64,000 nucleotides of DNA, from positions 1,440,001-1,504,000 of the forward strand of contig OY761556.1 in assembly GCA_963664705.1 (NCBI GenBank). Reading direction: 5' to 3'. The notes below the pieces were generated by a model. It made no database searches. It was given only the letters and a program-made list of their open reading frames with translations, and was not told the origin of the DNA. This DNA is from Acidobacteriota bacterium. GTDB taxonomy: Bacteria; Acidobacteriota; UBA6911. This document shows positions 1 through 64,000 of the stretch, piece after piece. The translations under genes were made by a program, and so were the position numbers. The stretch's first letter is position 1; each line of letters opens with the position of its first letter.

Positions 1-273
1 TGATCGAATGCCAACGTGTTGATGAATCCATGCTGATGAGCTCGATTTTAGTTCTCGAAGGATGTCCGATATTCGATGGGTGGGTTTGAGGCAAGCAAGT
101 AAGTGCACATGCTCGATGCATCCTCCAATCGTGTCCGGCAATGCCCCGATGTTGCGGAGGGTACCGCCAAGGTAGGCATGTAAGCGTGATTCCCATGCGT
201 CCTTGATCCAGGCAAGTCGTCCTTTGGTGCTGAAAACGAAATGAAAATAGAGACTTGAGTGCGTTGATGGCAT
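1..273 (-). CDS. IS200/IS605-family TnpA-like HUH (Y1) transposase, probably REP-associated tyrosine transposase (RAYT); 3' part beyond window edge
   Basis: Manual translation of the minus strand from ATG at 273: MPSTHSSLYFHFVFSTKGR...HAYLGG...IGGCIEHVHLL...ILRELKSSSSAWI, open to position 1. HxVFSTK and HUH (HVH) motifs of Y1 transposases; GGAGG RBS upstream; REP palindromes 55-150 bp upstream. Confidence 0.88.
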   Translation of the reverse strand, partial: MPSTHSSLYFHFVFSTKGRLAWIKDAWESRLHAYLGGTLRNIGALPDTIGGCIEHVHLLACLKPTHRISDILRELKSSSSAWIHQHVGIRS

Positions 274-327
274 ATTCGTTCCTCCACCTACCTAATGAGG
301 AACCTTGGGAAAGTGCCAACAATTTCT

Positions 328-419
328 GTCGCCCCGCTGGGGCTTGTTTCCGAATCAACCTAATCCGGGGGTTCGCTTCGCTCACCCCCGGCTACGTTCT
401 GAACACCCCTCCGGGGTTG
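328..419. repeat. REP-like palindrome cluster (GTAG-type REP at 365-395 on minus strand plus accessory GCCCC/GGGGC hairpins)
   Basis: Minus strand reads GTAG-CCGGGGGTGAGCGAAGCGAACCCCCGG; a near-identical block occurs at 18397-18487. Confidence 0.8.
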
Positions 420-443
420 ATGGACAGGTTTGGCGTGCCTTGC

Positions 444-572
444 GGGTCATTGCGGCGACGATGCGTGATATTGGCACACGTTTGCCGGGTCATTGCGGGG
501 GCGATGCGTGATATTGGCACACGTTTGCCGGATCATTGCGGGGGCGATGCGTGATATTGGCACACGGTTGCG
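444..572. repeat. 3 x 43-bp tandem direct repeat
   Basis: Unit GG(G/A)TCATTGCGG(C/G)G(A/G)CGATGCGTGATATTGGCACACG(T/G)TTGC(C/G) starts at 444, 487 and 530, with no spacers. Confidence 0.9.
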
Positions 573-686
573 AATTGCTTCGGGCTTGGTTTACCAGCGA
601 ACCTCATTTCCGGGGCGCGGCCAGGACTTGGCTGTATTGCGCCTCCGGCGGTGTCTGAGCTTTCCCCCCCCGGCGCTCCCAGTGGG

Positions 687-2525
687 TTATTTGTCCATGC
701 ACTGGATGGCGTTATACCTGCAAACGTTATAGTCCGCCTGCTTCCCGGCATAGCAGGTGGCAATACATCGATCCCGCGCTCCGCCCATTGTTTTCATCCG
801 ACCTTCGTTGGAGGGTGACAGGTTCTTCCAGCACAAACTAATGCACGGTCCTACGCCCGAATCCGCATTGCTCAGGCAGGACAGATACGAGGAACTGCAG
901 GCGCCATTGTTCCCCGCGGGGCGCGAGGAAACCCCAAGACGCTGCCGGCCGGTTTCCGCGGGCGAGGCCGCACCGCTGCTGGAATCGAACTCGAACGGCT
1001 TCGGATCCGGATTGCGACTGGGCGGCGCGTGCGAAACATCGAGTCTCGTAGCGAATGGGAAAGCGGCGAACTGCTTGTCCGAAAGGCGCGGCCGAACCAA
1101 TGCGCCGGATGCAGCCGTCTGGTGCGTCCAGACCAGCACCTCCAGTTCGGCTGCCCAGGCTCTCTGGGCCAGTTCGACGGGGTCGAACAGCAGGTTGCTG
1201 CGCACCGCGCCCTTTGCGGCGCACAGCTCTTTAAGGGCCAGGGTGAACTGCATCAGATCCAATAGCCGCGCAGATTCGCTCGGAGCAAACGTCCGCATCT
1301 TTTTGTTTTTGTCAAATTTCTCGATGCTCGTCAGCAGTTTCCGCAGGTCGTCCGCCTGCGTCCTGGCGGCATTGTAGCGGGCCTCCGCATTCGGATATCG
1401 ATTATCCGCCGATGCCTTGCCGCGTCCATCGAGATCCCCGGCATAAGTCCACCCATCGGTCAATTCGACGGCGAGCGGGTCCATCGCCTCCGCTTTGTCC
1501 GCGTTTTCGCCCGGCGGGACTTCCAATTCCAGCCGGACCGATTTCATGGGATATCCCTTGTAGGCATTGTCCTTTGCCACGTCGAGGGGACGAACGCTGT
1601 CGTCGTATTCGACGGAAAGCTCCCGGCCATTGGTCCAGACGATGCCGATAATGCGGTTCAGGAGGTCTCTTTTTACTTTGATGTTTTCCGTGAAGTACGC
1701 CTCCAGGCGCGTCAGGGGATAGCCGTGCGGAAAGTACCGGACAAAATATCCTTCGGGATGATAGGACCAGCGGCCTGACGGGATAGCGCGGTCATCCTTG
1801 CCAGGAAGCGGTTCGCCGGCGAGGACTGCCATGCGTTCCAGTTCATCGTAGCGGAGATTGCGGCGCACCCCGTCGCGGATCATCCGTTCCGCCTCGAAGA
1901 CTTGTCGCGTCTGCGGCGGCAGTTTCCCGAGGGCCTTGCCAAGAACATCCTGGGATACTTCCTGGAAGGCGCTTCCTTCGAGCCGGTCGATTTCATCGGC
2001 CTGCAGGAGATTCCGCGCGTTGGCTTTCATCGGCGGATTCATCTGGCTGGGCTTGGTTCGCGCGAGAACAGCCCAAACCAGCGCCTGGACATCCTGCTGC
2101 GGAATTTTGGGGTGGTTAACGGAGCGCTCCAGGATGTTGCGGATCACCTCCGCATCCCCCCCTTTCAGGGGAGCGTACAGATATCCTTTGCCGTGGCTCG
2201 GTGAGTGCGTCCCCGCGTGGTAGCAGTAGCTTTGCGCCAGGAGCATGTAATCGCCGCCGGCCCCCGGAATCATGAAGCCGTTGTTGGGTCCGTAAGGCAA
2301 TTGGGAAAGCGGCGTGAAGGCCGAGGGCTGAAAATCGTCGAGAAAGGGGATCTCGGTGACCGCGTCCGTCAGACTCGTCGTGAGCGGGGATTCCTTTTCA
2401 AACAGATTAGCCGGTATCGGAAGCTTGGGGATTTTGATCGGGAATTGGGCGAAAGCCAGGGCGGCGAAAGCGACGGCTGCAACTGTCATGATGAATGGTT
2501 TTCGGAATCGATCCCGGATGCGCAT
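687..2525 (-). CDS. Secreted hypothetical protein with Cys-rich C-terminus
   Basis: 612-aa ORF, signal-peptide-like N-terminus (…AALAFAQ), 8 Cys in the last ~70 aa. Confidence 0.75.
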   Translation of the reverse strand: MRIRDRFRKPFIMTVAAVAFAALAFAQFPIKIPKLPIPANLFEKESPLTTSLTDAVTEIPFLDDFQPSAFTPLSQLPYGPNNGFMIPGAGGDYMLLAQSYCYHAGTHSPSHGKGYLYAPLKGGDAEVIRNILERSVNHPKIPQQDVQALVWAVLARTKPSQMNPPMKANARNLLQADEIDRLEGSAFQEVSQDVLGKALGKLPPQTRQVFEAERMIRDGVRRNLRYDELERMAVLAGEPLPGKDDRAIPSGRWSYHPEGYFVRYFPHGYPLTRLEAYFTENIKVKRDLLNRIIGIVWTNGRELSVEYDDSVRPLDVAKDNAYKGYPMKSVRLELEVPPGENADKAEAMDPLAVELTDGWTYAGDLDGRGKASADNRYPNAEARYNAARTQADDLRKLLTSIEKFDKNKKMRTFAPSESARLLDLMQFTLALKELCAAKGAVRSNLLFDPVELAQRAWAAELEVLVWTHQTAASGALVRPRLSDKQFAAFPFATRLDVSHAPPSRNPDPKPFEFDSSSGAASPAETGRQRLGVSSRPAGNNGACSSSYLSCLSNADSGVGPCISLCWKNLSPSNEGRMKTMGGARDRCIATCYAGKQADYNVCRYNAIQCMDK

Positions 2526-2588
2526 GCGTGTCCTCCGCGGTTTTGAAACGGTTAATTAGATCATTGGTTTTTCGCAATGCAAAGAAGA

Positions 2589-2813
2589 AACGTTGGAACG
2601 TTGAACGTTGAAACGTTGAACGTTACGAGGCCGCGGTTTGTCCGTAAGGGCAGGTTTTTGCGTAATGATTGCGAGCGTATGACTTCCGGTCGCTTTGTCC
2701 CCAACCTTCAACGTTCCCACGTGCAACGTCCAACGGTTCCAACGTCCAACGTTCCCTCGTCCAACGTGCAACGTTTCAACGTCCAACGTCCCAACGTGCA
2801 ACGTTTCAACGTG
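2589..2813. repeat. Inverted pair of ACGT-core heptamer arrays (ACGTTG(G) 2589-2624; (C)CAACGT 2709-2813)
   Basis: Degenerate 7-8-nt tandem units in opposite orientations around an ~84-bp spacer, between divergent genes. Confidence 0.9.
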
Positions 2814-2866
2814 CTATACTTCCTTTAGAGATATCCCCCCCCCCAAAAAAAAGGATATTCCGTAGC

Positions 2867-4159
2867 ATGCCCGATAAACGCGTCAGGGCCGGTAGGATAG
2901 TGCTTATCGTTCTGCTTTTGTTGGGGGGAGGGGCAGGCTATGTCTGGCTGCGCTGGGGCCATATCTCCGGCCACGCTGCTCCCACCGGTACTTCAGCAAA
3001 TTCCAAACCCAAGGAGAATGCGGTGCGTCCGACTCCGGTGGTCGCCACGCGCGTGCGCCGGGGAAATATCGGCGTCTATAAAACCGGTCTCGGTGCCGTG
3101 ACCCCCATCTTCACCGTAACGGTCAAGAGCCGGGTCGACGGCCAATTGATGCAGATCCATTACCAGGAAGGAGACTATGTCCACCAGGGGGATCTGCTGG
3201 CCGAGATCGATCCGCGTCCTTTCCAGGTTGCTCTGGAGCAGGCGCAGGGGCAGCTGGCGCGTGATACCGCACTGCTGCACAATGCGCGCGTCGATGAGGC
3301 GCGCTACGAAGGGTTGTTGAAGCAGAATGCCGTTCCGGAGCAGCAGGTTTCCACCCAGCAGTCGCTGGTCGCGCAGTATGAAGGGGTTGTGGGGGCCGAC
3401 CAGGGGCAGATCGACAGTGCCAAACTCAACCTGGACTACTGCCGGATCACGGCTCCCATCACGGGGCGCGTGGGGCTGCGCCTGGTGGATCCCGGGAATA
3501 TCGTCCACGCCGGCGATGCCGGCGGGTTGGTGGTGATCACGCAGATCCAGCCGATCAGTGTCATCTTCACGCTTTCGGAGGACGATCTTCCGGCCGTGAT
3601 GCAGAAGAATCTGGCGGGCCAGGCGTTGCAGGCCGAAGCATGGGATCGCGATTTCAAGCGCAAGCTCGCCACCGGGGTTTTGAAAACGGTGGACAATGAA
3701 ATCGATCCGAGCACCGGCACCGTCAAGATGCGCGCCGATTTCGATAACCGGGACTCCGCACTGTTTCCCAACCAGTTTGTCAACGTGCGCCTGCTGATCG
3801 AGGAGAAGCGCAGCGTGAATCTGCTCACCAGCGCGGCGGTGCAGATGTCGGCCAATTCAAATTTTGTATATCTGGTCAAACCGGATTCGACGGTCACAGT
3901 GCGGCCGATTGCGCAGGGGGCTGTCGAGGGAGACGATACGGAAGTTACGTCAGGGCTGAGCCCGGGGGACACGGTGGTGATCACGGGCATCGACAAGCTT
4001 GTGGAGGGGAGCAAAGTCCAGGCTCAGATCGCGGAAGAGAATCATGAAGACGCCCCCGGCGCGCGCACACTGCCGCTGAACCGAAATCCCCGGAAACCGG
4101 CGCGGCCGGTGGGCGGAGGGCACGCCTGGGGCGGCAGCAGTGGGGGAGGGATGCGGTGA
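2867..4159 (+). CDS. mdtA: RND efflux periplasmic adaptor (MdtA/MuxA family)
   Basis: N-terminal [42 protein letters not shown]. Start set at ATG 2867 because the upstream extension is repeat-derived. Confidence 0.9.
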
Positions 4160-7100
4160 GTCCGTCCCGCACGTTCATCCTGCGCCCGGTTGCGACGTCC
4201 CTGCTTATGCTCGGCATTCTGCTGGCCGGAGGCGTGGCTTATCAGCAGCTGGCCGTTTCGGCGCTTCCCGAAGTGGACTATCCGACCATCCAGGTCGTCA
4301 CGTTTTATCCGGGCGCGAGCCCGGAGGTGATGGCATCGTCGGTGACGGCGCCGCTCGAGCGGCAGTTCGGCCAGGTGCCCGGGCTGCAGCAGATGACCTC
4401 GACCAGTTCCGACGGCAGCTCCGTGATCACGCTGCAGTTCAGCCTGAGTTTGAACATCGACGTGGCGGAACAGGAAGTGCAGCAGTCGATCAACGCGTCC
4501 GGTACATTTCTCCCGGCCGACTTGCCAAACCCGCCGATTTACAGCAAGGTCAACCCGGCGGATGCCCCAATCCTGACCCTCGCCCTTACTTCAAAAACGA
4601 TGCCGCTGTCGAAAGTCGAGGATCTTGCCGACACGCGCCTCGCTCCCAAAATTTCACAGTTGTCCGGCGTAGGATCGGTTTTGATCAGCGGCGGACAGAA
4701 GCCTGCCGTGCGCATCCAGGCCAATCCGACGCTGCTGGCGTCCTACGGCCTCAATATGGAGGACTTGCGAGCGTCCATCGTGGCGGCGAATGTGAACCAG
4801 GCGAAGGGCAATTTTGACGGGCTGCACCGGGCATTTCAGATCGGTGCCAATGATCAGCTGCTGTCTTCGGAGGATTATGCGCGGCATATCGTGGCCTATC
4901 GCAACGGGGCGCCGGTGAAGCTGACCGATGTTGCGGTGGTGAAAGATGATGTCGAGAATATCCGGCAGGCGGCCTGGATGAATGACGTGCCCGCGGTCAT
5001 CGTGAACATCCAGCGGCAGCCGAATGCGAACATCATTACCGTGGTGGATCGGGTAAAAGGGTTGCTGCCGCAGCTCACGAACACGCTGCCCAAATCGGTG
5101 CAGGTGAGCATCCTGACCGACCGCACCACGACGATCCGCGCCTCGGTCGAAGACGTACAATTCGAACTGCTGCTGACCATTGCCCTGGTTGTGATGGTGA
5201 TTTTTCTGTTCCTGCGCAACCTGGCCGCGACGGTGATTCCGAGCATCGCGGTGCCGTTGTCGCTGGTCGGGACTTTCGGCGTGATGTACCTGCTCGGGTA
5301 CAGCCTCAACAATCTCACCCTGATGGCGCTGACGATTTCAACCGGCTTCGTTGTGGACGATGCGATTGTCATGATTGAAAACATCAGCCGCTACATCGAA
5401 GAAGGAATGAGCCCGCTTCAGGCGGCGCTGAAGGGATCGGAGCAGATTGGCTTCACCATCATTTCGCTGACCATCTCGCTGATCGCGGTCCTGATCCCGC
5501 TGCTATTCATGGGGGACATTGTCGGCCGCCTGTTCCGGGAATTTGCCGTGACGCTTGCGGTGACCATCCTGGTGTCGGCGATGGTGTCGCTCACCCTGAC
5601 GCCGATGATGTGCGCGCGGCTCATGGGCGGGAAGGGCCGGAAACCCGGGGGCTTCTACCTGGCGTCCGAGCGCGTCTTCGATGCGATCATCGCTTTTTAC
5701 GGGCGCACCCTGCGGTTCGTTCTGCGCTTCAGAACCGCGACGCTGCTGGTTGCCGCGGGCACACTCGCGTTGACGGTCTTTCAGTTTGTCCACATTCCCA
5801 AGGGATTCTTTCCAATCCAGGATACCGGCATCATCCAGGGCGTTTCGGAGGCAGCGGAATCCATTTCCTTCCAGGATATGTCCAAACTGCAGCAATCTTT
5901 GACCGAGGTGATCCTGAAGGATCCGGCCGTGCAGAATCTGTCCTCGTTTATCGGGATCGATGGAACGAATACGACGCTCAACAGCGGACGCATCCTGATC
6001 AACCTGAAGCCGCTCGATCAGCGGCGGATCAGTGCGAGCGACGTTATCCGTCGCCTTCAGCCGAAACTGGCCGTGATTGCCGGCATCACGCTTTTTATGC
6101 AGCCCGTGCAGGATATCACGGTGGAGGACCGGGTCAGCCGCACGCAGTTTCAGTACACGCTGGAGGATCCGAATACGGAGGAGCTGAATATCTACGCGCA
6201 GCGCATGGTGGATAAAATGAAGCAGCTGCCGGAGCTTCGCGATGTTGCCAGCGACCGCCAGGTGCAGGGGATGCGGGCGCGCGTGGTGGTGGATCGGGCT
6301 ACGGCCGCGCGGTTCGGCATCACGGCAGCGGCCATTGATCAGACCCTGTATGACGCATTCGGTCAACGCGAAGTTTCGGTGATGTTCACGCAGTTGAATC
6401 AGTACCACGTTATCCTGGAGCTGGTCCCGGATTACCGCAAAAATCCGCTCGACCTCCGGAACCTGTTCATCAGATCGGCCGCGGGTGCTGCGGGAGGGGC
6501 TGGCGTGGTGTCAGGCGGGTCCGCAACGGCGAATGTTGGGCGCGGGCCGGTCAGTTCGAGCCCGGCGTCCGCGTCGACCGGTTCCGCGGCTGGCATCATC
6601 GGAGCCCCGATTGCGTCCAGCAGCGTGTTTGCCGGCAGCGGACAGGTGCCGCTCGATGCTTTCTCCCGCGTGGAGCTGGCTCCGGTTCCGATTACCATCA
6701 ACCACCAGGGGCAGTTTCCTGTGGTCACCCTGTCCTTCAACCTAGCTCCGGACGCATCGCTTGGGAATGCGGTGGAGGCCATCAACCGGGCAAAGGCGGA
6801 AATCGGGCTGCCGGTGAGTATTCAGGCGGCCTTTCAGGGCTCGGCGCAGGCGTTCCAGAATTCGCTCGCCAATGAACCCCTGCTGATCCTGGCGGCGCTG
6901 ATCACGGTCTACATTGTGCTGGGCGTGCTGTACGAGAGCTACATTCACCCGGTGACGATTCTATCGACGCTCCCCTCGGCGGGAGTCGGCGCGCTGCTGG
7001 CGCTGAATCTCTGCCGGCAGGATTTCAGCGTGATTGCGCTGATCGGGCTGGTGCTGCTGATCGGGATCGTAAAAAAGAACGGCATCATGATGATCGATTT

Positions 7101-7422
7101 CGCGCTGGATGCGGAGCGCAAGGAAGGGCGGGCGCCCGCAGACGCCATCTACCAGGCCTGCCTGCTGCGTTTTCGTCCGATCATGATGACGACAATGGCC
7201 GCGCTGCTGGGCGCAGTCCCGCTGGCCTTCGGCGCCGGAACCGGATCGGAGCTGCGACGGCCCCTGGGTATCACGATGATCGGCGGGCTGCTGCTGAGCC
7301 AGTTGCTGACGCTGTACACCACCCCCGTAATTTATCTCTGGTTCGACCGTCTGGCCGGGAGGTTCTCCCGAAAGCATGAAGGGGAGTTCCATCCGGATAC
7401 CGGGCCGATCCCGGCCTCGTAA
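4156..7422 (+). CDS. mdtB: RND efflux transporter permease (MdtB/MuxB)
   Basis: [42 protein letters not shown]; first of two tandem RND subunits. Confidence 0.93.
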
Positions 7423-7425
7423 GCT

Positions 7426-10400
7426 ATGAACCTGTCGGAGCCATTTATCAGAAGGCCGGTCGCGACCACGCTGCTGCTGATTGCGATCATTCTCGCCGGT
7501 GCGACGGCGTTCCGGATCCTGCCGGTATCGCCGCTGCCGCAGGTCGATTTTCCGACCATTTCGGTGAATGCCGGCCTGCCGGGAGCCAGCCCGGAAACGA
7601 TGGCTTCCTCTGTCGCAACGCCGCTGGAGCGGCAGTTCGGGCGCATCGCATCGGTCAGCGAGATGACGTCGTCGAGTTCGCTGGGTTCCTGCAGCATCAC
7701 GCTGCAGTTTGACCTCAACCGGAATATCGACGCGGCTGCGCGCGATGTGCAGGCGGCCATTGCGGCGGCGCGGGGCTATCTGCCCAGCAATCTTCCGAGC
7801 AATCCGAACTATCGAAAAGTGAACCCGGCCGATTCCCCGATTCTGATTCTCGCCTTTACTTCGGACGTGCTCGACAAAAGCCGCGTTTACGATGCGGTTT
7901 CCAGCATCCTGGCGCAGAAGCTGGCGCAGATCAAAGGGGTGGGACAGGTTGCGGTCGGCGGGAGCTCTTTGCCCAGCGTGCGCGTTGAGGTGGATCCCAC
8001 GCGGCTGAACAAATACGGCATCGGGCTCGAGCAGGTGCGGCAGACGCTGGCGACCGCCAACGCCAATACGCCGAAGGGGCACCTGTCCGACGATCATCGG
8101 ATGTGGGAAGTCGGCGCGAACGATCAGATTTTCAAGGCGGTCGATTATATCCCGCTGCTGGTGGCCTATCACAACGGGTCGGCCGTGCGTCTCGGCGATG
8201 TCGCGGACGTCAAGGACTCGCTGGAGAACGTGGAGAACGCCGGGTACTGCAACGGGAAGCCTTCAGTGCTGACCATCATCTTCCGCCAGCCGGGCGCGAA
8301 CATCATCGACATCGTCGACCGGATTCGCGCGGCGCTCCCTCAACTGAAGGCGGCGATCCCGCAGTCCATCGATATGCGGATTGTGATGGATCAGACCGTT
8401 ACGATCCGCGCGTCGGTCCACGAAGTCGAGACCAGTCTGTTGATTTCGATCCTGCTGGTGATCCTGGTTGTTTTTGTTTTTCTGCGCGATTTCCGTTCCA
8501 CGTTTATCCCGAGCATCGCGGTCCCGGTGTCACTGATCGGCACTTTTGGCGTGATGTATCTATTGCATTACAGCCTCGACAACCTGTCGCTGATGGCACT
8601 GACCATTTCGACCGGGTTTGTGGTGGATGATGCGATCGTAGTGATCGAGAACATCACGCGCTACCTGGAGCAGGGGATGGAGCCGGTGCAGGCGGCGCTG
8701 CGGGGCGCGCGGGAAATCGGGCCAACGGTGCTGACTATCAGCATCTCGCTCGTGGCGGTGTTCATCCCGCTGTTGATGATGGGCGGGATCGTAGGCCGTC
8801 TGTTCCGTGAATTCGCGGTCACGCTTTCGATTGCCATCAGCGTGTCGATGGTGGTGTCGCTGACGGCGACGCCGATGATGTGCGCGCACATTCTGAAAGA
8901 GCGCAGCCGGCACGGGTGGATTTATCGCGTCAGCGAAGGATTCTTCAATGGAATGGTCGCCGTCTATGGGCGGGCGCTCAGGATCGTGCTGCGGCATAGC
9001 TTTGTGACGCTGATGGCCCTGCTGGCAACGATCGGGCTGAACGTGTATCTCTTCGTGCGTGTTCCGAAAGGGTTTTTCCCGCAGCAGGACAACGGTCGCA
9101 TGATGGGGCAAATCATCGCCGACCAGGACACCTCGTTTCAGGCGATGGACCGGATTCTCCGGCAGATGATCCGGATTGTGATCGCGGATCCCGCGGTGGC
9201 CAACGTGATGGGGTTTACCGGCGGGGGGACCCTGAACCGGGCGAACCTGTTCGTAATGCTGAAGCCGATCGACGAGCGGAAGCTCAGCGCCGAGATGGTC
9301 ATTGCGCGCCTGCGTCCCCGTCTGGCAAAGGTCCCGGGCGCCTCGCTGTATTTGCAGGCGGCGCAGGATGTGCGCATTGGCGGCCGGATGAGCGCCGCGC
9401 AGTACCAGTTCACGATGCGCGGGGACAACGTGCAGGATCTTATTCGGTACGCCCCGGCGATGTATCAGCAGTTGAGGACGGTGCCGATCATCACCGACGT
9501 CAACAGCGACCAGCAGAACAAGGGTCTGCAGGCGGCCGTGACGTATGACCGCGCGACGGCCGCGCGATTCAATATTTCGCCGCAGTTGATCGACGACACG
9601 CTTTACGATGCGTTTGGCCAGCGGCCGGTGTCGGTGATGTATACCGCGCTGAACCAGTATCACGTGGTGATGGTGGTGCAGCCACAGTACTGGCAGAATC
9701 CGCAGTTCCTGGACCTGATCTATGTGCGGGCGCCGAACGGACAGCAGATCCCGCTCGGTACTTTTGCCAAATTTGCGCCGGCCGTGGCGCCGCTCTCGGT
9801 CAATCACCAGGGGCTGTTTCCCGCCGTCACGATTTCGTTCAACCTCCAGCCGGGAGTCGCGCTGGGGGATGCCGTCAGCGCGATTACCAGGGTGGCACAG
9901 CGGGTCGGCTTGCCGCCGACCATTCAAACCATGTTCGCCGGAACGGCGCAGGCTTACCAGGATTCGCTGGGGAGCGAGCCGGTCCTGATCCTCGCGGCGC
10001 TGCTGACCGTTTATCTCGTGCTTGGAATCCTGTACGAAAGCTACATCCATCCGATCACGATTCTCTCGACCTTGCCCTCGGCCGGTGTGGGGGCGCTGCT
10101 CGCACTCATGCTGACCGGCACGGAACTCAGCGTCATTGCCATCATCGGGGTGATCCTGCTGATCGGGCTGGTGAAGAAAAACGCCATCATGATGATCGAT
10201 TTTGCGATCGCGGCCGAGCGCGAAGAGGGCAGAGATTCGGAAGCTTCCATCTTCGAGGCCAGCCTGCTGCGATTCCGCCCGATCATGATGACGACGATGG
10301 CGGCCATGCTGGGCGCCGTGCCGCTGGCGGTCATGTCCGGCACGGGGAGCGAGCTGCGGCGGCCGCTCGGCATCACGATTATCGGAGGTCTGATCGTGAA

Positions 10401-10524
10401 CCAGACGCTCACGCTGTTTACGACGCCGGTGATCTATCTGTATTTCAATCGGCTCCAGCACTGGTGGAGCCGACTGCGCGGCCTGCGGCGCGAGCCGGTG
10501 GCGCCGCTGGATTCGAAGGCATGA
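7426..10524 (+). CDS. mdtC: RND efflux transporter permease (MdtC/MuxC)
   Basis: [34 protein letters not shown]; second RND subunit. Confidence 0.92.
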   Translation: MNLSEPFIRRPVATTLLLIAIILAGATAFRILPVSPLPQVDFPTISVNAGLPGASPETMASSVATPLERQFGRIASVSEMTSSSSLGSCSITLQFDLNRNIDAAARDVQAAIAAARGYLPSNLPSNPNYRKVNPADSPILILAFTSDVLDKSRVYDAVSSILAQKLAQIKGVGQVAVGGSSLPSVRVEVDPTRLNKYGIGLEQVRQTLATANANTPKGHLSDDHRMWEVGANDQIFKAVDYIPLLVAYHNGSAVRLGDVADVKDSLENVENAGYCNGKPSVLTIIFRQPGANIIDIVDRIRAALPQLKAAIPQSIDMRIVMDQTVTIRASVHEVETSLLISILLVILVVFVFLRDFRSTFIPSIAVPVSLIGTFGVMYLLHYSLDNLSLMALTISTGFVVDDAIVVIENITRYLEQGMEPVQAALRGAREIGPTVLTISISLVAVFIPLLMMGGIVGRLFREFAVTLSIAISVSMVVSLTATPMMCAHILKERSRHGWIYRVSEGFFNGMVAVYGRALRIVLRHSFVTLMALLATIGLNVYLFVRVPKGFFPQQDNGRMMGQIIADQDTSFQAMDRILRQMIRIVIADPAVANVMGFTGGGTLNRANLFVMLKPIDERKLSAEMVIARLRPRLAKVPGASLYLQAAQDVRIGGRMSAAQYQFTMRGDNVQDLIRYAPAMYQQLRTVPIITDVNSDQQNKGLQAAVTYDRATAARFNISPQLIDDTLYDAFGQRPVSVMYTALNQYHVVMVVQPQYWQNPQFLDLIYVRAPNGQQIPLGTFAKFAPAVAPLSVNHQGLFPAVTISFNLQPGVALGDAVSAITRVAQRVGLPPTIQTMFAGTAQAYQDSLGSEPVLILAALLTVYLVLGILYESYIHPITILSTLPSAGVGALLALMLTGTELSVIAIIGVILLIGLVKKNAIMMIDFAIAAEREEGRDSEASIFEASLLRFRPIMMTTMAAMLGAVPLAVMSGTGSELRRPLGITIIGGLIVNQTLTLFTTPVIYLYFNRLQHWWSRLRGLRREPVAPLDSKA

Positions 10525-12008
10525 CGATGGGGCAGAGTATGGAACGAAGGCATGGACAAAGGATGAATCGATGGCAGGGGCTGTGGTGGCGGGGAATGAT
10601 CGTTGCGGGCATGGCCCTGGCGGCCGGGTGCGTGGTGGGCCCGGAGTACAAGCGCGTGGAGGTCCCGGTGCCGGCGGTGTACAAAGAGCCTCCTCCGCCC
10701 GAGTTCAAGGAGACCGATGGGTGGAAGCTGGCGCAGCCGAATGATGGCGCCCGCAAGGGGCACTGGTGGGAGATATTCAACAATGCCAGCCTGAATGCCC
10801 TGGAAGAGCAGGTCGACATATCCAACCAGAATGTGCTGCAGGCCGAAGCCGCATACCGGGCGTCACGCGAGGCCGTGCGGATTGCCCAGTCCGCCCTGAA
10901 GCCTTCAATCAGTGTGGCGCCGGCGATCACCGAAGCGCGGACCACGGGCGGGACGTCTTCCAACGGCTCACGGGCGACCCCACTGCTTTTCACCAGCTAC
11001 AACTTTCCGGCCGATGTTTCCTGGGCGCCCGATCTCTGGGGGAGCGTGCGGCGCAACGTGGCCGTCGCAAGCGCTAATTCACAGGCGCTGGCCGCGCAGC
11101 TCGAGAATATTCGCCTGCTCTACCAATCGGAGCTGGCGCAGGATTTTTTCAATCTGCATGGGCTGGATACCGAGAAGGATCTGCTCGAGCGCACCGTGAA
11201 GTCCTACCAGGAGTATCTGACCCTTACCCGCAACCGCTTTGCCGGCGGCGTGGCTTCCGATCTCGATGTCGCGCAGGCGGAGTCGCAGCTGGCGGCCACG
11301 CAATCGCAGTTGATCGATCTGGGAGTGGCGCGGGCACAATTCGAGCACGCCGTTGCCGTGCTGACCGGGAAGCCGCCCGCATCATTGTCTCTGGCTCCGG
11401 CCATGCTGGCCGCAGGTCCGCCGCCTGTCCCGGTCGGAGTGCCCTCAATGCTGCTCGAACGTCGACCGGATATCGCGCAAAGCGAGCGGCAGATGGCCGC
11501 CAGCAATGAATTGATCGGGATTGCCAGGGCCGCCTTTTTCCCTTCGCTGAACCTCAGCGGCACAGCCGGGTTTTCCAGTGCAAGCATTGCCACGTGGATC
11601 AGCTGGCCCAGCCGGATTTTCTCGATTGGCCCGCTGCTGTCGCAGACGGTGTTTGATGCCGGGCGTCGACGGGCTGCCCTGAATCAAACGCTCGATGCCT
11701 ATGATGCATCGGTGGCGGCTTATCGGCAGACAGTGCTGACCGCTTTCCAGCAGGTTGAGGACGGGCTGTCGACGCTGCGCATTTTGTCCGAGGAAGCGGT
11801 ACCGGTCCAGCAGGCAGCCAGCGCTGCGGAGCGCGCCCTGTTGATTTCGACGGAGCAGTACAAGGCCGGGACCGCCAGTTATCTTACGGTGATTACGGCT
11901 CAGGCCACGTTGTTGAATGCGCAGCGTGCTGCGGTTAACCTGTTGACTCGCCGTCTGGTTGCCACAGTCGCCCTCATCCAGTTTCTTGCGGGCGATATTA
12001 CCCGTTGA
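10521..12008 (+). CDS. Outer-membrane efflux lipoprotein (NodT/OprM family)
   Basis: Lipobox LAAGC-VVGPEY, WWEIF, LLERRPDIA, ARAAFFPSL. Start uncertain; ATG overlaps the mdtC stop. Confidence 0.9.
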   Translation: MTMGQSMERRHGQRMNRWQGLWWRGMIVAGMALAAGCVVGPEYKRVEVPVPAVYKEPPPPEFKETDGWKLAQPNDGARKGHWWEIFNNASLNALEEQVDISNQNVLQAEAAYRASREAVRIAQSALKPSISVAPAITEARTTGGTSSNGSRATPLLFTSYNFPADVSWAPDLWGSVRRNVAVASANSQALAAQLENIRLLYQSELAQDFFNLHGLDTEKDLLERTVKSYQEYLTLTRNRFAGGVASDLDVAQAESQLAATQSQLIDLGVARAQFEHAVAVLTGKPPASLSLAPAMLAAGPPPVPVGVPSMLLERRPDIAQSERQMAASNELIGIARAAFFPSLNLSGTAGFSSASIATWISWPSRIFSIGPLLSQTVFDAGRRRAALNQTLDAYDASVAAYRQTVLTAFQQVEDGLSTLRILSEEAVPVQQAASAAERALLISTEQYKAGTASYLTVITAQATLLNAQRAAVNLLTRRLVATVALIQFLAGDITR

Positions 12009-12230
12009 ACGTTTGGACGTTGAGACGTTGGACGTTTGGACGTTGGACGTTTGGACGTTAAACGTTGCACGTTAAACCTTGTATGTTGTTAGTCTAAGTC
12101 CAGCGTTCTAATTCAGCGTGTAACGTTGCACGTTCCCACATCCCAACGTCCAAACGTCCAACGTCGCAACGTCCAACGTGCAACGTTCCATCGTCCAACG
12201 TCCAACGTGCAACGTCCCAACGTTCAACGT
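12003..12230. repeat. Inverted pair of ACGT-core heptamer arrays between convergent genes
   Basis: ACGTT(T)GG units at 12003-12073 and CCAACGT units at ~12122-12230; both flanking genes end CGT-TGA inside the arrays. Confidence 0.9.
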
Positions 12231-12685
12231 ACATCCGCCCTTTGCGCAAGGACCGTGACGAAAGTACTGGGGTTGCTCGCCGATTGAGTTCTGCCGGAGT
12301 GCGGGGCGGGGAATTCCATCCCGATGTTCCAGTCTTCAAAGAACCAATAGCGGAGCGCTTCAGGTTCCCCGGATCCGCGCCGTTCAAAGGTCACGATCGC
12401 AGCGCGGTCCGTTTCCGGCCTGCGTGCCGCTGCTCCCATGATGAACCCTTCCCACTTGCCGCGATCCACGCTGTAAATCTTCATCAGGCGCAGGGTTACC
12501 TCGTTTGGACACCGCTGGAGAATATAGGATCCGGCGGGGAACACCGCTGAACCGATTTGAACCGACTGGTCGAAATAGATCGCTGTCGGCCAGCTTACAT
12601 CTTCTGCCTTCGCGGCCGGTACAAGCACGGAAAGAACAGTCATAAGGCACGCTGCAACCGCAAATCCTTTCAGGCAATTCTTCAT
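12224..12685 (-). CDS. Small secreted hypothetical protein
   Basis: MKNCLK… signal peptide ending AKA, AAGGGG RBS; motif PEALRYWF…GMEF. Confidence 0.75.
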   Translation of the reverse strand: MKNCLKGFAVAACLMTVLSVLVPAAKAEDVSWPTAIYFDQSVQIGSAVFPAGSYILQRCPNEVTLRLMKIYSVDRGKWEGFIMGAAARRPETDRAAIVTFERRGSGEPEALRYWFFEDWNIGMEFPAPHSGRTQSASNPSTFVTVLAQRADVR

Positions 12686-13045
12686 CTTAGAATCCCCTTT
12701 CTCATACAACAATTATGAAAGTAGATATCAAAATAGATGTAAGTGTTCAATGGTAATATTTTATGTCTTTATCAATTAGGTGCAAAAATGCGCCTTTTTT
12801 GCTTCCCCCGGGATGCCTTTTAGGATCATTATGTAAGGTTGTGTATTGATCAAAATACACGGCACGACGGCAGTGCCACTTCACAAGCTGCGCTTTACGG
12901 ACACGAGTAGGTTCTCCATAACACAACCTGCGCGGTGGCGTTCATAGCCAAAACTGCGGAATTCGTCTGTCCGGAGGTCTGTCCGGGCGTCGAGCCTCGC
13001 GCATCGATATCGATTTATACAAATTACTCAAGAAGGGAACCGATC

Positions 13046-15178
13046 ATGGCGGAATCGAACTATACAAAGCTGGATGCATTTTTCAATCCTACTTCCATTG
13101 CAGTCGTGGGGGCTTCAACCAAGCCGCATACGGTCGGCAACGACCTTTTGCGCAATCTTATCTTTCACGAGTTCAACGGATCGGTTTATCCGATCAATCC
13201 GAAGGCCCAATCGATATTGGGCATCCATGCCTATCCCAGTCTGAAGGATCTCCCGGCGCCGGTGGATCTCATCTGTGTCGCGGTGCCGGCGCAGACTGTT
13301 CTGGAGGTGGTGCGGCAGGCGTCTGAAATCGGTGTGAAAGCGATGGTGCTGCTTTCGGCCGGGTTCAAGGAGTCGGGCCAGGAAGGGATCGAGCTGGAGC
13401 AGAAGCTGCGGCGGGCGGTGCGGGATGCGGGGATTGCGCTCATCGGGCCCAATTGCCTGGGCATCATCAACACGGACCCGCGGGCCAGTCTCAATGCCAC
13501 GTTTGCCCGCAAGATGCCGCATGCGGGGAACCTGGCGTTCATTTCGCAGAGCGGGGCGCTCTGCACCTCGGTGCTCGACTATGCCGAGGAGCGGCGGATG
13601 GGATTCAGCAAGTTTGTGAGTTTCGGCAACAAGGCCGACGTCAATGAAATCGATCTGCTTTCCTATCTGGCGGAGGACGAGAACACGCATGTCATCGCGA
13701 TGTACCTGGAGGACATCAGCAACGGTCGGGCATTTATCGAGACGGCTCGGGAAGTTTTCTGGCGCACGGGCAAGCCGATGCTTTGCCTCAAATCCGGGCG
13801 TTCGCCGGAGGGGGCGAAGGCGGTGAGCAGCCACACCGGCTCGCTGGCGGGATCGGACAACGTTTACGATGCCATCATGATGCAAAGCGGTGTGGAGCGT
13901 GTGGACAAGATTTCCGAGCTGTTCGACTATGCGGCGCTTTACACGACGCAGCCAATGCCGAAGGGGAATCGGTTGGCCATTATCACCAATGCCGGCGGCC
14001 CGGGGATTATGGCGACGGATGCCGCGGTGCGTGCCGGCCTGAAGCTGGCCACCTTGTCGGCCGCCACGAAGGACAAACTGCGTTCGGGGCTTCCGGCTGC
14101 GGCGGCGCTGGGTAATCCGGTGGATGTGATCGGCGATGCCCGCGCCGATCGTTACCAGGTGGCGGTGCGCACGGTGCTGGAGGATCCGGATGTCGACATG
14201 GGGCTGGTGATCCTGACTCCGCAGTCGATGACGGAGATCGAGGGGACGGCCAGGATTATCCCGGAAGCGCTGCGGGGGTTGAACAAACCGGTCGCCTGCT
14301 CCTTCATGGGGGCCAGGGATGTTACGGCGGGCGTGGAACTCCTGCGGGGCGCCGGCGTTCCCAATTATCCTTTTCCGGAGGATGCGGTGCTGGCGCTGGC
14401 GGCGGCCGAGCGTCTGTCGTCCACGCTGGAAATGGCCGATCGGGAGGAAGTGACGTTCAAGGATCACGACGTGGCCCGGGCTCGGCGCATTGTCGCGGAC
14501 GCGCTGGCGGGGCGCGAGGAAAAATACCTGACGCAATCCGAGTGCCGTCCGCTGCTGGAATGCTATCAATTTCCGCTGCTCTTCAGCCGCATGGCGACGA
14601 GTGCGGAAGAAGCGTCCGGAATTGTCGAGCAGTTCGGGCGTACCGTCGTGATGAAGATCATGTCGCCGGACGTCGTCCACAAGCTGGATGCGGGCGGGGT
14701 TTTGCTCGGCATCCGCGGGGCGGAAGAGGCAGCCAACGCCTACAACCGGATTGTGACAAACGTAAAACAATCCGTTCCGAACGCTCAGATTCAGGGTGTT
14801 CTGATTGAAGAAATGGCTTCGAAGGGGGTGGAGGTCATCCTGGGTGCGACAAAAGATCCGAGGTTCGGGTCGCTGCTCATGTTCGGACTGGGCGGCTCTT
14901 TTGTCGAGGTGTTCAAGGATGTGACATTTCGGCTGGCGCCCATGTGGCGTGCCTCCGCGCACCGGATGGTGCAGCAGATCCGCGCCTTCAAAATCCTGAC
15001 GGGAGTGCGCGGCGCGCCGCCGTCCGATCTGTCGGCGCTGGAGGATGTCCTGCTGAGGCTTTCCGCGCTGGTGGTCGATAACCCGGAGATATCCGAACTG
15101 GATATCAACCCGCTGATCGTCCACCCGGAAGGGCAGGGCTGCTCCGTTGCCGACAGCCGCATCCTGCTAAAACGTTGA
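13046..15178 (+). CDS. Acetate/acyl-CoA ligase (ADP-forming), fused alpha-beta
   Basis: CoA-binding FNPTSIAVVGAS, IGPNCLG, SQSGAL, phospho-His SHTGSLAG, C-terminal ATP-grasp ELDINPL; no GNAT domain. Confidence 0.9.
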   Translation: MAESNYTKLDAFFNPTSIAVVGASTKPHTVGNDLLRNLIFHEFNGSVYPINPKAQSILGIHAYPSLKDLPAPVDLICVAVPAQTVLEVVRQASEIGVKAMVLLSAGFKESGQEGIELEQKLRRAVRDAGIALIGPNCLGIINTDPRASLNATFARKMPHAGNLAFISQSGALCTSVLDYAEERRMGFSKFVSFGNKADVNEIDLLSYLAEDENTHVIAMYLEDISNGRAFIETAREVFWRTGKPMLCLKSGRSPEGAKAVSSHTGSLAGSDNVYDAIMMQSGVERVDKISELFDYAALYTTQPMPKGNRLAIITNAGGPGIMATDAAVRAGLKLATLSAATKDKLRSGLPAAAALGNPVDVIGDARADRYQVAVRTVLEDPDVDMGLVILTPQSMTEIEGTARIIPEALRGLNKPVACSFMGARDVTAGVELLRGAGVPNYPFPEDAVLALAAAERLSSTLEMADREEVTFKDHDVARARRIVADALAGREEKYLTQSECRPLLECYQFPLLFSRMATSAEEASGIVEQFGRTVVMKIMSPDVVHKLDAGGVLLGIRGAEEAANAYNRIVTNVKQSVPNAQIQGVLIEEMASKGVEVILGATKDPRFGSLLMFGLGGSFVEVFKDVTFRLAPMWRASAHRMVQQIRAFKILTGVRGAPPSDLSALEDVLLRLSALVVDNPEISELDINPLIVHPEGQGCSVADSRILLKR

Positions 15179-15447
15179 GACGTTGGACGTGGGGACGTTG
15201 CACGTTGGACGTTGGGACGTTGGACGATGGGCCGTTAGCCGTTGGGACGTTGGACGTTAAGCCATTGCACGTTCCCACGTCCTACGTCCAAACGCCCAAC
15301 GTCCAACGTGCAACGTGCAACGTCCCAACGTGCAACGTCCCCAACGTCCAACGTTCCAACGTTTCCACGTCCAACGTCCCAACGTCTAACGTCCAACGTT
15401 CCAAACGTGCAACGTCCAACGTTCCAACGTTTCCCGCGTCCAACGTC
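15171..15447. repeat. Inverted pair of ACGT-core heptamer arrays with ~8-bp spacer
   Basis: ACGTTGG units at 15171-15258, CCAACGT units at 15267-15447. Confidence 0.9.
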
Positions 15448-15482
15448 TGTGATAACCTATTTCTTTCGAGGAAAAGTGCTTC

Positions 15483-17687
15483 ATGGTATACGTGCCCTAT
15501 TCGTTGAATTCGGTGCAGCCCGGCTCGGACCTGTTGGAGAAAATCGGCGCGGGACTGCCTCCCGCCGACGAGGCGCGGCTTCGTCGCGCGGCCGAATTTA
15601 TCGCGCCGATTTATGCCGGCAAGACCCTGGGGACGGGGGAGGAAATTTCGCGGCATGTTTTCGGCATGGCGTTGATCACAGCCGCGTTGAGGCTGGATGC
15701 GGACACGCGCATCGCGGCACTGCTCTTTGCCGTGCCGCAGTTGAATCCCGGGGCGCACGAGCGGATCCGGCAGGAATTCAACCCGCACGTTGACGGGCTT
15801 GTCGACGGGCTGCATCGGCTGAATGGCTTGCGTCTCATCGCTCCATCGCCGGCCTCGAGCCTCCGCGATGTCCGGACGCAGCCGGAAGTTCTGCGCAAGA
15901 TGGTGTTGGCTCTGGTGGAGGACATCCGCGTAGTGCTTCTACGCCTGGCCAGCCGGACCCAGACGCTGCGGTATTACATCGACAACCCCTGTGCCGAACG
16001 GGAGGAAACGGCGCGGGAGTCCCTGGATATCTATGCGCCGCTGGCCAACCGATTGGGTGTGTGGGAAATCAAATGGGAAATCGAAGATTTGAGTTTCCGT
16101 TTTCTCGACCCGGACACTTACCGGCAGATTGCGCGTCAGGTCGATGAGCGGCGCCAGGAGCGCGAGCTTTTCATTGCGCAGGCCATCGCGCTGCTGAAGG
16201 AGCAGTGCGAGTCGGTTGGGATCAAAGCGGAGATTTACGGCAGGCCGAAGCATTTTTACAGCATCTGGAAGAAGATGCGCGCCAAGCAGGTCCCGCTCGA
16301 GCAGGTCTATGATATCCGCGCGATCCGCGTAATTGTCGACCAGGTTCGCGATTGCTATACCGTGCTTGGTATCGTGCACCAGATGTGGACGCCGGTTGCC
16401 AAGGAATTCGACGACTACATTACGAAACCCAAGGGGAACCTTTACCAGTCGCTCCACACGGCGGTGATGGCCGAGGACCGTCGTCCGCTCGAAGTGCAGA
16501 TCCGCACATGGGAAATGCATGAGCATGCCGAGCTGGGCGTGGCCGCGCACTGGCGCTACAAGGAAGGGACTCGCGCGACCGGCAAAAAGGATGCCTATGA
16601 TGACAAGGTCGCGCTGCTGCGCGAACTGCTTTCGTGGCGCGACGAAATTGCGGACGCGTCCAACTGGATCGAGCAGTTTAAGCGGGCCGCGCTGGACGAT
16701 ACGATTTATATCATGACGCCGCAAGGCCGCGTTGTCGACCTGCCCCGCGGTGCCACGCCGATCGATTTTGCTTACTGTGTCCATACTGAAATCGGAAACC
16801 GGTGCCGTGGCGCCAAAGTGGATGGTGTTTTGGTGGCGCTGAATAAGCCACTGATGTCCGGGCAGACCGTTGAAATCGTGGCAGCCAAACAAGGAGGGCC
16901 GTCGCGCGACTGGCTCAACCCCCAGCTCGGCTATGTCCAGACGTCCAGGGCACGTCACAAGATCAAACAGTATTTTACCGCGCTCGATGAATCGCAGACG
17001 ATGGCGGACGGGCGCGGCGCTGTGCTGCGCGAACTGCAGCGCGAGGGGGCCACGCAGTCCAATATTGAGGATCTCGGGAAGAAACTTGGATATGACGGTG
17101 CCGAGGCCATGTTCCTTGCAGCCGGCCGCGGCGAGCTGAGCGCGCGCGCCATCCAGCAGGCACTGCGACCCGAGGACGAAAAGCAGGAGGCGGCCCCGGA
17201 GTTCGTGCCGCGCAAAAGCAAAGCCGGGAAAAATGACGGGCTGCTCATTGTCGGCATGGATAAGCTGCTGACCCAGTTGGGACGCTGCTGCAAACCAGCC
17301 CCGCCTGATCCGATCCAGGGATATATTACGCGCGGCAAGGGGATTTCCATTCATCGGACGCAATGTCCGAACTTTGCCGGGATGGCACGCCTGAACCCGG
17401 AGCGCGTGATTGCTGCCGACTGGGGCGAGGCACAGGCGCAACAAACGGGTGGAGCCGCCTATCCGGTCGACATTATCGTCGATTGCGCCGACCGCACGGG
17501 ATTACTGCGCGATATTACCGAGGTGCTTTCCAGGGAATCCATCAATGTGACCTCGGTCAATACGATGACGCGGCAGGGAACGGCTAGCCTGCACTTCACG
17601 ATCGAGGTCACCGGCATCGCGCAGCTTCAGCGCGCATTGATGCTGATCGGCGATGTCCCGTCGGTGATCACCGCCCGCCGCGTCTGA
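15483..17687 (+). CDS. relA: (p)ppGpp synthetase RelA-type (long RSH with TGS and ACT domains)
   Basis: IYAPLANRLG, GRPKH, YDIRA, EFDDY, YQSLHT, EVQIRT, AAHWRYKE, TGS (TPIDFAY), C-terminal ACT (DRTGLLRDI). Confidence 0.93.
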   Translation: MVYVPYSLNSVQPGSDLLEKIGAGLPPADEARLRRAAEFIAPIYAGKTLGTGEEISRHVFGMALITAALRLDADTRIAALLFAVPQLNPGAHERIRQEFNPHVDGLVDGLHRLNGLRLIAPSPASSLRDVRTQPEVLRKMVLALVEDIRVVLLRLASRTQTLRYYIDNPCAEREETARESLDIYAPLANRLGVWEIKWEIEDLSFRFLDPDTYRQIARQVDERRQERELFIAQAIALLKEQCESVGIKAEIYGRPKHFYSIWKKMRAKQVPLEQVYDIRAIRVIVDQVRDCYTVLGIVHQMWTPVAKEFDDYITKPKGNLYQSLHTAVMAEDRRPLEVQIRTWEMHEHAELGVAAHWRYKEGTRATGKKDAYDDKVALLRELLSWRDEIADASNWIEQFKRAALDDTIYIMTPQGRVVDLPRGATPIDFAYCVHTEIGNRCRGAKVDGVLVALNKPLMSGQTVEIVAAKQGGPSRDWLNPQLGYVQTSRARHKIKQYFTALDESQTMADGRGAVLRELQREGATQSNIEDLGKKLGYDGAEAMFLAAGRGELSARAIQQALRPEDEKQEAAPEFVPRKSKAGKNDGLLIVGMDKLLTQLGRCCKPAPPDPIQGYITRGKGISIHRTQCPNFAGMARLNPERVIAADWGEAQAQQTGGAAYPVDIIVDCADRTGLLRDITEVLSRESINVTSVNTMTRQGTASLHFTIEVTGIAQLQRALMLIGDVPSVITARRV

Positions 17688-18780
17688 TCCGCGCTTCCGG
17701 GGTTCCGGGCAAATAATGTGCGACATTGGGCGTCTTGCCGACAAGGGCGTGGACGCTTCCATCGCGCCGATGTCGACGGGATGGCCAATGCCACATATTG
17801 ATTGTTCTAATCGCTGTGACGCGAGGGAAGCAACCGGCCCGGCGCCCGAAAGAACGTAGCCGGGGCTGATGCCTTGCGATTGTGCTTTAGCTCTTCGGTC
17901 TGGGTCTGATTCGCGGTTCCGGCTTCCTCGGATAAATAATGTGTGACATTGGGCGTCTGGCCGGCAAGGGCGTGGACGCTTCCATCGCGCCGATGTCGAC
18001 GGGATGAGCAATGCTGCATATTAATTGTTCTAAGCGCTGTGATGCGAGGGAAGCAACCGGCGCGGAGGGCCCGAAAGAACGTAGCCGGGGCTAGGCTTTC
18101 GTGATGCCTTGCGATTGTGCATTAGCTCTTCGGTCTGGGTCTGATCCTCGGTTCCGGCTTCCTCAGATAAATAATGTGCGACATTGGGCGTCTGGCCGGC
18201 AAGGGCGTGGACGCTTCCATAGCGCCGGTGTCGACGGGATGGCCAATGCCACATATTATTTGCTCTAAGCGCTGTGACGCGAGGGAAACAACAGGCCCGG
18301 AGGGCCCAAAAGAACGTAGCCGGGGGTGAAGCGAACCCCCGGCATAGATAAGCGGGAGAAAGAGCCCCGGCTAGGGGCGAAAGATCAGCATTCTGCCGCC
18401 CCGCTGGGGCTTGTTACATGCCTAATCCAATCCGGGGGTTCGCTTCGCTTCACCCCCGGCTACGTTCTGACCGCCCCTGCCGGGGCTGATGCCTTGCGAT
18501 TGTGCATTAGCTTTTCGGTCTGGGTCTGATTCGCGGTTCCGGCTTCCTCGGGCAAATAATGTGTGACATTGGGCGTCTGGCCGACAAGGGCGTGGACGCT
18601 TCCATCGTGCCGATGTCGACGGGATGGCCAATGCCACATATTATTTGCTCCAAGCGCTGTGACGCGAGGGAAGCAACCAGCCCGGAGGGCCCGAAAGAAC
18701 GTAGCCGGGGGTGAAGCGAAGCGAACCCCCGGTATAGATAAGCGGGAGAAAGAGCCCCGGCTAGGGGCGAAAGATCAGCA
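17682..18780. repeat. Composite tandem array of four ~223-385-bp units containing REP elements (BIME-like)
   Basis: Unit marker AAATAATGTG at 17711, 17934, 18169 and 18554. Full REPs at 18316-18342 (+), 18432-18463 (-) and 18701-18732 (+); truncated REPs at 17856 and 18081. Confidence 0.9.
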
Positions 18781-18962
18781 CGGCGGCGTTTTCACGTGCT
18801 CCCCGTAATTTTTGGGGTTGACAATCGCGATAATTACTATTAATTAAATACCACGATGTGGTACTGAGGTGATTGAGAAGGAAACCACTTCTCCGACGGT
18901 TGTGGGGGCCGTAGAGGTGGCTGGATTTCATGAACCTCGAGTAACTGTTGTTAGGTGCCTGC

Positions 18963-19002
18963 GCCGGGACTGCAACCCATCGGTGGTCCCGGCCATTTTT
19001 TT
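18963..19002 (+). terminator. Rho-independent terminator
   Basis: GCCGGGAC…GTCCCGGC stem followed by T7 on the + strand. Confidence 0.65.
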
Positions 19003-19005
19003 GCC

Positions 19006-19911
19006 CTACGCGGCCGCGATCATGCGGGTTCGAATCCAGCATCCGATCCTGGCCAGAATTCCCGCCACAAATCCTGAAAACACCGAGATGACGATCATCG
19101 AGATGAGGATGCTCTCGGCCGTGTCCTCCACAGGGTTCCCGTAGCGCGCCGTATCCCCGGCCGCAATGAAGGCATGCCGGAGCGGCAGGTTCCAGTAGTT
19201 GGCCGATATCTGCAGCCACATAAGCCCGCCGACCAGGGCAAACGCGATCCACATGGATAGGGATACGATGAGGCCGTTGGTCCACTTCCGCTTGCTATAG
19301 GCGATGCATCCGCAGATTACGGTCACGATTGGCATTCCGAAAGTGAACCATAGGCAGCCGGCGAAACATCCCAGTCCGATCAGAGGGGCCAGCGGGGCAT
19401 AGCGGGAATTGCTTTTTAAAGGGGTGTGGATCAGGCTGTTGTGGATGTCGGCATGAGAGCAGTCGGCCCAGATCTTCCAGCCGGCGTCCGGCAATTTCTT
19501 ATAGATCACGGCATATTCGAATACGCGTCTCTCCGGTCTGACGGCGGCATCCAAAACCATGCTGCCATGCGCCCAGGCCAGGTCTCCGGCGTCCGCCACC
19601 TCGACTCTATTCGAGCTCGCGCGCAGGGTCAGGCCGGGCGTGGCGAAAATGGATTTCCAGCTTTCCCGGATCCTGCTTTTCCCGCGAATGATCGGGTTGT
19701 GTTCGTCATACAGCGCGCCATTGTCCGCATACAGGGCGACCAGGGCATCGAGATCTTTGGTCGTGAGGGCTTGGGAATGCTTTGCCTGCAGCTCGCGGAC
19801 GATGTGCTCATCGCTTGTCCGCATTTCCACCGAGGCTTCTTTGGGAGAGCAGGAGCAGATGCCCAGGAGAACCAGGCAAAGCAGAACAATGCGCGAAGAG
19901 TGCATAGCCAT
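19006..19911 (-). CDS. SnoaL/DUF4440 (NTF2-like) domain protein fused to C-terminal membrane domain
   Basis: Lipoprotein-like N-terminus, DLDALVALYADN…GDLAW…DAGWKI, then 3-4 TM helices. Confidence 0.7.
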   Translation of the reverse strand: MAMHSSRIVLLCLVLLGICSCSPKEASVEMRTSDEHIVRELQAKHSQALTTKDLDALVALYADNGALYDEHNPIIRGKSRIRESWKSIFATPGLTLRASSNRVEVADAGDLAWAHGSMVLDAAVRPERRVFEYAVIYKKLPDAGWKIWADCSHADIHNSLIHTPLKSNSRYAPLAPLIGLGCFAGCLWFTFGMPIVTVICGCIAYSKRKWTNGLIVSLSMWIAFALVGGLMWLQISANYWNLPLRHAFIAAGDTARYGNPVEDTAESILISMIVISVFSGFVAGILARIGCWIRTRMIAAA

Positions 19912-19969
19912 ACCTCCGGATTTTTACGGGGCAGCGCTATTGCCACAAATCCTACGGATGGCGCTGCCG

Positions 19970-20209
19970 CTAGAGCGAAGACAACTGCCCGTCTATGTGG
20001 AGCAGCATTTGTTTCAGCAATTCCTGATACCGCGGATTGCGCGCGGAATCCATTTCCTGGAGAATTCGTGCGCGCTGAAGCTGCAATCCTTCCCGTTTCT
20101 GCCGCAATTCTATGTTGACTGCTGAATGAGGGGAGGAAGATTGGTTTGAATCCATTCGTGCGTCCTCTATCTGCTGTTCTACGGATTTGCTTTCCCAGCC
20201 TCTGGCCAT
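19970..20209 (-). CDS. Small coiled-coil hypothetical protein (MARGWESKSVE)
   Basis: 79-aa ORF with plausible composition; N-terminus recalled from Acidobacteria hypotheticals (not verified). Confidence 0.7.
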   Translation of the reverse strand: MARGWESKSVEQQIEDARMDSNQSSSPHSAVNIELRQKREGLQLQRARILQEMDSARNPRYQELLKQMLLHIDGQLSSL

Positions 20210-20260
20210 AATCGATTCTACGCGAGTTTGAGGAAAATTGTTTCAGTTTCTGCAGATTGA

Positions 20261-20593
20261 TTATCCCCGCCGGGCAATTCGAGGTCCCCGATGGCGATGA
20301 TAATCGAAAATCACGGCTCGGTCTCCCGTAGACCGGCAGAGAAAGCACTCCAGATTCTCAGGAAGCTCCCGGTACGAACACGTCACCATGTGGGAGGAAC
20401 TGAATGGGTAGCTGTCCTTTTCGTCGACCAGGTAGCAATAGTCAAAGTCTGCCGGGTCATAGCCCGCGGCAGTGAGGTGGTCTCCGATTTCTTTTTTTGA
20501 ATTGGATTCGGGAATGCCTTTGGGCGAGGCTTTCCTGGATTTCCACTTTCCAAGCTCAAGGAGGATCTTTCTGCCTGAGAATGCTGCCGTCAT
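20261..20593 (-). CDS. Hypothetical protein
   Basis: Lower-GC ORF in a gap, codirectional with its neighbours; start uncertain. Confidence 0.45.
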   Translation of the reverse strand: MTAAFSGRKILLELGKWKSRKASPKGIPESNSKKEIGDHLTAAGYDPADFDYCYLVDEKDSYPFSSSHMVTCSYRELPENLECFLCRSTGDRAVIFDYHRHRGPRIARRG

Positions 20594-20822
20594 AGGAATC
20601 AACTTTTCTAAATAATTTCTAATTCTAACCAGCAAGAACGCAAAAGAAAGGAAATCGCCTACCGAATGTCAAAAAATTGTCAAAATTTGTGGACCGCTCA
20701 AAAAACGGCTGCATCCATCCTTGGGCCAAAAAATCACGTATCCACTTCAGGGACAAGCGTTTATAATGAATTATCTGATAGTGCTTTCCACAATGCAGGA
20801 TAGATATAATTAGAGGATACTT

Positions 20823-21950
20823 ATGCGAAAAAGGATCGGAATTTCTGCACTGGCGATATTTTTCTTCCTTGGAATTCTCCCTTGCCTGTTCGCCCAGGCG
20901 TCCGCCCCGAAGGCGTATGTTTTGACGCTGACCAGCACTTTGACGGAGGCCAGCATGTTCAGCGGCCAGACGTCGCAGCTCAAGGTCTACCGCAACGGGT
21001 CGAAGGAATTGGTGGATCTGACCATCGGCCCGTGGAAGGACAATCCGAAAGGCGTCCATTACCGGTATCTGTTTGACCTGCAGGCGCACAAAGCGTATTC
21101 CCAGGATCTGATCAATAATGCCTGTTCCTGGATGAGCTATGTGTCTGCGCGTATTCCTGTCTGGTATGACCCCATGACCGCGCTGGATGCGGCCCTGCGC
21201 GCCGAGATGGCCAAATCCGGCCAGCGGCGGGCCGGGATCGAAACCGTCAACGGGTTTCCGTCCACCCTGCTGGAATCTGATTCCCCGGAAGGCAAGGTCC
21301 GAACCTGGATCGCTCAGAACGGCGATTTTCCGGTGAAGATGACGATGCAGCCCAAAAACGGGCCGCTGCGCGTCATGCTGGAGCTTCTCAAGGCGGAATT
21401 CACGGCGCCCGCGGACTCGCTGCTGGTGCCGCCCGGGAATTGCAGCAGTCAGACGCAGGGGGAATGGAGTGATACCGGTCTCCATGCGAGCGCAGGGGCG
21501 AATATAGATGTGCAGGCTTCGGCATCCGCGGATCTGGCAAAGGGAAAAACACAGTCGCAGGTTTCCGCCAAAATGGGCCAGGCCGGGACGGATAGTGCTC
21601 TGGACGGCCTTTCGGACGAGCTGACCCTGCCGCCTTCCAAAAATGTTTGTACCGTTGTGTTCCGCGTAGTCCAGAAGGATGGAATGAAAGCGATCACCAG
21701 CGGACTCAAGATCAAGCTCAATAACCGCGAAGTGAGCGCGCAGTATCAAAACGGCGCGCTTCGGACCCCGAATGCGCCGGCGCAGCTTTCCTTTGAGGTT
21801 GAAAACAGCGAAGGTGCGGGATGGGGAACGAGCATCTCAAGGCAATGCTATGGGCCGGAGACAGTTCTGATGCTTGTGCTGGGGAAGGAGTTTTCCGACA
21901 CGCATTGGTATTGGGCGAAATCGGGCAAGTACGCCGCAATCACCAAATAA
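20823..21950 (+). CDS. Secreted hypothetical protein (LolA/DUF4412-like N-terminal half)
   Basis: Signal peptide, GAGG RBS, GIETVNGF…WIAQNGDFPVKM…F..P motif. Confidence 0.7.
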   Translation: MRKRIGISALAIFFFLGILPCLFAQASAPKAYVLTLTSTLTEASMFSGQTSQLKVYRNGSKELVDLTIGPWKDNPKGVHYRYLFDLQAHKAYSQDLINNACSWMSYVSARIPVWYDPMTALDAALRAEMAKSGQRRAGIETVNGFPSTLLESDSPEGKVRTWIAQNGDFPVKMTMQPKNGPLRVMLELLKAEFTAPADSLLVPPGNCSSQTQGEWSDTGLHASAGANIDVQASASADLAKGKTQSQVSAKMGQAGTDSALDGLSDELTLPPSKNVCTVVFRVVQKDGMKAITSGLKIKLNNREVSAQYQNGALRTPNAPAQLSFEVENSEGAGWGTSISRQCYGPETVLMLVLGKEFSDTHWYWAKSGKYAAITK

Positions 21951-21954
21951 GGCA

Positions 21955-21996
21955 CTGGGAACGCCGGCGCTTACTGTAGATGCCGGCGCTCCCAGC
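21955..21996. terminator. Palindrome between convergent genes (CTGGGA…GCCGGC / GCCGGCGCTCCCAG)
   Basis: Imperfect inverted repeat; a related CCGGCGCTCCCAG lies at ~670-682. Confidence 0.5.
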
Positions 21997-22002
21997 AGGA
22001 TG

Positions 22003-22911
22003 TTATGCGAGTCCCAGCTTGGCTTTGAGCGAAACCATGGTGTTCTTCATGAGCATTGTGATGGTCATGGGGCCGACGCCGCCTGGAACCGGTGTGATGG
22101 AGCCGGCGATCTCTTTGGCTTTGTCGAAATCGACATCGCCGCGAAGAATCGCGACCTTTTTGCCGGTCTTTTCGCTGATCTTTTCGCCCACGCGGTTGAC
22201 GCCGACGTCAATGACGCAGGCACCGGGCTTGATCCATTCCGGTTTCACAAGGCCGGGAACTCCCGCGGCAACGATCAGAATGTCGGCGCGGAGGCAATGC
22301 GAGGCCATATCCTTTGTCGCGGTGTGAACGATCGTGACGGTGGAGTTGGCGCCCTTGGCCTTCTGGAGCATCATGTTGGCAATTGGCTTGCCGACGATAT
22401 TGGACCGGCCGACAACCACGACTTCCGCGCCGTCGGTCTTGGCGCCGGAGCGCACAATCAGTTCCTGGATGCCGGCAGGGGTGCAGGGTGGGAATTTGCA
22501 TTCGCCGCCGCCGATCATGATTCTGCCTACATTGACCGGGTGGAATCCGTCCACGTCTTTGTCGGGGTTGATTGCGTTGATGACCTTCTTTTCGTCAATG
22601 TGCTTCGGGAGCGGCAGCTGAACCAGGATCCCGTTGATCGTGTCGTCATTATTATATTTTTCGATCAGGGCCAGCAGGTCTTTTTCGGAGATATCGGCAG
22701 GCTGGTTGTCCTGTACCTCTTTGAAGCCGAGGCTGTGAGCCGTCTGGATCTTCAGCGTGACATAGGATACGGACGCGGGGTTTTCCCCCACCAGGATGGT
22801 CGCCAGGCCTGGAACGACGCCATGTGATTTCTTGATCTTTTCTACTTCTTCTTTAATTTCCGCGAGAATTGTTTCCCGGATCTCGGTGCCCAGGATAAGT
22901 TTTGCCGTCAT
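22003..22911 (-). CDS. folD: Methylenetetrahydrofolate dehydrogenase/cyclohydrolase
   Basis: GILVQLPLP, KDVDGFHP, PCTPAG, GRSNIVGKP, TPVPGGVGPMT. Confidence 0.96.
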   Translation of the reverse strand: MTAKLILGTEIRETILAEIKEEVEKIKKSHGVVPGLATILVGENPASVSYVTLKIQTAHSLGFKEVQDNQPADISEKDLLALIEKYNNDDTINGILVQLPLPKHIDEKKVINAINPDKDVDGFHPVNVGRIMIGGGECKFPPCTPAGIQELIVRSGAKTDGAEVVVVGRSNIVGKPIANMMLQKAKGANSTVTIVHTATKDMASHCLRADILIVAAGVPGLVKPEWIKPGACVIDVGVNRVGEKISEKTGKKVAILRGDVDFDKAKEIAGSITPVPGGVGPMTITMLMKNTMVSLKAKLGLA

Positions 22912-22990
22912 ATACTCTGTCTCCATGTTCAAATAAAGGGACTACAGCTTACGACACTCTGGCCTGGAAAGCGAGCGATCAAAATTGGAA

Positions 22991-23051
22991 AGACAGGAGG
23001 CAGGAGGCAGGAGACAGGAGGCAGGAGACAGGAGGCAGGAGGCAGGAGGCA
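22991..23051. repeat. CAGGAG(G/A) heptamer tandem array
   Basis: About 8 units directly abutting the AACGTCC array. Confidence 0.9.
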
Positions 23052-23056
23052 AGATC

Positions 23057-23497
23057 TCAACGTCCAACGTCCCAACGTCCAACGTCCCAACGTCCCAACG
23101 TCCAACGTCAACGTCCCCACGTCCAACGTCCAACGTCCCAACGTCCCAACGTCCCCAACGTCCAACGTCCAACGTCCCAACGTTCAACGTCCCAACGTCC
23201 CCAACGTCCAACGTCCCAACGTTCAACGTCCCAACGTCCAACGTCCAACGTTTCAGCGTCCAACGTTCAACGTCAACGTCCCCACGTCCAACGTCCAACG
23301 TCCCAACGTCCCAACGTCCAACGTCCCAACGTCCAACGTTCAACGTCCCAACGTTCAACGTCCCAACGTCCCAACGTCCAACGTCCCAACGTCCCAACGT
23401 CCAACGTTCAACGTCCCAACGTCCAACGTCCAACGTCCAACGTTTCAGCGTCTCAACGTCCCCAACGTCCAACGTTCAACGTTCAACGTTCAACGTT
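23057..23497. repeat. Long AACGTCC/AACGTCCC tandem array (~440 bp)
   Basis: Mixed 7/8-nt units with internally duplicated variant blocks. Confidence 0.95.
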
Positions 23498-25141
23498 TAC
23501 CCTGACAATCCGATGATATTTTTCTACCGGATGAATCATCAAAAACCGCTTTCCATCCGGGCTGATATCCCAATCCATCGCTGCGCCGCCGTCGTCGGAC
23601 GAGGCGCTCTCCGGCATCCAGAATAATGGCAGGGCCTTTCCGGTTCTCATAGCGGGGCTTGTCTCGACCGGGATCGCAATGATGGCCTCTGCCTGGCGGT
23701 AGAATATTTCCTTGCCATCCGGCGACCAGAGCGGGTTGGTTCCGCCGGCAACCGAAATCACAAACTTCTCGCGGGTGATTTCGGGGAAGGGACTCACATA
23801 GATTTCTTTTCTGCCCGTATCGTCGGAGGAATAGGCGATCCACTGGCCATCGGGGGAGATCTGCGGCAGGGAACCCGGGTCGGCGCCGGGGATACTGAGC
23901 AGCGTGAGTTCCTTGTCCGATCTGGCGGTGTAGAAGAGATAGGGTTTCTGGGGGATGGTAAGGAGCCGTTCCAGGTTTCCGGTTCCGTCCCACAGTTTCC
24001 GGACGATGTCATAGTTCGTTTTGTCCGGAGCAAAATGGTACACGACGTGACGGCCGTCGAATGTCCACAGAGGGTTTCCCGGGTTTGCCTCCGAGGTCAG
24101 GCGGGACAGGCTCTTGCGTGCGCAGTCCCAGATCCAGATGCCTCCGCTTTTGCCGTTATCGACCGTCAGCGCAATATGTGCGGCGTCGGGAGATATTTTT
24201 ACATGAGAATAGCGATCAGGAGTTATTCCCAGCGGTTCGATTTTGCCTTCGCGCGTGAGCCAGGACAGGGTGGATGTGCGGGTGGGAAGGCTGGTTGCAT
24301 CTTCGGGGATGTAGACGAACGTGCCGTTTCCGGAAGCCGCGTACTGCAGTGATCCATTATCCCAGATACTCCGCAGCACCGTCTCCGGCGGGCCCGCGAC
24401 TTCCAGTTTGTGGAGGTCGAAGGGAATTGCCCGGATGCTTTTGTCCGCCAGTTTATAAATAAGCCGGCCATCGGCGAGATACTGTCCTTTGGCTCCCGTC
24501 CACACGGTTTTTTCCTGGCCCGATTTGAGCGATCGCACCATGATCCTGGACTCGGCGGCGTTGCCCGTCGTGGTTGCGGTATACAGCAAGGAATCTCCGC
24601 CCGGCAGAATCTGCGGATAAATCGCCAGTTCTCCAACGGCATCCACGAGGACTTTCGCATTCCTGCCGTTGGCGGAAATCTGCACAATGGAGCGGCCATT
24701 CCGGCTGTAAACGATTGAGTCGTTGGTGAACCAGTGGGCCCCGGAGACCGCACCGGCGTTACGCAGCAGGATGACTTCGCCGGTCTCCAGCGATACCTTT
24801 TTCAGTTTCCCGTCGCGCTCGGAGATAAACCCCAGCCATTTGCTGTCCGGAGAGAAGAAAGGTTGTACCGGGGAACCCTGAGTGCCGCGCAGCAATCGGG
24901 TAGTCATGGGATTCCCCGAACACACGTAGATGCCGCTGGTCGTGCAATAGGCAAACTGTTTGCCGTCCGGCGATATCGCCAGGATGGACAGGCCGGTGTT
25001 GTTGAAGTGCTGGTAAACCGGCAGTTCGAATTCGGTCCGGTTTTCCGGCTGTGGGTGGAAGGACCGGATCTGGGAAGCGGCGGCGGATGCGAGTACAGCG
25101 AAGATCAACAAGAAGGTGATTCGCGGAATCCTGCGCATCAT
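23483..25141 (-). CDS. Secreted TolB-like/PD40 beta-propeller protein
   Basis: Signal peptide; repeated ISPDG/FSPDS/WSPDG motifs. Confidence 0.8.
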   Translation of the reverse strand: MMRRIPRITFLLIFAVLASAAASQIRSFHPQPENRTEFELPVYQHFNNTGLSILAISPDGKQFAYCTTSGIYVCSGNPMTTRLLRGTQGSPVQPFFSPDSKWLGFISERDGKLKKVSLETGEVILLRNAGAVSGAHWFTNDSIVYSRNGRSIVQISANGRNAKVLVDAVGELAIYPQILPGGDSLLYTATTTGNAAESRIMVRSLKSGQEKTVWTGAKGQYLADGRLIYKLADKSIRAIPFDLHKLEVAGPPETVLRSIWDNGSLQYAASGNGTFVYIPEDATSLPTRTSTLSWLTREGKIEPLGITPDRYSHVKISPDAAHIALTVDNGKSGGIWIWDCARKSLSRLTSEANPGNPLWTFDGRHVVYHFAPDKTNYDIVRKLWDGTGNLERLLTIPQKPYLFYTARSDKELTLLSIPGADPGSLPQISPDGQWIAYSSDDTGRKEIYVSPFPEITREKFVISVAGGTNPLWSPDGKEIFYRQAEAIIAIPVETSPAMRTGKALPLFWMPESASSDDGGAAMDWDISPDGKRFLMIHPVEKYHRIVRVNVER

Positions 25142-25276
25142 GGAATCTCCTGCATTCGTGCCTCACCGGGAGGGATCACTCTTGCCGCGAATGCCACGAA
25201 GCCTGATTGAAGGTTGCACCGAACGAATTTTGATTTATTATAGGCTCGTTCAAAACAACTTCTGGAGGAAAAAGAC

Positions 25277-25549
25277 TTGGATCAGAAAAAAAAGAAGGCT
25301 TCGCATGTCGTCCTGGCAGTGCACGTAACCAACCGTCTTAAAAAGGCGCCTCTTGTTCAAAAATCGCTTTCGCAGTATGGCGATGTGATCCGGACCCGCC
25401 TTGGGCTCCATGAAGTGGGCGGCGATTTTTCATCTCCTGAAGGGGTCATGCTTCTCGATATCGTTGAAGAACCGAAGGCCAAGCAGTTGCAGAAAATGCT
25501 GGATAAGATCGCCGGAATTGAAACCAAGCTGGTCGTGTTCAAACACTAA
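25277..25549 (+). CDS. Small ACT-like protein (TM1266 / iron-only hydrogenase regulator-like)
   Basis: VQKSLSQYGDVIRTRLGLHE motif; GGAGG RBS before TTG start. Confidence 0.6.
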   Translation: MDQKKKKASHVVLAVHVTNRLKKAPLVQKSLSQYGDVIRTRLGLHEVGGDFSSPEGVMLLDIVEEPKAKQLQKMLDKIAGIETKLVVFKH

Positions 25550-25555
25550 AGCGGA

Positions 25556-25604
25556 TGCCGCGTATTTCACGAGGTCGCGGAGGCGCCCTGTAAAATACGC
25601 GGCA
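25556..25604. terminator. Stem-loop after small gene
   Basis: TGCCGCGTATTT…AAATACGCGGCA 12-bp inverted repeat; no U-tract. Confidence 0.45.
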
Positions 25605-25662
25605 CCAGGATGCTCAAACCCCATCCGATCCACAATTCATCCATACCGAAAAATGGCAGGCT

Positions 25663-27831
25663 ATGAAAAATTTGCTTTTGGTTGCCATGGTTGCCGCACT
25701 GGCTACGTGCTCCTGTTCCGTGTCCGGCCCGGCCGAGTCCGAATCTTCCCGGATCCTCTATCCACAGACGAAGAAGGTTGACCTGGTGGAGGACCATTTC
25801 GGGACGCGCGTGGCGGATCCGTATCGCTGGCTCGAGGATGCCGATTCGGCCGATACGCGCGCCTGGGTCGAGGCCGAGAACAAGGTCACCCAGGGTTACC
25901 TCAGTCAGATCCCGGAGCGTGCCCGCATCAAAAAGAGGCTGACTTCGATCTGGAATTACGAACGGTATGGAGCGCCGGCGCACCGGGGGCCTTTTTACAT
26001 TTTCAGCCGCAACAGCGGTCTGCAGCGCCAGTCCGTCATTTACAAGGCGAAGGCTATCGATGCAGAGCCGGAGGTTTTGCTGGATCCGAACACTCTTTCC
26101 GCCGATGGCACGGTTGCGTTGAGCCACACTTCTTATACGGATGACGGCCGCTACATGGCTTATGGCGTGGCCGCCAGCGGGTCCGACTGGGTGGAGTGGC
26201 ATGTGCGTGAGGTGGAGACGGCGAAGGACCTGCCGGATGTCATTCGCTGGTCCAAATTCAGCGGCGCCTCGTGGCTGAAGGATGGGTCGGGCTTTTACTA
26301 CGGCCGCTACGATGAGCCGTCGCCCGGCAAGTCTCTTCAGGCCGTCAATAAAAATCAGAAACTGTTCTTCCACAAGCTCGGGACCGCGCAGGACAAAGAC
26401 CGTCTCGTATATGCGCGCGCCGACAAGCCGGACTGGAGTTTTGGCGCCGACGTTACGGACGACGGGCAATTCCTGGTTGTGACGCAAAGTGAGAGCACGG
26501 AAAACCGGAACCGCGTTTTCCTCCAGGATCTGCGGGAGAAATCCCCCAGGATGCAGCCTTTTCTGGACGCCTTTGACGCATCGTACATCGTCGTCGGCAA
26601 TGATGCCGATGTTTTTTATGTGCTGACCAACCGGAATGCGCCGCGTTACAGAATGGTGGCGATAGAGCGCAGCAGGCCGCAGCCGGAGGCATGGAAGACG
26701 CTGATCCCGGAGCCCGCCGGCCGCGTGGTGCTGGAAGACGTGACGATGGTGAACAATCAGTTTGTCGGACTGCTGCTGACCGATGCGCGCAGCAGTCTTC
26801 AAATTTACGGCCTCGACGGGAAACGGGGGAAGGAAATTGCATTGCCTTCGATCGGGAGCGTCAGCGCCTTTGTCGGGCTGCGCGCGCAGAAGGAGGCCTT
26901 TTACTCATTCGGGTCCTATCTGTATCCGACGACCATTTACAGATATGATTTCCCGCAGGGGATCAGCACCGTTTTCAAAAAGCCTCTCGTCAGTTTTGAT
27001 GCCGCGCGGTACGAAACCGTCGAGGCGTTTTACCCATCCAAGGATGGAACGAAAATTCCTATGTTCATCACCTACCGCAAGGGGCTGGTGCGGAATACGC
27101 AGAATCCGACTCTGCTCTATGGGTATGGAGGATTCAACGTTTCGGAGACTCCCGGATTTTCGCCGGCATCCGCGGGATGGCTGGAAATGGGAGGCATCTA
27201 TGCCGTTGCATGCCTGCGCGGAGGCGGTGAATACGGGCAGGAGTGGTATGACGCCGGGCGGCTGAAGAACAAGCAGAATGTGTTCGATGATTTCATCGCC
27301 GGAGCCGAATATCTCATCCGGGAGGGGTACACTTCAACGCCGAAGCTGGCTATCCAGGGCGGGAGCAATGGCGGGCTCCTGGTCGGCGCATGCATCACGC
27401 AGAGGCCGGATCTTTTTGGGGCCGCGCTGCCCGCCGTGGGCGTGATGGACCTGCTCCGGTTTCACAAATTCACCATCGGGTGGGCGTGGAAATCCGATTA
27501 CGGCGATCCCGATAAAAAAGAGGATTTCGAAATTGCTTACCGGTATTCGCCGCTGCACAACATCCATGCCGGGACACGATATCCGGCGACCTTCATCACG
27601 ACGGCGGATCATGACGATCGCGTCGCGCCGCTCCACAGTTTCAAATTTGCCGCCACGCTGCAGGCCGCGCAGGCCGGAACGGCTCCGGTGTTGATCCGGA
27701 TTGAAACGAAGGCGGGGCACGGAGGCGGAAAGCCGACCGATAAGCTCATTGAGGAGCGGGCCGATATGTACGGGTTTCTTTTCCGTGAGCTGAAGATGAC
27801 GTTCCCTCCCGATTTCGGCGGAGGGGTATAG
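25663..27831 (+). CDS. Prolyl oligopeptidase (S9A)
   Basis: DPYRWLED, GGSNGGLL catalytic Ser, DHDDRV, AGHGGG; export signal. Confidence 0.95.
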   Translation: MKNLLLVAMVAALATCSCSVSGPAESESSRILYPQTKKVDLVEDHFGTRVADPYRWLEDADSADTRAWVEAENKVTQGYLSQIPERARIKKRLTSIWNYERYGAPAHRGPFYIFSRNSGLQRQSVIYKAKAIDAEPEVLLDPNTLSADGTVALSHTSYTDDGRYMAYGVAASGSDWVEWHVREVETAKDLPDVIRWSKFSGASWLKDGSGFYYGRYDEPSPGKSLQAVNKNQKLFFHKLGTAQDKDRLVYARADKPDWSFGADVTDDGQFLVVTQSESTENRNRVFLQDLREKSPRMQPFLDAFDASYIVVGNDADVFYVLTNRNAPRYRMVAIERSRPQPEAWKTLIPEPAGRVVLEDVTMVNNQFVGLLLTDARSSLQIYGLDGKRGKEIALPSIGSVSAFVGLRAQKEAFYSFGSYLYPTTIYRYDFPQGISTVFKKPLVSFDAARYETVEAFYPSKDGTKIPMFITYRKGLVRNTQNPTLLYGYGGFNVSETPGFSPASAGWLEMGGIYAVACLRGGGEYGQEWYDAGRLKNKQNVFDDFIAGAEYLIREGYTSTPKLAIQGGSNGGLLVGACITQRPDLFGAALPAVGVMDLLRFHKFTIGWAWKSDYGDPDKKEDFEIAYRYSPLHNIHAGTRYPATFITTADHDDRVAPLHSFKFAATLQAAQAGTAPVLIRIETKAGHGGGKPTDKLIEERADMYGFLFRELKMTFPPDFGGGV

Positions 27832-27833
27832 GG

Positions 27834-27868
27834 AACGTTGGACGTTGCACGTTGGAACGTTGGAACGT
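27834..27868. repeat. ACGTTGG heptamer array (left arm of pair with 28251-28687)
   Basis: Five units starting 3 bp after the peptidase stop. Confidence 0.85.
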
Positions 27869-27872
27869 GACG

Positions 27873-28202
27873 CTACCGGCGTAGCTGCTTTTGACGCCAG
27901 AGATCGTTCCCCCCGGCGCGGCCATCCTGCAGACGATCATACAGGCTCGGATATTTTGCCTGAAAGCTCTTCTCGTTCAGGTTTTCGTCCAGCAGCTTTC
28001 CTTCCGAATTCTTGACCGTGTAGACCGTTCCCTTCTCCCCTTTGCTGATCGTGACAACCTTGTCCCGCATCTTAAGGTGTCCCAGAACCACTCCGCCAGT
28101 CGTGGAAATCTGAGTCCCTTTTTCCTCGGCAAAAGGATTTGTGATCACGATGAAAGTAAGGCAGACAGCCACAATACAGGAACAGATAAGTACTTTTTTC
28201 AT
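27873..28202 (-). CDS. Small exported hypothetical protein
   Basis: MKKVLIC… hydrophobic N-terminus, GGGGG RBS; the longer ORF extension is repeat-derived. Confidence 0.7.
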   Translation of the reverse strand: MKKVLICSCIVAVCLTFIVITNPFAEEKGTQISTTGGVVLGHLKMRDKVVTISKGEKGTVYTVKNSEGKLLDENLNEKSFQAKYPSLYDRLQDGRAGGNDLWRQKQLRR

Positions 28203-28250
28203 GAAGCACCCCCCTGCTGAAGCTATTATCCCGCGAATCGATCCCGCCGG

Positions 28251-28687
28251 CAACGTCCAACGTCCCAACGTCCAACGTCCAACGTCCCAACGTCCAACGT
28301 CCAACGTCCCAACGTCCCAACGTCCCAACGTCCCAACGTCCAACGTCCCAACGTCCAACGTCCCAACGTCCAACGTCCAACGTCCCAACGTCCAACGTCC
28401 AACGTCCCAACGTCCCAACGTCCAACGTCCCAACGTCCAACGTCCAACGTCCAACGTCCCAACGTCCCAACGTCCAACGTTTCAACGTCCAACGTCCAAC
28501 GTCCCAACGTCCAACGTCTCAACGTCCCAACGTCTCAACGTCTCAACGTCCAACGTCCCAACGTCCCAACGTCCAACGTCCCAACGTCCAACGTCCAACG
28601 TCCCAACGTCCAACGTCCCAACGTCCAACGTCTCAACGTCCAACGTCCAACGTCCAACGTCCAACGTCCCACGTTTCATCGTCCAAC
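28251..28687. repeat. Long AACGTCC/AACGTCCC tandem array (~435 bp)
   Basis: Nearly pure 7/8-nt units. Confidence 0.95.
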
Positions 28688-29569
28688 CGAAACCAGGTAC
28701 CAGAATGCCGTGGTGCCGAGGGAGATCAACGTTCCGACGCTGACCATCAGGTTTGCGAGCCGCGGATTGAGTTTGTACTCCGATGCCAGGATGGCGGACG
28801 TGATCATCGGAGCCATCGCCGCTTCCAGAATGCTGGCCCGCGCCGGGAATCCTCGCACGCCGAAGACGAGCGCAGCGCCGAACACCAGTGCCGGCGCGAT
28901 CAGCAGTTTATAGGCCAGACCGGCCGACAGGCACTTTACCTCGCGTTTCCATTCCGAAAAGTGAATCTGGAGCCCGACGGAAAAGAGTGCCAGGGGCACA
29001 AGCGTGTTTCCCAGGCGCGTCAGCAGTGGGACCACAGGATCGAGGCTGACAAATCGCGGGAGGATGAGCGCCAGCGCAAAGGCCGCAAAAGGCGGGAATC
29101 TCACCAGGGTTTTCAAAACACCTTTTTGTGCGGTGCTGTGTGACGCCCGCAGGGCGGTCATGACGCCAAAAGCCGAGAGGACGATGAAGTTGACCTGGTC
29201 GCAGATCACGGCAATGCGAAGCCCTTCGTGTCCCAGGTAGGCTTCCGTGAGCGGGAAGCCGATAAAAGACGTGTTTCCGAGTCCCGCGGTCAGGAGCAGG
29301 GCGGCCTGGGTCTGTTTGTCCGGCGAAATTCTGTTGCCGAAAAACTTCAGTGCGGTCCAGGCGACCAGCCAGAGCCCCACCGGCATGGCGGCCGGAAGGA
29401 TCAGCGACGTGCTCCACTCGATTGCGGGGATATACAGCAGCGACATGGAGGGCAGCGCAATATACAGAATCCACGCATTGATGCCTTTGTGCGCGTTTTC
29501 GGGAAGCGTTCCGGTTGAGCGCAGAATCAGGCCCGCCACAAGACAAACCGCTATCAGAACAAAATTCAT
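28676..29569 (-). CDS. AEC (auxin efflux carrier/malate permease) family transporter
   Basis: About 10 TM helices, GNTSFIGFP, PLALFSVG, EAAMAP. Confidence 0.85.
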   Translation of the reverse strand: MNFVLIAVCLVAGLILRSTGTLPENAHKGINAWILYIALPSMSLLYIPAIEWSTSLILPAAMPVGLWLVAWTALKFFGNRISPDKQTQAALLLTAGLGNTSFIGFPLTEAYLGHEGLRIAVICDQVNFIVLSAFGVMTALRASHSTAQKGVLKTLVRFPPFAAFALALILPRFVSLDPVVPLLTRLGNTLVPLALFSVGLQIHFSEWKREVKCLSAGLAYKLLIAPALVFGAALVFGVRGFPARASILEAAMAPMITSAILASEYKLNPRLANLMVSVGTLISLGTTAFWYLVSVGR

Positions 29570-29692
29570 ACCATCCCCTGCCAGGCTATTTGATGCCGAC
29601 TGCTTTACGGCGGGCAGAGATTATCATATCTTTATGGTTTAATCGCATGCGGCAATGTTTTATTGGCAGTGTATCGAACCTGAGGTGGACGG

Positions 29693-30265
29693 ATGGCATT
29701 GATAGGTGCAAACGAACTGAAGAGGAAAATGTTGATCGAAATTGACGGGCAGCCCTATACCGTTATGGATGTGTTCTTCGCAACTCCGAGTGCCCGTGGA
29801 GCTTCGACGATGGTCCGTACGAAACTGCGGCACCTGATCAACGACTCCGTGCTGGAGAAGACGTTCAAGACGAGCGAAAAGTTTCCCGAACCGGATGTCT
29901 CGCTGACTCCCGCGTCCTATCTCTATTCCGATGCGGACGGGTTTTACTTCATGGACGAAAGCAGCTTTGAACAATTTTCTCTTACTGCCGAACAGCTTGG
30001 CGATGACCGGCTGTACCTGAAAGAAGGGATTTCGCTGCAGGTCCGCAAGTACAACAGCCTGCCGATATCGATGCAGCTGCCTCCCTTTGTTGAACTGGCG
30101 GTAGCATCGACCGAACTGGGGCTGCGTGGAGACACCGCTTCCGGCGGCACAACCAAACCGGCGACACTCGAGACCGGATTGCAGGTGCGCGTGCCGCTTT
30201 TCATCAAGGAGGGGGAAGTCGTGCGCGTCAGCACCCAGACCGGTGAGTTTGTCGGACGGGCGTGA
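29693..30265 (+). CDS. efp: Elongation factor P family (Arg at conserved loop: PSARG)
   Basis: YLYSD, RGDTASG.TKPATLETG, VPLFIKEGE. Confidence 0.9.
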   Translation: MALIGANELKRKMLIEIDGQPYTVMDVFFATPSARGASTMVRTKLRHLINDSVLEKTFKTSEKFPEPDVSLTPASYLYSDADGFYFMDESSFEQFSLTAEQLGDDRLYLKEGISLQVRKYNSLPISMQLPPFVELAVASTELGLRGDTASGGTTKPATLETGLQVRVPLFIKEGEVVRVSTQTGEFVGRA

Positions 30266-30268
30266 AGA

Positions 30269-30321
30269 AAATTACGAATTACGATTGACGAATGACGAAT
30301 TGTGAGAAGCGCGCGGATCTC
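30269..30321. repeat. ACGAAT(T/G) heptamer array plus unique tail, directly repeated at 32333-32399
   Basis: …GACGAATTGTG(A/G)GAAG(C/G)GCGCGGATCTC shared by both copies. Confidence 0.8.
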
Positions 30322-30515
30322 ATTGGTCGGGCCTCTGCAATTTATCCGCATTTCTGGAATAACCCAAACCGATAAAATCAACGCAAGCAAAGCGCCGGAG
30401 GCGCGGCAGATAGTAGACATAATGGAGTGATCGGTCTCTAGCATGTAATATCGTGGGTTACAGCTGAAGTCGTGGTGACAAAGCTGCAGAGCCATAAAAC
30501 ATGAGGAGACCGATC

Positions 30516-31610
30516 ATGGCAGATTGTATCACTTGGGTAGGGATGGATGATTCAGCAAAAAAGATAAACGTCGCAGTTTTTCGCGGGCAGGAAAGTAACC
30601 CACGAGAAGAACTTGTTGTATCAAACGACAGTACGGGGCTGGGGCGATTAGCGAAAAAGCTAAGGGCATTTGAAGATGATGTACGGTGCGTCTACGAAGC
30701 GGGCGTTAATGGATACTATTTGCAGCGCTATTTGGCCAAACATGGGATTTCTTGTGAGGTTGCGGCCCCTTCGTTGACCCCGAGACGAGCGGGGAAAAAA
30801 GTAAAAACGGATAAGCTGGATGCGAAAGCCCTGGGCAAATTGTACCGAGCGGGAGAACTAACATGTATTGTGATCCCGCAAAAAGAACAGGAAAGTCTGC
30901 GAGATCTAGTGCGCGCGCGAGAAGACGCATTGGAAGACCAGCAGCGAGCACGGCATCGATTAGCACGGTTTCTGATGCGACGTGGATTGAAATATCCGCA
31001 GGGCAAGAACTGGTCGCTTGGGCACCTAAAATGGATTAAGAGCCTTGTGTTTGAGGATGATGGGGATCAAACAGTACTGGAGGAATATCGACAGGCGCTT
31101 GAGCAACAGACGGAGCGGTTGAAAAAATTCCAGGAAAAAATCGAGGAAGTTGCAAAACAGCCGAACTATCAAAAGCGAGTCAGCTATTTGATGGCGCTAA
31201 AAGGTGTTCAGGTTCTGACGGCGATGACGATTATCGCAGAAGCGCTCGATTTAAGACGGTTCGTTGATGCGCCTTCGTTTATGGCCGCTATTGGGGTGGT
31301 GCCTTCGGAAAGCAGCTCAGGTGAACTTGAAAGACGGGGAAGGATAACCAAAACGGGAAACAGCCACCTACGTAGGGTGCTGATCGAAAGCGCCTGGCAC
31401 TACCGTCATTCTTCAGTAGCTGGCAAAACTCTCAAGAAACGACGAGAGTGTTTGCCGGCAGAAGTTATCGAGATTGCACAACGTTGCGATAAGCGATTGA
31501 ATCAAAAATTCCGACGCATGCTCAACCGAGGGAAAGAAAGACAAAAGATCGCGGTTGCGGTAAGTCGAGAATTGGCAGGATTTATCTGGGCTATCGGTCG
31601 TGTTGCATGA
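30516..31610 (+). CDS. IS110-family transposase/recombinase
   Basis: DEDD domain WVGMD…YEAG…KTDKLDA; C-terminal GVVPSESSSG and ITKTGNSHLRRVLIESAW; GAGGAG RBS. Confidence 0.95.
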   Translation: MADCITWVGMDDSAKKINVAVFRGQESNPREELVVSNDSTGLGRLAKKLRAFEDDVRCVYEAGVNGYYLQRYLAKHGISCEVAAPSLTPRRAGKKVKTDKLDAKALGKLYRAGELTCIVIPQKEQESLRDLVRAREDALEDQQRARHRLARFLMRRGLKYPQGKNWSLGHLKWIKSLVFEDDGDQTVLEEYRQALEQQTERLKKFQEKIEEVAKQPNYQKRVSYLMALKGVQVLTAMTIIAEALDLRRFVDAPSFMAAIGVVPSESSSGELERRGRITKTGNSHLRRVLIESAWHYRHSSVAGKTLKKRRECLPAEVIEIAQRCDKRLNQKFRRMLNRGKERQKIAVAVSRELAGFIWAIGRVA

Positions 31611-31682
31611 CATAAGGCACCAGCTCTTGCAGCTATTTTGTTCTTCAATGGATTAATAACGGAAACATTCGGTTAGTGAACG

Positions 31683-31866
31683 GAACAGGAGATCGAGTTC
31701 CAGGCTTCGAAAGGAGAAACCTCGACCTGGCTATGTTGGTATGGGAAACCAGAATCCACGGAAGTAGAGTGAGGCCGCTCCCGATGAATCAGTTGTCATG
31801 CGTGCTTATCGACCCGCGAATATCAGATTGATTATCGTCGCTGTTGCCAACTCGATCCCCTGTTCT
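31683..31866 (+). ncRNA. Predicted bridge/seekRNA of the IS1111-type element
   Basis: Closing stem GAACAGG-AGATCGAGTT / AACTCGATC-CCCTGTTC. Loop 1 carries CCTGGCTA and AGTAG (target); loop 2 carries TGTC and ATATCAGA (donor junction). Boundaries approximate. Confidence 0.75.
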
Positions 31867-31958
31867 TTTTACTGGCTGATTTATTTATGAACCGAAGAAA
31901 ACCAAAATGAACGAACAAGGAACGGATTGATTGTACTTGACCGATCACTCCATATCAG

Positions 31959-32191
31959 CCAGGGGTGAGCGTAGCGAACCCCTGGACTAGGATCAGGAAT
32001 AATGGAGCCCCGGCAGGGGCGAAAGAAATGTTCACACAAAAAAGGGTTGAGACCACGCGACTAAATTTGATGAAAGGTATTTTTGATAATCGCTTTCTTT
32101 CGCCCCTGCCGGGGCTGGTTCATCCTGTGGTCGACAACCAGGGGTTCGCTGCGCTCACCCCTGGCTACTCGCTGCCGGGCCTCCGGCCCTT
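31959..32191. repeat. Inverted REP doublet (left copy interrupted by the IS; right copy 32138-32168 intact)
   Basis: CCAGGGGTGAGCG(T/C)AGCGAACCCCTGG on both strands with AGCCCCGGCAGGGGCGAAAGAAA inverted arms. Confidence 0.88.
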
Positions 32192-32332
32192 GTAAATTGG
32201 AGCCAATCCGGGTCAATAATAATCGGGGCAAATTTCGGCCGCTTATCAATCAGGGTAATTTAGATCAGTCTGACTTTCTGAATTTGCTTCACGGCTGAGC
32301 TGCGGTTTGCTGACAGTCACGGGGCTTAGAGA

Positions 32333-32399
32333 AAATTACGAATTACAAATTACGAATTACGAATTACGAATGACGAATTGTGGGAAGGGCGCGGATCTC
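32333..32399. repeat. ACGAAT(T/G) heptamer array overlapping gene 3' end
   Basis: About 6 units; encodes the last ~10 codons (HNSSFVIRNS) of the minus-strand gene. Confidence 0.85.
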
Positions 32400-33039
32400 C
32401 GGGCATGCTTGAAATCAGTCCCTGGGCCAGCACGACAAGGGCGGGAATCTGGATGAGGTGGAAGATGCCGTTGTGGTCGAAAGGCCAGATGAAGGTGAAT
32501 TGCAGCGGGCTGGCCTGAATTACTGCCGCGACGATCGTCAGACTTATCCCCAGTGCAATTGTGGCCGCCCCGGGAACCTGTTTCCAGAGGGCGGCTCCCG
32601 CATAGAGCGCGATCGCGACCAGCATTCCCACTCCCTCATAAAGGATGAAGATCCTGAAACTGCCATCCGAAAACAGAGTAATCACGTAGAAAAATGCGCC
32701 GGCGGCCAGGGACGGCGCCAGCAGCCTGCGGGCAAGCTTCTCGCCAAACCCATCTACAATGCTTCCGACGACAAAAAGGGCAACATCCAACCCCAGCAGG
32801 AGATACAGAGGGTGCCACAGCATGTCGCGCGTTGCGGTCGGGAGGCTGAACCCATGGGCAATGGTGCCGAGGAACGATGAAGCCGCCAGGAGGGCGAAAA
32901 CCCATTGCCAGAGGCGAGCCTTCCAGCGATGGGAATCTGCGCGGCGGTTCATCCGGGCGGAAAGGACGAGGCACACAAACCCGAGCAGGGCGTCGGTGGC
33001 GGCCGTCGTCAATTCCGTTGCGGGGTTATTCAGGATCAT
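32350..33039 (-). CDS. Integral membrane protein (7-TM, His-containing; DUF6962-like)
   Basis: TAATD, GTIAHG, FDHNGIFHLIQ motifs; hydrophobic helices. Confidence 0.7.
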   Translation of the reverse strand: MILNNPATELTTAATDALLGFVCLVLSARMNRRADSHRWKARLWQWVFALLAASSFLGTIAHGFSLPTATRDMLWHPLYLLLGLDVALFVVGSIVDGFGEKLARRLLAPSLAAGAFFYVITLFSDGSFRIFILYEGVGMLVAIALYAGAALWKQVPGAATIALGISLTIVAAVIQASPLQFTFIWPFDHNGIFHLIQIPALVVLAQGLISSMPGDPRPSHNSSFVIRNS

Positions 33040-33059
33040 GGGCAGCGTCTTTCAGCGCA

Positions 33060-34007
33060 TCACCGAACCGCAAAGATGGCCAGGCTGCTCCCTACGGACC
33101 GGGGCGGCTTGTCCGAAGGAACGTTGATGATCTTTGCTTTCCCATCGGCAGGGTCGGCCATCGACAGCGTGGTGGATCCCCCACCGTCGAGATTGATGGC
33201 ATTGTAAACGCCATAGTCTTTTGCCATGATCCCTGCCATTTCCGCGCCGGTCAGCCCATAGCTTCCGCCGGCCCCCCTGCCGTCTGCTACGAAAATTGTC
33301 AGCACGCGATTGTTCCTGGACAGGCCAATAGCGGTGCGGGGATTCGGCACATCGTACCAGGAGCCGAGATTCGTTCCTTTCGGTGGATCGTTGGAATAAT
33401 TGCTGCCGACGGTCAGTGTTCCTTCCGGATGGGCCGTGTCTTTGTAGACCGGGATGGTGACGGCGCCCTTGGTGATGATTTGGGCGGACCCGCTGAGCGC
33501 ATTCCTGATTTTTATTTTCTCGAGGATGTGCTTGCCGTCCGGATAGCGTCGGTCGGCATGAACGAGCTTTGCGTGGTTCCCGCCGTCAATGGCGATAGCC
33601 GGTGCATAGTCGACGATGGCATAGGTTTGTTCCGGGGCTTCAAAGCCCGAGTAGACGTCACCGTCGGAAGCGGCGAGTCCGATCAGGTTGGTTTCCTTGG
33701 CGAGGACCGGCAGGTAAAAATGGCTGTTGACGGCAAGCTGGGCGCCTTCCTTTATCATGAAATCGAGCGTTGGCTGGTTGATGACTTCCAGCGCTCCCGC
33801 GCGGGGACTCAGCTTGAAGCGGAGTCCGCGGGCTTTGAGGTCAATCTGCAGAATCTTCAAATTGACCGCGCGCGGCAGATCTGGTGGCGTAATGGTGCGC
33901 TGAATCAGGGTGATACCGGAATAGGGATGCTCGATTTTCTGGGGTTGCTGGGCCAGGGCCGCGCTGCATACCAGGAGCAGAATGAGTGCAATCAGTTTTT
34001 TGGGCAT
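33060..34007 (-). CDS. Phosphodiester glycosidase (NAGPA) family protein
   Basis: NPRTAIG, DGR, AINLDGGGSTT; signal peptide. Confidence 0.88.
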   Translation of the reverse strand: MPKKLIALILLLVCSAALAQQPQKIEHPYSGITLIQRTITPPDLPRAVNLKILQIDLKARGLRFKLSPRAGALEVINQPTLDFMIKEGAQLAVNSHFYLPVLAKETNLIGLAASDGDVYSGFEAPEQTYAIVDYAPAIAIDGGNHAKLVHADRRYPDGKHILEKIKIRNALSGSAQIITKGAVTIPVYKDTAHPEGTLTVGSNYSNDPPKGTNLGSWYDVPNPRTAIGLSRNNRVLTIFVADGRGAGGSYGLTGAEMAGIMAKDYGVYNAINLDGGGSTTLSMADPADGKAKIINVPSDKPPRSVGSSLAIFAVR

Positions 34008-34180
34008 GGCGGAAAAAATCCTCTCTTTGGCAAAGCCCTCACAATTTGAGTCCTCGAGTTTCCGAGGTTACCAGAAAATTGTCGAACTGGGTGGTCAAAC
34101 TGAGGCTAGGATGTTATTTTTGATGTGTTTGCATTAATGACTAAGCTTCCAAAAGATCAACTTGTATCAGGAGATGAAGA

Positions 34181-34645
34181 ATGAAAGGTAATCCGACAGT
34201 TATCGAAGCGCTTAACGAAGCTCTTGGTGAGGAGATGACGGCAATCAACCAGTATTTCCTTCACAGCGAAATGTGTGAAAACTGGGGTTACACGAAGCTG
34301 TCTGCCTTCATTAAAAAGGAATCGATTGATGAGATGAAGCATGCGGAGAAACTGATCGAGAGGATTCTGTTCCTGGACGGTCGCCCCAACATGACCAATC
34401 TCAAGCCGCTCAACATCGGACAAAACGTGCCCGACATGATTGAAAACGACCTGAAGCTGGAACTCAGCGCCGTTGCCATGTACAACAGGCTCGTCAAGAT
34501 CGCCAATGATGCCGCGGACCAGGGATCCGTGGAGCTGCTCAAGAAGCTGCTCCAGGACGAAGAAAGCCACGTGGACGGTCTGGAAGAGCAGGCAGGAAAG
34601 ATCAAGGATATGGGCGTACAGGTCTATCTGAGCGTCCAGTCCTAG
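34181..34645 (+). CDS. bfr: Bacterioferritin
   Basis: MKGN…AINQYFLH, ESIDEMKHA, ERILFLDG, DEESH. Confidence 0.95.
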   Translation: MKGNPTVIEALNEALGEEMTAINQYFLHSEMCENWGYTKLSAFIKKESIDEMKHAEKLIERILFLDGRPNMTNLKPLNIGQNVPDMIENDLKLELSAVAMYNRLVKIANDAADQGSVELLKKLLQDEESHVDGLEEQAGKIKDMGVQVYLSVQS

Positions 34646-34649
34646 CGAG

Positions 34650-34729
34650 TGACCAATGACGAATTACGAATGACGAATTGGATCCCTTCATCCCAATTCG
34701 TCATTCAGCATTCGTCATTCGTAATTTGT
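34650..34729. repeat. Inverted pair of ACGAAT(T/G) arrays (13-bp spacer) between convergent genes
   Basis: Forward 34650-34680, reverse 34694-34729. Confidence 0.88.
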
Positions 34730-35262
34730 TATGTTCGTTTGGCGATCTTGGTTCCTTTGATCCCCACGGTAATTCCACTTCGCAGCTTTTCGACATCCTC
34801 CTGATCGTAGGGCAGTCGGTCGGAATGCTTCGGATGCCCGGACATATCATCCTTTGCTCCCATCTGGTATTTGCCCTGGAAGAGGACGTGCATCCACTGC
34901 ACAGGCTTATCCACCTTCAGGGTTGTGATCGGGCAGTGAACGACTCCTTTAGGAACATAGATAATGGTGGTTTTGTCGACGATGTGCCGTTCCTGCTCCT
35001 CGCCCATCATGATTTCGATAACTGCGCCAAACTCAAAATAATTTTGCGGGTTTCCTCCAAAGATGAAAAAAAGCTCATCGCAATCGTGAGCGTGCGGCTT
35101 GTGAATCATCACTCCCGGCTCTTTCAGGCAGAGCAACTGCATTTCAATCGGGAATCCCGAAAATTGGGCTCCCACGCAACCATCTTCGCCACACGCATGA
35201 AGCATCGGTCCTATTTCGATCGGCTCCGTCATGAAGTACTTCCCATACTTCGATCCCGCCAT
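34729..35262 (-). CDS. Cupin-fold hypothetical protein
   Basis: PHAHDCDE…YVPKGVVHCP cupin motifs; GGAGG RBS. Confidence 0.8.
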   Translation of the reverse strand: MAGSKYGKYFMTEPIEIGPMLHACGEDGCVGAQFSGFPIEMQLLCLKEPGVMIHKPHAHDCDELFFIFGGNPQNYFEFGAVIEIMMGEEQERHIVDKTTIIYVPKGVVHCPITTLKVDKPVQWMHVLFQGKYQMGAKDDMSGHPKHSDRLPYDQEDVEKLRSGITVGIKGTKIAKRT

Positions 35263-35358
35263 GATACGACCTCCTTCAGGTGAATGAGACTTCCTGCTCT
35301 TTGTTTGGATAAGAAATCGAGAGCATTTTAGACTCGTTGGATGGTGGGAAGCACGCAA

Positions 35359-35426
35359 AAATTACGAATTACGAATGACGAATGACGAATTGGGCAGGGG
35401 GAATCAATTCGTCATTTGTAATCCGT
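35359..35426. repeat. Inverted pair of ACGAAT(T/G) arrays overlapping a stop codon
   Basis: Forward 35359-35392, reverse 35405-35426. Confidence 0.85.
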
Positions 35427-36443
35427 GGAGGTCTTGATCAGGGCCTGAATATTCTCGGACGGGGTATCCGGCGGCATGCCGCCCCCGCAGGAAACGATCA
35501 ATCGGGAATGATCGCCGAGCGCGGACAGCATTTCCCGGACTGACCGGGAAACGTCCTCCGGCGTGCCGGACGCGAGTACGTCGCGTGGAGGGATGTTTCC
35601 CAGCAGCGTGATCCGATTCCCGGTCCACGCCTTCATTTCCGCAAGGGAGTGCTGGATTCCGAAATTCAGCAGGTTGATCCCGATATCCGGCAGTAGCGGG
35701 GCGCTGGCTTTGCACGGCGCATCGTTGTGAAAGAACTTCACGGTCACGTCGGCGCTGAAAAGACGCTGCAGGTAGGGCGCGCCGAAAATCTCGAAATCCC
35801 CCCGACTGATGAATCCTACGATGTCGTCCAGAAGCAGAATCCCGTCAATGGAAGGGAAGCATTCCCGCTGATAGGCGATCCATCCTTCGAGAAACTCCGT
35901 AATCATTGCAAGCAGCCGATGCATGGGTTCCGGATCGGTTTTGAGCGCCGTCATGAACTCGGTGGCTCCCATGAGGAAGGTCGCAATGTTCAGGGGACCG
36001 CGGGCCACCGCAAACCGGATTTTGTGGCCGGCATTCCTGATTTCCGGTTCGAGATGCTGAAGACGCTTGATGACGAAGGGAAGCAGCCCTTCTTTGCGCG
36101 GATTCGGTTTCTCGATCCGGTCCAGGGCGCTGACCGAACGCATTATGCGCCGGGCGAACGGGAATTCGTTTTCCTCCCACATGGATACCGCGCCGAAGGC
36201 CGAAGGCTCCGTGCACATGCCGTATTCCGACCAAAAGCCGGGCAGGAACATGGTATCGGGAAAAGTGCGGATGGCTTTCAGATTTGCATCCAGGAAGGCC
36301 CGGTCATCCGTGAAGTAGTCCAGGATTGAGTGGCCGGACCATTTCGGGAGCCACGGGCTGTCGATGATAAACCCGGTGGGAAGGACCTCCGGTTCTTCCC
36401 CTCGAATGACAGAAACCAGCGTATTCCATTGCGAATCGTTCAT
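35412..36443 (-). CDS. Uroporphyrinogen decarboxylase / MtaA-CmuA methyltransferase family protein
   Basis: FHND, LLGNIPP..VLASGTPEDV, SCGGGMPPDTP.ENI. Confidence 0.8.
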   Translation of the reverse strand: MNDSQWNTLVSVIRGEEPEVLPTGFIIDSPWLPKWSGHSILDYFTDDRAFLDANLKAIRTFPDTMFLPGFWSEYGMCTEPSAFGAVSMWEENEFPFARRIMRSVSALDRIEKPNPRKEGLLPFVIKRLQHLEPEIRNAGHKIRFAVARGPLNIATFLMGATEFMTALKTDPEPMHRLLAMITEFLEGWIAYQRECFPSIDGILLLDDIVGFISRGDFEIFGAPYLQRLFSADVTVKFFHNDAPCKASAPLLPDIGINLLNFGIQHSLAEMKAWTGNRITLLGNIPPRDVLASGTPEDVSRSVREMLSALGDHSRLIVSCGGGMPPDTPSENIQALIKTSTDYK

Positions 36444-36719
36444 GGGCGCTAATTAAAGCCAAAAACCTGCGGAAATTCCATTTAAGATTTCAGATTTCCG
36501 CCGGACACCGGAATGGGAATCGGACAAACGGGGACACCCACCATTCTTCTCGGTAGACTCCGAGACGCTCCGAGGCGTCGAGCTGGTTCAAATAATGGAT
36601 GTCCAGATTTATTCCAGATTTATACGGATTTATGTTTTCTTGAAGCGAAATCCAATTTAAAAATAGCCGTAAGAAATTAATAACTTGATTTATATGGTTC
36701 TCGGTACTATTTCTTTCCT

Positions 36720-38003
36720 ATGAACACCCTACAGTTTGGAAAACCCTACCTTGCTTTTTTGCTTTTAACGATCCTGATTCCGGTTGCGGTGGCGCAACAG
36801 CAGACAACGCCGCCGGTGGGAGGAGGGTCCAGCGGCGGGAATACGGGAGGAAATTCGCGGCCGAGTATTCCGTCGAGACCGAATTTGCCCCAGCCTCAGC
36901 CACAGCCCGGCGGTCAGGATCAGCAGTTGTCGATGCCCGTCCAGGTATTCATTTTGGGGAGAGTGGTGCGGGAGGATGGATCCCCTCCGCCGTATGGAGC
37001 GGTGATTGAGTTGAACTGCGGGGGAAGCATCACGCGGGAGGCGATTGTAGGGACAAACGGGCAATTCAGCTTCCAGTTCGGGGGTGACAACCGGCTGGCT
37101 CAGGTATTTCCGGATGCCAGTCAGAGCCTGGATCCGCCGCTTGGAGATAGCGAAAGAATGGTTGGGGGGAATTCCAGTTCCGGATTTTACGGAGGGGATG
37201 CGAGGCGGCAGCGCAGTCGTCGGATGATCGGGTGTGAAATGAGAGCGCAGCTCTCCGGGTTTCGATCGACGATACTCAATATAATGGAGGAGCCACAACA
37301 GGGGCCGAATGAAGTCGGGACTATCGTGCTCTACCCGAATGAGCGTGTTCAGGGGAGCCTGGTGAGTGTTACGAATCTGCTGGTTCCGAAGTCGGCAAGA
37401 AAGTCGGCAGAAAAGGCGAGGAAGGCGGTTCAGAAGCGGAATGCTGCGGAAGCAGAGGTTCTTTACAAGGCGGCGATCCAGGAATATCCGAAATATGCGG
37501 AAGCCTGGTTCGAACTGGGGGCTTTGTATGAAGGTCAGGGGAAGATGGACGATGCAAGGAGCGCCTATCGCGAATCCAAGCGGGTGGATGGAATGTATTT
37601 GAAGCCATACATGCGTCTCGCGCAGCTCGCTGCGGCGGACCAGGACTGGCGCGTGGCCTCGGACCTTGTGGAAAAAGCGCTCGAACTGGATTCAATCAAT
37701 CTGGTGGAAGCCTATTTTGTCAGTGCGCTGGCGCACTTCAACCTGAGGGAGTTCGATCTGTCGGAGAAGCGGGCCAAGCAGGGGCAGCGCATGGATTTTT
37801 CGAATAAATATCCGCAATTGTGCCTGATCCTGGCAAACATTTCCCTCGTACGGAGGGACTCCGACAATGGCTTGAAAGAGATGAAAAATTATCTCAAGCT
37901 GGCTCCGAATGCGGCGAACGCGGCGGTCATCCGAGCGCGCGTCCGGCAGATGGAAGAAGAGGCGAGCCAGCGGGCGGCGGGACCCAAGATCGTTGAACGT
38001 TGA
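36720..38003 (+). CDS. Secreted TPR protein with N-terminal beta-sandwich domain
   Basis: Signal peptide, G/P-rich linker, GRVVREDGSPP, TPR helices (YPKYAEAWFELG). Confidence 0.8.
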   Translation: MNTLQFGKPYLAFLLLTILIPVAVAQQQTTPPVGGGSSGGNTGGNSRPSIPSRPNLPQPQPQPGGQDQQLSMPVQVFILGRVVREDGSPPPYGAVIELNCGGSITREAIVGTNGQFSFQFGGDNRLAQVFPDASQSLDPPLGDSERMVGGNSSSGFYGGDARRQRSRRMIGCEMRAQLSGFRSTILNIMEEPQQGPNEVGTIVLYPNERVQGSLVSVTNLLVPKSARKSAEKARKAVQKRNAAEAEVLYKAAIQEYPKYAEAWFELGALYEGQGKMDDARSAYRESKRVDGMYLKPYMRLAQLAAADQDWRVASDLVEKALELDSINLVEAYFVSALAHFNLREFDLSEKRAKQGQRMDFSNKYPQLCLILANISLVRRDSDNGLKEMKNYLKLAPNAANAAVIRARVRQMEEEASQRAAGPKIVER

Positions 38004-38031
38004 ACGTTGGGACGTTTGGACGTTGGACGTT
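37991..38031. repeat. ACGTTG(G) heptamer array (left arm of pair with 38893-38935)
   Basis: Contains the upstream gene's last codons and TGA. Confidence 0.85.
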
Positions 38032-38040
38032 CGGCAAATT

Positions 38041-38868
38041 CTATGGAAATATCTGGTTCAGAATCCAGGCGGTGCGAATTCCTGCTTTTGCCAGCTGCTT
38101 TTGAATGACCGGCAGAGCTATTCTGCAGTATTCCGGACTAATCCTCGTGCCGGACGTGATCCATGCCAGTGAACCTGGGAGACGGTGTGCAGATTTCGCC
38201 AGGATCAGGCTTTCGGTTGCCCAGTCCTCCGGGCTTCCCTTGGACCATTCGGATCTATTCTTGGGGTTGGCCATAAAGCTCACATCCCACATCCAGACGT
38301 TCTCATTCTGCGTGTGACGCTCCATAATCTGCGAATCCCACAGACGGTGAAGATTGGTACCCTGACCGAAAAACTGTACTTGAAGCAAATTGCCCCCCTT
38401 GTCGTTGTCATCCCCGACATGCAAGGGTTGGTGAAGGTCCGCAATAAAGTGGACCAGAAATCTAAGAGCCATCTGCTTTTGCGCCTTTCCGGCCCCGGGA
38501 TCCTGGAGAAGGCGTCGAAAATCTTCAACCTTGCTCACCACGCATCCCTGGGCAGGACAATAGCGCCGGTCGTAGCGCGATTCGCTGATCGGAACATTGA
38601 CGTAATGCCACGTCCCGGTTCCGGTAACCTCCTGCTGCTCGTCCGCCCAGTTTGCCACGTCCGACAGTCGAACCCCGCTGCCCAGGAGACTCTCAATCGC
38701 AGTCCTGGCATGTGGCGTCAAATTGTCTTCGGCAATTCTCGCGGCAACGCGGTGCCCGATCTTCCCCCAGGCAAAAGTCTCGCAGGGAAGGAGGAGAATG
38801 TTCGCAGCTATCGAAAGGGCTATTGCCAGCCTGAGCAAGGGCGTCATCATGGGTTTCGAATATTTCAT
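38041..38868 (-). CDS. S1/P1 nuclease
   Basis: AWGKIGH, WAD, WHYVN, HFIADLHQPLH, NLHRLWD; signal peptide. Confidence 0.93.
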   Translation of the reverse strand: MKYSKPMMTPLLRLAIALSIAANILLLPCETFAWGKIGHRVAARIAEDNLTPHARTAIESLLGSGVRLSDVANWADEQQEVTGTGTWHYVNVPISESRYDRRYCPAQGCVVSKVEDFRRLLQDPGAGKAQKQMALRFLVHFIADLHQPLHVGDDNDKGGNLLQVQFFGQGTNLHRLWDSQIMERHTQNENVWMWDVSFMANPKNRSEWSKGSPEDWATESLILAKSAHRLPGSLAWITSGTRISPEYCRIALPVIQKQLAKAGIRTAWILNQIFP

Positions 38869-38892
38869 AACATTGCGTTCGGGCTATTTTGA

Positions 38893-38935
38893 CACGTCCA
38901 ACGTCCAACGTCCAACGTCCAACGTCCAACGTTCC
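38893..38935. repeat. AACGTCC heptamer array
   Basis: Six near-perfect units. Confidence 0.9.
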
Positions 38936-38943
38936 GACTCCGC

Positions 38944-39657
38944 CTACTTCTTGGGTGAAGAAAGGGAGGCGCGGAATTTTTCGATTTCCGTCCGGTAGGC
39001 GGAAGCGATCTTTTCGATTCGTTCTTCCGGCCAATCCGGATCCCAGCCCAGTCCGAGGTCTTCGCCCACCAGAACAATCAGGAAATCGATTGTTGGCGGT
39101 TTTTTGGAAATGATGGTTGTGATGTTGCAGATGCGCTGCGGCGAATCGCAGTCCATGCACTGGTCTGTGGAAGCGCAGGGGGTGTTCAGCCCCAGGTATT
39201 TGGCGTGGTAGGGGGAGATGACCTTCTGCACGCGTTCCAGCGCTTCATCGAGATCGCGCACGATTTTATTGGCGCCCACCAGCAGAACAACCTGCTTGGT
39301 TCCGAAGAACATGGTAGCCACGCGGTTGCCCATGCCGTCGGTGTTTACGAGTTTTCCGTCCAGGGTTATGGCATTGGTGCTGGCCAGCAGCACATCCCGA
39401 CGGTCTTTCCGGATGGCATCGAAGGAGAACTCCTCCGGCTTCGGAAATTGCAATCCCTTGTTTCCGCGTTCCCGGAGGCGGTCCAGCAGTCCGAGTTGTC
39501 CGACCGAAACGGATCCTGCCATTTCGATCGAAGCATCCGCGGGAATCGCATTGAGGACGACCGGGATGGCATCCTTTGCTTTTTCCACGTACTCCACTTT
39601 AAAGTTATTCGCCTTCAACGACTGGATGACGGTTTCGATATCGTTCTTTGCGGCCAT
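38944..39657 (-). CDS. LUD-domain (lactate utilisation/YkgG-like) protein
   Basis: STNAITLDGKLVNTDGMGNRV, GANKIV, TPC…C.DC.SPQRIC. Confidence 0.85.
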   Translation of the reverse strand: MAAKNDIETVIQSLKANNFKVEYVEKAKDAIPVVLNAIPADASIEMAGSVSVGQLGLLDRLRERGNKGLQFPKPEEFSFDAIRKDRRDVLLASTNAITLDGKLVNTDGMGNRVATMFFGTKQVVLLVGANKIVRDLDEALERVQKVISPYHAKYLGLNTPCASTDQCMDCDSPQRICNITTIISKKPPTIDFLIVLVGEDLGLGWDPDWPEERIEKIASAYRTEIEKFRASLSSPKK

Positions 39658-39676
39658 GATAAAACCTCGGAAGATG

Positions 39677-39713
39677 CAAGGGCTCGAAGCGCTTGCGCTG
39701 CTTCGAGCCCTTG
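39677..39713. terminator. Perfect 14-bp intergenic hairpin
   Basis: CAAGGGCTCGAAGC-N9-GCTTCGAGCCCTTG; no U-tract, so may be an RNA-stability element. Confidence 0.45.
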
Positions 39714-39734
39714 GAGCGAATTCAGGTTAGGCTT

Positions 39735-40895
39735 CTACTTCTTCTCAAAATACTCCGCGACGACTTTGAGTTCATTGGGGATATCAATGTGCTGCGGACA
39801 TTTTTCGACGCAGACGCCGCAGTCGATGCAGCCGGAGGCGCGCTGATCGGGCGTCAGGAAGCTGGTGTAAAAGAACTTGTTCATCTCGGCTCCCTTGAAC
39901 AGGAAGCTGTCATTGTACAGGTTGAAGTTTTGCGGGATATTCACGCCATTGGGGCAGGGCATGCAGTACGCGCAGGCGGTGCAGTCAATCTTGAGCAGCT
40001 TTCTGTAGGCCAGGCGGACCTGTTCTATCAGCGCGTGCTCTTCCTGCGTCAATGAATTGGCGACGCCCTGATCGACGATGCGCGTGTGGTCGGAGATCTG
40101 CTCCAGCGTGCTCGATCCGGACAGAACGGTCGTGATTTCCGGGAAGTCCCAAACATAGCGCATGGCCCATTCCGCCGGAGAGCGTTTGACGGGCGCTTTA
40201 TCCCAGAGTTCCTGCACTTCCTTGGGGATCTTGTCGACCAGCTTGCCGCCTCGCAGCGGTTCCATGCCGACGATGCCAACGCCGCGGGAGGCCGCGTAGG
40301 CAATGCCCTGACGGCCGGCCTGGTAGTCCTGGTCATAAAAATTGAACTGAAGCAGGCACATGTCCCAGTCAAACGCATCGATGATGTCTTTGAAGACTTT
40401 GATTTCGTCGTGGAACGAGAAACCGGCAAACCGGATCCTGCCCTGGGCCTTCAGTTTGCTCATGAATTCCAGAACGCCCATGGATTTCATTTTTGCCCAG
40501 TTCTTCGTGTCCAGGCCATGAACCAGGTAGCAGTCGACGTAATCCATGCCGAGCCGCTGCAGCTGTTCCTGAAAAAGTGTTTCCTGGTCTTCAGGCTTCT
40601 GCACATTCCACGAGGGGAGTTTCGTCGCGATCATGACATTTTTGCGATGCGGCCGGATTGCTTTTCCCAGGAAGACTTCGCTTTTGCCTCCATGGTAGCC
40701 GTAAGCGGTGTCGAAATAGGTAACCCCCTTTTCGACGGCATGTTCAATGATCCGCGTGGCATGCGCTTCATCGATCGGAACGCTTGGATCAAAGCTGGAC
40801 ATTCCTCCTTGGGCGCCCAGCATCGGCAGACGCATGGCTCCAAACCCGAGGATGGATGCGCTTACATTGGTTTTTCCCAGTTTACGGTAGAGCAT
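39735..40895 (-). CDS. Aldo/keto reductase with C-terminal 4Fe-4S dicluster
   Basis: LGFGAMRLP, YFDTAYGY, GFSFH, MEPLRGG, CTACAYCMPCP, CIDCGVCVEKCPQ. Confidence 0.92.
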   Translation of the reverse strand: MLYRKLGKTNVSASILGFGAMRLPMLGAQGGMSSFDPSVPIDEAHATRIIEHAVEKGVTYFDTAYGYHGGKSEVFLGKAIRPHRKNVMIATKLPSWNVQKPEDQETLFQEQLQRLGMDYVDCYLVHGLDTKNWAKMKSMGVLEFMSKLKAQGRIRFAGFSFHDEIKVFKDIIDAFDWDMCLLQFNFYDQDYQAGRQGIAYAASRGVGIVGMEPLRGGKLVDKIPKEVQELWDKAPVKRSPAEWAMRYVWDFPEITTVLSGSSTLEQISDHTRIVDQGVANSLTQEEHALIEQVRLAYRKLLKIDCTACAYCMPCPNGVNIPQNFNLYNDSFLFKGAEMNKFFYTSFLTPDQRASGCIDCGVCVEKCPQHIDIPNELKVVAEYFEKK

Positions 40896-40935
40896 TGTGA
40901 ATCCTTTCTCCTGTCCTTGCTGTCAATGCGGGTGG

Positions 40936-41451
40936 TTACTTGGGAGCCTTTTTTACATCCGCCTGGTACTGCTCGATGCGCGATTTCTGAGCCTTGATCA
41001 TGTCGGCCAGCTCATCTTCGGTCGGATGGGGATAGGCTGCGAGCAGCTTGTTCTCCATTCGGTCTTTCTCCGCCTGGAGTTTCTCCTGGGTGCCCTGATC
41101 CGGGATTTTGTTATCCGCGGCTATGGCGTACCAGGTATAGGCTTCGGGTTGATCCTCGACGATCCCGCGTCCGTTTTCGTAGGCTTCGGCAAGGCATTTC
41201 TGCGCCTTGTAATTGCCGAGATAGGCGAGCCCGGTACAGAACATGAAATCGGAACGGGGTGTTTTGCTGGCGGCGAGATTGATGGAATCGATTTTGCTGT
41301 TTTGCTGCTGCGCCGGCATGCGGGCGATCTTAGCCATCATTCCCGTGATATCCTGCTTGTTCGGCCGCGTCTTCACATCTTCGGATTCCTGGGCATAGAT
41401 GAGTGCCAGGGACATCGTCATCACTATCGTCAAAAGTATTTTTTTCAACAT
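40936..41451 (-). CDS. Secreted Sel1-like repeat protein
   Basis: Signal peptide; AQKCLAEAYENGRGIVEDQPEAYTWY. Confidence 0.75.
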   Translation of the reverse strand: MLKKILLTIVMTMSLALIYAQESEDVKTRPNKQDITGMMAKIARMPAQQQNSKIDSINLAASKTPRSDFMFCTGLAYLGNYKAQKCLAEAYENGRGIVEDQPEAYTWYAIAADNKIPDQGTQEKLQAEKDRMENKLLAAYPHPTEDELADMIKAQKSRIEQYQADVKKAPK

Positions 41452-41587
41452 GAGTCCTCCAGGCCATTATCGTAGATGAAGAGAATCAAAAACGCCACGA
41501 ATTAGCGCGAATTTCACCGGGGGTCTGGATTAGATTCGTTTTATAATGGCTTTGCCAATTATCCATAACCCATGCAAGGAGAGCCCC

Positions 41588-42526
41588 GTGAAGATTGATA
41601 TTTTTTCACACATCATGACGGAGAAGTATCTGGAGGTTTACAGGAAGAAGGTGCCTGCGATAGAAAACGAAATCGAGGTGTACACGCGGCCGGTGGTGGA
41701 TCTTCAGATGCGGCTTGGATTGATGGATCGCTACCCGGACGTTTTGCAGATTCTGACCGTGGCCAAGGTGCCGCTCGAAAAATTTGTCGGACCCAAGGAT
41801 GCCGCGGAACTGGCGCGGATCGCCAACGATGAACTGGCTGAACTGCTTGTGAAGTATCCGAACAAGTTTTTCGGCGCCGCCGCCTGCCTCCCGATGAATG
41901 ACATGGATGCGGCTTTGGAGGAACTCGATCGGGCGATCGGCAAGCTGGGACTCCAGGGAGTCCAGATATACAGCCGCATCGCGGGTGAGCCGCTGGATTC
42001 GCCGAAATTCAAGCCTCTCTATACCAAGATGGCCGAATACAATCTTCCCATCTGGCTGCATCCGGAGACGAATCCTCTGCTGGATGTCGATCGGGGCCTC
42101 TTCAGTTGGCCGTATGAAACGACGGCCGCCATGTTCCGGCTGGTCCATTCGGGCATTTTTTATGAATACCCGGATCTCAAGTTCATTGTGCACCACGCCG
42201 GCGCCATGGTTCCGTTCTTTTCCGACCGGCTGAAATGGTTCGCATCGGCAACCAAACTTTTCCCGCAGCGCGATCCGAAAATTTACGAACACTTCCGGAA
42301 GTTCTACGTGGATACGGCTCTCTACGGGAACACCTCGGCGCTGCAGTGCGCCTATGAATACTATGGGGCCGATCACATTCTCTTCGGCACCGATGCGCCG
42401 CTCGGACCGCGTTGGGGAATGATCGAGGGAACGGTCCAGTCCATCGAGAGAATGGCTATCACGGACCAGGAGAAAGAAAAGATATTCAGCAAGAATGCCA
42501 TCGAGATCTTTAAAATGGCGCTTTAA
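41588..42526 (+). CDS. Amidohydrolase_2 family protein (ACMSD-like decarboxylase/hydrolase)
   Basis: IDIFSH, IWLHP, HHAG, FYVDT, LFGTDAP; GTG start after AGGAG. Confidence 0.88.
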   Translation: MKIDIFSHIMTEKYLEVYRKKVPAIENEIEVYTRPVVDLQMRLGLMDRYPDVLQILTVAKVPLEKFVGPKDAAELARIANDELAELLVKYPNKFFGAAACLPMNDMDAALEELDRAIGKLGLQGVQIYSRIAGEPLDSPKFKPLYTKMAEYNLPIWLHPETNPLLDVDRGLFSWPYETTAAMFRLVHSGIFYEYPDLKFIVHHAGAMVPFFSDRLKWFASATKLFPQRDPKIYEHFRKFYVDTALYGNTSALQCAYEYYGADHILFGTDAPLGPRWGMIEGTVQSIERMAITDQEKEKIFSKNAIEIFKMAL

Positions 42527-42594
42527 CCATAACTGTGTCCTTTTCCCTTTGTGTTGCGGAAAAGGGAGAATGCGTAACGGATAGGAATGTTTGT

Positions 42595-43635
42595 ATGACT
42601 TTCAGTTCACAGTGGAAGGATGAATACGCCGCCCTGCAGGAATTTATAGCGGCGAATCCTGCGATAATTCTCAGCTCCAGCGAGATTTCCATTCCCCAGG
42701 AGTTCAAGGATGAGTTTTACCGGCGTTTCGACCGGATCCGGGGCGCCATGGTGGATGCTCATTATTCCGAGGTGCCGTACGATATTGATGCCCTCTGCCA
42801 GCAATACCTTCAGATCGAAAAGGAAATCATTGCCCTTCTTGGCATCGAGCGCATTACGATGCCAATGGATCTGTTCAGTTTTCTGCACACTCCACGGGAG
42901 GGGCTCATCCGGATCCTCTACAACCGGTTGTTCGACCTTCTGCAGGGCAAGACAACGGTGGAGGTTTTTGAAGAGCAGTGCCTGGGAGATCTGCGCAGTT
43001 CGTCGTCGGATCTCTACCGTCTCGGATATGAGTGGTGGGCCGGGCTGGCAATCCTGAAACTCCTCGAACCGGATCGAGTCTTTGCGATCGAACTGGATGA
43101 GGATTACCAGCCGTACCTGGGGCAGTTGACCGAGATTTCTTTCGGACGGCAGGCGCATCATCCTACGATTCGTCTGCCCGAATTTGCGCTTCACTCGAAA
43201 AAGCTGGATCGGCTTGTAGCCATCAAGATGTCGATTGCGAAGGAAATTGAAAGCTATGCCGAACGCTACCGGCCCCCGGTTCGGCCCAAGAAGCGCACGG
43301 GCGATACTTCATTTGCCCTGGATTCGCGGGTGATGATGCTTTCATTTATGTCCAGCGAAACGGATATTCCGATCATTGCGGAAACCTATGATCGCACGCT
43401 CACAAGCCCGGATTATATGATTGGGTTTATTACAAAGGATGAACTCGAGGATCCGAGCGCCGTTGAGGAGGTTCAGCATCATATCGATTTTATGAAGCCC
43501 AGACTGGGGATGTCCCTGGTTGTGGTGGACCCGGAGAGCGCGGAAGCTCTCGCCGCATTGCCGGAATCGATTTTATCGGTGACGGCAGGCTTTGATCAGG
43601 CCAAGCTTCAGCCGCTCCTCTCCGTACTTGCCTGA
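42595..43635 (+). CDS. Hypothetical protein
   Basis: 346-aa ORF with normal codon pattern; no family firmly recognised. Confidence 0.7.
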   Translation: MTFSSQWKDEYAALQEFIAANPAIILSSSEISIPQEFKDEFYRRFDRIRGAMVDAHYSEVPYDIDALCQQYLQIEKEIIALLGIERITMPMDLFSFLHTPREGLIRILYNRLFDLLQGKTTVEVFEEQCLGDLRSSSSDLYRLGYEWWAGLAILKLLEPDRVFAIELDEDYQPYLGQLTEISFGRQAHHPTIRLPEFALHSKKLDRLVAIKMSIAKEIESYAERYRPPVRPKKRTGDTSFALDSRVMMLSFMSSETDIPIIAETYDRTLTSPDYMIGFITKDELEDPSAVEEVQHHIDFMKPRLGMSLVVVDPESAEALAALPESILSVTAGFDQAKLQPLLSVLA

Positions 43636-43660
43636 TTGGCAATTGCGGCAGGAACGCCTT

Positions 43661-43724
43661 TGTGGAATTCGTGGAATTCGTGGCGGAACTGCAAATCGGC
43701 CACGAATTTCACGAATTTTTCACG
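43661..43724. repeat. Inverted pair of 9-mer (GAATTCGTG / CACGAATTT) arrays between convergent genes
   Basis: GTGGAATTCGTGGAATTCGTGGC…GCCACGAATTTCACGAATTT. Confidence 0.75.
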
Positions 43725-43739
43725 GAGAATGCCTGCTCC

Positions 43740-44759
43740 CTAAATTCCTACTTCGGACCATGCTTCGCGAACAGCCTTCTGTTCCAGGCTGTTCGCGCCA
43801 TACAACTCGCCGGCAACCGCAACCGTCATCATCATGGCATCGTGAAAGTTGGAATTTGGCCGGAGCTTATCCGTCAAAGTTCGATACCAGATCTGCCCCG
43901 CCTTTTCCCAGGCATAACCCTTGAGCCGGACAGCAAGCTCATAGAAGGCCCGATTGGGAATTCCTGAGTTCAGATGCACGCCGCCGTTATCCTCCTGGGT
44001 CACAACATAATCCCGCATGTGACCTGGTTGCGGGTCCCGTCCGAGGACCGGATCGTTATAAGCGGTTCCCGGAGCCTTCATCGACCGGATTCCCTTTCCC
44101 TTCACTCCGGGCAGAAAGAGTTTTTCCCCGATCAGCCAACTCGACTTTTGCGCAGTCTCGCGCTTTTTGTATTGTTGGATCAGACAGCCGAATACATCGG
44201 AGAATGATTCGTTCAGCGCGCCGGACTGCCCCCGGTAATTGAGCCCGGCCTCGTTTTGGGTGATCCCGTGGGTCAGTTCGTGGCCGATGACATCGAGCGC
44301 CCGCGTGAATGGGCCGAAAATCACTCCATCCCCATCGCCGTATACCATCTGCCTGCCATTCCAGAATGCATTTTCGTAGGCTTCGCCATAATGCACCGTA
44401 GCGTCCAGGCGCATGCCGCGATCGTCGATGGAGTTGCGGGAGAACACTCGTTTGAACATATCGTAGGTGACGCCGGCGCCGTCATAGGCTTCATTGACGC
44501 GCGGATCTTTTGATTTCGGCTTTCCTTCCGATCGCACCAGTTTTCCCGGAAGATCGTATTGGTGCCGGGCGTCGTACACGGAGCGCCGTTTGTGCCCGGG
44601 TGCAACGGACAGTGGAGCCAGGGCGGCTAGCAGGCGGCGTTCGCCGCGAAATTGCTCCGAATCGGTCAGGGTGGACCATGCCAGTGCCTGCTGCCTGGAG
44701 TCGCCGTTCTGCAGAATCGCACGAAGCATATAGGGGGGTACGATACAGTGACGGAACAT
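43740..44759 (-). CDS. M4 family metallopeptidase, protealysin-like
   Basis: Short propeptide with CIVPPYML motif, NAFW, HELTH, NESFSD, GVHLNSG. Confidence 0.93.
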   Translation of the reverse strand: MFRHCIVPPYMLRAILQNGDSRQQALAWSTLTDSEQFRGERRLLAALAPLSVAPGHKRRSVYDARHQYDLPGKLVRSEGKPKSKDPRVNEAYDGAGVTYDMFKRVFSRNSIDDRGMRLDATVHYGEAYENAFWNGRQMVYGDGDGVIFGPFTRALDVIGHELTHGITQNEAGLNYRGQSGALNESFSDVFGCLIQQYKKRETAQKSSWLIGEKLFLPGVKGKGIRSMKAPGTAYNDPVLGRDPQPGHMRDYVVTQEDNGGVHLNSGIPNRAFYELAVRLKGYAWEKAGQIWYRTLTDKLRPNSNFHDAMMMTVAVAGELYGANSLEQKAVREAWSEVGI

Positions 44760-44772
44760 AGAAGCTCCTTTG

Positions 44773-44904
44773 GATTCCAGATTTCAGATTCCAGATTTCA
44801 GATTTCAGATTTCAGATTTGTTTCGGTAGGAAGGATTATAGCAAATAGTAAATAGCAATTAGTAATTCTGTCTTCTGACTCCTGACTCCTGACTCCTGTC
44901 TCCT
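44773..44904. repeat. Three adjacent heptamer arrays: GATT(T/C)CA, TAG(C/T)AA(A/T), CTCCTGA
   Basis: 44773-44819, 44839-44865 and 44866-44904. Confidence 0.88.
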
Positions 44905-44910
44905 TGCCTT

Positions 44911-47900
44911 CTAATCGAGCAGGATGGCCAAATCGTCCCGGCTGAGATTTCTCAGCAGGCTGTTATCCTGATTAATAATGGCTTCGGCAATTTCCCGTTT
45001 GCTCCCCTGGAGTTCGAGGACCTTTTCCTCAACGGTATCTTTGGCAATCAGTCGGTAGGCGAACACGGATTGGGTTTGGCCGATCCGGTGGGTGCGGTCG
45101 ATGGCCTGGGCCTCCACGGCGGGGTTCCACCAGGGATCCAGGAGGTAGACATACTCGGCGGCGGTCAAGTTCAGTCCGAGGCCTCCGGCCCGCAGACTGA
45201 TCAGGAAGAGCTTGGATTCCGGGTTGTTCTGGAATCGTTCGACGGGGGCGGCGCGATCCTGCGTCTGTCCGTCGAGGTATTCATACTGGATATTCTCTGC
45301 TTCAAGCCGTTGGCGAAGAATCCCGAGCATGGAGGTGAACTGTGAAAAGACGAGGGCTTTATGGCCTTCTTCCAGGACCTCCATCAATTGCGGCATCAGC
45401 ATTTCCATCTTGGCGCTGGGTTCGTTGGAGCGCGTCCGGTCGATCAGGCCGGGATGAATAGCCGCCTGCCTCAGCCGGAGGAGTGCTTCCAGAACATGGA
45501 TCTTGGATTTTTCGAGTCCGTCGCGTTCAATACGATCCAGCAGGGTGCGCCGATAGTGGTCGCGAAGCTCGTCGTAGAGGGCGCGCTGCGCCGTTTTCAG
45601 ATGGCAGAACAGGACCTGCTCGAATTTTTCCGGCAGATCCCGGGCAACCTGCGACTTGGTCCGACGGAGTATGAACGGGCGCAGGGCCTGGGCCAGCAGG
45701 ATGCGCTGGTTTTCATCTCCATTGGCTGCGGATCCCTTGCCCATGCGAAAAACCGAGGCAGATCCCAGCATTCCCGGATTCAGGAATTCGAAGAGGCTCC
45801 AGAGTTCGCCTAGGTGATTTTCAATCGGCGTCCCGCTCAGGGCAAGCCGATGGCGCGCCCGCAGCAGGCGAGCGGCCTTGGCGGATTCGGTGGAGGCGTT
45901 CTTAATAGCCTGGGCCTCATCGAGGATGACGTAATCAAACATCTTTTCTTTAAAAAACGGAGCATCGCGCCGGAGGGTTCCATAGGTGGTGAAAACCACG
46001 TCGTAGTCGTCGAAGTGCTCATGACTGCGAATGCGCTCGCCGCCCGTGTGCTCGAGCACGCGAAGCTTCGGCGTGAAGCGGGCCGCTTCCTGGTGCCAGT
46101 TGAATACGAGAGACCGCGGCATTACGACGAGGGATGGGGGAATGGCGTCGGCGGACAGGTCTGGGCTGTTGCGGAGTTGACGCTGTTCTTCGAGCAGTGC
46201 CAGGACCTGCACGGTTTTTCCCAGGCCCATGTCATCAGCAAGGCAGCCGCCGAAGCTGAACTGGTTTAAAAAATGCAACCAGCCCAACCCTTCACGCTGA
46301 TAAGGGCGAAGCGTGCCCTGAAAACCGTCGGGGGGATCTGCCGGCGTGACGCCCTGAAAAGTCCGCAGTTCGCTGCGCATGCGGTTGAACAGCTCATCGC
46401 AACTAACATCGGGTTGGGCGGCGAGCAGAACATCCAGAAGGCCGGCCTGGTTTCGGCCGAAGCGCACATGATCCTCCTCGGCGGTGCCGAGTCCGGCCAG
46501 CATTCCATATTTTTCCATCCACTCTTCGGGGATCATACCGAAACTGCCGTCGTCGAGCAGGATGGTGTTTTCGTGGCGACGCAGGGCGGAGAGCAGTCGC
46601 GGAATGGCCACCTGCGTATTCCCGAATTCAACGGTGCCGTGCAGCTCGAACCAATCGATTCCGGAGGAGAGCTGAACTTTGAAGGAGTCCGGATTTCTGA
46701 AGAGTTTGCCTTCGGCTTCCACCTGCCAGCCCGCCGCGACCAGGTCTCGAACGGCTCCGGGCAGGCGCGACTGCGCAATGCTCCAGATCAGGGTGCCTCG
46801 ATAATCGCGCTGATGCTTGAATCCCGCCTCCTCGAATTTCTGTTTTGCCAGGCTCTCGATTTTCGGGTCGCGCACAATGCGCTTTCTTTCGGAAACCAGG
46901 GGGATACCGGCCGCCGGATCGTCCTGGCTTATCGCATGGCCGAGATAGTCGAAAAACATTTCGCCCAGCAGAAAGGGAGCACCCCACGCCTCTTTTCTGG
47001 TGCTGATGCGCGCGATCACTTTCGGCACGGATTGGATTTCCTCCAGGCGCAGCGCCTCGGGGAGGTTCAGGGCAGGAAGGGAAGGGAGCGCCACCATGGT
47101 TTCCAGCCATTGATCCGCTTCATTTTCGGGGACAAAAAAAGATTCCTCCCGCCGGAAAAACGATATCCACTCATACGATCCGCGAAATCGTGCAAGGCAG
47201 TTCCCGACCAGGAAGACTTCCGAAGAGAAGATAAACTCGGGCAAAGCAATTTCAATCGCCTGGTCATCTCTGCGAAATGTCCCGCGCACCTCGTATTGGT
47301 GTCCCGCCTCGTCTGCGCGCACATCGATGCCGAATTCCCATGGGCCGGCGTCCTCCCAGGTGACGGGAGTCAGTTCCTCGGCCGCTTCCGGGTTGCGATA
47401 AAAGAGACGGTTCGTTTTCGAGATGATGGGCAGGAGGTCTGCCAGTTCCTGCTGTCCCGGCTGGAATCGATAAATCGATTCATAGGGGCCGTAATACCAG
47501 GTTTCCCGCTGTACACCGATGAGCCGCGTCAGGATTTCACGGTCTGCGGCTTCCGGCAGCGCCGACAGGATTTCGTGCGATATGGACAGCGGTTTCGGTT
47601 TTTTCCATCCGCCATTTTTCTTCGGGTCGCGGGCCTCGATCTGCAGGATGAAAGTGGTGCCCAGAGAGCGGCGGGCATTCTCGATGATGTATAGAATCTC
47701 CCGGCCGGCCGGCCAGGAAGGCCGCTGCTCCTGCAGCCTTGGCTGGTTGATCCTGGTCAGAAGATGCTTCCAGGAGCGCGGGGACGGCAGAGCAACGTGG
47801 CGCGTTCCGGTTTTGTCCCGCGGTTCCTCCTCGGATCCGTACTCGGGTGTTTCGAAATCCAGCTCTTCGAGATCGTCCACTTCGCTCGGGTCGGACTCGG

Positions 47901-48213
47901 CCGGAACCAGCTTGTTGGGAAAGCTGCCGGGCCATTTTTGCAGATGGCCGTTCCTCTCCAGTTCCAGGAGCGTCGCCCAGACGTGTTTGCAGACTTCCAG
48001 GTTCTGTTCAAAATAGAGGCAGTCGCAGGAATAGATCAACGTATTGTCGTCGCGTTCCAGGTCAACATCGTAGTCATCGGTGCCGGAGACGCGGGCCGAT
48101 ATAAACTCCGGGTCGGCGAAGAGGATGCGGACGGCATTCCTCTGGAAGTAGTCCCTTCCCCGTATCTGGATTTTTTGGCTGACAAGCCGCCCTATGCGTT
48201 CTATCTGAGACAT
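44911..48213 (-). CDS. SWIM zinc-finger SNF2-family helicase
   Basis: CDC…CKH SWIM; LADDMGLGKT, DEAQ, SGTPIEN, FSQF, GGLGLNL, WWNP, QAIDRTHRIGQ. Confidence 0.93.
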   Translation of the reverse strand: MSQIERIGRLVSQKIQIRGRDYFQRNAVRILFADPEFISARVSGTDDYDVDLERDDNTLIYSCDCLYFEQNLEVCKHVWATLLELERNGHLQKWPGSFPNKLVPAESDPSEVDDLEELDFETPEYGSEEEPRDKTGTRHVALPSPRSWKHLLTRINQPRLQEQRPSWPAGREILYIIENARRSLGTTFILQIEARDPKKNGGWKKPKPLSISHEILSALPEAADREILTRLIGVQRETWYYGPYESIYRFQPGQQELADLLPIISKTNRLFYRNPEAAEELTPVTWEDAGPWEFGIDVRADEAGHQYEVRGTFRRDDQAIEIALPEFIFSSEVFLVGNCLARFRGSYEWISFFRREESFFVPENEADQWLETMVALPSLPALNLPEALRLEEIQSVPKVIARISTRKEAWGAPFLLGEMFFDYLGHAISQDDPAAGIPLVSERKRIVRDPKIESLAKQKFEEAGFKHQRDYRGTLIWSIAQSRLPGAVRDLVAAGWQVEAEGKLFRNPDSFKVQLSSGIDWFELHGTVEFGNTQVAIPRLLSALRRHENTILLDDGSFGMIPEEWMEKYGMLAGLGTAEEDHVRFGRNQAGLLDVLLAAQPDVSCDELFNRMRSELRTFQGVTPADPPDGFQGTLRPYQREGLGWLHFLNQFSFGGCLADDMGLGKTVQVLALLEEQRQLRNSPDLSADAIPPSLVVMPRSLVFNWHQEAARFTPKLRVLEHTGGERIRSHEHFDDYDVVFTTYGTLRRDAPFFKEKMFDYVILDEAQAIKNASTESAKAARLLRARHRLALSGTPIENHLGELWSLFEFLNPGMLGSASVFRMGKGSAANGDENQRILLAQALRPFILRRTKSQVARDLPEKFEQVLFCHLKTAQRALYDELRDHYRRTLLDRIERDGLEKSKIHVLEALLRLRQAAIHPGLIDRTRSNEPSAKMEMLMPQLMEVLEEGHKALVFSQFTSMLGILRQRLEAENIQYEYLDGQTQDRAAPVERFQNNPESKLFLISLRAGGLGLNLTAAEYVYLLDPWWNPAVEAQAIDRTHRIGQTQSVFAYRLIAKDTVEEKVLELQGSKREIAEAIINQDNSLLRNLSRDDLAILLD

Positions 48214-48294
48214 AAACTACCTATTATGCACGTCTTGCCCGGCAGACTCAAAGAGTCTTGGGGTCTTGATGCGTTCAAGGTTATGATTAGAGCC

Positions 48295-49149
48295 ATGAAG
48301 AGACAACCCAGACCGGAATGGTTGAAGGTCAGGCTTCCCGCCAGCGAAGGCTATTTTCGGCTGAAAACGCTCGTTCACGACCAGAGGCTCAATACGGTCT
48401 GCCAGGATGCGCGATGTCCGAATATCGGCGAATGCTGGGGGGCGGGGACCGCTACGTTCCTGATTCTTGGCGATATATGCACGCGAGCCTGCAAGTTCTG
48501 CGCTGTAAAGACCGGCCTACCCCCTGAATACGATACGGAGGAGCCCGGACGCGTGGCGGAGGCCATCCGAAAGCTGAACCTCCGGTATGCGGTCATCACT
48601 TCGGTCGATCGTGACGATCTTGAAGACGGCGGCGCCTTTATTTTTGCGGAAACGATCCGGAAAACCAGGGCAGCCTGTCCCGGCATCAGGATCGAGGTGC
48701 TGATCCCGGATTTCAAGGGCAGTGTCAGCGCACTGAAAACGGTGGCCGAAGCCAGGCCGGACATCCTGGGGCACAATGTCGAAACTGTGCCGCGTTTATA
48801 TAAAACGGCGCGGGCGGGATCGCGCTACGAGCGGTCGTTGGATCATCTGCGGAATGCCAAGAGTTTTGGTTTTCCCCTGACTACCAAATCCAGTCTCATG
48901 CTGGGGCTGGGGGAAAGCCGGGAGGAAATCCTGGAAGTTCTGAAGGATTTGCGCGGCGCCGACGTCGATATCCTTACGCTTGGCCAATATTTGCAGCCGA
49001 CGAAGGACCATTTGCCGGTCGAGAGATTTTATACGCCGGCGGAATTTGAGGCGTACCGCGAGCATGCCTTGTCGATAGGCTTCCGTCAGGTGGCCTCCGG
49101 TCCGCTTGTGCGGTCATCGTACCGGGCCGAACAGCTTGTTAACGGCTGA
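48295..49149 (+). CDS. lipA: Lipoyl synthase
   Basis: PEWLK, CQDARCPNIGEC, CTRACKFC, RSSY. Confidence 0.95.
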   Translation: MKRQPRPEWLKVRLPASEGYFRLKTLVHDQRLNTVCQDARCPNIGECWGAGTATFLILGDICTRACKFCAVKTGLPPEYDTEEPGRVAEAIRKLNLRYAVITSVDRDDLEDGGAFIFAETIRKTRAACPGIRIEVLIPDFKGSVSALKTVAEARPDILGHNVETVPRLYKTARAGSRYERSLDHLRNAKSFGFPLTTKSSLMLGLGESREEILEVLKDLRGADVDILTLGQYLQPTKDHLPVERFYTPAEFEAYREHALSIGFRQVASGPLVRSSYRAEQLVNG

Positions 49150-49883
49150 TTTCAGATTCCAGATTTCAGATTCCAGATTCCGGAACAGTCTCCAATTCAT
49201 GGGTGTCCACAATCCTTACCAACAAAATGAGCCCAAACTATACTTTGCGGTCTTCGCGGTCTTCGCGGTTCAAATATTAAAAATTAACCAACGCCATTTA
49301 TTTATGGAGATTGTGGACACCCATTAATAGAAGGGACACCGGGGTTTCTCCCAAGCTGGATAACCGCGAAGACCGCAAAGAAGACACTTTTTTATCCCCA
49401 ATCGAGCGCGATCTCCTTGTAGTGGATAGGAACAGGATATTCTGCATAAACATCCAGCCCGCGAATACCAACAAAATGAGCCCCAAAACTATACTTTGCG
49501 GTCTTTGCGGTCTTCGCGGTTCAAATATTAAAAATTAACCAACGCCATTTATTTATGGAGATTGTGGACACCCATTAATAGAAGGGACACCGGGGTTTCT
49601 CCCAAGCTGGATAACCGCGAAGACCGCAAAGAAGACACTTTTTTATCCCCAATCGAGCGCGATCTCCTTGTAGTGGATAGGAACAGGATATTCTGCATAA
49701 ACATCCAGCCCGCGAATACCAACAAAATGAGCCCCAAAACTATACTTTGCGGTCTTTGCGGTCTTTGCGGTTCAAATATTAAAAATTAACCAACGCTATT
49801 TATGTATGGACCCTGATTTGATCAAACTGGAAAGCCCCATCCGCAATCCGAAATCTGGAATCCGGAATCTGGAATCTGAAATC
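49148..49883. repeat. Nested repeat block: inverted TTTCAGA-type arrays enclosing ~2.4 copies of a ~251-bp unit
   Basis: Outer arrays at 49148-49183 and 49839-49883; unit starts at 49217, 49466 and 49717; 16-bp IR at 49199-49214 / 49309-49324; 9-mer CT(T/C)GCGGT-type arrays in both orientations. Confidence 0.9.
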
Positions 49884-49945
49884 GTGAATTCCATGGATTC
49901 CTGCCGTTTTTCGTTTAAAATCAATATATAGGCGAAAATAAAACC

Positions 49946-51241
49946 ATGACGCCCAGACGAATTGCGCTTGCCATTCTTCTACTTCTTCTCGCCCCTCACG
50001 TCCGGGGAGACATCGCGCGTATTGATTTGAACGGAAGCATCGACCCGGTCACGGCCGAATTTGTGACGCGAAGCATCGACCGGGCGGAGGCGGAGCATGC
50101 CGGGTTTTTGCTGATCCGTCTCCAGACGCCGGGCGGATTTGCGTCTTCGATGGAACAGATTATTTCGCGGATGCTCGGCAGTAAAGTGCCGGTCGTTGTC
50201 TTCGTAACTCCCAGTGGAAGCAAGGCTGCATCCGCGGGATTTTTTATTCTGCTTGCATCCGATATTGCCGCGATGTCTCCCGGAACGAATACAGGGGCCG
50301 CACACCCGCTCATGGCGATTGGCGGGTTTCCTGTCAGCGGCGGGGATGCCGGCAAGACATTGACGGAGAAGATTACCAGCAACGCGACAGCGTTTCTGCG
50401 CAGCATTGCCACCAAGCGCAATCGGAACGTGGCTGAAGCAGAGAAGGGAGTTACGGAAAGCAAATCGTTTACCGACGCGGAAGCGCTCAATGCGCATCTC
50501 ATCGATTTTATTGCCCGGGACGAGGCCGAATTGTTTGCCAAACTCCACGGATACCATGTACGGCTGTTTTCGGGGCGGGAATGTGTATTGGTTACGCAGG
50601 GGCAGCGCGTGGTCGATTACCCGATGTCGACGCGGGAGAAGTTGCTTGCCGCCATTTCCCAACCCAACCTGGCATTGCTGCTGGGGATTGTGGGTCTGAT
50701 CCTTCTTTATTTCGAATTTACGCATCCTGGCTTTTATGCTCCGGGAGTGATTGGCGGCATCTGTGTGCTGCTGTCGGTTCTGGGGCTTTCGTTTCTGCCA
50801 ATCAATTACGTGGGGGTGCTCCTGATCCTGCTGGCGATCGGGCTGTTTGTCGCGGAGGTCAAGGTGGGGGGATTCGGGGTTCTCGGGATTGGAGGAATCG
50901 TGTCCATGGTGATAGGAATGTTGATCCTGATAGATGCTCCGGATCCGGCGGTCCGGATCCGGTTATCGACTGCGCTGGCGCTGGCGCTCCCCTTTGCCGC
51001 CATTTTCCTGATTCTGCTGATTGCGCTGTTCCGCTCCTACCGGCAAAAGGTTGCAACCGGCGACCAGGGGATGATTGGATTGATCGGGGTTGCGGACAAT
51101 GATTTTCAGGAGCGCGGACGGGTAAAGGTTCGCGGGGAGTATTGGACGGCGTACGCCGAGGTCCCTGTGGCTGCCGGGAAGGCGGTCCGGGTTCTGGCGG
51201 TTGAGAATTTGGTTCTGAAGGTTGAAGAGGTGAAAGACTAA
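49946..51241 (+). CDS. nfeD: NfeD family membrane-bound serine protease (ClpP class)
   Basis: TPGG, AASAG, GAAHP, TM region, C-terminal OB fold (VRGEYW); adjacent to SPFH gene. Confidence 0.9.
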   Translation: MTPRRIALAILLLLLAPHVRGDIARIDLNGSIDPVTAEFVTRSIDRAEAEHAGFLLIRLQTPGGFASSMEQIISRMLGSKVPVVVFVTPSGSKAASAGFFILLASDIAAMSPGTNTGAAHPLMAIGGFPVSGGDAGKTLTEKITSNATAFLRSIATKRNRNVAEAEKGVTESKSFTDAEALNAHLIDFIARDEAELFAKLHGYHVRLFSGRECVLVTQGQRVVDYPMSTREKLLAAISQPNLALLLGIVGLILLYFEFTHPGFYAPGVIGGICVLLSVLGLSFLPINYVGVLLILLAIGLFVAEVKVGGFGVLGIGGIVSMVIGMLILIDAPDPAVRIRLSTALALALPFAAIFLILLIALFRSYRQKVATGDQGMIGLIGVADNDFQERGRVKVRGEYWTAYAEVPVAAGKAVRVLAVENLVLKVEEVKD

Positions 51242-51256
51242 TTATCCGGAGGCGAC

Positions 51257-52012
51257 ATGCAATCGACGCTGCTGTTTGGAATTGTGATTGTTCTATTGTA
51301 TCTCTGGAGTACCGTCAACGTATTGCGGGAATATGAACGCGGAGTGGTATTCCGGCTGGGTCGCCTGATGCCCAATGCGACCGGACCCGGGATCGTATTT
51401 ATTCTCTGGCCCGTTTATAAAATGGTGCGCGTCAGTCTTCGGACGATTACGCTCGAAGTTCCTCCGCAAGACATTATCACGCGGGACAACGTTTCGGTGA
51501 AGGTGAATGCCATCGTATATTTCCGCGTCATGAATGCGCCCCGGGCGATCGTGGAGGTGGAGAATTATCTGTACGCCACCTCCCAGCTTGCGCAGACAAC
51601 GCTCCGCTCCGTGCTTGGGGAGGTTGAAATGGACGACCTGCTGAGCCGGCGCGAGAAACTGAACGTAAAGCTTCAGGAGATACTCGATCAGCATACGGAT
51701 GCATGGGGGATCAAAGTGAGCCTGGTTGAAGTGAAGCAGGTGGATCTGCCCCAGGAGATGCAGCGGGCGATGGCCAAGCAGGCCGAAGCGGAGCGGGAAA
51801 AGCGGGCCAAGATCATTCACGCCGAGGGAGAATTCCAGGCATCCTCCAAGCTTGCCGAAGCGGCAGGCGTAATTAATAAAGAACCTGTTGCACTTCAGTT
51901 GCGATATCTGCAGACTTTGACCGAAATCGGTGTGGAGAAAAATACGACGGTTGTTTTTCCCGTTCCGATCGATATCATCAAGGCTTGGGTGGACACTACA
52001 AAGCGGGAATAG
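51257..52012 (+). CDS. Slipin/SPFH (stomatin-like) protein
   Basis: [38 protein letters not shown]. Confidence 0.93.
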
Positions 52013-52018
52013 GGGAAA

Positions 52019-52666
52019 ATGGCGAATAACGAAGTGGAGTCGGGGCTCGAACTTGTGCTGGATAACCGGAAGCTCATTATTGCCTTTGCGCTGTTGATCG
52101 CGATTTGCGGCTGCTTCTTCGTGGTGGGATTTATTGAAGGGAAGAGGCAGGGATACCAGGAGGGGAGCCAGATTGCATCGGAACCGGCTCCACGGCAGGT
52201 TCCGGAGGCTGTTCAGCCACCGGCTGAAAAGCCGGCAAAGGAAGAAGCCCAGCCGACGCAGCCCGCTGCCGCCAGTCAGCCGCTGGACTGGTATCAAAAC
52301 GTCAACAGTAAAGAGGCGCGGCCTGCCGCAGCGGTTGCCACGACGCCGGCCGCTGCTCCGGTTGTAACCGTCAAGAAGCCCGCTTCAGAGGAGCCGGCTG
52401 TTCACACCGAGAAGCATAAGGCAGCGGCGAGCTCGGAGCCGGGTTCGTATGCAGTCCAGGTTGGGGCGTTTCGGGATAAGCATCAGATGGAACTCCGGGC
52501 AAAGGTTTTGAAAGAGAAGGGATTCGAATGCAGGATGGAATCTCCGTCCGAACCGGGCCAGCTGTTTCTCTTGAAAGTGGGCAAGTTTAAAACCAGGGCG
52601 GAAGCTTCTGCCCTGCAGCTTCGACTCAAAAGAGAAGGTATTTCCTCCTTCATCAAAACAAACTAG
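52019..52666 (+). CDS. SPOR domain membrane protein
   Basis: N-terminal TM, A/P-rich linker, YAVQVGAF…KVGKF. Confidence 0.85.
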   Translation: MANNEVESGLELVLDNRKLIIAFALLIAICGCFFVVGFIEGKRQGYQEGSQIASEPAPRQVPEAVQPPAEKPAKEEAQPTQPAAASQPLDWYQNVNSKEARPAAAVATTPAAAPVVTVKKPASEEPAVHTEKHKAAASSEPGSYAVQVGAFRDKHQMELRAKVLKEKGFECRMESPSEPGQLFLLKVGKFKTRAEASALQLRLKREGISSFIKTN

Positions 52667-52678
52667 AACGCCGCAGAT

Positions 52679-54244
52679 TTGCGCAAGACAATCGAGCCAT
52701 TTGCGGCATCTCCCAAGAGCATGCTTTTTTTATTGCCGGTCATCTCCGGACTTCTGCTTTTTGTCTCATTCCCTCGCATTGATCAGGGCTACCTGGCGTG
52801 GGTTGCGTTCATTCCCATTGCGATCTTCATCGATCGGAGTGCCAGCGTGCGAAGAGCCTTTGCCGGCGGCTTTGCGCTGGGCTTTGTTCTGGCATTCGCT
52901 TCTTTGAATTGGATGCCAACGGTGCTGGCCCATTATGGCGGGCTGCCATCCCCCCTGGCCTGGATTGCTTATGCGCTGTTGATCGCGGTACTGGCCTGCT
53001 ATCCGGCCGCGGCCTGCGGTCTGACGCGAAGCCTGATCCGTTGGGGCGGGGAATCCTATCTGTTGGTATTTCCGGCGCTCTGGGTCCTTTCCGAATATGC
53101 GCAGAGCTTTTCCCCTTTTGGAGGACTCCCCTGGCTTGTCGCCGCGTACTCTCAATCCCGATTCCTCCCTGTGATTCAGATCTCCGATATAACCGGCGTA
53201 TACGGAATCTCCTTTGTTCTGGCCTGGACCGGAGCCTCGGCTGCCTGGCTGACCAAGAAAAGGGGGCATGGTCGCAGCGCCTGGCTGCCTGCGGGCATTT
53301 CCATCGCGATGGTGGTCGGGATGCTGGTTTATGGCGGGGCGTCCATGCGCCGATGGGAGAGCCCGGAGCCGCGGTACCGCGTGGCCATGTTGCAGAAAAA
53401 TATATCCTACGATGACCCGCACAGCGTGCTGGTGGAAAAATTTGGGGAAGGCTATGCCAGGATGGCCGACAGCCTGAAGACGACCGGCACGGATTTGCTG
53501 CTTCTTCCGGAATCTCCCTCCCCGGTGTTTTTTGAAACGGATGCGGCTTACCGGCAAGGCCTTGCCACGCTGGCCGGGAGCTTTCGCTTCGGGATTGTGT
53601 TCAACAATGTTCGCATTCAGGATTCCGGCGAGATATCCCGGTACTTCAACAGCGCCTATTTCATGGATCGCAGCGGCAAAGTGGATGGCGTTTACGATAA
53701 AATTCACCTCGTTCCCTTTGGCGAATATATTCCATGGAAGCGCCTGCTTTCATTTATCGAGGTTATTTCAAAGGATGTCGGGTCTTTTGAGCCGGGCAGT
53801 TCCTACCTGGTGGCCAGGATCGATGGCCATCCAGTGAACGCGGTGGTCTGTTTCGAGGCTGTGTTTCCAGATATGGTGCGCAGGTTTGTCCGGCAGGGAA
53901 GCGAGTTGATCATTAATCTGACGAATGACGGCTGGTACGGCGATTCGGCTGCTCCTTTCCAGCACCTGGCAATCGCGCGGTTCCGTGCGGTCGAAAACCG
54001 GAGATTCCTTCTTCGGTCGACCAATTCCGGGATTTCCGCCCTGGTGAATCCGGACGGACACATACAGGCATCGACCGGGATTCTGCGCGAGGCGATCTGC
54101 CGGGGCCGCTTTGACTTCATGACAACGGAAACGTTCTATACCCGTTATGGCGACGTTTTCGTTTTCCTATGTGCTATCATTTCGGTTGGATTGGCGCTTT
54201 TTTCGGTTTTGCGAGGCGCTGGAGTGCATAAACGTTCAGTTTAG
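52679..54244 (+). CDS. lnt: Apolipoprotein N-acyltransferase
   Basis: LPES, YDKIHLVPFGEYIP, VCFEAVF, NLTNDGWYG, RAVEN; start uncertain (52679 or 52721). Confidence 0.93.
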   Translation: MRKTIEPFAASPKSMLFLLPVISGLLLFVSFPRIDQGYLAWVAFIPIAIFIDRSASVRRAFAGGFALGFVLAFASLNWMPTVLAHYGGLPSPLAWIAYALLIAVLACYPAAACGLTRSLIRWGGESYLLVFPALWVLSEYAQSFSPFGGLPWLVAAYSQSRFLPVIQISDITGVYGISFVLAWTGASAAWLTKKRGHGRSAWLPAGISIAMVVGMLVYGGASMRRWESPEPRYRVAMLQKNISYDDPHSVLVEKFGEGYARMADSLKTTGTDLLLLPESPSPVFFETDAAYRQGLATLAGSFRFGIVFNNVRIQDSGEISRYFNSAYFMDRSGKVDGVYDKIHLVPFGEYIPWKRLLSFIEVISKDVGSFEPGSSYLVARIDGHPVNAVVCFEAVFPDMVRRFVRQGSELIINLTNDGWYGDSAAPFQHLAIARFRAVENRRFLLRSTNSGISALVNPDGHIQASTGILREAICRGRFDFMTTETFYTRYGDVFVFLCAIISVGLALFSVLRGAGVHKRSV

Positions 54245-54252
54245 GAGGAATA

Positions 54253-55354
54253 ATGCCCGAGGAACTTCAGGAGAGAGTTACCGCCATCGAGGAAAAGATA
54301 CAGCAGATTCGAGGGTATCTTTGATGCGGGTAAAAAGCGTACAGAGGTTCTCGAGCTTGAACGAAAGGTAGCCAAGCCGGAGTTCTGGAATAACCAGGAA
54401 CAGGCACAATCCATACTGCAGACAAGGAGCCGACTGGAAGAGGACATCGAGCTGGATTCCAAAATGGCCCGTCAGATCGATGATCTCAAAGCACTGGCGG
54501 AACTAGCGCGGGAAGGGGAGGACGTTGGCGCTGAATTGGCCGGCGAAGTCCAACGGCTCGAGCAGGAAGCTCAACACACAGAAATCCGGATGCTTCTTTC
54601 CGGAGAGCATGACCATTCCAATGCCATCGTGACGATTCATCCCGGAGCCGGCGGCGTCGACTCGCAGGATTGGGCGGAAATGCTGCTTCGGATGTACCTG
54701 CGCTGGAGTGAGCGATCCGGATATGCCACCAAGGTTCTGGATTATCAGCCTGGAGACGAAGCCGGCCTCAAATCGGCGACGGTCCTGGTTGAAGGCCACC
54801 TGGCTTATGGATACCTCTCCTCCGAAAGCGGCGTGCATCGGCTGGTTCGCATTTCGCCTTTTGGCGCGATGGGCAAACGGCAGACAAGTTTTGCCTCTGT
54901 GTTTGTCTATCCGCAGCTGGATGACAAGATTGAGATTCAGATCGATGAGAAGGACCTGCGGATCGATACCTACCGTTCTTCCGGGGCGGGCGGACAGCAC
55001 GTCAACGTCACCGATTCTGCCGTAAGAATTACCCACCTTCCGACCGGCATTGTCGTGTCGTGTCAGAACGAGCGGTCCCAGATACGCAACAGGGAAATGG
55101 CGCGGCAGGTATTGCGCGCGCGTCTTTACGAATTGGAGCTCAGCAAGAAACGCCAGGAGTTGCAGGCTGTCGAAGATTCGAAGATGGACATCAACTTTGG
55201 AAGCCAGATTCGATCCTACGTGCTGCACCCGTACCGGATGGTGAAGGATCATCGAACCAAATACGAAACGTCGAATGCGGATCGGGTTTTGGACGGTGAT
55301 ATTGAGGATTTCATTTACGAATACATGGTGCACCGCGGTGTGCGCAGGTCGTAA
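54253..55354 (+). CDS. prfB: Peptide chain release factor 2 with programmed +1 frameshift
   Basis: Frame 0 MPEEL…RGYL ends CTT-TGA (54319-54324). The +1 frame continues DAGKKR…EFWN… into the ORF with SPF and GGQ motifs; internal GAGGG SD-like element upstream of the shift site. Confidence 0.95.
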
Positions 55355-55365
55355 GTTGTTATCGA

Positions 55366-55410
55366 GGATTCCGGATTTTGGTTTTCAGAGTAAGTCTGAA
55401 ATCCGAAATC
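55366..55410. repeat. Short inverted TTTCAGA/TCTGAAA-type heptamer pair after prfB
   Basis: GGATTCCGGATTTTGGTTTTCAGA-GTAAG-TCTGAAATCCGAAATC. Confidence 0.65.
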
Positions 55411-55465
55411 TTCTGAGCCATTCCCGGCTTTCAGCGCGTCTAATCAGGTTTTAGGGGGGGATAGA

Positions 55466-56227
55466 GTGGCATTGGATACCAATGAATCCCAGGCAATGCC
55501 GATACGGCATCCCGATCCGCGTTTTTATTCAACCCGCAATCGAGTATCCACGATACTTCTCCTTTTTGTGGTTGTATTCGGGCTGCCCCTGATTGGCATT
55601 CCCTCGCTGCGGCAGCGCCTGTCGACGCGCGTGATGTCACTGAAGACCGCGTTTTCCGGTGAGATTGTGCCGGCCACGCTGGTCGCGGGTTCAAATCACG
55701 AGCCGTTTCCTGCGGAGTTCGAGCGGCCCACTCCTCCTCCACCGCAGCATGCTCCGGTGGTCGCCAATCTGGATCGTGTGTTTACCTTGGACGGACGCCC
55801 GGCAAGCCCGTCGCCGTCGCCGGCTCCAATGGCGGTTTCCCCTCGATCGGCGAAAAGCGCGAAAACGGCTGCTGCCGCCGAGCCAGCCCCGGCAAGCGCT
55901 GCGGCCGCGCCGGTGGAAACGCAGGCTGCGGCACAGCCTGCCGCGGGTGGAGAGGATGAGCTGAAATACCAGAGAGGAAAGGCGGAGCAGGAAGCGTATG
56001 ACCTGTTGCTGAAGTTAAACCCGGCCGTCAATAATCTGATCCAGGGGAAAGACCCGTCACTGAAATTCAAGTCATGGGATGCGGTGAATCGAGGAGATGA
56101 AGTTTATTGGGTTCGGCTCAGATTTCAGGCGGAGGGGACTCCTGATGCCGAATACATCTGGCAGGTTAAGGTTCAGTCCAGCCAGGCAACTCCTTTGAAC
56201 TACAACGCCAGAAACCTCGGCCAATAA
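55466..56227 (+). CDS. Membrane-anchored hypothetical protein
   Basis: N-terminal TM, P/A-rich linker, globular C-terminus; start uncertain. Confidence 0.7.
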   Translation: MALDTNESQAMPIRHPDPRFYSTRNRVSTILLLFVVVFGLPLIGIPSLRQRLSTRVMSLKTAFSGEIVPATLVAGSNHEPFPAEFERPTPPPPQHAPVVANLDRVFTLDGRPASPSPSPAPMAVSPRSAKSAKTAAAAEPAPASAAAAPVETQAAAQPAAGGEDELKYQRGKAEQEAYDLLLKLNPAVNNLIQGKDPSLKFKSWDAVNRGDEVYWVRLRFQAEGTPDAEYIWQVKVQSSQATPLNYNARNLGQ

Positions 56228-56230
56228 TAT

Positions 56231-56254
56231 ACTGACAACTGACGACTAACGACT
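56231..56254. repeat. Short ACT(G/A)AC(A/G) heptamer array
   Basis: ACTGACA ACTGACG ACTAACG ACT, just after a stop codon. Confidence 0.6.
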
Positions 56255-56275
56255 GCTTTTGATATACTCAGGCCG

Positions 56276-58759
56276 ATGCGCGTGCCATCCATAAAACTGA
56301 CGCGCCGGGTTCTGCTCGGCATAATCCTCCTCACCATCGCTGCGGTTCTGCTCAATTATCTCCAGGCGTGGCGCCATCGTTCCCAGCAATCCGCCAAGCC
56401 TCCCGCCATCCTCGATGCGCAGATGCGTCGATCCGCGAATGAGGTTGAGTATATCGAATACCGGGGTACTCCAAGGGTTCCGAAATTCCGCATTCATGCC
56501 AGGCTGGCGCAGGAGAAGCAGACCGGCACGAACCTGCTGGAGGGAATCGATGCCTGCGACTTTAACGCGGACGGCAGCGTCCGTCACGAGATCCACAGTC
56601 TGAAGGCGGAATATGATCCGGTCCGAAAATTTGCGGATTTCGCGGGCAACGTCCGTGTGTTCATCAACAAGAAAATCGAATTGCAGACCGACTCGCTTCA
56701 CTACGACCTCGATAAAGAGGTCGGGACCACTCCGGATCTCATGCGGGTTTTATCCGAGGAAATACGCGGAACGGCGCGCGGAGTGCGATTTGAGCAGAAG
56801 CAGCAGTCCCTGGAATTGCAGAGCCAGGTCGATCTGACGTTCAACCAGGCGGGAGGGACGAAACCTGGTGCCAGGAAGAATGGAGCGATGCATGCTACCG
56901 CGCAGCGGGCATTCTGTTCCGACACCACGGGACGAATTCTGTTCGAGGGAAGCGCGCGCCTGGTTTCCGATACGCAGGTTTTATCCGGGGAGCGCGTCGA
57001 GGCAATCCTGGATGCGGATCATAAGCGGATCCGTTCCTTGACGGCCGAAGGAAATGCGCTGTACAGCTCCAGCGCGCCCGGGGAGTCGCGCTCCATTGGC
57101 GGCGATCGGCTGGTTTTCGAAATCCGCGACGGCGCGCTGCAGAGCATCTTTGTTTCAGGGCAGGCGACCTTTTCCGCCTCTTCTCCCGTCGAGACCCAGA
57201 ACCTGCGCGGGGGAGAGATCGATGTTCGATTCGATGCGGCGGAACTCCCTGCGGCAATCAAAGCGCGTACCGGTGTCACTTTCCAGAGCTACAGAGGTGC
57301 CGATCAGATTTCGATGTCGGGTGATCAGCTCGATGCAATCTTTGTTGCGGGCAGCAGAATTCTTAAAACGATACAGATTTTGAAGCCGTCCGGAACAACG
57401 GGAAGCCAGGCCATCCTAAAAATGTCTGCCGACAAAGCCGAAGGAAGCGAATTGCAGGCCGATGATATTCGCATCAGCCTGCGCGAAATCAACGGCAGAT
57501 CCGTCTTGGAGAAGCTGCGCGCCGAGGGGAAGGCGCGCTATATTTCGAGACCGCTGCCGAAGAATGCGGCTTCCGAACCGGTCCGGACGTTGAGCGGGTC
57601 TCTGCTTGAAATGACTCAGTCCAAAACGGGCGATTATATCGAATCCGGGAGTGCTTCCGGCGCGGTCGAATTTTCTGAAGGATCGAGCGAGCCTGCCAAC
57701 CGACCGCAGCTCAAGAGGTTGAATGCGGATAGAGCCGGCTTTCAGTTTTATGCCAGCAACAATGCAGTGAAGCATTTGGATGCAGAGGGCAACGTGCGTC
57801 TCGTGTATGAGAAAAGCGGAAAGTCATCGGGCGCGGCGGTGGAGAGATTCAAGACCTACAGCAACAGGATGAATGCCGAGTTTTTGCTGAAAGAGGGCAA
57901 AAGTGTGGTTGAGTCCGTTCAACAGTGGGGCGATTTCCGGTACGAGGATGCCGACAGAAATGCTTCGGCTGGAAAATGCGATTACGATGCCGGCCGGCAG
58001 CTGCTTGTTTTGACCGAGTCTCCCAGAATAGCGGATGGCGAAACCACCACCACGGGAACCCGCATTGAATATGACCAAAGCGGCAAGCAGCTTTGGGTCC
58101 GCGGCAATGTGTGGTCCAGTTTTCGATCCCGGAAAGGAAGCGGTTCTCTTTTTGGCACGGAATCATCGTCGTCTTCGGGGATTGTGAAGGCGAATGAAAT
58201 GCTCTACGGGGTTGAGAGCGGCCGCACGCGGTATTCCGGCAATGTCCGCCTGCTTGCGGACAATCAGAATCTGCAGACCGATACTCTTGAGCTTACGAAG
58301 GGGTTGGAGCAGGTCGTTGCCGAGGGAAAGGTTCGACATCTCATTTCCAGGAAAGAGAATGGAGGTTCGCCGGCTGGAAAAAAATCGAAGCAGGACCCAG
58401 ACGACGTTCTGACGTTGATTCAAAGCTCATCCATGAACTATGCAAAAGATAAAAACAAAATCAGCTATTCCGGGAAAGTAACGCTGCATTCGAAAGATGC
58501 GGACATTTCCTCCGACGATATGGAAGCCATTCCCGATGCGGAGGGAAAGAAGATACATCAGGCGACAGCGCGCGGGAATGTGGTGGTGCATTATGGCTCC
58601 CGGTCCTGCAAAGGGGATCTTGCGGATTACGACATGGATTCAAAAAAACTCGTCGTAACCGGGAAGCCGGCTGAGTTTTATGACCCGGATAAAGGCCGAT
58701 CGTTCGCCCGCAGATTGACTTCCACCACAGCCGATGATACGATTCTGCTCGAAAAATAA
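56276..58759 (+). CDS. LptC/LptA(OstA)-repeat LPS export periplasmic protein
   Basis: N-terminal TM, LptC-like LQTDSLHYD, multiple beta-jellyroll repeats (AEGNV, ARGNVV); directly upstream of lptB. Confidence 0.8.
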   Translation: MRVPSIKLTRRVLLGIILLTIAAVLLNYLQAWRHRSQQSAKPPAILDAQMRRSANEVEYIEYRGTPRVPKFRIHARLAQEKQTGTNLLEGIDACDFNADGSVRHEIHSLKAEYDPVRKFADFAGNVRVFINKKIELQTDSLHYDLDKEVGTTPDLMRVLSEEIRGTARGVRFEQKQQSLELQSQVDLTFNQAGGTKPGARKNGAMHATAQRAFCSDTTGRILFEGSARLVSDTQVLSGERVEAILDADHKRIRSLTAEGNALYSSSAPGESRSIGGDRLVFEIRDGALQSIFVSGQATFSASSPVETQNLRGGEIDVRFDAAELPAAIKARTGVTFQSYRGADQISMSGDQLDAIFVAGSRILKTIQILKPSGTTGSQAILKMSADKAEGSELQADDIRISLREINGRSVLEKLRAEGKARYISRPLPKNAASEPVRTLSGSLLEMTQSKTGDYIESGSASGAVEFSEGSSEPANRPQLKRLNADRAGFQFYASNNAVKHLDAEGNVRLVYEKSGKSSGAAVERFKTYSNRMNAEFLLKEGKSVVESVQQWGDFRYEDADRNASAGKCDYDAGRQLLVLTESPRIADGETTTTGTRIEYDQSGKQLWVRGNVWSSFRSRKGSGSLFGTESSSSSGIVKANEMLYGVESGRTRYSGNVRLLADNQNLQTDTLELTKGLEQVVAEGKVRHLISRKENGGSPAGKKSKQDPDDVLTLIQSSSMNYAKDKNKISYSGKVTLHSKDADISSDDMEAIPDAEGKKIHQATARGNVVVHYGSRSCKGDLADYDMDSKKLVVTGKPAEFYDPDKGRSFARRLTSTTADDTILLEK

Positions 58760-58797
58760 AACGTGATATAAGTTTTTGATTTTCAATTATTTAACAT

Positions 58798-59529
58798 ATG
58801 GATAACGGGGAACTGCAGGCCTCGTCGTTAAGCAAATCCTATCGCGGAAGAAAGGTTGTTAACGACGTCAGCCTGGAGCTGCGGCGCGGGGAGGTTGTTG
58901 GGCTGCTGGGGCCGAATGGAGCGGGAAAGACCACAACTTTTTACATGATTGTGGGCCTGATCTCGCCGGATGGCGGCCAGGTGCAGCTCGGTGGGGAGGA
59001 TATTACCCGAACGCCGATGTATCGGCGGGCCCGGGCCGGAATCAGCTATCTGCCTCAGGAGCCTTCGGTATTTCGCAAGCTTACGGTTCTTGAAAATCTT
59101 CTGAGCATTGCGGAAACGCTCAATCTTCCCTCGGAGAAGCGTTACCAGCTGGTTGCGGAACTGCTGAAGGAGTTCGGCATTGAACCGCTGCAAAATCAAG
59201 GTGCATATACGCTTTCAGGTGGCGAGCGACGGCGTTTGGAGATTGCGCGAGCCCTGGTGCTGACCCCGAGGTTTATTTTGCTGGACGAGCCGTTTGCCGG
59301 AATTGACCCGCTGGCGGTTCTGGATATCCAAAGAATTATCCGCGGTTTGAAGCAACGGGGGATCGGCGTGCTGATTACCGATCATAACGTGCGGGAAACT
59401 TTGAATATAACGGACCGTGCTTATATAATAAGCGAGGGCAAAATTTTACGTGAAGGAACGCCGGAACAGCTGACAAATGACGATGAGGTAAAGAAGGTAT
59501 ATCTTGGCGAGAATTTCAGGCTGGGATAA
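58798..59529 (+). CDS. lptB: LPS export ABC transporter ATP-binding protein
   Basis: [43 protein letters not shown]. Confidence 0.96.
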
Positions 59530-59560
59530 ACGGGAAAGCGCGGATTAGACAGATATAACG

Positions 59561-61015
59561 ATGAATCGCAGACAATATCTTCGGCAGACTCTGGATTTAA
59601 GGCTGAGCCAGCGGCTTGCCCTGACCCCATCCCTGCTTCAAAAAATTGAACTTCTACAGCTCAACAAGCTAGAGCTGCAGGAAATGCTCAATCAGGAATT
59701 GGTGGAAAATCCGATCCTGGAGGAAGTTCCCGAGCAGGAGACGCCCGCGGAAATAGCGCTCGATGCCGGTGTGGCCGAAGAGCCGCCAGTGCCGGAAACA
59801 CCGCTCGCGAACGGGGAAAAAGACTCCTTTGACGAGATCGATTTTAAATACTTCTTCGATGAATACCTGGATACCGGGTACCGGAACCGCGAAGTTGAGG
59901 ATTCCGAAAAGCCTTCCTTTGAAGCATTTCTCACCAGATCCCCCTCGCTGGAAGAGCATCTGAACTGGCAGTTAGGTCTTTCGGATGCCAGCCCCAGAAT
60001 CGCCGAGATTGCCAACCAGATCATCGGAAACCTTAACGAAGATGGATACCTGCTGATCGGCATGGAGGAATTATGCCAGGTTTGTGGCTGCACGCTCGAA
60101 GAGGCCGGAGAGGCCCTGGCGGTGGTGCAGGCCATGGATCCGATTGGTGTGGCGGCCCGCGATTTGCGCGAATGTCTTTGCCTCCAGTTGGACAGCATTG
60201 ATCTGAAAGGCAGTCTCGCCTACCAGATCGTTCAGGAACATCTGCCCCTGTTGGAGAGCCACAAATTCAAGGAGATTGCAGGGCGCACCGGAGCTACTTT
60301 TGAAGACGTTCTGCAGGCCGTGGACTGCATCAAGCATCTGATTCCGAAACCGGGACAGAAATATAACAACCAGAACGCAACCTATGTGCAGCCTGAAGTC
60401 ACGATCTCGAAGGTGGACGACGAGTACGTGATTCTCCTCAACGACGAAGGGATGCCGCAATTGCGGCTGAATGCCAGCTACAAGGAATTGCTGAAAAGCA
60501 ATGGAGTCAGCGGCGAAACCAAGACCTTTCTGCGGGAGAAGTTCCGTTCAGCGGTTGATCTCCTGAGAAGCGTGAACCAGCGAAAACAGACAATCTACAA
60601 AGTCTGCGTCTGCATCGTAAACAGACAGAGGGATTTCCTCGAAAATGGTCCCTCTCATCTGCATCCAATGCTGATCAAGGATGTGGCCAGTGAACTCGGG
60701 GTCCACAGTTCCACAATCAGCAGAGTTGTCACTAACAAATACGTCGATACTCCGCAAGGGGTCATGGAGCTGAGAAAATTCTTCACCATGGGCGTTGAAA
60801 ACCCGGATGGCGGGGAACTCTCCATTGTTCAGGTCAAACTCAAGATCAAGAAACTGATTGAGGAAGAGAACAGGAGCAAGCCTTACTCGGACAACCAACT
60901 CGGGCAGTTACTGCGCCGTGACAACATTTTCATCACTCGGCGCACGGTGGCCAAATATCGCGAACAGATGCAGATTCCCGGGTCGCGCGAGCGAAAGATA
61001 GGATATCTCTTCTGA
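59561..61015 (+). CDS. rpoN: RNA polymerase sigma-54 factor
   Basis: L/Q-rich region I, HSSTISR HTH, RpoN box RRTVAKYRE. Confidence 0.96.
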   Translation: MNRRQYLRQTLDLRLSQRLALTPSLLQKIELLQLNKLELQEMLNQELVENPILEEVPEQETPAEIALDAGVAEEPPVPETPLANGEKDSFDEIDFKYFFDEYLDTGYRNREVEDSEKPSFEAFLTRSPSLEEHLNWQLGLSDASPRIAEIANQIIGNLNEDGYLLIGMEELCQVCGCTLEEAGEALAVVQAMDPIGVAARDLRECLCLQLDSIDLKGSLAYQIVQEHLPLLESHKFKEIAGRTGATFEDVLQAVDCIKHLIPKPGQKYNNQNATYVQPEVTISKVDDEYVILLNDEGMPQLRLNASYKELLKSNGVSGETKTFLREKFRSAVDLLRSVNQRKQTIYKVCVCIVNRQRDFLENGPSHLHPMLIKDVASELGVHSSTISRVVTNKYVDTPQGVMELRKFFTMGVENPDGGELSIVQVKLKIKKLIEEENRSKPYSDNQLGQLLRRDNIFITRRTVAKYREQMQIPGSRERKIGYLF

Positions 61016-61092
61016 TCCGCGGGACTGGCGTCCGCGCACCGCGTCGAATTGCGAGAGCAGTTTGAATAATCTACCTGGAAGGGAAACTCACC

Positions 61093-61632
61093 ATGAATGT
61101 GGAAATAACCGGCAGACATGTTCTGATTACGCCTGCAATCCGCACCTATGTACTGAAAAAACTCCGTAAATTCGTCAAGATCCTGGGAGACGACATCAGT
61201 TTCCATGTGATTATTGACGTCGCAAAGGAGCGTCAAACCGCGGAAATTCTATTGAAGCACAAGCTTCTGGATCTGACGGGCAAAGGTGAGTCTGATGATA
61301 TGTACAACTCGATCGTGCGTGCGATCGAGAAACTCGAGCGTCAAGCTCTCAAACACAAGAGCAAGATCATCGAGGGAAAACGACAGAGGGCAAAAGCGAA
61401 ATCGGTGGCTACAAAGCTCGGCACTGGCGAGCGCACGGCCAGGACGCTTGCCCGCAAGACCGACGGGATTCGAGTAGAAGAAGCCCAAAGAAAGCCGATG
61501 GAGGTTGAAGAAGCCGTCGTCGAACTCAACCATTCGGAATACCCGTTCGTGGTATTCCGAAATGCGGATTCCGGTGCGGTGAACGTTGTCTACCGCCGGA
61601 AAGATGGAACGGTCGGGCTTATCCGCGCCTGA
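61093..61632 (+). CDS. hpf: Ribosome hibernation promoting factor (long HPF/RaiA)
   Basis: ITGRH, DMYNSI…KLERQ, C-terminal KPMEVEEA…NVVYRRKDG. Confidence 0.93.
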   Translation: MNVEITGRHVLITPAIRTYVLKKLRKFVKILGDDISFHVIIDVAKERQTAEILLKHKLLDLTGKGESDDMYNSIVRAIEKLERQALKHKSKIIEGKRQRAKAKSVATKLGTGERTARTLARKTDGIRVEEAQRKPMEVEEAVVELNHSEYPFVVFRNADSGAVNVVYRRKDGTVGLIRA

Positions 61633-61644
61633 TCCTGACGCCGA

Positions 61645-62607
61645 ATGGTAAGAGATTCTTTGCAGAAAAAGAATGAAGCGCTTCCGGATAGCGAGCGACT
61701 GCAGATAGAAGAGGTAACGATCCGGGAGTTTTCGACAACGCCGGCCCTCGGTCTGGAACTGGAGGTTCTGCAAGACCGGGGGCTGGATAATAAGATCGGG
61801 TCTGCCCGCATCCAGAAGCTGGGAATGGGGCTGGCCGGGTTCTCCGGGTATATTCATCCCAATCGCATTCAGGTCTTCGGCAGCAGCGAATTGAACTATT
61901 TGCGGGACCTGGACCCGGAGGCGCGATCGGCGGCCGTGCAGCGGCTGGGAAAATATAAAATCTGCTGCATCCTGGTTACCAAGGGGCTTGAAGTTACCGG
62001 TGAACTGCTGAAGCTTGCGGCGGAAAACAGCATCCCGGTGCTGCGGAGCCGAGTAGTCAGCTCCGTGGCCATGGAAAAGATTGTTGCCTACCTCGAGGTT
62101 CGGCTGGCTCCAAGGATGACCATCCATGGAGTGCTGCTCGAGATCTTTGGCTTGGGCGTTCTCATCCTGGGGCCCTCCGGCATTGGGAAGAGCGAATGCG
62201 CCCTGGAACTGATCCTCAAAGGGCATCGCCTGATTACTGACGATGCCGTCGATATCACGAGGATCGGAATTGATCGCCTGTCCGGTTCCGGCGGGGACAT
62301 ACTGAAGCATCACATGGAATTGCGCGGGCTCGGAATCATCAACATCCGGGAACTCCTCGGGATTTCCGCCACCGGCGCATCGCAGAATATTGATTTTGCC
62401 GTGCGGCTGGAGCGTTGGAAATCCGATGCGGAATACGACCGGCTGGGACTGGATCAGTCCAGCCTCGAATTGCTGGGCGTCTCCATCCCCGTAATCGATA
62501 TGCCGGTAGCACCGGGAAGGAATATGGCGACATTGGTTGAAGTGGCGGCGCGGATTCATCTTCTGCGGCAGCGCGGTTACCGCCCCTTTGAAGAGCCGAG
62601 TCAATAA
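61645..62607 (+). CDS. hprK: HPr(Ser) kinase/phosphorylase
   Basis: HGVL, GPSGIGKSECAL, LITDD, ELRGLGII, PGRN. Confidence 0.95.
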   Translation: MVRDSLQKKNEALPDSERLQIEEVTIREFSTTPALGLELEVLQDRGLDNKIGSARIQKLGMGLAGFSGYIHPNRIQVFGSSELNYLRDLDPEARSAAVQRLGKYKICCILVTKGLEVTGELLKLAAENSIPVLRSRVVSSVAMEKIVAYLEVRLAPRMTIHGVLLEIFGLGVLILGPSGIGKSECALELILKGHRLITDDAVDITRIGIDRLSGSGGDILKHHMELRGLGIINIRELLGISATGASQNIDFAVRLERWKSDAEYDRLGLDQSSLELLGVSIPVIDMPVAPGRNMATLVEVAARIHLLRQRGYRPFEEPSQ

Positions 62608-62610
62608 TGA

Positions 62611-62664
62611 TTTCGTCATTCGTCATTCGTAATTCGTCATTCGTAATTCGTAATTCGTAATTTG
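62611..62664. repeat. TTCGT(C/A)A heptamer array (reverse of ACGAAT family) filling the hprK-rapZ gap
   Basis: About 7 units ending 2 bp before the rapZ ATG. Confidence 0.9.
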
Positions 62665-62666
62665 AT

Positions 62667-63527
62667 ATGGGACTCCGAGATCTGGTCGTTCTAACAGGGA
62701 TGAGCGGTTCCGGCAAAGGGACGGTTTTAAGGACCTTTGAGGATCTTGGTTTCTTCTGCATTGACAATCTTCCGGTGCCGCTGATTCCGAATCTGGTGGA
62801 AGGGATTCATGTATCGGGCGGCGACATCAAGCACGCAGCCCTGGTCATCGATATTCGCGCGGGGGAGCGGCTGCAGGGGCTGGACCGCTTGATCGGCGAT
62901 CTCCGGAACAACTCTTTCCGCCTGTTTGTCCTCTATCTCGAAGCGAGGGATGATGTCCTTGTCCGTCGATTCAGCGAGACGCGCCGGCCGCATCCGTTGT
63001 GTGCCGGGCAGCGGTCGTTGCGTGAAGCCATTCAGATGGAACGCCGGCGGTTGCGCAAACTTCGGGATCTGGCGGATCACATCATCGATACATCCGATAC
63101 CACGGTGCACCAGGTCCGTTCGCTGATCATGGAACGGTTCCGGAAGCGTCCGCACTCCGAGGAACTGAACGTCAATCTGCTGAGCTTCGGCTATAAAAAA
63201 GGGATCCCGCTCGAAGCCGACCTGCTTTTTGATGCGCGCTTCCTGCCTAACCCGTTTTTTGTGCCTCGCATCAAGGCGATGAGCGGCCTGGACCGGGGAG
63301 TGATCCGGTATCTGCGCTCATTTCCGGAAACCAAGGAGTTTGTAAAACGGATCGGAGATCTTCTACAATACCTGCTGCCGAACTACCTGCGGGAAGGGAA
63401 GAGCTACCTGACCGTGGCGGTTGGGTGTACCGGAGGCCGGCACCGTTCCGTTTTTGTAGTCGAAGAGCTGGCAAAATTTCTGAAGGACAGAAAGCGCACC
63501 ATTCATGTGCGTCACCGGGATCTATAA
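62667..63527 (+). CDS. rapZ: RNase adapter / P-loop protein RapZ (YvcJ family)
   Basis: TGMSGSGK, FCIDNLP, RRFSETRRPHP, RFLPNP, GCTGGRHRSV. Confidence 0.95.
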   Translation: MGLRDLVVLTGMSGSGKGTVLRTFEDLGFFCIDNLPVPLIPNLVEGIHVSGGDIKHAALVIDIRAGERLQGLDRLIGDLRNNSFRLFVLYLEARDDVLVRRFSETRRPHPLCAGQRSLREAIQMERRRLRKLRDLADHIIDTSDTTVHQVRSLIMERFRKRPHSEELNVNLLSFGYKKGIPLEADLLFDARFLPNPFFVPRIKAMSGLDRGVIRYLRSFPETKEFVKRIGDLLQYLLPNYLREGKSYLTVAVGCTGGRHRSVFVVEELAKFLKDRKRTIHVRHRDL

Positions 63528-63551
63528 ATTCAGAGGAGAACAAGGCGCCTT

Positions 63552-63950
63552 ATGATCGGTGCACTGGTTGTAACGCATGGGCATCTGGGCCAGGAACTCG
63601 TGGCTGCCGCGGAAATGATTGTCGGCGATATTTCGCACATCAAATCCGTGTCTATCGGATGGCACGATGATGTGAACGATGCCCATAACGATATTGAACG
63701 GCGTATTGCCGAGGTTGAGAGTGGCAGCGGCGTGCTTATCCTGACGGATATGTTCGGCGGGACCCCCTCCAACATCGCCCTGTCCTTTCACGATCCGGGG
63801 AAAGTGGATGTCCTGACCGGCGTCAACCTGCCCATGATCATTCGAATCGCAAGCCAGAAGGAAGGGGATACCCTGGATTCGCTCGCCCGCACAGTCAGGG
63901 ATCAGGGCCGGTCCAGCATTTCGATGGCCAGCGACTTTCTAACCGCATGA
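63552..63950 (+). CDS. PTS EIIA component, mannose/fructose family
   Basis: VVTHG, LTDMFGGTPSN, GVNLPM. Confidence 0.92.
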   Translation: MIGALVVTHGHLGQELVAAAEMIVGDISHIKSVSIGWHDDVNDAHNDIERRIAEVESGSGVLILTDMFGGTPSNIALSFHDPGKVDVLTGVNLPMIIRIASQKEGDTLDSLARTVRDQGRSSISMASDFLTA

Positions 63951-64000
63951 TTCGTCAATCCGTGCTGGTCTCGAACAAACTTGGTCTTCATGCGCGCGCG
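63947..64000 (+). CDS. ptsH: Phosphocarrier HPr (5' fragment)
   Basis: ATG overlapping the EIIA stop; MIRQSVLVSNKLGLHARA with the GLHAR motif. Confidence 0.88.
   Translation, partial: MIRQSVLVSNKLGLHARA

Follow-up and report, generated by a model that had tools for sequence, protein, structure and literature searches.

IS621 and ISCro4 use a two-loop RNA with four guides, a CT/AG core, handshake bases, a REP target and a CA mismatch in the long donor guide. ISEc11, ISPa11 and ISKpn4 have a non-coding region on the downstream side of the gene, subterminal repeats whose end extensions measure 7 and 3 bases, a junction promoter and an RNA in which the complement of the top strand comes first, and ISPa11 also targets REPs (PMC11187229). 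One screen of orthologues was centred on the IS621-like clade (10.1101/2025.05.14.653916). The element described here is like both sets in the features listed, its RNA and junction promoter being predictions, and differs from the second in a longer recombinase (364 aa versus 330-350) and a clearly readable donor loop.

Concerning the recombinase, the nearest named proteins are those of ISSso6 (38% identity) and ISEc45 (36%). The ends of ISSso6 are built as in our element (AG, 5 bases, repeat; repeat, ATC, AG), and the RNA profile described below detects its tail with E 1e-24. A Leptospira element, which we take to be IS1533 (a name guessed from the host), likewise has the same ends and a tail that matches the profile (E 5e-20), and ISCARN28 shares protein motifs recognizable by eye. 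The target of this group (ISSso6, ISEc45, IS1533 and ISCARN28; ISfinder, IS110 family) differs from that of our element. A bridge RNA has been predicted for ISCARN28 (PMC11208160), and in our literature search no experimental test of an RNA of this group was found.

A preliminary description of the window (the whole stretch of 64,000 nucleotides that was analysed) had placed a non-coding RNA downstream of an open reading frame, in a 3' non-coding end. This placement was correct. At the sequence level, it was confirmed that 31683..31866 forms the non-coding 3' end of an IS1111-type element (IS110 family) of 1.54 kb, in the tail of the IS110-family recombinase gene at 30516-31610 (Table 1). The protein contains the Pfam domains PF01548 and PF02371, matches NF033542 with 209.7 bits (cut-off 140) and is less than 45% identical to any plasmid match. 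Its D11, E61, D99, D102 and S267 align with the catalytic residues of IS621, and it has the DEDD RuvC-like domain and the Tnp domain with catalytic serine that characterize the IS110 family.

Table 1. Features of the element and its target sites, in coordinates of the window.
Feature	Position	Strand	Evidence or remark
Left target half, AGT and AG core	30412..30416	+	Flank comparison, 11 copies
IS1111-type element, whole	30415..31958	+	1544 bp; AG cores 30415-30416 and 31957-31958; 11 copies with identical ends and length
Predicted -10 box CATAAT of circle-junction promoter	30418..30423	+	17 bases from TTGACC with ends joined over one AG
Left subterminal inverted repeat, 15 bp	30422..30436	+	7 bases in from left core start
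Structured leader: stem burying ribosome site and start codon, inner conserved helix	30427..30518	+	z = -6.2
DEDD recombinase, 364 aa (D11, E61, D99, D102, S267)	30516..31610	+	Pfam, NF033542, alignment to IS621
Predicted bridge RNA; closing stem 31683-31699 with 31849-31865	31683..31865	+	Two-sided changes in 15/17 pairs
Target-binding loop: outer stem 31720-31724/31770-31774, inner stem-hairpin 31734-31760	31720..31774	+	Covariation
Long target guide CCTGG-CT(A)	31726..31733	+	Complementary to + strand core and right target; five positions covary
Short target guide (A)AGT-AG	31762..31767	+	Same letters as left target and core
Target-loop handshake bases	31768..31769	+	31768 = first left-end base in 77/78 relatives
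Donor-binding loop: outer stems 31782-31790/31830-31840, inner stem 31799-31802/31815-31818	31782..31840	+	
Long donor guide TGT-CA	31794..31798	+	A faces core as mismatch, as in IS621; CA in 60/88
Short donor guide ATATC-AG	31820..31826	+	Same letters as right end and core
Donor-loop handshake bases	31827..31828	+	A31827 would pair with the element's own donor
Predicted -35 box TTGACC (31937-31942) overlapping right subterminal repeat (31939-31953)	31937..31953	+	
Right target half (CCAGG) at foot of occupied REP hairpin	31959..31985	+	
Empty partner REP with perfect 10-letter target	32138..32169	-	

The genome harbours 11 near-identical copies of the element, with recombinase identities of 98.9-100%. 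All 11 are 1544 bp long and bounded by both AG cores, and a single base varies among them in the region 3' of the gene. Insertion is site-specific and leaves the 2-base AG core in 11/11 copies with no longer target duplication, as is characteristic of the IS110 family. The element is clearly mobile. In one copy (L021, G000:C1:4951995-4953086) the recombinase gene is interrupted by an internal TAG stop, and at G000:C1:4126127 there is the scar of a twelfth insertion, in which about 92 bases of the left end are joined to a REP over a short shared word and the rest is deleted.

The IS1111 group is recognized by subterminal inverted repeats of 7-17 bp with an inset of 7 bases on the left and of 3 on the right, and by a long non-coding region downstream of the gene. 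Here AG and ACATA precede the left repeat and ATC follows the right one (7 and 3 bases in), the layout given for IS1111 elements (PMC11187229), and the non-coding flanks of the gene measure 99 bases on the left and 349 on the right. The order of the guides is also that of the IS1111 group, as the complement of the top strand (31726-31733) precedes the match to the bottom strand (31763-31767), and loop 2 has the same order.

The motifs of the proposed RNA were found where the preliminary description had put them, namely CCTGGCTA at 31726-31733, AGTAG at 31763-31767, TGTC at 31794-31797 and ATATCAGA at 31820-31827. By rough arithmetic, each 8-letter match has a chance of about 0.3-0.5% in 184 bases, and the 5- and 4-letter matches taken alone are near chance. 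We judged the guide matches to be real from covariation, and not from the single sequence. No Rfam family matched the guide RNA, and miRNA matches were far under the cut-off and located on the REP pair.

The region 31660-31900 folds with z = -4.0, and 0/200 shuffles were as good. A fold was derived from mutual information on 64 representatives, and pairs were then counted on 41 of these, the count omitting 23 more distant representatives, many with long inserts. In the 41 relatives 88.2% of cells were paired versus 78.6% when shuffled, and two-sided changes numbered 193 versus 65.8 (0/500). The structure was drawn partly from sequences on which it was scored, and a slid control is therefore biased. 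The supported architecture has a closing stem, followed by a junction helix and two internal loops, and in each loop an inner stem forms the closure. All four guides sit in loops rather than in paired stems, although the core-facing portions of the two target guides pair together in the single-sequence fold. The proposed closing stem of about 16 bp and the CCTC/GAGG stem were right. An inner TGGT/ACCA hairpin, on the other hand, gave way to 31734-31740/31754-31760 with TGG-GAAA-CCA, which is paired in 88.0% of cells versus 62.7% for the former. The stem of loop 2 exists in another register: 31782-31786 pairs with 31836-31840 (95.6%) and not with 31834-31837, and the pair 31785-31834 of the first register is broken in 31/41. 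Many close relatives (L117, L121-L123, L132-L134, L138, L155 and others) have an additional palindromic hairpin, about 110 bases long, between the stop codon and the guide RNA, which is absent in this element.

To examine guides and targets together, we collected 181 loci. Both ends were found in 113, and 68 failed, many on short contigs. The rule for the ends (left AG, 5 bases, repeat; repeat, 3 bases, A and any base) fixed the AG on the left and the first letter, A, of the core on the right, so that in the right core, which read AG in 109/113 loci, only the G was free. Leaving out 10 copies from the same genome, all 103 tails (103/103) fitted an RNA profile for which 51 close ones had served as input. 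Taking one locus per identical region gave 88 distinct relatives, 78 of which had enough flank for covariation. Guide columns were taken from a plain MAFFT alignment, unfitted to targets, and compared with 2000 permutations.

The long target guide agreed with R+1 to R+5 of the target in 69, 74, 70, 71 and 56 of 78 relatives (permutation means 34, 28, 21, 24 and 33), and the short target guide with L-1 to L-4 in 75, 69, 57 and 31 (means 39, 20, 22 and 18). Covariation was absent at R+6 (10 of 78, mean 13), R+7 (6 of 77, mean 6), L-5 (19 versus 19.5) and L-6. The pattern survived thinning to 57 and 31 elements. A31733 tracks L-1 (57 versus 44 expected by permutation), but guide base 31765 is complementary to it as well, and at this base pairing with DNA therefore cannot be distinguished from pairing within the RNA. 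As a way to blunt kinship, 39 disjoint nearest pairs with differing guides were chosen by a greedy procedure that used protein identity and no tree. The guides favoured their own target in 38, the partner's in 0 and neither in 1; by position, 143 favoured the own target versus 3, with 17 ties. The donor guides covary with the junction more weakly than the target guides do with the target. At the two variable positions of the right end the donor loop agreed in 76 and 72 of 78 (means 66.8 and 54.1), and at the first two bases of the left end in 67 and 64 (means 56.6 and 41.5). The third left-end base barely covaries (55/78 versus 52.2). Three positions of the short donor guide are invariant, hence uninformative, which leaves four informative donor positions. 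The check that the preliminary description had called for, covariation of guides and targets across homologues, thus came out in its favour, both loops changing in step with each element's target and donor. Its bispecific RNA, with one loop for the target and one for the donor, is supported by covariation and fold.

We therefore regard it as very probable that the segment is the end of an IS1111-type insertion sequence whose guides, matching and covarying with the target and the joined ends, belong to a two-loop bridge RNA that would steer the recombinase to the feet of REPs. Taking the directly observed ends, copies, targets, covariation and fold support together with what is described for IS621 and ISEc11, the following course can be proposed. 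The element would leave as a circle, its ends joined over one AG. The junction would form a sigma-70 promoter, TTGACC-17-CATAAT, and the transcript from it would supply both recombinase and RNA. Loop 1 would pair with both strands of AGT-AG-CCAGG and loop 2 with both strands of the junction, with strand exchange at the AG/CT core. Circle formation, promoter activity, the RNA and its binding by the protein, and the chemistry are carried over from the two described elements.

In the seekRNA model, only the target loop, as a processed RNA of about 70-100 nt, would guide, while the protein would mainly read the ends at the subterminal repeats and the donor loop would be secondary. Short seekRNAs sufficed for ISEc11 (PMC11187229), and the long donor guide here has just 4 letters with little variation. 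Against this, the donor-loop letters track both the right and the left end in the counts given above, the donor-loop handshake base tracks the target in every case in which it is not A (see below), and the donor-loop stems are 86-99% paired. Taking these into account, we consider the model improbable for this element. That the matches are chance or relics, the protein picking its target by reading the REP hairpin, is hardly credible: 10/11 copies lie at REP hairpins and a target stem-loop adds specificity for ISPpu10 (10.64898/2026.03.19.712850), but guide covariation has largely refuted this view already, the one copy at a non-REP site retains an 8-letter match, and the preference for hairpins (9/47 sites occupied versus 0/25 hairpin-free, p 0.02) vanishes once long-ORF sites are removed (9/47 versus 0/5, p = 0.57), so that selection can explain it. 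A target hairpin as a requirement, which we had considered separately, is likewise unsupported by the latter comparison.

The reading as a guided recombinase with an AG core aimed at REPs is thus the one that fold and covariation support, as far as sequences can. As regards the aim, a REP is not strictly required, one copy of 11 lying outside. The targets of the 11 copies are AGTAG-CCAGG (8), TGTAG-CCAGG (1), CGTAG-CCGGG (1) and, outside a REP, GATAG-CCAGG (1). The REPs of the window at 32138-32169, at 365-396 (likewise on the - strand) and at 18.3-18.7 kb, the last being CGTAGCCGGG REP-type sites at 18315, 18428 and 18700, read as the preliminary description had them. Its ranking of perfect over wobble targets fits the occupancy in the genome, where 9/47 REP sites of the CCAGG type and 1/76 of the CCGGG (wobble) type, picked by a simple hairpin rule, are occupied (Fisher p = 0.0007). 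REP targeting as such is not new, having been published for IS621 and ISPa11.

The eighth letter of ATATCAGA needs a separate account. The first seven letters stand as a donor guide, whereas the eighth, A31827, is a handshake base. In 21/21 elements in which 31827 is not A, it equals the first right base of the target. Handshake pairing of this type has been described for IS621, where the change G166A, the counterpart of A31827, sharply cut recombination (PMC11208158); G166A belongs to a set of changes favouring excision (PMC13626964). Our element has one Watson-Crick handshake pair before and one after exchange, a balance of 0 that does not favour the exchanged state, versus 1 and 3 in IS621 (PMC13626964). 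The balance is 0 in 32/35 relatives at ≥55% identity, with A at 31827 in 35/35, and positive in 33/43 distant relatives. The state in the 35 close kin may go back to one ancestral event. The donor-loop handshake base is in a state that in IS621 blocks insertion, and its effect in this element is inferred by analogy. With copy-out by donor-only recognition (10.64898/2026.08.31.748434), the balance could be of less importance. Rather tentatively, we can picture a REP-hunting subclade headed by this element, in which the donor loop retains the base that holds IS621 in the state preceding strand exchange. Insertion and excision as a circle would then be in balance, with no bias to insertion, while a weak donor guide offsets the neutral handshake and the conserved leader structure throttles the recombinase. 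If true, the element would break the handshake rule in nature and represent a naturally reversible bridge recombinase. As an exception to the rule proposed for insertion versus excision, the neutral handshake can be put to a direct test.

Concerning the predicted junction promoter, 58 of the 88 distinct relatives have a -35 box of ≥5/6 at 17 bases and 67 have a -10 box of ≥4/6. A linear promoter scan gave nothing above shuffles (2 versus 1.8), as expected if the promoter forms on the circle only. The end-to-end joint was not seen in contigs of 3 sequencing runs, and contigs drop rare forms. In the leader, the pairing partner of the ribosome site and the start codon is the left repeat, with its inner half. 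The leader folds at z < -2 in 86/88 relatives, its arms pair over at least 8 bases in 65/88 own versus 69/300 crossed combinations, and the inner helix occurs in the compensatory states TG/CA (54), CG/CG (11) and TA/TA (7). The structure likely serves translational control and possibly is a binding site of the recombinase. Pairing of the leader motif with the guide RNA was considered and rejected, as the two do not covary and the motif pairs inside the leader.

The AG core had been suspected to be new. It proved to be family-wide, is shared with ISSso6 and equals the CT of IS621 on the other strand. Read on the minus strand, the core of our element is CT and both loops have the long guide before the short one, as in IS621, and the core-facing letters CT/AG/CA/AG, found in 66, 88, 60 and 88 of 88 relatives, are the same in the IS621 RNA. 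On the other hand, the RNA here is downstream, the strand on which the target is read is, with respect to the gene, the opposite one, the repeats are long (15 bp), the long guides extend 5 and 3 letters beyond the core versus 7, and the recombinases are weakly alike (E 5e-7). Our literature search found no paper on this element; partly readable supplements and subscription papers could hold one. A short-motif search did not find its ends in the readable parts of the PMC11208160 supplements, and it may still be in that database. It is well supported that the element is a new member of the IS1111-type bridge/seekRNA elements. The surprise is modest because the mechanism class is already published. 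What the element offers is a fully read, naturally reprogrammed (predicted) bridge RNA whose branch is far removed from that of IS621. Covariation maps the ends, the core, the four guides and the handshake bases, and the RNA could go directly into a plasmid test. It is relevant to the point at issue between the bridge and seekRNA models, whether RNAs of the IS1111 type also guide the donor.

The hairpin next to the site of insertion gave a weak score with the Rfam family Acido-Lenti-1 (RF01687), which the target repeats at 30391-30416 and 32160-32190 resemble. Among 150/1448 candidates scored, at least 36 matches were found in the genome, at least 12 of them over the cut-off. Acido-Lenti-1 belongs here to the target repeat and not to the guide RNA, and instead of a small RNA it may represent a DNA repeat of the REP kind. 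This resemblance and a closest named homologue in an Acidobacteriota bacterium make that phylum the likely host. Short tandem repeats of the AATTACG type flank the REP pair at 30268-30302 and 32335-32380, and a long array of 7-8-base repeats at about 28200-28700 gives rise to spurious open reading frames on both strands.
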